Assembly (NCBI GenBank): GCA_964016885.1
Contig: OZ024744.1
Span: 21,328,001 to 21,392,000 of the forward strand
Direction of reading: 5' to 3'
DNA from: Eledone cirrhosa
Lineage: Eukaryota
Length of the DNA: 64,000 nucleotides
Shown here: positions 1 to 64,000 of the stretch, in pieces
How the letters are laid out: each line of letters starts with the position of its first letter
Position numbering within the stretch: the first letter of the stretch is position 1
Notes under the pieces: model-generated
The model's input: the letters and a program-made list of their open reading frames with translations, nothing else
Databases searched by the model: none
Told to the model about the DNA's origin: nothing
Program-made: the position numbers and the translations under genes

Positions 1-3000
1 CTGTTGCTTTCCACTTCAATTACTGTTTTCTACTCTTCAATTATTGTTGCTCTCATCTTTCAATTACTGTTGCTCTCATCTTTCAATTACTGTTGCTCTC
101 TTATTTCAATTACTGTTGCTCTCCTCTTTATTTACTGTTCCTCTCCTCTTCCACTACTATTGCTCCCCTCTTCCATTACTGTTGCTCTCCTCTCCCATTA
201 CTGATTCTCTCCTCTTTCAATTACTGTTGCTCTCCTCTTTCAATTACTGTTGCTCTCCTCGTTCAATTACTGTTGCTCTCCTTGTTCAATTACTGTTGCT
301 CTTCCCTTCAATTACTGTTGTTCTCCTCGTTCAATTACTGTTGCTCTCCTCTTCAATTACTGTTGCTCTCCTCTTCAATTACTGTTGCTCTCCTCTTCAA
401 TTACTGTTGCTCTCCTCGTTCAATTACTGTTGCTCTCAACCTCAATTACTGTTGCTCCCCTCTTCAATTGCTGTTGCTCTCCTCTTTCAATTACTGTTGC
501 TCTCCTCTTTCAATTACTGTTGCCCTCCTCTTCAATTACTATTTCTCTCCTCTTTCATATACTGCTGCTCTCCTCTTCAATTACTGTTGCTCTCCACTTC
601 AATTACTGTTGCTCTCCTCGTTCAATTAATGTTGCTCTCCTCCTCAATTACTATTCTCTCCTCTTTCAATTACTGTTGCTCTCCTCTTTCAATTAATGTT
701 GCTCTCCTCGTTCAATTACTGTTGCTCTCCTCGTTCAATTACTGTTGCTCTTCTCGTTCAATTACTGTTGCTCTTCTCTTCAATTACTGTTGCTCTCCTC
801 TTCAATTACTGTTGCTCTCCTCGTTCAATTACTGTTGCTCTCCTCCTCAATTACTGTTGCTCTCCTCTTCAATTATTGTTGCTCTCATCTTCAATTAATG
901 TTGCTCTCCTCTTCAATTACTGTTGCTCTCCTCTTCAATTACTGTTGCTCTCCTCTTTCAATTACTGTTGCTCTCCTCTTTCAATTACTGTTGCTCTCCT
1001 CTTCAATTACTGTTGCTCTCTTGTACAGTTACTCTTGCTCTCCTCGTTCAATTACTGTTGCTCTCCTCTTCAATTACTATTTCTCTCCTCTTTCAATTAC
1101 TGTTGCTCTCCTCGTTCAATTACTGTTGCTCTCCTCTTCAATTACTGTTGCTCTCCTCTTCAATTAATGTTGCTCTCCTCTTTCAATTACTGTAGCTCTC
1201 CTCGTTCAATTACTGTTGCTCTCCTCTTCAATTACTGTTGCTCTCCTCGTTCAATTACTGTTGCTCTCCTCGTTCAATTACTGTTGCTCTCCTCTTCAAT
1301 TACTATTTCTCTCCTCTTTCAATTACTGTTGCTCTCCTCGTTCAATTACTGTTGCTCTCCTCGTTCAATTACTTATGCTCTTCTCATCAATTACTGTTGC
1401 TCTCCTCGTTCAATTACTGTTGCTCTCCTCTTCAATTACTGTTGTTCTCCTCGTTCAATTACTGTTGCTCTCCTCTTTCAATTACTGTTGCTCTCCTCGT
1501 TCAATTACTGTTGCTCTCCTTGTTCAATTACTGTTGCTCTTCCCTTCAATTACTGTTGTTCTCCTCGTTCAATTACTGTTGCTTTCCACTTCAATTACTG
1601 TTTTCTACTCTTCAATTATTGTTGCTCTCATCTTTCAATTACTGTTGCTCTCATCTTTCAATTACTGTTGCTCTCTTATTTCAATTACTGTTGCTCTCCT
1701 CTTTATTTACTGTTGCTCTCCTCTTCCACTACTATTGCTCCCCTCTTCCATTACTGTTGCTCTCCTCTCCCATTACTGATTCTCTCCTCTTTCAATTACT
1801 GTTGCTCTCCTCTTTCAATTACTGTTGCTCTCCTCGTTCAATTACTGTTGCTCTCCTTGTTCAATTACTGTTGCTCTTCCCTTCAATTACTGTTGTTCTC
1901 CTCGTTCAATTACTGTTGCTCTCCTCTTCAATTACTGTTGCTCTTCTCTTCAATTACTGTTGCTCTCCTCTTCAATTACTGTTGCTCTCCTCGTTCAATT
2001 ACTGTTGCTCTCATCCTCAATTACTGTTGCTCCCCTCTTCAATTGCTGTTGCTCTCCTCTTTCAATTACTGTTGCTCTCCTCTTTCAATTACTGTTGCCC
2101 TCCTCTTCAATTACTATTTCTCTCCTCTTTCATATACTGCTGCTCTCCTCTTCAATTACTGTTGCTCTCCTCTTCAATTACTGTTGCTCTCCTCGTTCAA
2201 TTAATGTTGCTCTCCTCCTCAATTACTATTCTCTCCTCTTTCAATTACTGTTGCTCTCCTCTTTCAATTAATGTTGCTCTCCTCGTTCAATTACTGTTGC
2301 TCTCCTCGTTCAATTACTGTTGCTCTTTTCGTTCAATTACTGTTGCTCTTCCCTTCAATTACTGTTTTTCTCCTCGTTCAATTACTGTTGCTCTCCTCTT
2401 CAATTACTGTTGCTCTCCTCTTCAATTACTGTTGCTCTCCTCGTTCAATTACTGTTGCTCTCCTCCTCAATTACTGTTGCTCTCCTCTTCAATTATTGTT
2501 GCTCTCATATTCAATTAATGTTGCTCTCCTCTTCAATTACTGTTGCTCTCCTCTTCAATTACTGTTGCTCTCCTCTTCAATTAATGTTGCTCTCCTCTTT
2601 CAATTACTGTTGCTCTCCTCTTTCAATTAATGTTGCTCTCCTCGTTCAATTACTGTTGCTCTCCTCGTTCAATTACAGTTGCTCTTCTCGTTCAATTACT
2701 GTTGCTCTTCCCTTCAATTACTGTTTTTCTCCTCGTTCAATTACTGTTGCTCTCCTCTTCAATTACTGTTGCTCTCCTCTTCAATTACTGTTGCTCTCCT
2801 CGTTCAATTACTGTTGCTCTTCCCTTCAATTACTGTTTTTCTCCTCGTTCAATTACTGTTGCTCTCCTCTTCAATTACTGTTGCTCTCCTCGTTCAATTA
2901 CTGTTGCTCTCCTCCTCAATTACTGTTGCTCTCCTCTTCAATTATTGTTGCTCTACTCTTCAATTAATGTTGCTCTCCTCTTCAATTACTGTTGCTCTCC

Positions 3001-6000
3001 TCTTCAATTACTGTTGCTCTACTCTTCAATTAATGTTGCTCTCCTCTTTCAATTACTGTTGCTCTCCTCGTTCAATTACTGTTGCTCTCCTCTTCAATTA
3101 CTGTTGCTCTCCTCGTTCAATTACTGTTGCTCTCCTCTTCAATTACTGTTGTTCTCCTCGTTCAATTACTCTTGCTCTCCTCTTTCAATTACTGTTGCTC
3201 TCCTCTTTCAATTGATGTTGCTCTCCTCTTCAATTACTGTTGCTCTCTACTTCAATTACTGTTGCTCCCTTCAATTACTGTCGCTCTCCTCTTCAATTAC
3301 TGTGGCTCTCCTCATTCACTTACTGTTGCTCTCCATTTCTATTAATGTTGCTCTCTTCTTTGAATTACTGTTTCTCTGCTCTTCAATTGCTATTGCTCTC
3401 CTCTTACATTTTCTGGTCCTTTCCTCTTTCTATTAATGTTGCTCTCCTGTTTCAATTACTATTACTCTCCTCTTTCAATTACTGTTGCTCTCCTCTTCAA
3501 TTACTGTTGTTCTCCTCGTTCAATTACTGTTGCTCTCCTCTTTCAATTACTGTTGCTCTCCTCGTTCAATTACTGTTGCTCTCCTTGTTCAATTACTGTT
3601 GCTCTTCCCTTCAATTACTGTTGTTCTCCCCGTTCAATTACTGTTGCTCTCCTCTTCAATTAATGTCGCTCTCCACTTCAATTACTGTCGCTCTCCTCCT
3701 CAATTACTCTTGCACTCCTCTTTCAATTACTGTAGCCCTCCTCTTCAATTACTGTTGCTCTCCACTTCAATTACTGTTGCTTTCCACTTCAATTACTGTT
3801 TTCTACTCTTCAATGATTGTTGCTCTCATCTTTCAATTACTGTTGCTCTCATCTTTCAATTACTGTTGCTCTCTTCTTTCAATTACTGTTGCTCTCCTCT
3901 TTATTTACTGTTGCTCTCCTCTTCCACTACTATTGCTCCCCTCTTCCATTACTGTTGCTCTCCTCTCCCATTACTGATTCTCCCCTCTTTCAATTACTGT
4001 TGCTCTCCTCTTCAATTACTGTTGCGCTCCTATTCAATTACTGTTGCTCCACTCTTCAAATAATGTTTCTCTCCTCTTTCAATTACTGTTGCTCTCCTCT
4101 TCAATTACTGTAGCTTTCCTCTTTCAATTACTGTTGCTCTCCTCTTTCAATTACTGGTGCTCTCCTCTTCAATCACTGTTGCTCTCCTCGTTCAATTACT
4201 GCTGCTCTCCTCCGCAATTGCTTTTGCTCCCCTCTTCAATTGCTGTTGCTCTGCTCTTTCAATTACTGTTGCTCTCCTCGTTCAATTACTGTTGCTCTCC
4301 TCTTCAATTACAATTCTCTCCTCTTTCAATTATTGTTGCTCTCCTCTTCAATTACTGTTGCTCTCCTCTTCAATTACTGTTGCTCTCTTGTACAGTTACT
4401 CTTGCTCTCCTCGTTCAATTACTGTTGCTCTCCTCTTTCAATTACTGTTGCTCTCCTCGTTCAATTACTGTTGCTCTCCTCTTCAATTATTGTTGCTCTC
4501 CTCGTTCAATTACTGTTGCTCTCCTCGTTCAATTACTGTTGCTCTCCTCTTCAATTACTATTTCTCCTCTTTCAATTACTGTTGCTCTCCTCGTTCAATT
4601 CCTGTTGCTCTCCTCGTTCAATTACTGTTGCTCTCCTCGTCAATTACTGTTGCTCTTCTCGTTCAATTACTGTTGCTCTCCTCTTCAATTACTATTCTCT
4701 CCTCTTTCGAATTACTGTTGCTCTCCTCTTTCAATTACTGTTGCTATCCTCGTTCAATTACTGTTGCTCTCCTTGTTCAATTACTGTTGCTCTTCCCTTC
4801 AATTACTGTTGTTCTCCTCGTTCAATTACTGTTGCTCTCCTCTTCAATTACTCTTGCTCTCCTCTTCAATTACTGTTGCTCTCCTCTTCAAATAATGTTG
4901 CTCTCCTCTTCAATTACTCTTGCTCTCCTCGTTCAATTACTGTTGCTCTCCGCTTTCAATTACTGTTGCTCCCCTCTTCAATTGCTGTTGCTCTCCTCTT
5001 TCAATTACTGTTGCTCTCCTCTTTCAATTACTGTTGCCCTCCTCTTCAATTACTATTTCTCTCCTCTTTCATATACTGTTGCTCTCCACTTCAATTACTG
5101 TTGCTCTCCTCTTCAATTACTGTTGCTCTCCTCGTTCAATTACTGTTGCTCTCCTCCTCAATTACTATTCTCTCCTCTTTCAATTACTGTTGTTCTCCTC
5201 TTTCAATTAATGTTGCTCTCCTCGGTCAATTACTGTTGCTCTCCTCGTTCAATTACTGTTGCTCTTCTCGTTCAATTACTCTTGCTCTTCCCTTCAATTA
5301 CTGTTTTTCTCCTCGTTCAATTACTGTTGCTCTCCTCTTCAATTACTGTTGCTCTCCTCTTCAATTACTGTTGCTCTCCTCGTTCAATTACTGTTGCTCT
5401 CCTCCTCAATTACTGTTGCTCTCCTCTTCAATTATTGTTGCTCTCCTCTTCAATTAATGTTGCTCTCCTCTTCAATTACTGTTGCTCTCCTCTTCAATTA
5501 CTGTTGCTCTCCTCTTCAATTAATGTTGCTCTCCTCTTTCAATTACTGTTGCTCTCCTCGTTCAATTACTGTTGTTCTCCTCGTTCAATTACTGTTGCTT
5601 TCCACTTCAATTACTGTTTTCTACTCTTCAATTATTGTTGCTCTCATCTTTCAATTACTGTTGCTCTCATCTTTCAATTACTGTTGCTCTCTTATTTCAA
5701 TTACTGTTGCTCTCCTCTTTATTTACTGTTGCTCTCCTCTTCCACTACTATTGCTCCCCTCTTCCATTACTGTTGCTCTCCTCTCCCATTACTGATTCTC
5801 TCCTCTTTCAATTACTGTTGCTCTCCTCTTTCAATTACTGTTGCTCTCCTCGTTCAATTACTGTTGCTCTCCTTGTTCAATTACTGTTGCTCTTCCCTTC
5901 AATTACTGTTGTTCTCCTCGTTCAATTACTGTTGCTCTCCTCTTCAATTACTGTTGCTCTCCTCTTCAATTACTGTTGCTCTCCTCTTCAATTACTGTTG

Positions 6001-9000
6001 CTCTCCTCGTTCAATTACTGTTGCTCTCATCCTCAATTACTGTTGCTCCCCTCTTCAATTGCTGTTGCTCTCCTCTTTCAATTACTGTTGCTCTCCTCTT
6101 TCAATTACTGTTGCCCTCCTCTTCAATTACTATTTCTCTCCTCTTTCATATACTGCTGCTCTCCTCTTCAATTACTGTTGCTCTCCTCTTCAATTACTGT
6201 TGCTCTCCTCGTTCAATTAATGTTGCTCTCCTCCTCAATTACTATTCTCTCCTCTTTCAATTACTGTTGCTCTCCTCTTTCAATTAATGTTGCTCTCCTC
6301 GTTCAATTACTGTTGCTCTCCTCGTTCAATTACTGTTGCTCTTCTCGTTCAATTACTGTTGCTCTTCCCTTCAATTACTGTTTTTCTCCTCGTTCAATTA
6401 CTGTTGCTCTCCTCTTCAATTACTGTTGCTCTCCTCTTCAATTACTGTTGCTCTCCTCGTTCAATTACTGTTGCTCTCCTCCTCAATTACTGTTGCTCTC
6501 CTCTTCAATTATTGTTGCTCTCATCTTCAATTAATGTTGCTCTCCTCTTCAATTACTGTTGCTCTCCTCTTCAATTACTGTTGCTCTCCTCTTCAATTAA
6601 TGTTGCTCTCCTCTTTCAATTACTGTTGCTCTCCTCTTTCAATTACTGTTGCTCTTCTCTTCAATTACTGTTGCTCTCTTGTACAGTTACTCTTGCTCTC
6701 CTCGTTCAATTACTGTTGCTCTCCTCTTCAATTACTATTTCTCTCCTCTTTCAATTACTGTTGCTCTCCTCGTTCAATTACTGTTGCTCTCCTCTTCAAT
6801 TACAATTCTCTCCTCTTTCTATTATTGTTGCTCTCCTCTTCAATTACTGTTGCTCTCCTCTTCAATTACTGTTGCTCTCTTGTACAGTTACTCTTGCTCT
6901 CCTCGTTCAATTACTGTTGCTCTCCTCTTTCAATTACTGTTGCTCTCCTCGTTCAATTACTGTTGCTCTCCTCTTCAATTATTGTTGCTCTCCTCGTTCA
7001 ATTACTGTTGCTCTCCTCGTTCAATTACTGTTGCTCTCCTCTTCAATTACTATTTCTCCTCTTTCAATTACTGTTGCTCTCCTCGTTCAATTCCTGTTGC
7101 TCTCCTCGTTCAATTACTGTTGCTCTCCTCGTCAATTACTGTTGCTCTTCTCGTTCAATTACTGTTGCTCTCCTCTTCAATTACTATTCTCTCCTCTTTC
7201 GAATTACTGTTGCTCTCCTCTTTCAATTACTGTTGCTATCCTCGTTCAATTACTGTTGCTCTCCTTGTTCAATTACTGTTGCTCTTCCCTTCAATTACTG
7301 TTGTTCTCCTCGTTCAATTACTGTTGCTCTCCTCTTCAATTACTCTTGCTCTCCTCTTCAATTACTGTTGCTCTCCTCTTCAAATAATGTTGCTCTCCTC
7401 TTCAATTACTGTTGCTCTCCTCGTTCAATTACTGTTGCTCTCCGCTTTCAATTACTGTTGCTCCCCTCTTCAATTGCTGTTGCTCTCCTCTTTCAATTAC
7501 TGTTGCTCTCCTCTTTCAATTACTGTTGCCCTCCTCTTCAATTACTATTTCTCTCCTCTTTCATATACTGTTGCTCTCCTCTTCAATTACTGTTGCTCTC
7601 CTCTTCAATTACTGTTGCTCTCCTCGTTCAATTACTGTTGCTCTCCTCCTCAATTACTATTCTCTCCTCTTTCAATTACTGTTGCTCTCCTCTTTCAATT
7701 AATGTTGCTCTCCTCGGTCAATTACTGTTGCTCTCCTCGTTCAATTACTGTTGCTCTTCTCGTTCAATTACTCTTGCTCTTCCCTTGAATTACTGTTTTT
7801 CTCCTCGTTCAATTACTGTTGCTCTCCTCTTCAATTACTGTTGCTCTCCTCTTCAATTACTGTTGCTCTCCTCGTTCAATTACTGTTGCTCTCCTCCTCA
7901 ATTACTGTTGCTCTCCTCTTCAATTATTGTTGCTCTCCTCGTCAATTAATGTGGCTCTCCTCTTCAATTACTGTTGCTCTCCTCTTCAATTACTGTTGCT
8001 CTCCTCTTCAATTAATGTTGCTCTCCTCTTTCAATTACTGTTGCTCTCCTCGTTCAATTACTGTTGCTCTCCTCTTCAATTACTGTTGCTCTCCTCGTTC
8101 AATTACTGTTGCTCTCCTCGTTCAATTACTGTTGCTCTCCTCTTCAATTACTATTTCTCTCCTCTTTCAATTACTGTTGCTCTCCTCGTTCAATTACTGT
8201 TGCTCTCCTCGTTCAATTACTTATGCTCTTCTCATCAATTACTGTTGCTCTCCTCGTTCAATTACTGTTGCTCTCCTCTTCAATTACTGTTGTTCTCCTC
8301 GTTCAATTACTGTTGCTCTCCTCTTTCAATTACTGTTGCTCTCCTCGTTCAATTACTGTTGCTCTCCTTGTTCAATTACTGTTGCTCTTCCCTTCAATTA
8401 CTGTTGTTCTCCTCGTTCAATTACTGTTGCTTTCCACTTCAATTACTGTTTTCTACTCTTCAATTATTGTTGCTCTCATCTTTCAATTACTGTTGCTCTC
8501 ATCTTTCAATTACTGTTGCTCTCTTATTTCAATTACTGTTGCTCTCCTCTTTATTTACTGTTGCTCTCCTCTTCCACTACTATTGCTCCCCTCTTCCATT
8601 ACTGTTGCTCTCCTCTCCCATTACTGATTCTCTCCTCTTTCAATTACTGTAGCTCTCCTCTTTCAATTACTGTTGCTCTCCTCGTTCAATTACTGTTGCT
8701 CTCCTTGTTCAATTACTGTTGCTCTTCCCTTCAATTACTGTTGTTCTCCTCGTTCAATTACTGTTGCTCTCCTCTTCAATTACTGTTGCTCTCCTCTTCA
8801 ATTACTGTTGCTCTCCTCTTCAATTACTGTTGCTCTCCTCGTTCAATTACTGTTGCTCTCATCCTCAATTACTGTTGCTCCCCTCTTCAATTGCTGTTGC
8901 TCTCCTCTTTCAATTACTGTTGCTCTCCTCTTTCAATTACTGTTGCCCTCCTCTTCAATTACTATTTCTCTCCTCTTTCATATACTGCTGCTCTCCTCTT

Positions 9001-12000
9001 CAATTACTGTTGCTCTCCTCTTCAATTACTGTTGCTCTCCTCGTTCAATTAATGTTGCTCTCCTCCTCAATTACTATTCTCTCCTCTTTCAATTACTGTT
9101 GCTCTCCTCTTTCAATTAATGTTGCTCTCCTCGTTCAATTACTGTTGCTCTCCTCGTTCAATTACTGTTGCTCTTCTCGTTCAATTACTGTTGCTCTTCC
9201 CTTCAATTACTGTTTTTCTCCTCGTTCAATTACTGTTGCTCTCCTCTTCAATTACTGTGGCTCTCCTCTTCAATTACTGTTGCTCTCCTCGTTCAATTAC
9301 TGTTGCTCTCCTCCTCAATTACTGTTGCTCTCCTCTTCAATTATTGTTGCTCTCATCTTCAATTAATGTTGCTCTCGTCTTCAATTACTGTTGCTCTCCT
9401 CTTCAATTACTGTTGCTCTCCTCTTCAATTAATGTTGCTCTCCTCTTTCAATTACTGTTGCTCTCCTCTTTCAATTAATGTTGCTCTCCTCGTTCAATTA
9501 CTGTTGCTCTCCTCGTTCAATTACTGTTGCTCTTCTCGTTCAATTACTGTTGCTCTTCCCTTCAATTACTGTTTTTCTCCTCGTTCAATTACTGTTGCTC
9601 TCCTCTTCAATTACTGTTGCTCTCCTCTTCAATTACTGTTGCTCTCCTCGTTCAATTACTGTTGCTCTTCCCTTCAATTACTGTTTTTCTCCTCGTTCAA
9701 TTACTGTTGCTCTCCTCTTCAATTACTGTTGCTCTCCTCGTTCAATTACTGTTGCTCTCCTCCTCAATTACTGTTGCTCTCCTCTTCAATTATTGTTGCT
9801 CTACTCTTCAATTAATGTTGCTCTCCTCTTCAATTACTGTTGCTCTCCTCTTCAATTACTGTTGCTCTCCTCTTCAATTAATGTTGCTCTCTTCGTTCAA
9901 TTACTGTTGCTCTCCTCTTCAATTACTGTTGCTCTCCTCGTTCAATTACTGTTGCTCTCCTCTTCAATTACTGTTGTTCTCCTCGTTTAATTACTCTTGC
10001 TCTCCTCTTTCAATTACTGTTGCTCTCCTCTTTCAATTGATGTTGCTCTCCTCTTCAATTACTGTTGCTCTCTACTTCAATTACTGTTGCTCCCTTCAAT
10101 TACTGTCGCTCTCCTCTTCAATTACTGTGGCTCTCCTCATTCACTTACTGTTGCTCTCCATTTCTATTAATGTTGCTCTCTTCTTTGAATTACTGTTTCT
10201 CTGCTCTTCAATTGCTATTGCTCTCCTCTTACATTTTCTGGTCCTTTCCTCTTTCTATTAATGTTGCTCTCCTGTTTCAATTACTATTACTCTCCTCTTT
10301 CAATTACTGTTGCTCTCCTCTTCAATTATTGTTGCTCTCCTCTTCAATTACTGTTGACCTGCTCTTCAATTACTGTTGCTCTCCTCTTCAATTACTCTTG
10401 TTTTCCTCTTTCAATTACTGTTGCTGTCCTTATCAATTAATTGTTGCTGTTCTCTTCAATTACTGTTGCTCTCCTCCTCAATTACTGTTGCTCACTTTTT
10501 CAATTAATGTCGCTCTCCTCTTTCACTTACTGTTGCTCTCCATTTCTATTAATGTTGCTCTCTTCTTTCAATTATTGTTGCTCTCCACTTCAATTACTGT
10601 TGCTCTCCTCTTCAATTACTGTTGCTCTCCTCTTCAATTACAATTGCTCTCCTCTATAAATTACCGTTGCTCTCCTCTTTCAATTACTATTGCTCTCTTT
10701 TTCAATTACTGTTGCTCTCATCTTCAATTAATGTTGCTCTCCTCTTCAATTATTGTTGCTCTCCTCTTAATTTACTGTCGCTCTCCTCTTCAATTACTGT
10801 TGCTCTCCACTTCAATTACTGCTGCTCTCCTCTTCAATTACTGTTGCTCTCTACTTCAATTACTGTTTCTCTCCACTTTCAGTTATTGTTGCTCTCCTCT
10901 TCAATTAATGTTGCTCTCCACTTCAATTACTGTTGCTCTCCTCCTCAAATACTGTTGCTCTCCTCTTCAATTACTGTTGCTCTCCTCTTTCAATTACTGT
11001 TGCTCTCTTCTTTCAATTAATGTTTCTCTATCTTCATTTACAGTAGCCCTCCTCTTTCAAATGCTGTAGCTCTCCACTTCAATTACTGTTGCTCTCCTCT
11101 TCAATTACTGTTCCTCTCCTCTTTAATTACTCTTGCACTCCTCGTTCAATTACTGTTGCTCTCCTCTTCAATTACTGTTGCTCTCCTCTTCAATTATTGT
11201 TGCTCTCATCTTCAATTAATGTTGCTCTCCTCTTCAATTACTGTTGCTCTCCTCTTCAATTATTGTTGCTCTCATCTTCAATTAATGTTGCTCTCCTATT
11301 CAATTACTGTTGCTCTCCTCTTCAATTACTGTTGCTCTCCTCTTCAATTAATGTTGCTCTCCTCTTTCAATTACTGTTGCTCTCCTCGTTCAATTACTGT
11401 TGCTCTTCTCGTTCAATTACTGTTGCTCTTCCCTTCAATTACTGTTTTTCTCCTCGTTCAATTACTGTTGCTCTCCTCTTCAATTACTGTTGCTCTCCTC
11501 TTCAATTACTGTTGCTCTCCTCGTTCAATTACTGTTGCTCTCCTCCTCAATTACTGTTGCTCTCCTCTTCAATTATTGTTGCTCTCCTCTTCAATTAATG
11601 TTGCTCTCCTCTTCAATTACTGTTGCTCTCCTCTTCAATTACTGTTGCTCTCCTCTTCAATTAATGTTGCTCTCCTCTTTCAATTACTGTTGCTCTCCTC
11701 GTTCAATTACTGTTGCTCTCCTCTTCAATTACTGTTGCTCTCCTCGTTCAATTACTGTTGCTCTCCTCGTTCAATTACTTATGCTCCTCTCATCAATTAC
11801 TGTTGCTCTCCTCGTTCAATTACTGTTGCTCTCCTCTTCAATTACTGTTGTTCTCCTCGTTCAATTACTCTTGCTCTCCTCTTTCAATTACTGTTGCTCT
11901 CCTCTTTCAATTGATGTTGCTCTCCTCTTCAATTACTGTTGCTCTCTACTTCAATTACTGTTGCTCTCTTCAATTACTGTCGCTCTCCTCTTCAATTACT

Positions 12001-15000
12001 GTGGCTCTCCTCTTTCACTTACTGTTGCTCTCCATTTCTATTAATGTTGCTCTCTTCTTTGAATTACTGTTTCTCTGCTCTTCAATTACTATTGCTCTCC
12101 TCTTACATTTTCTGGTCCGTTCCTCTTTCTATTAATGTTGCTCTCCTGTTTCAATTACTATTACTCTCCTCTTTCAATTACTGTTGCTCTCCTCTTCAAT
12201 TACTGTTGCTCTCCTCTTCAATTACTGTTGACCTGCTCTTCAATTACTGTTGCTCTCTTTCATTTACTATTGCTCTCCTCTTCAATTACTGTTGTTTTCC
12301 TCTTTCAATTACTGTTGCTGTCCTTCTCAATTAATTGTTGCTGTCCTCTTCAATTACTGTTGCTCTCCTCCTCAATTATTGTTGCTCACTTCTTCAATTA
12401 ATGTCGCTCTCCTCTTTCACTTACTGTTGCTCTTCATTTCTATTAATGTTGCTCTCTTCTTTCAATTATTGTTGCTCTCCACTTCAATTACTGTTGCTCT
12501 CCTCGTTCAATTACTGTTGCTCTCCTCTTCAATTACTGTTGCTCTCCTCGTTCAATTACTGTTGCTCTCCTCGTTCAATTACTTATGCTCCTCTCATTAA
12601 TTACTGTTGCTCTCCTCGTTCAATTACTGTTGCTCTCCTCTTCAATTACTGTTGTTCTCCACGTTCAATTACTCTTGCTCTCCTCTTTCAATTACTGTTG
12701 CTCTCCTCTTTCAATTGATGTTGCTCTCCTCTTCAATTACTGTTGCTCTCTACTTCAATTACTGTTGCTCTCTTCAATTACTGTCGCTCTGCTCTTCAAT
12801 TACTGTGGCTCTCCTCTTTCACTTACTGTTGCTCTCCATTTCTATTAATGTTGCTCTCTTCTTTGAATTACTGTTTCTCTGCTCTTCAATTACTATTGCT
12901 CTCCTCTTACATTTTCTGGTCCTTTCCTCTTTCTATTAATGTTGCTCTCCTGTTTCAATTACTATTACTCTCCTCTTTCAATTAGTGTTGCTCTCCTCTT
13001 CAATTACTGTTGCTCTCCTCTTCAATTACTGTTGACCTGCTCTTCTATTACTGTTGCTCTCTTTCAATTACTATTCCTCTCCTCTTCAATTACTGTTGTT
13101 TTCCTCTTTCAATTACTGTTGCTGTCCTTCTCAATTAATTGTTGCTGTCCTCTTCAATTACTGTTGCTCTCCTCCTCAATTACTGTTGCTCACTTCTTCA
13201 ATTAATGTCGCTCTCCTCTTTCACTTACTGTTGCTCTCCATTTCTATTAATGTTGCTCTCTTCTTTCAATTATTGTTGCTCTCCACTTCAATTACTGTTG
13301 CTCTCCTCTTCAATTACTGTTGCTCTCCTCTTCAATTACATTTGCTCTCCTCTATAAATTACCGTTGCTCTCCTCTTTCAATTACTATTGCTCTCTTTTT
13401 CAATTACTGTTGCTCTCCTATTCAATTAATGTTGCTCTCCTCTTCAATTATTGTTGCTCTCCTCTTAATTTACTGTCGCTCTCCTCTTCAATTACTGTTG
13501 CTCTCCACTTCAATTACTGTCGCTCTCCTCCTCAATTACAATTGCTATTTTCCTCAATTACTGCTGCTCTCCTCTTCAATTACTGTTGCTCTCTACTTCA
13601 ATTACTGTTTCTCTCCTCTTTCAGTTATTGTTGCTCTCCTCTTCAATTAATGTTGCTCTCCACTTCAATTACTGTCGCTCTCCTCCTCAAATACTGTTGC
13701 TCTCCTCTTCAATTACTGTTGCTCTCCTCTTTCAATTACTGTTGCTCTCTTCTTTCAATTAATGTTTCTCTATCTTCAATTACTGTAGCCCTCCTCTTTC
13801 AAATGCTGTAGCTCTCCACTTCAATTACTGTTGCTCTCCTCTTCAATTACTGTTGCTCTCCTCTTTAATTACTCTTGCACTCCTCTTCAATTACTGTTGC
13901 TCTCCTCTTTCAATTACAGTTGCTCTCCTCTTCAATTACTGTTGCTCTCCTCCTTCTTTTACTGTTGTTTTCCTCTTTCAATTACTGTTGCTGTCCTTCT
14001 CAATTAATTGTCGCTCTCCTCTTAAATTACTGTTGCTCTCCTCCTCAATTACGGTTGCTCTCTTCTTCAATTAATGTCGCTCTGTTTTTCAATTAATGTT
14101 GCTCTACACTTCAATTACTGTCGCTCTCCTCCTCAATTACTGTTGCTCTCCTCCACAGTTACTGTTGCTCTCCTCTTAAATTACTGTTGCTCCCCTCCTT
14201 CAATTACTTTTGAGCTCTTCTTTCAATTACTGTTGCTCTCCTCTTTCAATTAATGTTGCTCTGCTTTTCAATTACTGTTGCTCTATTCTTTCAATTACTG
14301 TTGCTCTCCTCTTTCAATTGCTGTTGCTCTCCTCTTCAATTACTCTTGCTCTCTTCAATTACTGTTGCTCTCCTCTTCAATTACTGTTGCTCTCCTCTTC
14401 AATTACTATTGCTCTCCTCTTTCACTTACTGTTCTCTCCATTTCTATTAATGTTGCTCTCTTCTTTCAATTAATGTTGCTCTCCTCTTCAATTATTGTTG
14501 CTCTCCTCTTAAATTACTGTCGCTCTCCTCTCCAATTACTGTTGCTCTCCACTTAAATTTCTGTCGCTCTCCTCCTCAATTACTGTTGCTCTTTTCCTCA
14601 ATTACTGTTGCTCTCCTCTTCAATTACTGTTGCTCTCTACTTCAATTACTGTTTCTCTCCTCTTTCAGTTACTATTGCTCTCCTCTTCAATTATTGTTGC
14701 TCTACACTTCAATTACTGTCGCTCTCCTCCTCAATTACTGTTGCTCTCCTCTTCAATTACTGTTGCTCTCCTCTTTCAATTACTGTTCCTCGCCTCTTTC
14801 AATTACTGTTGCTCTCCTCTTTCAATTACTGTTGCTCTCTTCTTTCAATTACTGTTGCTCTCCTCCTCAATTACTGTTCCTCTCCTCTTCAATTACTGTT
14901 GCTCTTCTCCTTCAATTACTGATGACCTCTTCTTTCAATTACTGTTGCTCTCCTCTTTCAATTAATGTTGCTCTCCTCTTTCAATTAATGTTGCTCTCTT

Positions 15001-15030
15001 CTTCAATTACTGTTGCTCTCCTCTTTTCAA
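1..15030 (+). repeat. Satellite array, unit CAATTACTGTTGCTCTCCTCTT (22 bp) with 23-bp variants (..CTCGTT / ..CTCTTT), continuing off the left window edge
   Basis: Direct tandem periodicity throughout. Diagnostic variant blocks recur, e.g. GCTTTCCACTTCAATTACTGTTTTCTACTC near 6, 1581, 3779, 5597, 8429. All ORFs 4-15050 are translations of this unit. Confidence 0.99.
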
Positions 15031-15311
15031 GTCTATTAATTTTCTTGTGAAACATATTTCAAATATAATGTTCCTTTCGGTGTGTGTGTGTGGGGGGGGG
15101 GGGGGGGCTTTTTCCTAAATAATTGATATTATTGAGGATTGTAGTTAATACTAAGCGTTTTGAGATATGTAAAAGACCAATAATATGTCGTTTAAAGCTC
15201 GTAGAATCCGATAGAAAAATACGAAGTCGATGCAATTTTTACTTGTCAGACTTTTCTTTAATGATTGTTTATAGAGACAGCCTTCATGTTTCAATGTAGT
15301 CTACTTTCTAT

Positions 15312-15406
15312 TATGCCTTTCATCCTTGCGGGGTCGATAAAATAAAGTACCAGTAATGCATGGGATCATTGCTGGCCATGTGCCAAAAGTAGAAACAATT
15401 ATTATT
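15312..15406 (+). mobile_element. 5'-truncated tRNA-derived SINE (Octopus-type)
   Basis: TGCCTTTCATCCTTGCGGGGTCGATAAAATAAAGTACCAG...GTAGAAACAATTATTAT, shared with fuller copies at 33833, 41650 and 49340. Confidence 0.85.
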
Positions 15407-15459
15407 TCTGACAGGTTTTATACAGTTAACTCTGCTTAAACTGTCGTATTATTGTGTTA

Positions 15460-16584
15460 CTAGCTGGCCCCGTGTCGTAAAAAATGACGGTTAATTTTAA
15501 TATATATACATAATATAAAATATATATGTTTGTTTGTTGGTTGGTTCTCTCGCGCTCACTCAGGCAAGTGATACAAACATACAAACACACAACTGTGACG
15601 CTGGACTTATAGGTTCTCACTACCTCCTTCCTCAGTCGATGTAATCATCTCTTTCTTAGTCATCTCTAGTGTGACGGACGAATACAGAAGGCTATTATGT
15701 TTGTGGGTTGTGTTTGTTGTTAACTATGATGTTGAAGGTATATTTTTATTGTGATTGTTGTTCAACACCCGACCCACTACCCCACATGCGTTTTATCTAT
15801 TGATATAATACCTAATGTGTATTTGTTCGTCACACACTAGAGATGATTGAGGAAAGAAGTGGTGATTACATCGATTGAGGAAAGAAGGGGTGATGACGTC
15901 AACTGAGAAAGGAAAGGGTGATTACGTCGACTGAGGAAGGAAGGGGTGATAACGTCGACTGAGGAAGGAAGGGGTGTTACATCAACTGAGGGAGGAAGGG
16001 GTAATGACGTCGACTGAGGAAGGAGGGGGTTATGACGTCCACTGGGGAAGGAAGGGGTGATAACGTCGACTGATGACGGGGGAGGGGGGGTATGACATTG
16101 ACTGAGGAAGAATGGGGTGGCAGCGTCTAACATTCACTACATTTGTGAGTGTATATGTATAGTGAATTGGCTACACACATTGGCTGTTGTGATTATGTGT
16201 GTATTTGTGTGTGTAAACGTGTGTATGTGTACATTTTATTTATATATAATATGTGTATATATGTTTGTGTGTGTTTATTTAGGTAAGATACATAGATAAT
16301 AGAATTACAAACACACACCAATCTACACATACATATACCTGTATATAAACAGACACACTTAATAAACATAGTCATTACATACACACACATCTATGTGATG
16401 ACTGAGGAAGGAGGGGTGAGAGAAACTATAGAGGTCCAGCGTTCTAAGATTGTGTTTGTATGTTTGTATCACGTGTGTGACTGAGTGCGAAGGAACCAAA
16501 CAACCAACAAACAAACATCCCTTTTTTGTATTATGTATAGATATTACAATTAGCCTTTATATATGTCGGCACAGGACCAGCTAG
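15460..16584. mobile_element. Composite non-autonomous Helitron-like element with imperfect inverted arms
   Basis: CTAG termini at 15460-15463 (minus) and 16581-16584 (plus), each preceded by a related GC-rich segment. A|TCTATACATAATAC 5' end on minus at 16541, with a degenerate counterpart on plus near 15503. 15526-15640 is the reverse complement of about 16395-16520. Confidence 0.6.
15845..16115 (+). repeat. ~30-bp minisatellite (GACTGAGGAAGGAAGGGGTGATAACGTC-like), about 9 units, inside the Helitron-like element
   Basis: Direct tandem repeats. Single units also occur at about 16398 (plus) and 15620-15660 (reverse). Confidence 0.9.
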
Positions 16585-16859
16585 TGTAGTTTATATAGTT
16601 TCTAATATAATGACGACGGTTATATTGGTATGGGATGGGTCCGTCACTCGTGGTGGAGTTGCATGGGACACCGTATTAACATACAACATTTCCTGGGTAC
16701 TTTAAACTTGGCGGAGCCCATCTTCAAGCCTGAATACTGCAAATATTTTCCAGAGAAGGATAGAGAATGTGAGAAAGAGGGTGAGAAATAGATATATAGG
16801 AAGAATCGACCCCAGTACTAGACTGGTGGTGGCGCATGGTTTATTGACTGGCTAAATGG

Positions 16860-17145
16860 AGGAGGAGAGGGGGTTATCTCCCCGGGGGCCCTAGAAGCGC
16901 AGGGTGGTTCAGGATTGGTGGGGTACCTGAGTCACCCCTGGTTAATCCATCCACCCCCCTATTGGGGATTTTATTTTGTTACATTTATACATAGATTATT
17001 TTATATCTTCATTGTTATATTAGTCTTGCCATAGTGCACTTTTACTCGACCTTATTGTAAACCCCCACTGTCCCTGTCTTTGTATTGTACCCTACATGTC
17101 GGCCCTTGTGGCTAATAAATGAAATCATCATCATTATTATTATTA
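16860..17145 (+). mobile_element. 3'-UTR fragment of a Tx1-like LINE related to the downstream full-length copy
   Basis: Shares CCCCCCTATTGGGGA and CCCTTGTGG(C/T)TAATAAA-GAAATCAT motifs with 23095-23250. Ends in AATAAA (17114) followed by (ATC/ATT)n. Confidence 0.75.
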
Positions 17146-17275
17146 GAGTTCAAATCTCGCCGGGGTTAACTTTGCCTTTCATCCTTACTGGATCGATAAA
17201 ATAAAGTACCAGTAATACACTTGGTAATTGCTGGCCTGGTGTCAACAGTAGAAACAATTATTATTATTATTATTG
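17146..17275 (+). mobile_element. 5'-truncated tRNA-derived SINE with (ATT)n tail
   Basis: Starts at the B-box GAGTTCAAATC, then TTTGCCTTTCATCC...AAAGTACCAGT...GAAACAATTATTATT. Confidence 0.9.
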
Positions 17276-17720
17276 AATGCTATGGTTGACGGAGGCTCGG
17301 CTCTGTAAGGTATTATAAATTTTGACCGCTATAACAATTGTAAATTGTTTAAAACTATAATCAAATTGTAGACAAAAACACCCTCCTCCTCGTGAGAGGG
17401 GTCTTTCTTCCCGTTATTTGGCCCTTCGGGGTTAAATAACCGCTTATTGGGGTTTTGTGCCCAATATTTGTTTTAAACAAAAAAAAAAAACATGGCTACG
17501 AAAAAGAATTTCACAAGTCATTCCGTCTTCTTCTTCCTCAATCGTCACTACAGCAGAGAGAAGATTGTCTCTCTCCCTCCCTTCTCTTTTGCAAGCGACG
17601 CCAGTAAAGAAAAATAGTTTCCAAAACCACGTGCAAAGCATGAAACATTTCTCCACGAAGACGACGACGACAAAAAAGGTGTGCGGTAAATACGAAAACA
17701 CATTTCATTCGTCTGACGTC

Positions 17721-19628
17721 ATGAATAATAGCAGTAGCAGCCGTAATAACAGCAGCAGCAGCAACAGTGACAAGGAAAACAACAGTAGCAGCCGCAACAG
17801 CATCAGCAGCAGCGTAAACAACAACAGCATTAGCAGCAGCATAAACAACAACAGCATTAGCAGCAACAGCAACAACAACAGCAGCAACAACAACAACAAC
17901 CACAGCAACAACGGCGGCGGCAGTAGTCGTAGTACCTGCAGCAACAACAAAAGTAACAGCAGCTCTGACGACAACAACAACAACAACAACAGCATCAAAG
18001 AAAAAACAATCTCCTTTGCAGGTATCGCAAAGAACCTGGAAACCATCCTCATAACAAATGACAAATTACAGGAAGCGAAGAAGATGGTGACGAAAACCGG
18101 ACACCGAGCAATCTGCAAGGCAGCCGAAACATTTTTCGAAACCCAACATCACTGTACGGTCACGTACCGTAGAGTAAGCACAAAATCCGGTAGGGTTGAA
18201 ATAGCCACAGGGGCTCAAATACAGAAAGACTTAGGGTCTGTGTGGCAGCGGAAAACGCATATCACCCGAGTCAAGAAATATGTCACCGTAGACGTGCTTT
18301 TTGCCACACCCCAGTAGGCAAAGGCTCAATCCTAGTGACCCTAAGGAGCGAGGAAATGGTGTTGGTGCCCTCCTACTGCGGGCAAAAAATTGTGAGGGTC
18401 AAACTGACCCACGTCCTCCACCCCGGGATGGCCCCTTCTTGGCTGGCCGCGTCTGTCCTCGTCGGAAACGAGGACAAAACAACTGTACTACAAGTACAGA
18501 AAAGAGTAAGAGAAGATTGGGTCGGCACCTCCATTGAGATGTTAATCCAAACCAACCAGGAGTGCATCGAAGCTATCCCCGATGTGATAGACTTCGACAA
18601 CGGCACTCAACTGCCCATAAGTGTTGAGGGCAAACGCCCGAAATGCTTTCGCTGTGGATCGAAGACTCACCTCAGGGCCTTCTGCAACGAGAAGACCCTG
18701 AGAAAGGAGAAAACCCCCGTCCTTCCGAAACCGGCTCCACTGCTACCAGCAACAGAACAAGCGGCAACCAGGAACGATAGGTCCATGGCACCCATACACA
18801 CGCCACGGAAATCAAGAACAGCAGCAGCAGTGGAAGTATTAACAACAACAACAGTAATACCAACTGCAGCTCCAACAGAGACTCCACTGCACACATCACC
18901 AACAACAACAAGTGAAAGAGTGGATGCTGGTACCCCTCCCCGACCTCACAGAATCAGACATGGAGTGTGAGGTGGGAGAGGGATGGCAAAAGGTCGCAAG
19001 AAGGCACAAACGCAGAAGCAGCGCATCGTCGCCTTCGAAAAGGGAGGAAAGAAATGAAAAACGGGTAAAGGCTACTGCAAAGAGACTCACAGCAGCAACA
19101 CCACCAACACCATCACCACCCACACTAGCACCACCATCACCACCGGCGACAACCCCACCGCCAACAACAACACCTTCAACACCACCACCACAAGCACCAA
19201 CATCGCAAACACAACAACAAAACACACACACCCAGCAACAACGACAGGAAAATAGCAGAACCACACCCCACCCCCAGAAAAACAAATGCACGGCAATAAA
19301 TACACACAACAAGAAACTAATGACTTACATAATTGAACACACAGACATTTCACAGCACGACTACATAATACCAGCACCAATCAAAACACGAACGAACATA
19401 AGACTGGTAAGAATAGCACAGAAACAATACACAAACATCAAAACGAAATTCCCCAACGCAGTTGGTGATTTCAGAGACCTAGGAGGGACTCTCAACCGGA
19501 GAGAATATTCGGACATACTCATAGAAGAGCCGACAACCAGCCGAAGGGACGATTCAACGGTCTCTTCACCAGACGATCAAGTGAAAAGGGATGGAGAAAC
19601 CATCCTTCCTCTACGAAAAGTACGGTAA
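17721..19628 (+). pseudogene. Tx1-like ORF1 (gag-like RNA-binding protein), frameshifted
   Basis: Pieces in ORFs 17457-18317, 18242-18970 and 18912-19628. Asn/Ser-rich N-terminus, zinc knuckle CFRCGSKTHLRAFC (about 18644-18685), then 'GWQKVARR' and a Pro/Thr-rich tail. The start codon is uncertain. Confidence 0.8.
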
Positions 19629-19662
19629 GTGGTCTTTCCCATCTTTTCCACTCCATTTCAAC

Positions 19663-22600
19663 ATGACCTCACTCAGAATAGGCAGCAGAAATGAGCGTGG
19701 CTTGGGGTCGTCATGGAAGCAGGGCTACCTGCTCAACGACCTCAGGTCACTAAACATAGATGTAGTGGCCATCAGCGAGACCGGAAACTCCGAAGCACGG
19801 GCCTTCGCACCGATCTTCGGCGGCTACGATGTGTACGCATCACCCAGCCGTCCTGGATCGAGGGGAGGGGAGTTGCTGTGCTTTTTAGGAGAGGTTTGGA
19901 TCTCGCCATACGGGCCATCTTCCTGGACCCAGAGGGTAAGTTGGTGGTGCTGGACGTGACCAGCGGAGACGGGCAAGCTTTCAGGCTAGTGGCCGTCTAT
20001 GCCCCGACAGGAGCAGGGCGACCTGATTTCTTCCGGCGTCTGGAGACCTTTCTTGGAACGCCCGCTCTTTAGTGTTAGTGGGCGACTGGAACGGGATCTT
20101 AGATGCATGCTGGGACTGTGTGGGATTAGCGGATATGGGAGGAGGGTGCAAGAGCCTCACCAACCTGCTCAGGCTTTTTGAACTCTCTGACAGGTACCGA
20201 TTGGATTTCCCGAATGTGCCAATGTGGACTTGGACAAATCGCATTGGGTCATCCAGATCATATCTAGATAGAGTATTTTGTAGAGAAATAGATATGTCTA
20301 GCATAGGCTGTCCACAATTCAAGATATTAAGCTACACGGACCACAAATTCGTGATATCTGTGCTTGACTTAGATAGGCTTCATAGACGAGGACCCGGCTA
20401 CTGGAAGCTAAACGCGTCCTTACCAGCGCGCAAGGCCAACAGAGACCGGATTAGCGAACTAGTCAACGTCAACAACAAGTGGTGGTTTGCTCTGAAAAGA
20501 GCGATTAGAATAGAGTCCATTGGGTTTAGTAAGGCTTTAGCAATAGAGAAAAATAGAGCAGAGGGAGAATTAGTTAGAAAATTAGACGAGGCGCTTAGCA
20601 AAGGCATCGCGACCGACGTGCTTGCGGCGAAATTGGCCATTGACCAATTCTTCAATGCAAAGCACGAAGGCTGCGTTGTCAGAGCTAGTGTGCGTGCTCT
20701 TAGACACGAGGGGACGAAAGCTGTTCAATGGGCCCGAGTGGCGGAGGCGCGTCGTGGCAACAAAGCCACGATCCGGTCTTTGGTGGACCACGACAGGCGC
20801 ATGCTACTCGATCCCGGGCAATTGTGTGAAGCTGTTCAGCGACACTTCGCTCAGCTGTTCGGGGGCAGCGGTGGGCCGGGTCGAGGGATGGACTTTAGTG
20901 TCTACCTCGACGGACTGCCGCGGCTCTCGGCCACCGATAACAGCCGCTGAAGTACGGGATGCAATGACTGGCTGCACAAGGGGTAAATCGCCTGGTTTGG
21001 ATGGTCCGCCCTATGAACTTTACGTACAGATGCCAGACTTGTTCGGAGGCCTCTTGGCGTTCGTCTACTGCAACTGGCAACAGAACGGGAGAATTTCCAG
21101 CTCTGTGAGCCGAGGAGCTGTGGTGCTGCTGAGAAAGGATCCGAACAAGGGGGATAACATAGATAATTTCAAGCCCATAACACTGCTAAACACAGAGTTC
21201 AAGATTTTGGCCAAGGTGCTAGCAAAGAGGTTGGCGCTTGTCGTTGTTGGTCTTGTGGGAGAGGCACAGACATGCGCCATTCCCGACAGATCCATCCACA
21301 ACAACCTCCACCTCATGCGATACATCGTAGAGAGGGTAGCTAGGGAACCTGGCACGGGTGGGTCTTTGATCTATTTAGATCAGTCGAAAGCTTTCGATAG
21401 GGTCGATCATCGTTACCTAGCGGCAGTCCTGAGGGCGGCTGGCTTTGGGCCCGTCTTCAGAGGCTGGATCGCTGCCATGCACAGCGACATCTGCTATGTG
21501 GTGAGAGTGAACGATCACCTTTCGGAACCGTTCAACATCATGCGCTCGGTCCGCCAATGATGTCCCCTCTCGTCCCTCTTCTACGTATTGACTCTCGAGC
21601 CATTACTGCACAAACTGGAGACGTTGAGGGGCGTCCCGCGCGAACTAGGATGCGGAAGATCCGTGTCAGCACATGCGGACGATGTCACCGTAGTGGTGTC
21701 GAACGCCAAACACATTGAGGCGATCGGCACTACACTAAGAGAATACGAAGCGGTGACAGGAGCAATGATCAACCAGGAAAAGTCAGTGGGCCTGCAGCTC
21801 GGCACCCGGAGAGGCAGCTCCATGCCGTCCAACAGCATCGTCGGACGCTGGACGGACGGACCGGTTAAATTGCTAGGGGTCTGGTTCGGTCCGAACCTCC
21901 AGACGGACAAAAACTGGGACGAGGTGACGAGCAGGGTGGCTTCTCTCACCCTGAAAGGTCGAGCGGAGGTGGCTAACGCGTACATCGCGTCTGTCATCTG
22001 CTACCGCCTGACCGTCGTACCTTGTCCTAAGCCCCGCCAGACTGCGCTGGAGCGTTTGCTCTTTCGCTTTTTGTGGAAGGGTCGCGCTCCGATGGTCAGG
22101 CGGTCCATCTGTTTTAAACACCCGCTACGTGGAGGGCTGGGCATGCCGTGGATGATGATGTGCAGACACGTGCTCAGGCTACGACATCTCCAACTCTTCC
22201 TCGACGGTGATCAGGTGTGGTCCCCGTTTGCTAGACACGTATTTCTCCAGCTCGTTTCCTTGACGGAGCTGCAGTCCTGGGTCAAGAGAAGACCGAGAGG
22301 GAGCGCCTGGAGACTGGAATGTCTTCAGGCGCTCACAGCCCTCGACCAATCGGGAAATGTGATCGGTGGAAACTCCACCTCGGCGTTCTATAGAGGATTA
22401 GTGGAGGGGAAGAGCGACGACGTACTTGGGGAAACTCTAGGCGTCGACGAAAATCAACTAGCCAATCTCTTAGGAAGAACTTTCGGGCCGGGGTCTATGG
22501 ACAACTTCCAGAAATCTCTGGCCTGGCAGTGCTACCGAGGAGCCTTGCCAGTTCGAGATAAACTCTACAGGCATGGAGGTGCCGTCAGCCGGGCATGTCC

Positions 22601-23012
22601 GTGATGCGCGCAGGGCGACGGAACCGTCCTGCACGCACTCGTCCAGTGTCCGAAAATTGCTGACTTGTGGGTTTATGTCGAACACCTGCTGTCACGTGTA
22701 GGACGGATCCAGCTATCAGCTGAGTCCATCGTGAGGATTGCCCCGCCCCCTTCCTTTAGCCGAGAAGGGCAGGCAGTTTTTATCTGTCCGGTGGCCATGG
22801 CTAAAGAGATAGTATGGTGGACACGTTTGAAAGGGCTGAAGACGAGCACTTACCTCTTCGGTGATGCTCTGATTGACTTTTTCAAATTTCATTTGAAAAG
22901 GAAAATCAGAGTAGAGAGGGAAGTGCTCTCTTCCCAGCATTTTGTTGAAAGATGGGTGAGAGAAGCAAGTATGGCCCGAGTGAATCGGCCTTCTCTGAGT
23001 ATGTGTCTGTAA
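19663..23012 (+). pseudogene. Tx1-like ORF2: APE endonuclease + reverse transcriptase + C-terminal zinc motif, with several frameshifts and stops
   Basis: APE motifs RNERGL, DVVAISET, GVAVLF, VAVYAP, VGDWN, SYLDRVF, YTDH, then GYWKLN. RT motifs KSPGLDG, FKPITLLNTEFKILAK, LDQSKAFDRVDH, VRQ*CPLS, SAHADD, GGLG. C-terminal CP*C...HALVQC. Confidence 0.93.
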
Positions 23013-23487
23013 ATTAAAGTTGGAAAACTGGGAGGAGGCCCTTGCCTTGGTGGCCTTCTACTGGGCTTTCTCCACAAATGTCCCTCCGAAGTCTCCCCCC
23101 TATTGGGGAATTGTTCATTGTTATTTTTTGTTACATCCTCTGTTTTTGTTTTTTACACGCAGAAATGCCCATTTGTACCGTCCTGTATTGTCCTGCACTG
23201 TCCTTAATGTCTACTTTATGTAAACCCTTGTGGTTAATAAAGAAATCATTCTTAAAATTAATATTATTATTATCATGAACATTCATGATGAAGATAATCA
23301 GAATATATACATATATATATATGTGTGTGTGTGTATGTTTGTGTGTGTGTGTAACGTGAGTGTGTGTGTGTGTGTGTATGTGAGTGTGTGTGTATGTCGT
23401 TGTGTGTGTATGTGGGTCGGTGTGTGTGTGTGTGTCGGTGGGTGTGTGTATACATAAATATATATATATGAAGAAACAAACAATCAG

Positions 23488-23540
23488 TCTAATGCACTGG
23501 GTAATTGCTGGCCTTGTACCAAAAGTTGAAACAATTATAT
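23488..23540 (+). mobile_element. SINE 3' tail fragment
   Basis: TAATGCACTGGGTAATTGCTGGCCTTGTACCAAAAGTTGAAACAATTAT matches the other SINE tails. Confidence 0.75.
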
Positions 23541-23571
23541 ATAAAATAAATTATAAAATTTCGAAAACGAA

Positions 23572-23684
23572 AAGTTATTTCGGTGTGCATATATATATAT
23601 ATATACACCACGCCGAAATAACTAAATATATATACACACACACACATATATATATATATATAAATGTGTGTGTGTGTGTATGTG

Positions 23685-23733
<49 letters not shown>

Positions 23734-23765
23734 ATAAAGTTATTTCGGTGTGGTGTATATATATA
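23572..23765. repeat. Short inverted repeats (AGTTATTTCGGTGTG / CACGCCGAAATAACT) around microsatellites; MITE-like remnant
   Basis: Motif at about 23573 (+), 23609 (-) and 23738 (+). Confidence 0.5.
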
Positions 23766-24297
23766 CACACACACAAGTGGCTGTTTATATATTTTTCAAT
23801 CGCTGCTTTATATTTTGTCACGAAACTTTGTGAAAGTCTATACAACATTGAAATGTCTTTTTAGAAACAAGTGAACATGCGTATGACAGAAGAATGACAA
23901 AGAATAAGTGATATTTTAAACAAATCCAAAGATCCATTGGAAACCGAAGCTGTCTTATCTAAACATGTATAAACCATAGTTAGTGATGTATATACTAAAC
24001 AACTGGAAGATGGCGGTGAGATGGAAGTGTAGGCGCGGTGTTGATAGTGTGGAGGGCGACGAAAATACACACACATACACACACAAAGGAACTCATTCGC
24101 ATACACACACATGCCTACTCATTCTCATACACACACATGCCTACTTATTCTCCTACACACATATCCACATACACACACATACCATACGCACGCACTCACT
24201 CACATACACACACATACGTACTCATTAACATACACGCAGAATGGCACTCATTCTCATACACACACATTCACATGCACACAAATACGTATTCATACGC

Positions 24298-24333
<36 letters not shown>

Positions 24334-24380
24334 ACACACACACTATGTACTCATTCACATACACACACACATATATGTAC

Positions 24381-24560
24381 AGTCATTGGTATTGTGTCCC
24401 AGATAACCTCTGTTGTCAAAGTGACGAACGGGGTTGAACATTTCCACCAATAAAACCATGGAAGAACGCAACAGAGGAAGATGGAATACTTATATGATGG
24501 CGGAATATTGCTGGAGAATCTAACGGGAATGTCTAGACAAGGTACCAACGCAAAGAATCT
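24381..24560 (+). pseudogene. DNA-transposase C-terminal fragment, probably CMC/Chapaev-3-like
   Basis: Frameshifted translation PDNLCCQSDERG / HFHQ / IKTMEERNRGRWNTYMMAEYCWRI resembles the recalled FPxNLGAVSDEQGERFHQDIxxMExRYQGRW...MADYCW signature. The family assignment is from memory. Confidence 0.6.
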
Positions 24561-24799
24561 GCGAAATGTGGTTTATGTCTTAATAAAGAAAAAAAAATGG
24601 GTTCTTATTCCTTTTTTTTTTTTTTTTTTGTCATTCATGATGCTCAAGCTTATTTGATGAATGGTTTTCGTACCTTATGGTTGTTTGATGCTGCTAAATT
24701 ATGTTTACTGACATCCATCATACGTTTGTAATTAATTGGGAACAAAAGTGATGGACATTCACTAATTATATAGTATCATACATACATCATATATATATG

Positions 24800-24980
24800 A
24801 GTCTGGAACTAGCTATTGAAATGGCAAGAGTTCAGCCGTCGGGAACTAGCAGTTAAAATGCAAGAGCTAGCCATTTGTCCCGAAACTTGATAATATAACC
24901 ATACTCTACTATCCCAAGTATTGAGTACTCTGTTGAGTAATGGTCTAACTAGTTTCAAACTGAATCCATCCTGATTTATA
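24800..24980 (+). mobile_element. Penelope-like pLTR fragment carrying the 3' half of a hammerhead (family of 34052 and 61786)
   Basis: GAAA-TGGC-loop-GCCG-TC at 24818-24840, followed by the shared CTCTACT...AGTATTGAGTACTCTG.TG.GTA.TGGTC motif. Confidence 0.6.
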
Positions 24981-25047
24981 TGTCATTTTTAGAATCAGCA
25001 ACCACAGTATGATCTAACAGTGTTCATCAGTGTTATAGTAGTTTTTA

Positions 25048-25292
25048 ATGAAGACCCAGGAGGGGGAATTAACAGTTGTTACTGACAGGAATGAGGTATA
25101 TGTTAATCCAAAGACACAGTCTTCAGTGATGTGACAGTAATGTTAGAGCTAACTATAGTTACATGAAGACCCAGGAGGGGAAATTTAACAGTTGTTACTG
25201 TCAGGAATGAGGTATATGTTAATCCAAAGACACAGTCTTCAGTGATATGACTAATAATATATAACAGTAATGTCAGTGCTAACTATAGTTAA
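25048..25292 (+). repeat. Tandem duplication of a ~115-bp unit (ATGAAGACCCAGGAGGGG...GCTAACTATAGTTA), 2 copies
   Basis: Near-identical copies start at about 25048 and 25162. Confidence 0.9.
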
Positions 25293-25664
25293 ATAAAAGA
25301 TTCTGATAGGATGAGGATGGGTTAAGAGAAATATGATAGCAGTGAATTCAAAGAACCCGGTCTTCGTTAACACGTAGTAACAACAATGACAACAATGATG
25401 ATGACAATAATAGTAACAATTTTATTGGAATCCGGAGGTGGAGTGGGGTAGGAGGTAGGGGTGTGGGGGGTAGGAGCGAGGGTGATATGAACAAGGGCGT
25501 AGGGGTAGGAGTGGGGTAGTAAACTTATTTTTCGAAGCTTATCATTCAATGAAGCATTGTAAGTATGAAAGGTTTTTCGATGAGCGAAATATTTGGTTAT
25601 TAAAAATATGTAGCCACAGGAAGTAAAGATTTGGTCAGATATGGAACAATAATGGTGGGTGGTT

Positions 25665-25875
25665 TGGGATAGAGAGGAATAGAGAGAGGGATAGGGAAGG
25701 ATATAGAGGGAGGGATAGAGAGGGATAGAGAGGGATAGAGAGGGATAGAGAGGGATAGAGAGGGATATAAAGAGGGATGGGGAGGGAGATAGAGAGAGGG
25801 ATAGAGAGGGGGATAAAGAGAGATAGAGAGAGGGATAGAGAGAGGGATATAGAGGGATAGAGAGGGGAGTTAGAG
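25665..25875 (+). repeat. Purine-rich (GAGGGATAGA)n minisatellite
   Basis: Direct 10-bp periodicity with strong purine strand bias. Confidence 0.85.
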
Positions 25876-26119
25876 ATAGTGTGAGGGAAAGAGTGAGGGG
25901 GGTGAGGGGGAGTGAGGGGGATAATGAGGGGGAGAGTGATGTAGGATGGATGGGGAACAGATGAGCAATAGATGGATGGATCCAGTTGTTTCGATGGAGG
26001 AGAGGGTGGGTGGGACAGAGAGAGAGAAGGGAGGGGTTGAAAGAGAGTAAGAGGAGAGAGAGAAGGGGATAGAGAGAGGAAGAAAGAAAGAAAAATGTTT
26101 AAAACAACCTCCTGTACCG

Positions 26120-29100
26120 AGTATAGAACAGAATATATACACACAACACTATATAATATATACACAGCACTATATAATATATACACAGCACTATAGAATA
26201 TATACGCACAGCACTATATAATATATACACAGCACTATAGAATATATACACACAGAACTATATAATATATATACACAGCACTATATAATATATACACAGC
26301 ACTATAGAATATATACACACCACACTATAGAATATATATACACATCACTATAGAATATATACACACAGCACAATATAATATATATACACGGCACTATATA
26401 ATATATACACAGCACTATAGAATATATACACACAGCACTATAGTATATATATACACAACACTATAGAATATATACACACAGCACTATGAATATACACACC
26501 GCACTATAGAATATATATAAACAGCACTATAGAATATATACACACAGCACTATAGAAGATATACACACAGCACTATAGAATATATACACAGCACTATAGA
26601 ATATATACACACAGCACTATAAAATATATACACAGCACTATAGAATATATACACACATCACTATAGAATATATACACAGCACTATAGAAGATCTACACAC
26701 ATCACTATATAATATACACACAGCACTATAGAATATATACACACAGCACCATAGAATATATACACACAGCACTGTAGAATAATACACTGAGCACTATAGA
26801 ATATTTATACACAACACTATATAATATACGCAAAGCACTATATAATATATACACACAACACTATAGAATATATACACACAGCACTATAGAATATATACAA
26901 ATAACACTATATAATATATACACACAGCACTATATAATATACACACAGCACTATAGAATATATACACACAGCACTATAGAATATATACACACAGCACTAT
27001 AGAATATATATACACAGCACTATAGAATATATACACACAACACTATAGAATATATACACAACACTATAGAATATATACACACAGCACTATAGAATATATA
27101 CACACAGCACTATAGAATATATATACACAGCACTATAGAATATATACACACAACACTATATAATATACACACAGCACTATAGAATATATACACACAGCAC
27201 TATAGAATATATACACACAGCACTAAAGAATATATACACACATCACTATTGAATATATACACACAGCACTATAGAATATATACACAGCTCTATAGAATAT
27301 ATACACACAACACTATATACTATATACACAAAGCACTATTGAATATATACACACAGCACTATCGAATATATACACAGCACTATAGAATACATACACACAA
27401 AACAATATAATATATACACACAGCACTATTGAAAATATACACACAACACTATAGAATATATACAGAGCACTATAGAATATATACACACAGCACTATAGAA
27501 TATATACACACAACACTATAGAATATATACACAGAGCACTATAGAATATATACATACAGCACTATATAATATATACACACAACACTATATCATATATACA
27601 CACAGCACTATAGAATATATACACACAGCACTATAGAATATATACACACAACACTATAGAATATATAGACACAACACTATATAATATATACACACAGCAC
27701 AATAGAATATATACACACAATACTATATACTATATACACACAGCACTATAGAATATATACACACAACACTATAGAATATATAGACACACAACACTATATA
27801 ATATATACACACAGCACTATAGAATATATACACACAGCACTATAGAATATATAGACACGCAACGCTATATAATATATACACACAGCACTATAGAATATAT
27901 ACACACAGCACTATATAATATACACATCACTATATAAGATATACACACAGAACGATAGAATATATACACACAGCTCTATAGAATATATACACACAGCATT
28001 ATAGAATATATACACACAGCATTATAGAATATATACACACAACACTATAGAATATATACACAGCACTATAGAATATATACACACAGCACTACACATCACT
28101 ATAGAATATATACACACAGCATTATAGAATATATACACACAGCACTAGATAATATATACACACAGCACTATAGAATATATACACACAGCACTATAGAATA
28201 TATACACAGCACTATAGAATATTATCACACAACAATGTAGAATATATACACACAACACTATTGAATATATACACACAGCACTATAGAATATATACACACA
28301 GCACTATATAATATACACACAGCACTATAGAATATATACACACAGCACTATATAATATACACAGCACTATAGAATATATACACACATCACTATAGAATAT
28401 ATACACAGCACTATAGAATATATACACACACCACTATATAATATATACACACACCACTATATAATATATATACACAGCACTGTAGAATATATACACACAA
28501 TACTATAGAATATATATAATCACAGCACTATATAATATATACACACAGCACTGTAGAATAATACACTGAGCACTATAGAATTTTTACACACAACACTATA
28601 TAATATACACACAGCACTATATAATATATACACACAGCACTATAGAATATATACACACAGCACCATATAATATATACACACAGCACTATAGAATATATAT
28701 ACACAGCACTATATAATATATACACACAACACTATAGAATATATACACATAGCACTATAGAACATATATACACAACACTATAGAATATATACACACAACA
28801 CTATTGAATATATACACACAGCACTATATAATGTATACACACAACACTATAGAATATATACACAGCACTATAGAATATATACACACAGCACTATATAATA
28901 TATACACACTGCACTATAGAATATATACACGCAGCACTATAGAATATATATACACAACACTATATAATATACACACAGCACTATCGAATATATATACACA
29001 CCACTATAGAATATATACACACAGCAATATAGAATATATACACACAGCACTATATAATATATACACACAGCACTATAGAATATATACACGCAGCACTATA

Positions 29101-30040
29101 GAATATATATACACAACACTATATAATATACACACAGCACTATCGAATATATATACACAACACTATAGAATATATACACAACACTATAGAATATATACAC
29201 ACAACACTATAGAATATATACACAGCACTATAGAATATATACACACAGCACTATATAGTATATACACACAGCACTATAGAATATATACACGCAGCACTAT
29301 AGAATATATATACACAACACTATATAATATACACACAGCACTATCGAATATATATACACAACACTATAGAATATATACACACAGCAATATAGAATATATA
29401 CCCACTGCACTATAGAATATATACACACAACACTATAGAATATATAGACAGCACAATAGAGTATATACACAGAAATATAGAATATATACACACAGCACTA
29501 TAGAATATATACACACAGCACTATAGAATATATAGACAGCACTATATAATATACACACAGCACTATGGAATATATACACACAGCACTATAGAATATAAAG
29601 ACAACACTATATAATATATACACATCACTATAGAATATATACACGCAGCACTATAGAATATATACACATCACTATAGAATATATACACACAGCACTATAT
29701 AATACATACACAGCACTATAGAATATATACACACAGTACTATCGAATATATACACACAACACTATAGAATATATACACACAGTACTATAGAATATATACA
29801 CAGCACTATAGAATATATATACACTGCACTATACAATATATACAAGCAGCACTGTAAAATATATACACACAACACTATAGAATATATATACACAGCACTA
29901 TATAATATACACACAGCACTATATAATATATACACACAGCACTATAGAATATATGCACAACACTATATAATATATACACAGCACTATAGAATATACATAT
30001 ATACAGCACTGTGTCGAATATATACACACAACACTGTATT
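26120..30040 (+). repeat. Satellite array, unit (CA)2-3GCACTATAGAATATATA (21-23 bp)
   Basis: Direct tandem periodicity over about 3.9 kb. Local block duplications carry a CACGCAGC...CTATCGAA marker at about 28928, 29087 and 29288. Confidence 0.98.
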
Positions 30041-30044
30041 AAAA

Positions 30045-30048
30045 ATAA

Positions 30049-30105
<57 letters not shown>

Positions 30106-30708
30106 CGTGTGTGTATGTATGTGTGTGTGTCTACCGCACTGTATAGAACATACATATGTATACATCAGAGTATAGAACACACACACACACACTCTCACCC
30201 ACAAACCCTCAGATACACACGCACAAACCCTCAGAAACACACACACACACACACATACACACACACACACTCTCAGACACACACATACACACACACGCTC
30301 TCACACAGACACATACACACATACACACACATACACTCTCAGACACACACACACTCTCACATACACACTCACACAAACACACACTCACATACACACTATC
30401 AGACACACATACACACACACACACTCTCACCCACACACACACTCGCACACCCACACACAGACACTGACACACACACACACCCAGCATTATATGTAAGATA
30501 TATATAAACACACAGCACTGTCACAGAAGACGGAGCATGATCAAAGACTTTCACACAAGGTTATTACATGAATATAATTAATAGAGCCGTTGATATTTTA
30601 ATGGGAAAACCTTTAATTACTGTCATGTCATGTCTGTTAGAGAACACTGCATATGTATAAACCACACACACACATATATACCATATACATATGTATATAT
30701 GTATATAT

Positions 30709-30741
<33 letters not shown>

Positions 30742-30765
30742 GACCATATATATATATATATATAA

Positions 30766-30828
<63 letters not shown>

Positions 30829-30831
30829 TAC

Positions 30832-30888
<57 letters not shown>

Positions 30889-30891
30889 GTG

Positions 30892-30960
<69 letters not shown>

Positions 30961-30993
30961 AAATATATATATATATACAAACATATATAAAGA

Positions 30994-31054
<61 letters not shown>

Positions 31055-31080
31055 TATACACACACACATATATATATACA
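30045..31080. repeat. (TA)n and (CA)n microsatellite cluster
   Basis: Visible directly. Confidence 0.95.
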
Positions 31081-31139
31081 TAACGGCGATGAATTAGTTT
31101 TGCGAGGTTTTTGATATGAAATCGTGTGTCGAAACAAAT

Positions 31140-32086
31140 ATAGTTATACTTGGGGGGGGGGGGTCATATTTGTGTAATAATATTGCCAGAATTAATAACA
31201 GAACACACTCACTGTTTGGTTGGTTTTCGCTTCTGTGTCTTTTATATCGGTTAATTTAATTTATTCGGTCCTCAATGTTACCATTGACTGACCAGCGGTC
31301 AAAAATACAGATACAATATAGACACAAACACATATATATAGTCTATCAAAGTTCTTTCGTTGCACATCTGCAACATCGTCAGTGATCAGTGATGCTATTA
31401 TGTTTCCTCCCGTTGCATTGTATGCCTACGCCATCTTTATTTAGTGTGTTTATTTATTTATTTATTTGTTTATTTTTTGTCTTCTTTGCGCATGCGTTTG
31501 CGTGTGTGTATAGTGTTTTGTTTGCTGTGTGTTCGTGTTTGGGTGACTGTGTATTGGTTATTGTATTCTATCTTAGTTTACTAGTGTGTGTTTATATGTG
31601 ATTGTTGTTATTGTGCTTGTGTATGTATTTATTTATTTATACTTCTCTTAGATCAGTGTTGTTTGTTTGGGTGTTGTTGTTATTCCATTCATTATTTCTG
31701 TTTAGCCTTGGTCTTCTAATTTCTATTTCACTGGCCTCTCTGATTTGCCTATCTGCTGGGTCATTTCTATGTTTAGATATTATTCTAATTTCTATGTTGT
31801 CCATGTTACCGTCGTGTTGTTGTCTGGCGTGTTCGTTTAGTACTGAATCGTTTTTTCGTCCCTTTATTTCCCCCAGTGTTGGTCTATCCTTTCACCTATG
31901 CTACGAGCTGTCTCGCCTATGTATGTTGTTCTCATATTGGTCAGTCAATGGTAACATTGAGGACCGAATAAATTAAATTAACCGATATAAAAGACACAGA
32001 AGCGAAAACCAACCAAACAGCGAGTGTGTTCTGTTATTAATTCTGGCAATATTATTACACAAATATGACCCTCCCCAAGTATAACT
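31140..32086. mobile_element. Interspersed repeat with ~170-bp inverted arms (unclassified; MITE/foldback or PLE-like)
   Basis: 31140-31310 is the reverse complement of about 31925-32086. A second, diverged copy lies in reverse orientation at 55300-56342. Confidence 0.75.
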
Positions 32087-32096
32087 ATATATATAT

Positions 32097-32167
<71 letters not shown>

Positions 32168-32264
32168 CTAGATATATGGTCTATAAATCTGTACACATAT
32201 ATATATATATAAACCACGTACTCAAATCGCAGACATACATAGGATATAGATATAGAACACATAC

Positions 32265-32317
<53 letters not shown>

Positions 32318-32488
32318 GCTAGAAAGTGAACAACACAAAATATAACTACTCCATTACCAAATGTTTCAGGATCACAGACAATATTAACATACGACTGGAT
32401 CGCTCGTCAGACAGAAATGTTATTAAATAGCTCTGTTCTATACATAGAGCACTTCTTTTCCTTTGCTTTTACTTCGGAATTACCCAAT

Positions 32489-32527
<39 letters not shown>

Positions 32528-32860
32528 TAGATCATGGACAGGCGTCAATACGCACAGACACACACACACACACACATATATATATACACCTATATATATG
32601 TGTATATATATGTATGTATATATATACACACATATATATACATATATACATGTGTATATATATATATATACACATGTATATATGTCGTGTTGTTGTCTGG
32701 CGTGTTCGCCATAATATAGATATTATTATTAATATTTTGAAGTAATATTAATAACTCCAGAAAACCTCTACTGTAGAGTGTTTATAATCTATTGTGAAAC
32801 TTTATTCATTGGTGAATTCATTGAACCTTGTTAAACTTTTAATTATATAAGTATATATAT

Positions 32861-33833
32861 ATACAAATATATTACAGAGAGAGAAGTGTGTTACATAGTG
32901 AGATGTGTGTAAAGAATTATTACAAGTGAGTTTAACCGTTACTGTATGGAGAACAATATCTATATGTTAGCAATTAAATAGAAAAAAAACTAAGTCAGAA
33001 TCTAATCTCTGAAGTAGAATTTTAAATTACTAACCTTATAATTATAAGCTTGCTGATACGAATCTAGTTCGTTTCGCCACAGAAATGTGCAGTTTAACAG
33101 CCCACAGGTTCCTCTATTTAATTGCTAACCTGTAGATATTGTTCTCCATACAGTAACGGTTAAACTCACTTGTAATAATTCTTTACACACATCTCACTGT
33201 GTAAAACACTTCTCTCTGTGTAATATGTTTGTATTTGAGCTCAGAAGAAAATCCTCTGTTCTCCTTTGAGCTAATATTATTATTATTACTGTGAACTACG
33301 GAATACTCCTAATTCCGATCCTTGTATACTTAACGAGCTCCAAATTGTTGAGCTAATAAATTCGAATGGTTGGGCTGCTCTCTCTAGCATTTTCCCCCAA
33401 TCCATGAGAGCCGTTATTTGATGGAAATAAAACGTCATTTCGTCCTACTCTGAGCAGTGTGTATATTAGCTTTCTCTCTATCCATGGGGTTAGATGTGTC
33501 GTGAACAGAATCCACACTTGCTGACTGAGGAACCTGTGGGCTGTTAAACTGCACAGTTTTGTGGTGAAACGAACAGGATTCGTATCAGCAAACTTATAGT
33601 TATAAGGTTAGTAATTTAAAATTCTACTTCAGAGATTTGATTCTGACTTAGTTTTTTTCGATTTAATTGCTAACCTGCAGATATTGTTCTCCAAACAGTA
33701 ACGGTTAAACTCACTTGTAATAATTCTTTACACACACCTAACTGTGTAACACACTTCTCTCTCTGTAATATATTTATATTTGAGCTCAGAAGAAAATCCT
33801 CTATTCTTCTTTGAGCTAATATTATTATTATTA
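32861..33833 (+). mobile_element. Penelope-like element remnant: pLTR with partial tandem and inverted copies
   Basis: 32861-33114 is the reverse complement of 33527-33780. 33115-33289 is a direct copy of 33660-33833. Both direct copies end in GAGCTAAT(ATT)n, and a hammerhead lies inside. Confidence 0.8.
33518..33591 (+). ncRNA. Type I hammerhead ribozyme, intact core, predicted cleavage after GUA (33584)
   Basis: Stem I TTGCTGA/TCAGCAA (7 bp), core CTGAGGA (33525-31), stem II ACC...GGT, GAAA (33566-69), stem III CGAA-CAGGA-TTCG, then TA. Confidence 0.85.
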
Positions 33834-34030
33834 CGGTAGATTGGCAGTATCGGTAGAGGGTCGGACGCCATGCTTTCCAGATTGGTTACGTCCCTTTACG
33901 ATCTGAGTTCAAATCCCGCCGAGGTTAACTTTAACTTTCATCCTTACGGGGTCGATAAAATAAAGTACCAGTAATGCACTGTGTAATTGCTGACCTTGTG
34001 CCTAAATAAGAACAAATTATTATTATTACT
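33833..34030 (+). mobile_element. Full-length tRNA-derived SINE
   Basis: A-box TGGCAGTATCGGT, B-box GAGTTCAAATCC, core TTTCATCCTTACGGGGTCGATAAAATAAAGTACCAGT, and an (ATT)n tail. Confidence 0.92.
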
Positions 34031-34051
34031 GTGGATTATATATATATATAT

Positions 34052-34260
34052 ATAGGAGAAGGTATGACCCCGACGTCAGAGCTGAAGCCATTTCGACGGC
34101 TATTTCTGGACTAAAGCCTTTAGTCCAGAAATAGCCGTCGAAACGGCTTCAGCTCTGCCGTCGAGGTCATACTTTCTCCTATTACCCACTCTACTACGCT
34201 AAGTATTGAGTACTCTGGTGCGGTATGGTCCATCTGGTTCCTTACCACAATTCCTTCGTT
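34052..34260 (+). mobile_element. Penelope-like pLTR fragment with 5' foldback palindrome and hammerhead 3' half
   Basis: Palindrome 34052-34182 centred on 34117. GAAA-CGGC-loop-GCCG-TC at 34140-34162, followed by the shared downstream motif. Confidence 0.7.
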
Positions 34261-34454
34261 ATATATATATATATATATATATACATATACAGTATTTACG
34301 TATCGAGAGAGAGAAAAAAAAGGGGAGGATAGGTGATACATATAGTTATTTGCCAAGTAGCGTATGCCAAAGGTGCTCGATACCAGTGCCGGCAGAATTA
34401 AATATTCGAAGTGTTAATATTTAGTGGTCTAGAGAGTAAATATATATATGTATA

Positions 34455-34496
<42 letters not shown>

Positions 34497-34814
34497 CGTG
34501 AAACTAATGATTTGTAGTGCCTCTCTGTTTTTTTGTTCTCTGTTCATTTATTAAACTATATATATATATAATATATACATATACATGAATATATATAGTC
34601 ATGCGAGAATAGCCAAAATTGTACATATCATACATATGTGAACGCCCATATATCCTTAGAATATGTGTTTAATATATGTATATATATATGTATGTAACTA
34701 TGTATGTATATGTTTATATGTAAGTATATGTGTAATCTACACACACACACTCATCTCGACGCATCCCGCCCCTTATATATATACAGTATATATATATATA
34801 TATATAAGTTTGAT

Positions 34815-35505
34815 AACTATTGATAGGTTTCGGCCAGTATTGGCCCAGGCCATGTCTAACTTAATAGCACCACTAGGAAAAATCTTTCAATCAGAATTTG
34901 GACACCATGGCCCACTCGAGTAGAGAGTTGTTGTTTATGGAGACATATCTGGGTGTAGGAGGTTTATCCAGGATTTCTTGAAGTAATTTGTCCAAAGACT
35001 TCTTGAACTTGTTGGGGTCTGTTTCTGTTTTGATGTGTGTTGTAATGTTAAAGAGAGCGGGGCCAATCGAGGTGAAATAATTGTGCCGTATTGTTGTTAT
35101 GAGATGCGAGTGAGATTTTTGTCGTGGGAAGAGAGCACGGGGCCAAAGCCTTGGGTGTACATTAAAGGGGATGCCAACATCATTTGGGCAATGCTGATGG
35201 AATAGTTTCCACATCATGCAGATAATGTAGCGCTTGTGACGGCGTTGGAGAGAATAAAGTTTGGACTCTTCTAGTCGACTCCACTGGTCACGGCATGTCA
35301 TGTCATCTCTCTTTTTTGTGATTGACGTTTGAGGTGCTTCAACTTTCATGATACTTTCTTTCGTGTAGGGAGTCCACAGTGGACAACAGTATTCAAGCTG
35401 GCATCGGGCAAAGGTAGAGAAGAGAAGGAAAACAGTGTAGATATCTCTCGACTGGAATGTTCTGAGAAGCCAGGAACACATTCTGCGGGCCATATCGACT
35501 TTGTT

Positions 35506-35508
<3 letters not shown>
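34815..35508 (-). mobile_element. CR1-clade LINE 3' fragment
   Basis: Translation ARRMCSWLLRTFQSRD...FARCQLEYCCPLWTPY...LYSLQRRH...FKKSLDKLL matches the post-RT region of CR1/L2. The 3'UTR has the hairpin GGCCAATACTGGCC. Confidence 0.85.
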
Positions 35509-35559
<51 letters not shown>

Positions 35560-35745
35560 CCGAAGAGATTGTTTTGTCAAAAACAGGAGCTAGAAGGAGA
35601 AAGCTCTCAACAGTCGCAGTTTTTAGTTACGATGGAGATTTTTTTTTAAATAACAAAAAAAATGCTGGAGTTACATAAATCATTATAATTATTATTGACG
35701 TGGAAATAATTATAATTATTGAACGATGTATGTAACGACAGCATC

Positions 35746-35783
<38 letters not shown>

Positions 35784-35784
35784 T

Positions 35785-35950
35785 GGGTGCCAACTCGTTT
35801 TCGAGTACGGCCACTACTTTATATCCATGTAGGAGAACCCCTACCGATGCGTTGAACGAGTGTGACTTGAAAACTCTGGTACAAACACTACACTTGTGAC
35901 AATTATTGACACATAGTGCTGGGCCCATGGTACCATGTGATGACAAGTGT
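35785..35950 (-). mobile_element. Possible RTE-like LINE 3' end (C-terminal Cys motif)
   Basis: HKCSVCTRVFKSH in the minus frame followed by (TA)n; weak evidence. Confidence 0.3.
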
Positions 35951-36058
35951 AGAGAGATCTCCAGATATAAAGCAATGCCTGTGCCGTGAAGCTTTTATAG
36001 GGTTGCAGGTGTTATACCTAGAATTCTGCCTTGACAAAGGCTAAGGGGTCATCTCTCC

Positions 36059-36110
<52 letters not shown>

Positions 36111-36361
36111 TTTGTATATATATATATATATATATACAAACGTATCATTCTTGATCAGCTATATAACGGTAACACAATATTGGATCATAAATCTGATACG
36201 AGAATATGGAGTTCTAATTTTTTACTTGTGACGACATATATTACTAAACCATTGGTAACACCTGTGATACGAACCTGAATCTCTGGAACCGTCTGTTGAA
36301 TATATTTAACGAATAATTACACAGATGGGTAACAATGAGCTCTACGGGGATAATCATTACG

Positions 36362-36520
36362 AGCAGGCTTGGCTCAGTTGTTAAGGAGTTTCTTTCGCAT
36401 TATGGTGGTTTCCAGTCCAGTCACCATACACAGCACTTTCTTCAAGTTTCTCCTTCTATATCTTCATGTTAACCATTTGGTTGTAAGTGGAATTTGCTTA
36501 ACACAAGCTGCAGAAGCCAA
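36362..36520 (+). mobile_element. Old tRNA-derived SINE (second family)
   Basis: A-box-like TGGCTCAGTTGTTAAG, degenerate B-box, and a CAGTC-CAC...CTTCTATA...GTGGAATTTG...AGAAGCC body resembling Octopus SINEs from memory. Confidence 0.55.
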
Positions 36521-36586
36521 TTATATTTATGAAATCATATTTAACTAACATAAAAATGTACTATTTACGCTTAAGTTTATCATAAA

Positions 36587-36936
36587 CTAGCAGATTTACC
36601 CGGCGTTGCTCGGGGTTTGAAATGATGCTAAGAATATACAGCTAGGAAGTAAAAGAGGTCTCCATATCTCACTCTCTTTATAAGGATTGTGAATAAAGTT
36701 GGTTATCTCCCTTTTTTATAAGGATTGTCAATAAAGTTAGTTATCTCCCTTACATCAATTTTGCTACCGATAATGTTGATATCGATTTTTTATTGTTCAA
36801 CGTGGGTCGATTGGAAAGATTTAGCGACCTGTGCAACGTGCACAGAAAATTTGGTCAAATTCGGTTGTAATTGTAAAAGCCTTAGGTATCCAAAGTTGTA
36901 CACAGACACACATCCTCGCTTCTATATATATAAAGA
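36587..36936 (-). mobile_element. Non-autonomous Helitron
   Basis: On minus: A|TCTTTATATATATAG... hairpin CCCGAGCAACGCCGGG, 8 nt, CTAG|T. These are the canonical 5'-TC and 3'-CTAG ends in an AT target. Confidence 0.85.
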
Positions 36937-37112
36937 TATCTTCGCCAATGTATTATTTCACACACAGATGACATATGACTCTGGAGTTCTCTGTCTTTCG
37001 TTTGTAATTTTATATAAAAAAAATAGAACTTCGCTTTGCTTGTTGTTTTCGTTCGTTGTCTAGTCCTCTCTTTATTAATTTTCCTAAGTTTATATATATA
37101 TATAGATATATC

Positions 37113-37185
<73 letters not shown>

Positions 37186-37254
37186 TTCCTGTGTCAGTGT
37201 TGAACAAAAAGGTGACGACGGTTGCCTGAACACTGTACGGCGTAATTCGGGCTG

Positions 37255-37402
37255 TTTGTTTGTTTACAAACAAACCGAGCATTATAATAAATGTTCGGTA
37301 AACCCATACGTACATATATATATGTGTGCATGTATGTATGTATATATACATACTACTGTACGTCTGTATACATATATGTATGTACGTATACATACATACT
37401 TA
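37255..37402. repeat. Interspersed repeat shared with 63785-63925
   Basis: TGTTTGTTTACAAA..ACCGAGCAT.ATAATAAATGTTCGGT...CTACTGTACGTCTGTATAC is present at both sites. Confidence 0.85.
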
Positions 37403-37447
37403 CCAGCCGTACTAAGAGTGAGAAATGAAATTTCGTTTCATTCTTTT

Positions 37448-37493
<46 letters not shown>

Positions 37494-38021
37494 GTGTGAG
37501 TGTGTGTGTGTGTGTGCGTGTGTGTATGTGTGTATGTGTGTGTGTGTATGTGTGTGTGTGTGTGTGCGCGCGTGCGCGTGTGCGTGTGGTTGCAGTCGAA
37601 TGACTGTGATGTGATGAGTAAACGTAGAATAAAGAATATATTCATATAATACAGATCGATAGGTTTCTTGTTCTTGTACTGATGTCCTAATTAGGTTTAA
37701 GACCACACATTTACTATGTAATTGTCTGATGTCATCTGTGAATCGTGATTGGTCATTACTTTTGTCTGTTGGAGATTTTATCTATTGCTCTATGGCATCC
37801 GATATAGATAATGATTTATATAAAAGAGATCAATACTTTATTATCCCGATATGATCATCTTTATTATTTGATAGTTAGATGTATTATTGACTCTTTTCAG
37901 ATACAAATGACATGTTAATGGTAATACGTACTGCCACTTATGTCTATTAGGTTAATCCTTTCAGAAGTCTTGCTTGAAACTCATCTCTGCTATTCCTGAA
38001 CTGTTAATAAGAAACGGCCTA

Positions 38022-38760
38022 GACGCGTATCTCAGTGGTTATGCCACTGGGATCGCAATCGTAATCTTGTCAGCTAGATTCCCGTAACATGTGTAACGTT
38101 GTGTCATTGAGCAAGATACTTCATTTCACCTTACTCAAATCCATACACCGATGGACAATGAATATGGCGAGTCTGGTGCTAAGCTGTATGTACATTGACT
38201 TTTGACCTTGGACTATATCAGAGGTTCTCAAAATGGTCGCTGCTGCCCCATAGGGCGTTGAGAAAGACCAGGGGACGTTGGGGGCCTAAGGGGTTGGTAG
38301 AGATGATATAATAGTATGTTAAATATCATATGATACATATATATATATATATATATATTATATATACATTATATATACATATATATATATAAATATAGTA
38401 AAATAAAAAATATATATTTATTTATACATAGTATATATTATATTATTTATTATATATAAATTAATGATTTTATTTATTATATATTATTTACAATGTGTGT
38501 GTAGGGAGGTCTCTCTGGAAATAGGGGTGGGGGATCTGAGGGTATTACATGGCCGTGTGATGGGCGGTGGCCCCAAAAGTTTGAGAACCTCTGGACTAGA
38601 TTGACATCAAGGAGAGGAAAGACATTCATACATGAGTAGTTACGGGTCTTCCACAAAGCACCCTTCCTAGGCATGTGTCTTGGAGAGGCCTACCCATAGT
38701 CACTCAGCCAGTCATGGATGCATAACACATAACCAGACTTGACCGAATCGAACCATCGAA
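38022..38760 (+). mobile_element. Old tRNA-derived SINE (third family), interrupted by a hAT MITE
   Basis: CTCAGTGGTTA head and GTGTCATTGAGCAAGATACTTCATTTCAC domain. Colinear with 63440-63670 on both sides of the MITE. Confidence 0.65.
38219..38593. mobile_element. hAT-type MITE
   Basis: 14-bp TIR CAGAGGTTCTCAAA/TTTGAGAACCTCTG and 8-bp TSD GACTATAT/GACTAGAT (1 mismatch). Confidence 0.9.
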
Positions 38761-39976
38761 TCATTTCCTTTCTTTAATCAGGAATGATGGAAATACATTT
38801 TCTTTTCTTTAATTTATCGGTTTTATGTGAAGAGAGAAGCTATTTCATGTGAGGGTAGAAGATGTTCTTATAGATAATAGAGCTGTTCTTATAGAGCCTC
38901 CATAATACCCATCGTCCTCCTTGATCGACGAGTTTGACGCTGTGGTGTCCCTTGAATAATTTCATAGTGATGGCCGCAGTAAAATCCAAAGAAATTTCTT
39001 ATTTTAGAAATAACTCTCAAACCTTCTACAGTTCTTTGGTTACACTCGTACACTCGATACACTCGATACACTCGATAAGGACTGATCTAGGGCTAAACAA
39101 CAACAAACAAGTATATCTACATAAACATTAACACAGTTTTAATTGAGAATTCAAGGAGCCTGATTGATACCATAAAGACTATTAGTTCATTGCTATAACG
39201 TTTCTGCCAAAAGTACAAAATTATTTAACATAGAATCGCTGGTGTACATGTGTGTGTATGCTATTTGGTAAAATAGAATCGTGAGAAGAAAGTAGAACGT
39301 GATTTTCACTTTATCTTTGTTGTTCGTTGTGTATTCGGTTGTCAAATTTCTTTCATCACACATTCTGCGACCACCACAATAACTAAGTTTTCTGCCAAAT
39401 CCTGAATAAAGTCTGATTTGTTTACTAATTCCTTTGTTTAGTCTGTGAAACGTAGGAATACGAGAACAGCAGAGTTATATTTCTGACCTTGTGCCAAAGG
39501 TAATAAACCAAAATTATCAACCAACGTGATAGCTGTTACGAGATTGTTTTGTTTGCTAAAAATAGTCACCAAATCACACTCTTATCAAATACACACTGAC
39601 TTTTTAAAAGGATGAAAGGGTACATTGAAGAATGTAATCCAAGATACACTATATTCGAAGGAAAATAGGGTCACCACCCTCAATGCTTTTGATGGTAAGT
39701 TTGTTGGTTCAGAAACGACCAGGAGTTAAACAACGACAGAGAAAATCTTAAAAGTTATTTAAGAGCAAAACTAAAAGTACACATATTCTCTGACCCATAT
39801 ATATGTTCAATTAAATATTTATCTCTCGCTTCAACCAGATTTTGTCTACTTAAGAGAAATCAATAGAAAACTCTAAAATGTGTACGAGCTAATGAGATAT
39901 GACCGTAAGTGGCTCATGCCGCCATTTTCTTAAACATAACTTCTAACAAACCCTATTGGTGCAGACATGGTAATGC

Positions 39977-40545
39977 TGTAAGGAATATATATATATATGT
40001 CTAATGGTAGCTAAGACGCTTCCATAGGCGGTATGCCAGTTGAGCACTCTATGCTCCTACGGAGCAGAGTATGATATAATGGAAAACGAAAAATCAGTGA
40101 TGCTTCAGAATTCAATGTATTGTGTGTTACAATTGTCTCCCCGGCGAACAGCTCGAGGTGCGATCTGTGTGTGGATCGACCTGACTCTGGACTCGCAGGT
40201 TCCTCGGACACGTCTATTGATTTCGGAGCATATACTCTTTCTGGGGTTTCTGACCCTACAAATCTATATCATCCACCTTCATCCGTTTTGCGCGTCCTTG
40301 GGTTGGTCACTGGTTAGTGACGTCATCATTATCCTGACCACTGGTAACAGCCCGCTGACCATCAGAGCGTGAGCTGTCACTCACCCACTGTCCCGTCGGC
40401 AAAATTACTGCTGTTTATATACATACATACCTTAATATATTTTTCCTCTACACGTGTGCATACACACACACAGACTCGCACATATATTCTTACACATATG
40501 TATATATGTATATAGATACATCTACACACATGTATATATACACAA

Positions 40546-40580
<35 letters not shown>

Positions 40581-41010
40581 CATACATACCCCTATATATT
40601 TTTTCCTCTACACGTGTGCATACACACACACACACACAGACTCGCACATATATTCTTACACATATGTATATATGTATATACACACATCTACACACATAAA
40701 AAATATGCAAAAAATACATATAAGAAAAGCATATAAAGATGCACATTGGGCTGTATATGCAAAAATACACCTGTTGATATTATGTTGCCAACGTGGGTTA
40801 ATCCACGTATAAACACCTCAAGCAAGGCGACATATGGTGAGTTCGTGGTATTAATGTAAAGGTTATGCCCAGGCCGTATATAGAAAATGCATCCAGGATA
40901 TATAAAAAAATGTATGCAGAATATATAAAAAATACATATACCTGAATTATGTAAGAAAAGTATACAAATATACATTGGTTTGTACATGGAAAAATACATG
41001 GAGTGTTACA
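39977..41010 (-). mobile_element. Solo LTR (BEL/Pao- or Gypsy-like), 1034 bp
   Basis: TGTAA...TTACA termini with flanks TAATGC / TAATGG (5 of 6 match). Internal ~160-bp tandem duplication at 40436 and 40594. The strand is inferred from an AATACA signal. Confidence 0.65.
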
Positions 41011-41333
41011 TAATGGATAGCGTTGAGAATATGCACATACCACTTAAAAGATACATATACAAGGAGTGCGTGAACAGACCATAATGGAGCATGTCACTGT
41101 GGGTGAGATAGAGTGCCTTATTGATGTATGGTACGGGACTGAATATCCGTGGAAGTTGAGCCACCGTGTCCCGGCTCATGCGATGTCGTTGCCTAGAATG
41201 ACCTGCCGAGTCCGATAGGCAGCATAGGTTGTGTCGACTCACCCCACAGGGCATACATAGTCAACAAGGTATGGTGTCTGATCCCTTGGACTCGAGCCGT
41301 CGCTCGGACAGGCGTCCGCTTCCCCGCATGTCT

Positions 41334-41580
41334 TTAGCTTGGGCTGTCAGGTTGTGTCCATGTGGAGAATGTACACCTTCTCTGGTGTTTGCTCGTCATG
41401 ATAATCTCCGATTTCAGGTTGACCGCATCATTGTTCAATCTGACTATCTCCATGGCCTCGGATAGGCATAGCCTACACTTCCTATTTCCAGCTGAATATG
41501 CATTTGCATGTTAAACGATACTCCAGTTGAGATCATAGGGGGTGCCATTGTCTTTCAAGTCCCATATTACTCCGCCAGCC
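41334..41580 (-). pseudogene. Penelope-like element (Neptune-type) GIY-YIG endonuclease C-terminus
   Basis: IWDLKDNGTPYDLNWSIV*HANAYSAGNRKCRLCLSEAMEI...VNLKSEIIMTSKH matches the IWxLK...WSI...Y....CxLCLxE...LNxRSE...CRH signature. Confidence 0.82.
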
Positions 41581-41649
41581 TATATATATAGGTGGACAGT
41601 CTCTCTTCGTCAATAGTTAACTACCGGTCATTGATGTTTCGGCACATTA

Positions 41650-41840
41650 GTGGATTGGCAGTATTGGTAGAACATCAGACACCATGCTTTGCGGCATAGA
41701 GTTATGGCCCTTTACACTCTGAGTTCTAATGCCGTCGAGGTTAGCTTTGCTTTTCATCCTTACGGGGACGATAAAATAAAGTACCGGTAATACACTGATT
41801 TAATTGCTGGCTTTGTACCAAAAGTAGAAACAATTATTAA
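41650..41840 (+). mobile_element. Full-length tRNA-derived SINE
   Basis: A-box TGGCAGTATTGGT, B-box GAGTTCTAATGCC, plus core and tail as at 33833. Confidence 0.9.
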
Positions 41841-42084
41841 CTATACATCTATCCGTAGGGCCCATAGCCTTTTATCTATCAAAAGGCCACTAGGGAGAGA
41901 AATAAAAGAAGAAAGAGAGAATAAAAAAAGGAAAAAAAACCCTCTTTTTTCCCCTTTTTTTTTCTTAGTTAATAATTCACCGAAACATCCGTGACTCGTA
42001 GTAATCTTCTGCCGAAGGGAGACTGTCCACCTCTTGTTTGTGTCACCTTATCTTCTAACACAGCCCCTCCTCTCATCAATATAT

Positions 42085-42177
<93 letters not shown>

Positions 42178-42305
42178 TATTTATATACATATACATATAC
42201 ATATATATATATATGTGTGTGTATGTGTGTGTGCGTGTGTGTGTATCCCGGGTTAAATCGGAGGTAACCACAGCAAGGTACTTAATACATAGCAAAGTGT
42301 AAATG

Positions 42306-42426
42306 TTTAATATAGAAATGGCTTCTACAGGACTAGAACTGTTTCATTCGAAGGAAATCATCAGTAAAGAACTGATGATTTCCTTCGAATCAAACAGTTC
42401 TAGTCCTGTAGAAGCCATTTCTATAT

Positions 42427-42430
<4 letters not shown>
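42306..42430. repeat. Near-perfect palindrome (60-bp arms, 5-bp spacer) with a hammerhead-like CTGATGA..GAAA at its centre
   Basis: Arms 42306-42365 and 42371-42430 with one mismatch. Confidence 0.9.
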
Positions 42431-42495
<65 letters not shown>

Positions 42496-43156
42496 AACAT
42501 TTGTTTTCACTCTTAACATGATAGATATCTAAATGCATTCGTGAGTGAATAATGATATTACGATAATAGTAATATTATGAGTAAACAGCTTCATAAAGAA
42601 ATTTAATTTTTGGCAAAGCCGACCGTAAAATTGCTCGACATGCAAATTAGGCTAATCAGCCAATGTATACATTTGAGAATACTTTGTATTCTCACCAGTT
42701 CTAGATATATAAATAAATAAATAAATAAATTAATAAATAAATAAAGTATTTTATGGTAGTGGATATGGTTGCTTTAAACCGGAAACTGTCAAAATTATTC
42801 ACTGAACCGTCCAAGACAAAGAAATTCAACATGGACGCCATCCTGAGCTCTTAAGATTCATAATGTGTGACAAGTCAGATATTTATTGGAAAAATATTTT
42901 ACACAGATGAAGTTTCGTTTCCAATCACAGTAGTTTTATAATATCACAGAGCATATATAAAAATGAATAAAAATAACCAGGATTAAATCACATGAAAGCA
43001 CCTATTGATACATCCTTGAGTAAAATTACACATTCATGTTCACCAGATCCGACACAGAGGAACCAAACTCCCATTGTCATCACCTCCACCTCTCCCGCCC
43101 TTCTCATCTCTCGCTATTATAGGCAAATGGGGGCCCACACGCTGGTCGCCCCGCGG

Positions 43157-43876
43157 TCAGCCGGATGGAATAGAGAAACCGTTTCCCCGGAGCATGGTGA
43201 AGGAGATACGCTGGGAGAGCCATTCTAGCTCATGAGGCTCAAACCTCGGGTAGCCAACTTTGTGCCGATGGTGGTGAGTAGGGAGGTAGCCCTAGAACCA
43301 AGGACACCAGAAGTCTCCACTGTTACGAGTAGCCAACTTTGTGCCGATGGTGGTGATTAGGGAGGTAGCCCTAGGACCAAGAACACCAGAAGTCTCCACT
43401 GTTACAGGTAGACAACTTTGTGCCGATGGTGGTGAGTAGGGAGGTAGCCCTAAGGCCAAGGACACCAGAAGTCTCCACTGCTACGAGTAGTCAGCTCTGC
43501 GCCTATTGTGGTAAGTAGGGAGGTAGCCCTAGGGCCAAGGACACCAGAAGCCTCCACTGTTACAGGTAGACAACTTTGTGCCGATGGTGGTAATTAGGGT
43601 AACAGCCCTAAGGCCAAGGACACCAGAAGTCTCCACTGCTACTGGTAGCCAGCTCTGCGCCTATTGCGGGGAGCAAGGAGGTAGCCCTAAGGCTAACACT
43701 GATACGGCCATGACTTCAAACCTGTCGGAGTGCGACCGATATTTGGAAAGATTACTCTGCTCAGTCCGAAGTGCAGTAGGACCTGGATTAGTTGCAGTCG
43801 GCACCAGGTTGCCGCTGGAGCATGTGTCGCAGCAAGTGGCATCCCAGACGAGGGGTTTACCACCGCGGAACAGTTT
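43157..43876 (-). mobile_element. CRE/R2-superfamily non-LTR retrotransposon 3' fragment (restriction-like endonuclease domain)
   Basis: GKPLVWDATCCDT...SKYRS...PVAVETSGVLG.RATSLLTTIGTKL...EWLSQRISFTMLRGNGFSI* matches the recalled GKxLVWDATCxDT...KY...PVAVETLG...FLFQRLSIAIQRGN signature. Confidence 0.85.
43250..43697 (+). repeat. 79-bp tandem repeat, about 5.7 copies, inside the CRE endonuclease coding sequence
   Basis: Unit starts at 43251, 43330, 43409, 43488, 43567 and 43646. Confidence 0.97.
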
Positions 43877-43927
43877 ACTTAATGCAAGAAACTTCGCTGC
43901 TGTTAATGTTGAGGATGTTGGTATTGA

Positions 43928-43958
<31 letters not shown>

Positions 43959-44262
43959 ATTGTTGGTGGTGGTGGTGGAGATGGTGGTGTGTTGCTGCTG
44001 CTGCTGGTGGCATTGCTGGTGCTGGTATTACACTATGGCTGGTAGTGGTGTAGATGGTGGAGTAAGGTTGTTGATGTTGCTAATGGTGTCGGTGATGTTG
44101 GTGATGTTGGTGCTGCTGCTGCTGACGGTGGCGATGGTGCAGTACTCAATAGAGAACCGCCATTGATCTGGGTGTGTCTAAAAGAGTCGGAAATACGAAT
44201 TCTAATAATTTTCAAACATGGAATGTTGACGTACAAGAGACAATGTCATGGGTGAGTGAATA

Positions 44263-45869
44263 TAGTGGTGGTGGTGGTGGTGGTGGTGTTGATGGTGGTG
44301 GTGGTGGTGGTGGTGGTGGTGGTGGTGGTGGTGGTGTGGTGGTGGTGGTGGTGGTGGTGGTGGTTGTGGTGGTGGTGGTGGTGTGGTGGTGGTGGTGGAG
44401 GCGGTGGTGGCGGTTGTGGTGGTGTGGTGGTGGTGGTTGTGGTGGTGGTGGTGGTGGTGGTGGTGGTGGTGGTGGTGGTGGTGGTGGTGGTGGTGGTGGT
44501 ACTGGTGGTGGTGGTGGTGGTGGTGGTGGTGGTGGTGGCGGTTGTGGTGGTGGTGGTGGTGGTGGCGGTTGTGGTGGTGGTGGTGGTGGTTGTGTTGGTG
44601 GTGGTGGTGGTGGTGTGGTGGTGGTGGTGGTGGCGGCGGCGGCGGTGGTGGTGGTGGTGACGGTGGTGGTGGTGGTGGTGGTGGTGGCGGTGTAGTGGTG
44701 GTGGTGGTGGTGGTGGTGGTGGCGGTTGTGGTGGTGGTGGTGGTGGTTGTGTTGGTGGTGGTGGTGGTGGTGTGGTGGTGGTGGTGGCGGTGGTGGTGGT
44801 GGTAGTGGTGGTGGTGGTGGTGGTGGTACTGGTGGTGGTGGTGGTGGTGGTTGTGTTGGTGGTGGTGGTGGTGGTGTGGTGGTGGTGGTGGTGGTGGTAC
44901 TGGTGGTGGTGGTGGTGGTGGTGGTTGTGTTGGTGGTGGTGGTGGTGGTGTGGTGGTGTTGGTGGTGGTAATGGTGGTGGTGGTACTGGTGGTGGTGGTG
45001 GTGGTGGTGGTGGTTGTGTTGGTGGTGGTGTGGTGGTGGTGGTGGTGATGGTGGTGGCGGGGTGGGGTTGTGGTGGTGGTTGTGGTGGTGGTGGTTGTGT
45101 TGGTGGTGGTGGAGGTGGTGGAGATGATGGTGGTGGTGGTGGTGGTGGTGGTGGTACTGGTGGTGGTGGTGTGGTGGTGGTGGTGTGGTGGTGGTGCTGG
45201 TGGTGGTGGTAGTAGTGGTAGAGGTGGTACTGGTGGTGGTGGTGGTAGTGGTTGTGGTGATGGTGTTGTTTTTATTGGTGGTGGTGGTAGTGGTGGTGGT
45301 GGTGGTGGTGTTCTTGTTGGTGGAGGTAGTGGAGGTGGTAGTTGTGGTCGTGGTGGTAGTGATGGTGGTGGTGGTAGTAGTGGTGGTGGTGGTGCTGGTG
45401 TGGTGGTGTTGTCGTGGTGGTGGTGGTGGTGGTGGTGGTGGTGGTGATGGTGGTGGTGGGGTGGTGTTGTGGTGGTGGTTGTGGTGGTGGTGTTGGTGGT
45501 GATGGTGTTGGTGATGGTGGTGGTTGTGGTGGTGGTGGTGGTGGTAGTGTGGTGGTGGTGGTGGTGGTGGTAGTGGTGGTGGTGGTGGTAGTGGTGGCTG
45601 TGGTGGTGATAGTGGTGGTGGTGGTGTTGTTGGTGGTGTGGTGGTGGAGTTGGTGGTGGTAGTGGTGGTCGTGTTGGTGGTATGGTGGTGGAGATGCTGG
45701 TGGTGGTGGTGGTGGTAGTGGTGGTAGATGTGGTAGTGGTTAGGTGGTGGTGTGGTGGTGGAGGTGGTGGTGGTGGTGGTGGTAGTGGTAGTGGTGGAGG
45801 TGATGGTGGTGGTGGAGGTGGTGGTAGTGGTGGTAATGTTGGTGGTGTGGTGGTGGAGGTGGTGGTGGT
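44263..45869 (+). repeat. (GGT)n trinucleotide tract, about 1.6 kb, imperfect
   Basis: Visible directly. Confidence 0.98.
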
Positions 45870-45960
45870 TATGATATCAACACAGATAACGAGTATGGAA
45901 TATAACTCATGTACAAACAGTGCTACACATGACAATAGCTAACCTACCTTCCTATTTCAC

Positions 45961-46415
45961 AACACCACCACCACCACCAACAACAACAACACGACCACCA
46001 CCACCACCATCACCATCATCTCCACCACCTCCACCACCACCACCAACCACCATCATCTCCACCACCACCACCATCAACACCACTACCACCAATACCAACT
46101 CCACCACCACGAACACCTCCACCACCACCACCGCTAATACCACTACCACCACCACCACCACCTGCGCCACCACCACTACCACCACTAGCAACATCACCAC
46201 CTCTACCACCACCATCACCACCACCACCACAAATACGACCACCACCACCACCTCAACCATGTCCACCACCACCACAATCACCACCACCACCGCCACCACC
46301 GCCACCACCACTACCACCACTACCAACATCACCACCTCTACCGCCACCACCACCATCACCCCATCTACCACCACCACCGCCACCACCACCACCACCACCA
46401 ACACCAACGCCACCA
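45961..46415 (+). repeat. (ACC)n trinucleotide tract, inverted relative to the preceding (GGT)n
   Basis: Visible directly, after a ~90-bp unique spacer. Confidence 0.97.
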
Positions 46416-46619
46416 CACACACACATGCACACACACACATACACTCACACACATACACTCACACACTCACACACACTCATACACACACACATACTCACAC
46501 ACTCACATATATATTCTCACGCACACACGCACACTCGCACACCCTTACTCACACTTACACTTATACACACTCACATACACATATATATATAGATTATGTT
46601 ATATTATTTATGTATATAA

Positions 46620-46727
46620 TCTGCCGAGGTTAACTTTGCCTTTCATCCTTACGGGGTCGATAAAATAAAGTACCAGTAATACACTGGATAATTGCTGGCC
46701 TTGTGCCAATAGTAGAAACAATTATTT
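46620..46727 (+). mobile_element. 5'-truncated tRNA-derived SINE
   Basis: GCCGAGGTTAACTTTGCCTTTCATCCTTACGGGGTCGATAAAATAAAGTACCAGT...GAAACAATTAT. Confidence 0.9.
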
Positions 46728-47600
46728 ATGTATGTTTCTTTGTATCTGGATAAGATCTGTGTTTACGTCTATTTTCCTGTATCTTCTCCCTTCAGAATAT
46801 CCCTCATATCATCCTCCATCAACTACATATACACATTGAGTTTTGTATAAAACTATTTGGCAAAATATCTATACTTTATTTTTAATATATCAAAATTGTA
46901 ATGATAATATAATTGAGAAATGACAATCGGTCAATCTTGAAGCTCCTTATGGTAAACAATATTCATAGTGTAATTGTTTGTTGATGTTCAAATTAATATA
47001 TACAAAACCACGTTTATGGTATAAATGAAGTCGTAGACTAATATTCTATAACCTCTTATATAACTAACTGCATGTGATTTATATCTTACCTTTCTTATAT
47101 ACCCAGTACATGCTGTCAAGTGGTTGGTGATAGGAAGAGTATCTACCCGCAGAAACTAGGGTTTGGAAAGACCCTTCAGTTTATGTAAAAAAACACAACT
47201 TCTTCTCTGTACTCCATATGACCATACGAAAGCGGGATAAATGCACCTCAGTCTGTCTGAGATTTCTGTAGTACCGCATCAGTATTGACAGGGTCAATGT
47301 AGACTCCCCACAAAATGATGCTGGCTGTTAAAGCAGACGTTAGATGTTGATGTATGATCATAAGAATAGATATCAGTGTTTAATGGTTTTAGTTAGTCAC
47401 CTGCGTTAGTTTTCTAACCCCCCAACACACCTGGCCCTTTCGGTGACTTTATTGCAGTCTACTCTGAGATAACTGTTCAAGTTCGGTTTGCCGCTTCCTC
47501 CTGCACTCCAAACAGTGCCGGAGTTCTCTAAGATTGTCATCACCACTGCCCTTACCTACCTAGCTTAACACTAATGAAAAAAGAAAGATAACTTTATACT

Positions 47601-47709
<109 letters not shown>

Positions 47710-48000
47710 AAAACTATATTTATAAAACAATATTTATTTTATTATACATATTTCAAGGGCAACCAAGGCAAATTATGGTGCGCTTTCATCAGATAAAATA
47801 CAGATTTGATTTATAAATAAATATTGGCATACCCGGAAAAAACTCCAACCTTAACGGTTGGAGTTTCCTGGATAGTGTTGAGTGCTTTATACAGTTATAA
47901 AAATGTTTCAGCTTGTTAAATCCCAACAAATTAAATATAACCTCTGCATATATATATATATATATATATAGTAATAATAATAAATGTATGTGTCTGTGTC

Positions 48001-48136
<136 letters not shown>

Positions 48137-48240
48137 CGTGCGTGTGAGTGTGTGTGTGTGTGAAAGGTAAACAGAAATAAGAACACATTTTGTACAGTAT
48201 ATCGAGGGAATATATTAGGTTAGCGCTTAAAATAGCAGGA

Positions 48241-48277
48241 TTCTAACGTTTCAGACGCTAGTTCCTCACCAGAAGAA
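48241..48277 (-). ncRNA. Decayed minimal type I hammerhead
   Basis: Minus: TTCTT-CTGGTGA-GGA..TCT-GAAA-CG-TT-AGAA. The core has an A-to-G change, and stem III is the palindromic AACGTT. Confidence 0.4.
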
Positions 48278-48338
48278 AGAATGATAAATTAGAAAGATTG
48301 ATGCGACGGGTAGAGGGGAATCGGATGAGGGGACGGGT

Positions 48339-48445
<107 letters not shown>

Positions 48446-48478
48446 AGAGAGAGATAAAATGACGAGCTGTGTGGTTGC

Positions 48479-48550
48479 AATTGAGTATAATGAAAAATGA
48501 AAGTTACGGGCGATCTCCCGTAACTTTTATTTTTTTCATTATACTTAATT
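48479..48550. repeat. Palindrome with ~32-bp arms and a 6-nt loop, just upstream of a hammerhead
   Basis: AATTGAGTATAATGAAAAATGAAAGTTACGGG-CGATCT-CCCGTAACTTTTATTTTTTTCATTATACTTAATT. Confidence 0.85.
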
Positions 48551-48600
48551 TTTCATTATATATATATGGATTCTGTCGATCGATTGGTTATTGATTAGGC

Positions 48601-48718
48601 CATACCCGCTGATGAAGCCGCATAAGCCGATTGTGCATTGTTGCATAATATATGCAGACAGATGGTGCAGTGCACCTTACTGCTGCATTGGTGCGGCAGA
48701 AACTCGAGTCCCGGAACC
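48601..48718 (+). ncRNA. Type I hammerhead with palindromic minimal stem III and a large stem II insertion
   Basis: CTGATGA (48609-15), GCCGCA...TGCGGC stem II, GAAA (48699-702), CTCGAG, TC (GUC site at 48710). Stem I is only partly paired. Confidence 0.6.
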
Positions 48719-48859
48719 TTATATGCACCCGTTTTACGTGTGTTGTGTTGAGGCAAATAACTATGTGTATACTCTGGTAATGTATCTTACATTGCCCATT
48801 GAGAACGCTGAGATACAACCGGTACTGGCATTGATAAATATGGTGGGTCCGTCAACCCT

Positions 48860-48939
<80 letters not shown>

Positions 48940-49339
48940 ATATATATATAGAGAGAGAATGTATATACATATATTAACAAATTGCAGTAATGTAACTGCA
49001 GTTAGCTGTTCAGGGTGCACACATTTAGTTAATATCAGTTACGGTGGCTGTGTTTTGGCAAAGATAAAAGTAAATATCTGACTTCAATAGATAGGAACAT
49101 GTCATGAAACTTCATTTTAATAAAATAGACATGATCATGCACATACCTGTGTAGGGAGACTTGGATTATACTTAAATTTATGAAATTAGAGTAATGTACT
49201 GTATGAAAAATATGGAAACGAATTTCAGGAAGAAAGAAAGCTAAATAAAACATATATTTCTTCAATATATGTACAACCTTGCTGTTTAAGGTGCTACGTT
49301 CATAATCGGCACGAACTCGATTCCAGAACCGGGTGGCCA

Positions 49340-49566
49340 TCGTTTTCCAGAGAGATAATTGTTTCTACATTTAGCACAAGACTAGTATTTTGAAGGGAAG
49401 GGAAAAGTCGACTAAATCGACCCCAGTGCATTACTGGTACTTTATTTTATCGACCTCGTAAAGATGAAATGCAAAGCTAAACTTGGCGGGATTTGAACGT
49501 TTCGGGCCGTAAATCTATGCCATGAAGCATAGTGTCCGATGCTCTGCCGATACTGCCAATACACCG
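49340..49566 (-). mobile_element. Full-length tRNA-derived SINE
   Basis: Reverse complement of the A-box TGGCAGTATCGGC, B-box GTTCAAATCC and the GTCGATAAAATAAAGTACCAGT core. Confidence 0.9.
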
Positions 49567-49574
49567 CTCTTCTT

Positions 49575-49630
49575 GGTTAGGGTTAAAGTTAGGGTTAAGG
49601 TTAGGGTTAAGGTTAGGGTTAAGGTTAAGG
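49575..49630 (+). repeat. Interstitial telomere-like hexamers (TTAGGG/TTAAGG alternating)
   Basis: About 9 hexamers visible directly. Confidence 0.85.
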
Positions 49631-50467
49631 CGGGGCTTTATAAGGATCGATTGATAATTAAAGAAAAGGTGATATATACCAAACCATGTGATTTAGTCTG
49701 CGAGAAATTCTTCCTCTTTTCATTAGAGATGGAGGGGGGATTGCCGTGAACTGCGAGATAACTTATCCAGTAGTAATGGCTAGCTCATACTGCACGGACC
49801 TATCTTATGACGTGGGCAACCCTGCTGAAGACGTGTAATAGTCCGATTACGTAAATATCCACTGAATTTTGCGTCATTTTCTGAACATTGCAGACGTAAT
49901 ATCTGCAGTTGTAAAGTTATATTACACAGAAACGATCGTCCAGGAAGGAGATATTTACTTGTGTCTCTAACTAAACACAGCCAACCGTTTACAGTAAACT
50001 GTATGCACTCTAAACAGTTGAATGCAGCTGCATTACTGCAATTCACCAGATACATTGAGTGAGAAAGATGATGGCAGGTGGACGTTGAATTTATACCAGC
50101 GATCTTTGTTTCTTTTGATATATTATACTGCCAGCTGCACTGATTTGAAACTCCTGTTTAAGGTTAGACTTTTCAATATTTCTTGTTTATGTTTCCTAAA
50201 ATTAAATTTCGAGTATTGAATATTTGACTTTGTATCACAAATCAGATTTTATTTGCTTGTATATATGTATACATGCATGGACCTCGTTATGTGTGTATAC
50301 ACATATACGAGAAGCCGGTTGAGTGCTTCGTTTTGGCGCGAATTCCTTTCTTTGAATTCAACTACCAAAACCAAGTGTTATGGTCTGCGATAGATTCTTT
50401 CTCTTTTCATTAGAGGTGGGGGTGGGATTGCTGTGAAATGCAATATATATTTACTTTTCTACACTCC

Positions 50468-50503
<36 letters not shown>

Positions 50504-50666
50504 AAAGAATTTCGTTTTCAAATATAAAAAACTGGAAAGAAGTAGGTGGAGGTGTTATATCAGCTCAAGAAACGGTAATTAATTGAATAATTTGCTCTAC
50601 GCGTAATTATATATATATAAATATACAAAATATAAAACAATCAAATTTTAGTTTAATACATTTAAT

Positions 50667-50713
50667 TGCTGAAAATTGTTTCTTCCGGACAGATGTCTGG
50701 GATCATGGGAGCA
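50667..50713 (-). ncRNA. Decayed minimal hammerhead, paralog of 56073-56119
   Basis: Minus: TGCT-CCCATGA-TCCCAGAC-ATCT-GTCCGGAA-GAAA-CAATTT-TC-AGCA. Confidence 0.4.
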
Positions 50714-51555
50714 TACACAATGTTCAAACAGGTTATTATAATACTAGTGTCACAACATTTATAAAGATACATAACTATTGACAGTGTCTGTGACATCATA
50801 TAGAAAAGCAGGAGTGACAGAAAGATGTGTTATACAGATATTAAAGTATAAGGAGCAATGGTGAAGATTGAAAATATTGAACATATTATATATAAAGATA
50901 TTCTTTAAGGTAATAGAGGTGCAAAAGATACAAAGCAAAAAGGTGTCACATAAGATAGATAAAAGTTATCATAGCATTGAAAAATGTAATATTAAGTGTA
51001 TATAAAACAAAACGAACTCAATTTCAGAGCTACATCTTGATGTTGAGGGCAGAAATATTCAATTATGTCATGTTTTGCTACATAATGCTATAAAGCTCAT
51101 CAAGGAATCTCAACTATATTTTTCCTTTTTCAAAACTAACTCCTCAACACTGATAAAAAACACTAACTAAAATAAGAATTTAATAAATATCATAACGATA
51201 AACTTTCTTATTTTATTTTTTAGGTATAGCTTTCACGATTAAACCTAAATAAATTTCTGATTAAATTTTTATGGCTTCTGTCATTATTAACCGATGGGGA
51301 TGGGTTTTATCGAGGGAGAGGACATCACACGAACAGTTCATATCAAATTCAGAAATTCTTTTTTTTTAAATAAGAAAACTAAGAGATAATATTTAGAAAT
51401 TGATGGGATTGTGTGGGGTGGGGGATAAAAGCAAGGATATTCCATAAAATTGGTGCAAAATCGAACCTAAAAAATCAAAGACTTTCAGTGTTCCTTATTA
51501 AAAATAAAGATATTTCAAACGGTTGTATTCCTCACAGACACACACACATATATAC

Positions 51556-51613
<58 letters not shown>

Positions 51614-52327
51614 ATATATATATATATCATGTCTGTTCGACAGCATTTATCCTTAAAATATTCTGGACGTTCACCAGCTGTGCAGAGAGTGAACTAAATA
51701 CATCGATATGTATTTCCTCGGTGGCTGATGGTGTGAAGAAGATGGTGGAAGTGGCGGTGGGGGAGGGAAGGAGAGGGGAGGAGAAGACATGTGTGTGTGG
51801 GGGGGGGGGAATAAATTGACACACAAAAACAAATAAATGCAAAGACAACAAAGTAAAACTAATTATATAAACAGCAACTACATAAAAAGATATTAAAAAA
51901 AACAAACAATAAAAAAGACAAAGAGAAGCGGGTAAAGAAGGAATGGAAGTAAAGAAGAGAATATTGAGATAAAAATTATAGCTGATATCACTGATTATTC
52001 TAAACATGTATTGATTAGATTTAATACACTTGATATCCAATTACAAGGATTATATTTAATAGATGTATTAAATATTGATTTTGTAATGGAAAAAAAAGAT
52101 AAGCAGATAGATAAATGAACAGATGAACGCAAGAGAGCAAGTGAGAGAGAGATGGTGAGTGGGGGAATAGACAGGGAGAGGGGGGAATGAGCGGGAGCTA
52201 GATATAGAGAGAGTGAGAGGGAAAGAGAGAGTGGGAGGTAGAGATAGAGAGAGATGGGGAGAGAAAGGTGATGAGAGGATTGGATTTCACTGCAATAGAA
52301 AGTAAGATGCTGATTTCAGCAAACATA

Positions 52328-54210
<1,883 letters not shown>

Positions 54211-55299
54211 GGACTGCAAACGAAATAATTCGACAACGTTTATATATTAATGGCGTCTGGCAAGCAAGTATCGAGAAAAAATATATGTAATAACTGTCAA
54301 AACGCACGTGTGATTGTGATATCGAACTGTGTTGATAAAGGAATCAAGTTAATAAAATCCATAGTCATAAGATATCTCAGACGCAATATCGTGTTTATTC
54401 TATAAGAAGGTAAACTCAGTGGTGTTTCTAAAGAAGCATTTTTACTTCTTGGACCTCTGTCACTTCCTACTACGAGTGTTCCACTTGTTTGAATAATGGA
54501 CTTACCTTGATCATGAAACTGATTTGTGTGTATCTGAAGCATTTCATAGACACGTGTACCTTTAATGTAGTTCTCTGGATGATTCAGCGTGACACGGTAT
54601 GTATATGTGATGAAATGGACACCCCCCCTCCGCGTCTATTGGAGCAACTTGAAGTAAAGTTCCTTGTTCAAGAATACAAAACCCCACCGGAAACTAAATT
54701 TGTGTCCTTTTGGTCTTCAGTCCAACTCTCTCACATATAAGCCCCGTCCCTTTACAAATGGGGCGTATGCAATAACTAAATGAATTATATCTTTAAAAAT
54801 GTGGTGTACCAGCAATGGGGTCTTGTAGATAAATATCAGGCATATGTGTAAGATATATATATAAACGTTTCTCAAACATTATATTGAGTAATGTTTCTGA
54901 AATGCTCGTGTATTTATTAACTCTTACCTTCCTGGAATGATTTAATAGAGAATATTTAAAAATGAGTTTGGTAATTCAAATATGTATAGTATCTTACATA
55001 GTGTGTCAATCCTTGAGAAAATTCGCAATAAGATAAAATAAAACAATTTAATTATTAATGCGATGCAGTATTTATAGTGGTTTATACTCTTCTTAGAATG
55101 TATTGTTATTATGATGACTTCCTGTGGTAGATGACGTTTAGAGTTCATACAGATACAACACCGATTTTTCCAGCAGCTGCTAGTGAAGCACCCCTTTTAA
55201 TCTGGATATAGAATATGTAAATCCCTTATCACCTTCCAGACAAGTTAATTTATGTTACGACGTAACTGCATTACTCTTAGATTTAACTTTAAACATTTT

Positions 55300-55620
55300 T
55301 GCCTTTTCTAATAATTAAACTAATATCTAAACATAGAAATGACTCAACAGGTAGACAAATCAGGGAAGTAACTGAAATAGAACTAAGAAAACCAAAGTTG
55401 AACAGACCACATGAATAGAATAACAACAGCAACCATATACAAACACACAATAGTGACATAAAGTAAATATAAAGAATATACACAGGTACAATAACAACAA
55501 CCACACCTAAACACACACTAGTGAACAAAGATAGAATACAAACACACACAGATTCAGACACGAACACACACACCAAACAGAAAACACTCACACAAACGCA
55601 TGCGCAAACAGAGGTAACAA

Positions 55621-55671
<51 letters not shown>

Positions 55672-56342
55672 AAAATAGAATAAGTAAACATTACAATACA
55701 ACGGGAGGAAACATAATAGTACCACTGCTAATGTCACAGGTGTGTGATGAAAGAACTTTGATAGACTATATATATATATTATGCCTAACGCATTTGCACT
55801 CTCTATACTATTCCATGTGTACTGTTAATGTCCTCGTTTTACGAATAACTTTCTGCCTTATTGCCTCTTTAATTATTATACTATTTCCTTGTAATCCTTG
55901 TCACATGCATTCCACTCTGTGCCTCTTTAATTATTATACAATTCTCTTGTAATCTCTGTAACATCCATTCCACTCTGTAAATATGAAACTGTTGATGACA
56001 ACATTAATATCCATGTATCTATATGATTGTTCAATTGAATAGGAAGTTAATTATATGTCCAAACTTTGCTAGTGCTCCGATGGATCTAAACGAAAGTTTG
56101 GAAGAAACAATTGTCAGCAATAAAATGTTTTGAAAATAGTTTTGATTATTGTGTAATTCATATATATTTATATCTGTATTTTTAACCGTTGGTCAATTAA
56201 TGATAAACATTGATTGCCAAATAAATTAACTATGGAGATATAGAATATACAGACGCAATAACCAAACCAAACCAAACAGTGAGTGTGTTTTGTTATGATT
56301 TCTGGCAATATTATAACAATATGACCCTCCCCAAGTATAAAC
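55300..56342 (-). mobile_element. Second, diverged copy of the 31140-31790 repeat, interrupted by an ~400-bp insertion (about 55775-56180)
   Basis: 55300-55770 is reverse-complementary to 31340-31790, and 56185-56342 to 31140-31300. Confidence 0.75.
56073..56119 (+). ncRNA. Minimal type I hammerhead with variant core
   Basis: TGCT-CCGATGGA-TCTAAAC-GAAA-GTTTGGA-A-GAAA-CAATTG-TC-AGCA: 4-bp stem I, GNRA-capped stem II, palindromic stem III and a GUC site. The core deviates from CUGAUGA. Confidence 0.55.
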
Positions 56343-56744
56343 AAATATTACATTTTTGTTATTGTTGTATTAGTGTTAAAGTTTGAAGTGCCAGAAGGGA
56401 TCCGAATTACCTTAAAAAGTAGGGGTCCGGCTTAGAGCTAATATGGCACAAGTAATACGTCTGATGAAATGTACGAAATACACACACGTGTGTATATTGT
56501 TTTTCTGATGGAGGTTTCTCAGACACGGGAATTGTGTGATATACCTGTATATATGATTTGTCGAATGTACATTTATTCAAAAAATACTTTTCAAAGCATT
56601 TCATATATTCGAGGGACTATGTACTTTTCCGGGGAAAATATTTCAAACATACTGCAAGTTGAATAATGATGTTTGATGAAGTTTATAAAATAGACGATTG
56701 CATATCTCCTTGTATACATTTCTTCATATTTTAATAACTACATA

Positions 56745-57014
56745 GTACGAGACCAGCTTATATCTTGGATGTTATCCAACTATATTGCTCGGGATCTACC
56801 CCTGGGTACCCACGCCCGTAAAATCTGTCCAGCGATTCTTTCCTGAGACATTCTAACCACATGTCACGTGGCACTGGAGGAACCAGCCGGACCAATTGGA
56901 GACGGTTGCTTCTAACAGGACATGCTGGAAGGAGTGTTTGACGTCTCTGCCTTAACGACCCTCTCTGGAAGAAGAAGAAGAAGAAGAAGAAGAAGAAGAA
57001 GAAGAAGAAGAAGA
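56745..57014 (+). mobile_element. RTE-like LINE 3' end with (GAA)n tail
   Basis: DQLETVASNRTCWKECLTSLP*RPS resembles the RTE C-terminal AxDRxxW...LPPRP, and is followed directly by (GAA)n. Confidence 0.55.
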
Positions 57015-57524
57015 CATAGTACTATATTTCTATGGAGATAATATCTACTTTATTATATATTATATACTTTAAAACGAAATGGTTGTTTAAAGTGTAGACC
57101 TCTTATTGTTCAAGTTTCTGTCTGTGTCTAAACGTGTGTGTGTGTGTGCTTGTGCGTATGTGTGTGTGTGCGTGCCTATGTGTGCGTGTGTGCGCGTGTG
57201 TGCGCGAGCGCGCATGCTGAACCATCAAATAAGTAAACATGTGTTATATTAGAGATAATAAATTTATCGTACGTTATCTTTGAGATAATGCATGGTCAAT
57301 TGTTTGATTATTCGTAAAGAGCGACAGCACTTAAAGAAGAACAATTTCCTACGAGGGATAAGTACCCAACTGGTGTCGCAATTAGAGAAACAAATAAACA
57401 AACAAACCAACAACAAAAACATATGTTAGCATTTGTAAAATATCAACGGAAATAAGAAAATAGTAGCTGCAAGTGTCTAAAATGGTAATTACGTCAATAG
57501 CTTTAAACACATGTATACTGAGAT

Positions 57525-57690
57525 TAAGTTCGGCAAATTGTCAGAGTCGTTAGAACGTCGGATAGAATATTTTATAGTATTCGTTCCGGTTCTCTGCCCT
57601 CTGAGTTCAAATCCCACCGAGTTCAACTTTGGCCTTCATTCTTTCGAGGCTAATAAAAAAAAGTACCAGTCTATTACTGGGGTTGATTCT
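57525..57690 (+). mobile_element. Older tRNA-derived SINE copy
   Basis: CTGAGTTCAAATCCCACCGAGTTCAACTTTGGCCTTCATTCTTTCGAGG...AAAGTACCAGT. Confidence 0.8.
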
Positions 57691-58028
57691 TCCTCTCTCT
57701 CATTTTCTATCTTTCTCTTGAATAAATTTGCTGTACTCAGGTCTGGAGAGGGATGGGCACCGCCAGGCTTAAAATGCCCAAGAAATGTCGTTTGTGAATA
57801 CGGCGTCCCTACAATTCCCCAGGGGTTTCGGGACCATACATACTGAGATTAAAGATAATAATTTCATGGAAATATTTAGTATAACACTTTCATAAAAAGA
57901 ATGTATGTTATTTTTAAAAAAAATAATGAACTAGTCTTATTAATATGAAGCATTGTGAGATATATAATAGATTGGAAATTCCAGAATCGAATTGACTACT
58001 ATAACGTTTCCACGAGAGTGTTTAAGAC

Positions 58029-58417
58029 CAGCGGTCGCCAACCTTTCGGACCTCACAGACCAAAAAATTCATAATTTTAAATCCCGCAGACCACTAATAT
58101 AATTTTTTTTAAAAAAGATGAATACATTTGTAAAATAATGATCAGAGAACTTCCATTTTATTAAATAATACCGAGGCGTACGTGTCATATTGTCGATAGA
58201 TGATACATATCTGTAAAATTCTTTCATGGATGTTAGTTCTTTACTGAGGAGAAACAATTTTAGGCGGGGATTATAAAATATATTTTAACCGAAATTATTT
58301 TAATTTTATTATTAATAAAACATACAAATTGCAAATAATGTCCGAATTTGTCTGCGGACCACCAACATTTTCTATCGGGCAACCAATAGTTCTCGGACCA
58401 CCGGTTGGCGAGCGCTG
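58029..58417. mobile_element. hAT-type MITE
   Basis: TIR CAGCGGTCGCCAACC / GGTTGGCGAGCGCTG with subterminal GGACCA motifs. The TSD is degenerate. Confidence 0.8.
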
Positions 58418-59039
58418 GTTTATCCACTTAGACCAGTCACGGAAGAACACAACGGTTGTTCGTTTTTGTTTTTTAACTGTTTTTGTTTTACGTTTGAAAA
58501 GAAGGTTTTAGCCCAGAAATATCGTCTTGAAATATACTGGGTAAAATATTATTTTGTTTTGTTTCTCATTCGTTGCTCTTTATATATTTCTACTGAAATT
58601 TCTTTTTTGAAATTTATCAGTCGATGAAATAATAATTATCTCTTAGAATTGGGATCAAAATAATGATTCGTGAAAAAGATTTGTTTAATTTGAAAACTAT
58701 AAAAATAGTTAATAACTATAAATAATGGTTGAATGAACCAGATAAGGGGATGGACAGAGACAAAATTCTTACTTGAAACCTGCAATGCTTGCAGTCTTTT
58801 ATGAAAGCCCAAACTAGGCTTGAAAACCGGCTAAAAGTGTTTATCATTTTGTTCAGGTTATAGAGAAATACGCGTATATTTAGCATGCAGTGTTATCTAC
58901 GAAATAACTAGAAAAAAGAAATCCAACCAAGGTAAGATAAAAGATGAAAACTCCGGGGAAAGAGTAAAGTTAGGGAAGGAGCATTTTGCTAACTTACTTG
59001 GAAAACCTCCCTTGATAGTTGAAGGAAATATTGACAAAG

Positions 59040-59990
59040 TATTTAACCCACTGCCGCTTGATGTTGGATAATATACCAGCAGAAGAATGGAATGATGGGT
59101 TGCTTGGAATCTGCCAAAAGACCTTCAAAAGGGATGTACCGGAAATCTGGAGAAAAGGAGGAATGGTGCCTGTACTCAATAAAGGATGACCTTTGATATA
59201 CAACAAATTATAGAGGAATTATTGTGGCAGTAGTTGCAGCAAAAATCTACAACATAATACTACTAAATAGAATTGCACTACATATAAACCTGAAACTCAG
59301 AATAAATCAAAAGTGTTTCTGACAGAATAGATCGACTGTCTCAGAAATATTGACACTAAAGTTAAATTCTCGGCAAGGAAAATAAGTGGACACATAAATG
59401 TTACCAAGACAGAATACATGTCACGAAACCAAAATGGAAATCTTGTCACACTGGATGTCAGAATACTAAATTGAGTTGATGATTTTCTATATTTCGGCAG
59501 TTGGATGTGTTCACAAAAAGGAAGACATTAGAATTTCCCAAATCTGGCAGTTATGAAGAAAATGGAAAGAATATGGAAGTTAGATGTACCAAGAAGAAGC
59601 CAAAATATCATTCTTCGGAACATCTGTTAAGTCAGTGCTGTTCTATATATCAGATACATTGACCCTGACACAAGAACTTGGGAAGAAACAAGATGGTGCA
59701 TACACTAAAATACTTAGGGTTATACAAAACATAAAGTGTCGTCAATGTGTTATAAATGAAAGTTTATACTGAAAATTGGCCAAGATAACAACTACAATTG
59801 CTTAAAGATAGTTATGATTTACAGAACATTGCTGGAGACATAAGCATGAAGTTATACACAAGTTACTATTGTGGGAACCAACTCACGAGGGACACAATAG
59901 AGGAAGACCTGCAAGAACTTTCATACGATATAAACCTCATTAAAGAGCAGATACCAGGAATGGAAACTCGTGATTTATAGAGTGACTTTC
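59040..59990 (+). pseudogene. RTE-clade LINE reverse-transcriptase remnant (internally deleted, many stops)
   Basis: LDNIPAEEW, VPEIWRKGGMVPV, NYRGI..VAAKIYNIILLNRI, QNRSTVSEILTL, INVTKTEYM, VDDFLYFGSW, SVLFY, LLLWEPTH..RGRPARTF. Confidence 0.88.
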
Positions 59991-60340
59991 TCAGGAATGG
60001 TCGACAGTGGTCAGAATAATGGCGCGCATCTTTTCGTCTCTTCTCTCACCAAGTTTGATATTTCAGTTGTCCCTTTATAATTGTCGATCATATCTGCTTT
60101 ACACTCACCGATGATCCCTGAGAGGTTATGGTACCGGCACTGTTTATGGCGAAACATTTTCTTCTTTGAGTTTCTCCAGGTGTTTTATAGTTATAAAGGT
60201 GGCTCTGTACATTTTAAATTATATTTTTTAATTATTATGTATTTTCTACACTTTTCGTAGACTTATGCTTTTCACTCTAGTGGTTCTCTACGCCTCGTAA
60301 TTGAAAACATACCCTTTCATATTTTCTTATCTATATACTG

Positions 60341-60376
<36 letters not shown>

Positions 60377-61114
60377 GATAACAAAATATCGTTATAGGTA
60401 ATCCAGTTAGAGGTTGTGAATACTTATTATTATGGATAGATTTAGCGTACGGCGTTGCTTGACTAAACAAGAGGTTTACGTAGATGACGAGTTTATGATT
60501 TCACTTGTATTCTTATGTAAGTTTATCTTGGAGTAATACAATTGAAAAAGTGGAGAATAACATGGTCAACGGTACAAATAAGAGGATTTATTTGCAGTGT
60601 AACAATTGTTTCACTGATAGAGTTGTCTAAAAATTGCTGAACACTAAAAGCCGTGCCACTCAATTTTAAATACGATGTTAACTCTATTAGATCTTCGGAA
60701 ACTGTTAAAAAAATATATATGTAACCGGCAAATTTACAAATTCAAATTACATCATCAATAATAATATTAATAATAAAGATATAGAGAGAAAAGGAAGAAG
60801 AAAGGGAGAGCGATACAGTAAAGAAAGAAAAGAAAGGAAGGACAAAAAAGAAGGAAAAAGGAAAAGAAAAAGAAAAAGAGAAAGAATAAAAAGGAGAAAT
60901 TATTATAGATAGAAATATAAAGAGAAGATATATAGAAGATGATGGTAGATAGAGGAGAGACAAACATAAGTAGAAATAACGTAGGATAGAAAGAAGAATA
61001 GAGGGACAAATAAATAAATAAACGTTAATACATTAATAAATGTAAATAAAAATAAAAGTAGATATATAAAAAAATATATGAACAAATATATTAAAAAAAA
61101 TATATAAAAATTGG

Positions 61115-61138
<24 letters not shown>

Positions 61139-61146
<8 letters not shown>

Positions 61147-61760
61147 AATGTGATATAAAATGGTATAAAATGTGAAAAATGAAGAATAAAAATAAATACG
61201 TAAAACGAGTAAAAAGAGTAAAAATGTGCGAAGAATATTTAAACATATTAAAATTATTGAGAATGGTTTTTGAGAATTGTTGAAATATATGGAGAGATAA
61301 TAAGGTAAAAATATGATAATGTTAAATATATTTATGTGTATATTGGTTATTTTAATAAATAAATAAATTAATTAGTTTTAAGTTATCAAATAACAATATC
61401 AAAACCTCTTATATTTACATTCTTATTTTATATATCTCTATTTTTCACTCTTTATCTTTATATTTCTCTCCCTGAATTTATTTCATCTGTCATTTTATTT
61501 TATCATATAATATATCTTAAAACTAATTTATTTATTTATTTATTAAAATAACCAATACACACATAAATATATTTAACATTATCATATGTTCACCTTATTA
61601 TCTCTCCATATATTTCAACAATTCTCAAAAACCATTCTCAATAATTTTAATATGTTTAAATATTCTTCGCACATTTTTACTCTTCTTACTCCTTTTACGT
61701 ATTTATTTTTATTCTTCATTTTTCACATTTTATACCATTTTATATCACATTAGATATAAC
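61139..61760. repeat. AT-rich long inverted repeat (~245-bp arms, ~130-bp spacer)
   Basis: 61139-61385 is reverse-complementary to 61515-61760 with few differences. Confidence 0.92.
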
Positions 61761-61785
61761 TTATTTAGATATAACTTATAAAAGG

Positions 61786-61955
61786 TCAGGACCCCGGCCA
61801 TATCAACAGCTAGATCCGAACGGATCTAGCTGTTGAAACGGCCGTGTTTCTCCGTCGGGGTCCTGAATTTTTCATATTACCCACTCTACTAGCTTGAGTA
61901 TTGAGTACTCTGGTGAGTAATGGTCTAACTGGTTTTTACCGCCTCCATTCTGATA
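61786..61955 (+). mobile_element. Penelope-like pLTR fragment with foldback palindrome and hammerhead 3' half
   Basis: Hairpin AACAGCTAGATCCG-AA-CGGATCTAGCTGTT, GAAA (61835-38), CGG..CCG, TC (61855-56), followed by the shared downstream motif. Confidence 0.7.
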
Positions 61956-62445
61956 TATATATGTATATATAAACATATATACATATATATATGTTTATAT
62001 GTATGTATATATATGTATGTTCTTCTGGTTTTATAATTTCACAAAGTGTTACCAATAGAGAGAGAATCGGTTTCTAACATAGACACAAGATTCTCTCATT
62101 GGAATTTACACAACATCAACTAGGTAGATATGTATGTATGTATGTGTAGATATGGATGTTATTGTATGTGTGGATATGTATGTTTTGAGTTGTATGTGTG
62201 CATGTGTATATGCTTTGTATCTGTACATGTGTATATGCAGTATGTATGTATGTTTGTATGTATGTATATGTTATGTTTGCGCCTGTTTAAATTTGCTGGA
62301 CGTTTGAAATGTAATTTATGTTTGTTTTTCTTTCCTCCCTCAGCACAAAGAGAATGTTTGTCCCCGAGAATTGACAGTGTTATAGACACGACTTAACGAT
62401 AGGAAATGATGGAAAACCACAAAAACCGCAAAACTCCAATGAAAA

Positions 62446-62686
62446 TTGTTGTTGGTGGTGGTGGTGGTGAATGTAGTGTTGTTGTTGGTAGTGGTGGTGG
62501 TGGTGGTGGCGGTGGTGACTGCAGTGTTGGTGGTGTGGTGGGGGCGGGTGGTCGTGGTGGGGGCGGTGATGATGATGATGATGATTGTGGTGGTGATGAT
62601 GATGACGGTGATGACTGTAGTGTTTGTGGTGGTAGTGGCGATGTTGAATGTAGTGTTGTTGTTGTTGTTGTTGGTGGTGGTGGTGA
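62446..62686 (+). repeat. Compound (GGT)/(GTT)/(GAT) microsatellite
   Basis: Visible directly. Confidence 0.9.
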
Positions 62687-63384
62687 GAAGAATTAACAGA
62701 TAGGTGAGAGAGGTAGTGGTAGGAGTGGATGTATGAAAGGGTACAGGTTGGTAAAAAAAACAAGCAATAAGAAGGCGTACAGTGGAGCTCTTCCTCAAAA
62801 TCGGAACATCAGTCGCCCGTCTGAGGAAGGACCCCCACGAGGTGGGATGGCTGTTGCAGAGGGTGTCACTGGCCGTCTTTGCGTGAATGCTTTTGCGGTC
62901 TTGTCCGCGAGGCACAGCCTCATTAGCACCACGCCCTAGGCCCAGAAACCCTCCCACTTCCCATTCTTCTGTGACACTACAGTCCTTGCCATTCTCTCCC
63001 TTTTCCGTTTTTATTTTTTTTGCTCTTTTTTCTTTATATTTTCCTATTTTACATTCCATTCTTTTCAGTCGAAATTTCTTTTCTTTTTCTACTAAACTGC
63101 TTTTATATGGAAAAAAGCAACAACTAATAATAGACGAAGGCTGACGCGGAGGCGGTGGGGTGGGGTCTATTAGTAAATAAACCGACTGTAGATACATACT
63201 GACACACAAAACGAGACACACACACACACACAGGTTGTCCCCAAATTGTATACACTTAAACAGCATTATAATAAATATGTGTATACATTGTTGGGAGTAC
63301 ACCCTATTTATATATATGTGTGTGTATATGCATATGTATGTATGTATGTGTGTGTGTGTGTGTATGTGTGTGTGTGTGAGTGTG

Positions 63385-63670
63385 TGTTTGGAATCGTGAG
63401 TTTGTGAGTTCGTTTCCTTGACCGTGTGATGAGTTGAAGGCTTGAGCAAGACACTTTATTTCACGTTGCTCCTGTTCACTCAGCTGTAGAAACGTGTTGT
63501 GCCGTCACTGGTACCAAGCTGTATCAGCCTATACCGTTCCCTTGGACAACATCTGAGGTGTGGTGAGGGGATCCCTGCATTCTTTGGTTACTGCTGGTCT
63601 GCTACAAATAACCTTAACCGGATTTATGCCTCGAAGGGCAACCTTGATGGTTATTCGTGACTGAAGAGTG
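63385..63670 (+). mobile_element. Old SINE (family of 38022-38760)
   Basis: CTTGAGCAAGACACTTTATTTCACGTTGCTCC...CACTCAGCTG domain. Confidence 0.7.
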
Positions 63671-63689
63671 TTTTACGCTTTAACATATA

Positions 63690-63925
63690 CTAGCACAATG
63701 GCCCGGCGTTGCTCGGGATTTGCTCTAGGGTTCTTATATATTTGATATATATTTATCCTCATCGAACCTCGGCTTAATACGGGATGTTTGTTTACAAATA
63801 CACCGAGCATAATAATAAATGTTCGGTGAATCCATACGTACATATATATATGTGTGCATGTATGCATATATATATACATACTACTGTACGTCTGTATACA
63901 TATATGTATGTACGTATACATACTT
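63690..63925 (-). mobile_element. Non-autonomous Helitron 3' portion
   Basis: On minus: hairpin CCCGAGCAACGCCGGG followed by CTAG|T, the same terminus as 36587. Confidence 0.75.
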
Positions 63926-63932
63926 ATATATA

Positions 63933-64000
<68 letters not shown>

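What the first reader, a model, noticed from the sequence alone, without database searches (positions are those of the whole stretch)
34052..34260. Candidate mechanism: hammerhead stem II as the foldback primer for inverted 5' ends of retroelement insertions
Seen: here and at 61786-61955, two diverged members of one family keep the 3' half of a hammerhead (GAAA, paired stem III, GUC). The symmetry axis of each palindrome lies in the hairpin directly 5' of GAAA, which is the stem II position. Where CUGANGA should be there is an inverted copy of the ribozyme's 3' half. The two hairpins differ in sequence, so these are independent events. Inference: nascent cDNA copying stem II folds back and self-primes, generating the inverted pLTR and disabling the ribozyme in one step. 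Inverted pLTRs and PLE hammerheads are each known; I do not know of this positional link being described.
Basis: partly seen in the sequence, partly recalled or inferred. Interest (0 to 1): 0.8.

Follow-up and report, generated by a model that had tools for sequence, protein, structure and literature searches.

The report
Penelope palindromes mark a transcript start
These two palindromes are short back-to-back copies of a Penelope-like jumping gene, and most sampled copies end at one spot inside its ribozyme that is likely the capped start of its RNA rather than a fold-back hairpin, which would help explain how this poorly understood class of elements inserts.

Summary
Both palindromes are real. 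Each is a head-to-head pair of 5'-truncated ends of a Hydra-type Penelope-like element in (TA)n, one arm with an ~80-nt tail and one without. Long copies carry a full type I hammerhead (core UUGANAA in family A, mostly CUGANGA in family B) and link to an RT/GIY-YIG ORF.

The junctions cluster, but not at the stem II loop. In 147 family-A insertions (264 arms), arm starts pile up at the A of an invariant AGT 18 nt before GAAA: 42 of 86 arms that reach it stop there, against about 1% per base elsewhere. Only 2 of 117 inverted junctions fit stem II pairing, and six have non-overlapping arms. Solo copies without an inverted partner start at the same base, 31 of 47 with an extra G (controls 1 of 9).

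Best reading: the edge is likely a capped transcription start. Two separately primed cDNAs likely run off this RNA end and are joined, often after short local snap-back. Stem II foldback is not supported as the rule. No RNA data were available.

The parts
34052..34116 (-). Inverted, tail-less arm of family A pLTR (element positions -4 to about +61), joined to (TA)n on the left
34117..34117 (.). 1-nt spacer at the palindrome axis; natural stem II loop absent
   Evidence: natural loop
34118..34260 (+). Forward, tailed arm of family A pLTR, ending in (TA)n; 88-89% like the pLTR of full-length unit L338
34120..34125 (+). Initiator-like hexamer; its A (34122, '+1') is the family-wide edge of 5' truncation and the inferred capped start
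   Evidence: the initiator consensus is recalled
34129..34166 (+). 3' half of type I hammerhead: stem II outer 3' strand, GAAA 34140-34143, stem III, cleavage triplet 34160-34162, stem I 3' strand
34180..34260 (+). ~80-nt 'tail' between the two main 3' ends (inferred RT start sites); in full-length units it runs on into the ORF leader
61780..61821 (-). Inverted tail-less arm of family B (reaches +2; 13-nt internal deletion)
61822..61953 (+). Forward tailed arm of family B (starts at +5/+6; GAAA 61835, triplet 61854-61856), ending in (TA)n
24799..24974 (+). Third relative: a solo copy with no inverted arm that starts exactly at +1 (24800), with a G between it and (TA)n

Best explanation
Each locus is a head-to-head pair of short 5'-truncated copies of a Hydra-type Penelope-like element in (TA)n, likely made from two separately primed cDNAs that ran off the likely capped 5' end of the element's RNA, which is predicted to lie inside hammerhead stem II. 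Steps: (1, inferred) Pol II starts at the A of an initiator-like motif 18 nt before GAAA, so the RNA begins without the 5' half of the ribozyme. (2, shown in vitro for another PLE, inferred here) the endonuclease nicks both strands of a (TA)n target and each nick primes RT internally at one of two sites about 80 nt apart, giving a tail-less and a tailed cDNA. (3, inferred from the edge and the extra G) priming in the 5' copy of the pLTR gives ~60- and ~140-nt run-off cDNAs that end at the cap. (4, inferred from junction sequences) the two cDNA 3' ends are joined with small losses, short microhomology or short snap-back copies of their own ends. Loss of the ribozyme is thus a by-product of where transcription starts, not of folding on stem II.
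For: Edge: of arms reaching a position, 42 of 86 start at +1 and 80 of 241 at -1..+2, against 65 of 7432 at +8..+41 and 4 of 403 at -13..-45 (147 unique insertions from 160 loci). Family B: 45 of 76 arms start in -2..+10, 3 of 76 at -5 or beyond. AGT at +1..+3 is invariant in 17 long copies of both families while the loop beside it varies. Solo copies on (TA)n starting at +1: G 31, A 9, C 7 of 47. Background after the same repeat is A 35767, G 1688, C 222. Controls starting at +12 and +4 give G in 1 of 9 (Fisher p=0.003). An extra G marks capped full-length L1 5' junctions (PMC11702581). Two cDNAs: 108 of 117 pairs are tail-less plus tailed; the tail-less arm is longer in 63, the tailed in 35, equal in 10. 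Six pairs have arms that do not overlap (L171, L193, L204, L215, L238, L250). The two ends are about equally common, 4815 vs 4642 exact matches. In vitro, a PLE protein nicks and extends both strands from two RNA sites that define the tail (PMC11167929). L342 is a full-length unit that starts at about -3 with an inverted partner; L364 starts at about +1 and runs 218 nt into the ORF leader. Snap-back: 21 of 27 inserts of 5 nt or more copy +1..+41 sequence (6.7 expected from shuffles).
Against: No RNA run holds the element, so the start site is not observed. Of about 20 copies that run through the ORF side, only L348 (=L342) starts near +1. Nearly all others keep the whole upstream ribozyme, so longer or tandem templates are common. 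Locus 1 itself has both arms at -4, past +1. In inverted junctions the base before +1 is G 23, C 18, A 1 (T cases are scored as start -1, 13 arms), and most of those G's can also be read as partner or snap-back sequence. The control sets for the extra G are small and used a slightly shorter (TA) run. A 1-nt remnant of a partner arm could supply some G's. In D. virilis Penelope the mapped start lies upstream of an intron whose 3' end abuts the ribozyme (PMC2377424, PMC4209133), a different geometry. Arms from different subfamilies were not clearly shown: 8 of 70 were discordant, compatible with later point mutation.
Confidence: 0.62

Rival explanations
1. One reading: one nascent cDNA copies through the stem II loop into the 5' strand, folds back on the natural stem and self-primes, making the inverted arm.
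For: Junctions do cluster in the stem II region. Natural stem II is long. L036 and L070 keep the natural loop with a crossover inside the stem, as does L004 in the query-biased first set.
Against: The longer arm reaches -12 or beyond in only 6 of 117 pairs, and only 2 fit stem pairing. In both the loop sits on the tail-less arm, which cannot template the tail. 28 of 102 junctions have a 0-2 nt spacer at an innermost palindrome (crude measure). Non-overlapping arms and solo copies share the edge. An unrelated family has its edge just 5' of the core.
Confidence: 0.05
2. One cDNA runs to the RNA end, snaps back on a tiny 3-6 nt loop, copies itself, and the hairpin is resolved by the endonuclease at fixed sites; no second priming is needed.
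For: Recurrent junction classes (+1,+7) 7 times and (+1,+5) 5 times, and templated inverted inserts. Snap-back after full-length cDNA is described for R2 proteins (PMC11371274). Self-priming and endonuclease resolution were proposed for PLEs (PMC3846280, PMC8557442).
Against: It cannot give non-overlapping arms, nor a tail on the shorter arm when the tail-less arm is longer (63 of 108). Three-part junctions such as L032, L037, L060 and L227 show a snap-back piece plus a second arm. It probably operates as a sub-step of joining.
Confidence: 0.14
3. Two cDNAs are joined, but the +1 edge is not a transcription start: it is an RT stall at structure or bound protein, an RNA cut, or a DNA cut by the element's own endonuclease at an ATT-like site.
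For: In subfamilies A1 and A2 the edge lies in the inner helix of stem II. An ATT or similar motif precedes +1 in many copies, and a PLE endonuclease prefers ATT (PMC11167929). Most ORF-bearing copies extend upstream of +1.
Against: There is no excess stopping at the base of the conserved outer helix (about 1% per base at +8..+20). The inner helix is poorly conserved while AGT is invariant. A stall or cut does not predict an extra G specific to +1.
Confidence: 0.12
4. The short copies are themselves transcribed from the retained internal promoter and spread in trans like a SINE, so recurrent junctions reflect a few master copies.
For: Thousands of short copies; recurrent identical junctions.
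Against: Junctions are diverse, and the recurrent class occurs in both orientations and in several subfamilies. Some +1 arms continue into the ORF leader. This reading still needs a start at +1.
Confidence: 0.07

Closest known systems
Hydra clade of C-terminal-endonuclease Penelope-like elements (Craig et al. 2021, PMC8557442; section 11 and passages read)
   Same: Single RT plus C-terminal GIY-YIG ORF with DKT, RW(R/K), CxCX5C linker, CxxC and CxH; (TA)n targets; hammerhead in the pLTR; inverted 5'-truncated copy; optional tail.
   Different: Unit 3572 nt (paper: generally <3 kb) and tail ~80 nt (paper: 30-40 bp for PLEs). Family A has a U3-A8 core. A fixed truncation edge with extra G is not mentioned in what I read.
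Anolis Poseidon PAc in vitro (Frangieh et al. 2024, PMC11167929; main text parts 1-2 of 4 read, supplements searched without hits)
   Same: Two internal RT start sites define the tail; both strands are nicked and extended; AT-rich targets; ribozyme cleavage is not needed.
   Different: The paper does not map the RNA 5' end or explain the inverted junction; its ORF starts in stem II, here it starts ~230 nt after +1.
PLE hammerheads (Cervera and De la Pena 2014, PMC4209133; parts 1-2 of 4 read)
   Same: Type I fold in the pLTR, U3-A8 variant (Schistosoma), palindromic loop III, motif pairs on opposite strands 100-700 bp apart.
   Different: Here stem II is ~50 nt with an internal loop and stem III is a full 5-bp helix; most short copies lack the 5' half.
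Self-priming model for PLE palindromes (Arkhipova et al. 2013, PMC3846280; passages read)
   Same: Head-to-head inverted repeats with palindromes at the junction.
   Different: That model needs self-priming on an antisense template; the data here favour two sense-templated cDNAs, with snap-back only as a joining step.
L1 twin priming, cap-derived extra G, and R2 snap-back junctions (10.1101/2024.12.14.628481, PMC11702581, PMC11371274; passages read; the original twin-priming paper is recalled)
   Same: Second-strand nick primes a second cDNA that ends up inverted; G at capped full-length 5' junctions; snap-back after full-length cDNA.
   Different: In L1 the second primer lands at variable internal sites and the two parts mostly do not overlap (recalled). 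Here both priming sites are fixed and both cDNAs usually copy the same ~60 nt, giving a palindrome.

Membership tests
Type I hammerhead ribozyme | Core Y-U-G-A-N-R-A with a 3-8 pair | tested here: met
   55 of 69 candidate upstream regions fit; 53 are U3-A8 and N7 takes all four bases (the rest are mostly inverted partners or deletions). In 17 aligned A and B copies the pair is UA 8, CG 6, UG 2, other 1.
Type I hammerhead ribozyme | Stems I, II, III around GAAA and NUH | tested here: met
   87% of cells paired against 29-61% for slid controls; covariation 0.223, 0 of 500 shuffles (related sequences, so not a probability). The lowest-energy fold of L145 is the three-way junction but z is only -1.57.
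Type I hammerhead ribozyme | Self-cleavage after GUC | not testable with these tools
   Needs an assay. Only 5 of 264 arms start at +42, so there is no clear pile-up at the cut site (that position is also the edge of the search pattern).
Penelope-like element (EN+) | RT plus C-terminal GIY-YIG ORF between direct pLTRs | tested here: met
   L338 and L340 are pLTR-ORF-pLTR; a 720-aa ORF with YRDD and YIG motifs read by eye. Pfam gave no hit; 1467 homologues at up to 53% identity, essentially unnamed.
Penelope-like element (EN+) | Inverted 5'-truncated copy and optional tail | tested here: met
   117 of 147 insertions have an inverted partner; 108 pair a tailed with a tail-less arm.
Hydra clade | DKT, RWK, CxCX5C linker, CxxC/CxH near the end, no CCHH, (TA)n targets | tested here: met
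   SDKTG, RWR (K to R), CNCPDRSIC, CNLC and CKH are in the translation; 166 of 175 tail ends abut TA repeats.
Hydra clade | Phylogenetic placement with Repbase Hydra RTs | not tested
   No reference Hydra proteins were in hand; no tree was built.
Stem II foldback model | Longer arm retains the natural loop and crosses over in the stem | tested here: not met
   2 of 117 pairs (L036, L070), both with the loop on the tail-less arm.
Capped Pol II start at +1 | Sharp edge, initiator-like motif, extra G | tested here: met
Capped Pol II start at +1 | RNA 5' ends observed at +1 | not testable with these tools
   No RNA holder listed.

The most novel reading that the evidence does not exclude
In this PLE lineage the promoter fires inside the hammerhead, so the mRNA's 5' copy is born as half a ribozyme and keeps its cap. 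The enigmatic inverted pLTRs are 'strong-stop'-like run-off cDNAs primed on both target strands. The genome's thousands of junctions would then be a fossil map of PLE transcription starts, readable in any species, and the terminal repeat from +1 to the tail could serve for a retrovirus-like strand transfer that makes long and tandem copies.
Probability: 0.4. Interest if true: 0.75.

Novelty: new variant of a known kind. Interest (0 to 1): 0.52.

Why it matters
How Penelope-like elements make their inverted and tandem ends is still open; the 2024 in vitro paper leaves the later steps unvalidated. If the reading holds, genome sequence alone locates the RNA 5' end and favours two-strand priming over self-priming. 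It also gives a reason why a ribozyme-bearing mRNA is not decapped. Each point is directly testable by 5' mapping and by an in vitro assay. Ten library searches did not surface this link, but several key PLE papers were not read.

Tried and rejected
Rfam scan of the window: no hammerhead among the 150 matches shown, only microsatellite-driven miRNA hits. Window-wide inverted-repeat search was swamped by microsatellites. The first genome search used a query spanning the junction, so it is biased; its 36 loci were left out of all distribution counts. An apparent GAGG/GGGG difference between arms in that set largely disappeared in the tail-only sample and was put down to selection by the query. 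Chimeric-arm test inconclusive, 8 of 70. No RNA holder listed. Laying two contig runs of unrecorded kind showed a large depth step in the bin containing +1, but summed contig depth is not a copy number, so it is not used. Pfam found nothing in the element ORFs or their top homologues; the RT/GIY-YIG hits belong to a different neighbouring element in L071. A splice-acceptor reading of the edge was set aside because arms keep the AG and share no upstream exon. One regex scan returned zero rows through a pattern error and was redone. Thirteen duplicate loci were removed, far-upstream low-complexity partner calls were discarded, and two partners (L215, L040) were set by eye; a few real partners of other subfamilies were missed and counted as solo. 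L243 was dropped from the non-overlap list as an internal deletion. Earlier-findings look-ups returned nothing.

Full report
Observation. The palindromes at 34052-34182 and 61780-61872 exist as described, and their forward arms are 78% alike over 109 nt. Each sits in (TA)n. The left arm ends about 20 nt after the cleavage triplet; the right arm runs about 80 nt further. A third relative at 24800-24974 has no inverted arm. The window is G000:C28:21328001-21392000 of a 3.0-Gb genome. Its repeats look cephalopod-like from recall; this was not tested.

The element. Long family-A copies share 1.4-1.6 kb upstream with L002, which carries the end of a GIY-YIG ORF (six loci). L338 and L340 are pLTR-ORF-pLTR units. 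In L338 the repeat period is 3572 nt and a 720-aa ORF starts about 230 nt after +1. The protein has SDKTG, RWR, YRDD, a CxCX5C linker, YIG, CxxC and CxH. These are the features listed for the Hydra clade of Penelope-like elements, which also target (TA)n (PMC8557442 section 11). No tree was built.

The ribozyme is real by sequence. Family A long copies read UUGA-N-AA with N7 taking all four bases (53 U3-A8 among 55 cores). Family B copies read mostly CUGA-N-GA. On 17 aligned copies the 3-8 pair is UA 8, CG 6, UG 2, other 1, and 87% of stem cells pair against 29-61% for slid controls. The U3-A8 variant is published for Schistosoma PLEs (PMC4209133). Natural stem II is about 50 nt: a conserved outer helix, an internal loop, a weak inner helix and a variable loop. 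Cleavage was not tested.

Where the junctions lie. I sampled family A without reference to the junction: the first 90 of 4815 exact matches to the tail-less end, the first 30 of 4642 to the tailed end, and the 40 scored hits to the tail. After removing 13 duplicates, 147 insertions remained, 117 with an inverted partner, 264 arms in all. Take the A of the invariant AGT, 18 nt before GAAA, as +1. Arm starts number 42 at +1, 25 at +2, 80 at +3..+10, 13 at -1, 9 at -2..-4, 7 at -5..-12 and 4 at -13..-45. Of arms that reach +1, 42 of 86 stop there, against about 1% per base at +8..+41 and at -13..-45. Family B shows the same edge: 45 of 76 arms start in -2..+10 and 3 at -5 or beyond. Genome-wide, 9234 exact matches reach +1 and 3418 continue three natural bases further (the patterns differ slightly).

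Test of stem II foldback. The model needs a cDNA that passes through the loop and pairs with the 5' strand. The longer arm reaches -12 or beyond in 6 of 117 pairs. Two of them (L036, L070) fit stem pairing, and in both the loop is on the tail-less arm, which cannot template the tail. Among 108 tail-less plus tailed pairs the tail-less arm is longer in 63, the tailed in 35 and equal in 10. Six pairs have arms with no overlap, yet four of them still start between -4 and +2. Solo copies with no partner start at +1 too. An unrelated hammerhead family, with a member at window 42245-42429, has its edge a few bases 5' of CUGAUGA: by eye the longer arm passes the core in 9 of about 18 pairs and stops within about 8 nt. 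The stem II position is therefore family-specific.

What the edge likely is. The motif at -2..+3 is YY-AGT in 62 of 69 candidate regions and resembles a Pol II initiator (recalled). Among solo copies joined to (TA)5T at +1, the intervening base is G in 31 of 47, A in 9 and C in 7. After the same repeat in fetched DNA, G makes up 4.5% of A/C/G. Starts at +12 and +4 show G in 1 of 9 (p=0.003). An extra G is the reported mark of capped full-length L1 5' junctions (PMC11702581). D. virilis Penelope has an internal Inr/DPE promoter in its pLTR region (PMC2377424), though upstream of the ribozyme. L342 is a full-length unit starting at about -3 with an inverted partner, and L364 starts at about +1 and enters the ORF leader. 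Against this: no RNA data exist here; nearly all other ORF-bearing copies keep the whole upstream ribozyme; locus 1 overshoots to -4; and in inverted junctions the G at -1 (23 of 42) is confounded with partner sequence.

Mechanism. A purified PLE protein nicks and extends both target strands and starts reverse transcription at two internal RNA sites that define the tail (PMC11167929). Applied here (inference), priming at about +60 and +140 in the 5' pLTR copy gives two short run-off cDNAs, one on each strand, whose 3' ends are joined. Joining often involves local snap-back: 21 of 27 inserts of 5 nt or more copy the element's first 41 nt (6.7 expected), and the commonest clean classes have 4- and 6-nt spacers next to +1. 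Snap-back after full-length cDNA is described for R2 proteins (PMC11371274). Sequence alone cannot tell intra- from intermolecular pairing at any single junction.

Novelty. Inverted pLTRs, tails, PLE hammerheads, the U3-A8 core and a self-priming proposal (PMC3846280) are all published. I did not find the fixed edge, the extra G or a start site inside the ribozyme in ten searches of the held library or in the passages read. Also seen as passages only, without bearing on the edge: 10.64898/2026.07.22.740005, 10.1101/2024.12.14.628481, PMC13282606, PMC10018344, PMC12029980. Older PLE papers and most supplements were not seen.

Verdict. Observation partly confirmed; stem II foldback not supported as the rule (0.05); two run-off cDNAs ending at a likely capped start inside stem II (0.62). 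New variant of a known kind; interest 0.52.

Noticed in passing
window 42245-42429: Head-to-head pair of a different hammerhead-bearing family (short stem II, canonical core) in (TA)n; both arms keep the core and the axis lies just 5' of it. About 50 arms of this family occur in fetched flanks.
   Followed up: partly
window 47700-47870 (minus strand): Solo copy of yet another abundant family with a CUGAUGA core and GAAA; its arms usually extend 60-90 nt upstream of the core.
   Followed up: partly
window 41367-41576 (minus strand): Fragment 40% like the C-terminal end of the element's endonuclease (tblastn E 3e-13).
   Followed up: no
window 61126-61772: 261-nt inverted repeat, 96% complementary, 125 nt apart, directly left of locus 2; possibly a MITE or another inverted insertion.
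   Followed up: no
window 1-15025 and 26130-30035: Long tandem arrays: a 22/23-nt unit over 15 kb (about 670 copies) and a 23-nt unit over 3.9 kb.
   Followed up: no
L354, L356, L357, L359, L364, L374: Copies ending about 100-120 or about 220 nt past the tail inside the ORF leader, suggesting further RT start sites; L359/L366/L367 form a tandem array of a 273-nt unit.
   Followed up: no
L071:5174-6568: A separate Penelope-type ORF (weak RVT_1 and GIY-YIG hits) near the L002 copy.
   Followed up: no
L108/L109/L110 and L350/L351/L370-L373: Near-identical insertions with shared flanks, i.e. segmental duplications that inflate similarity-ranked samples.
   Followed up: partly
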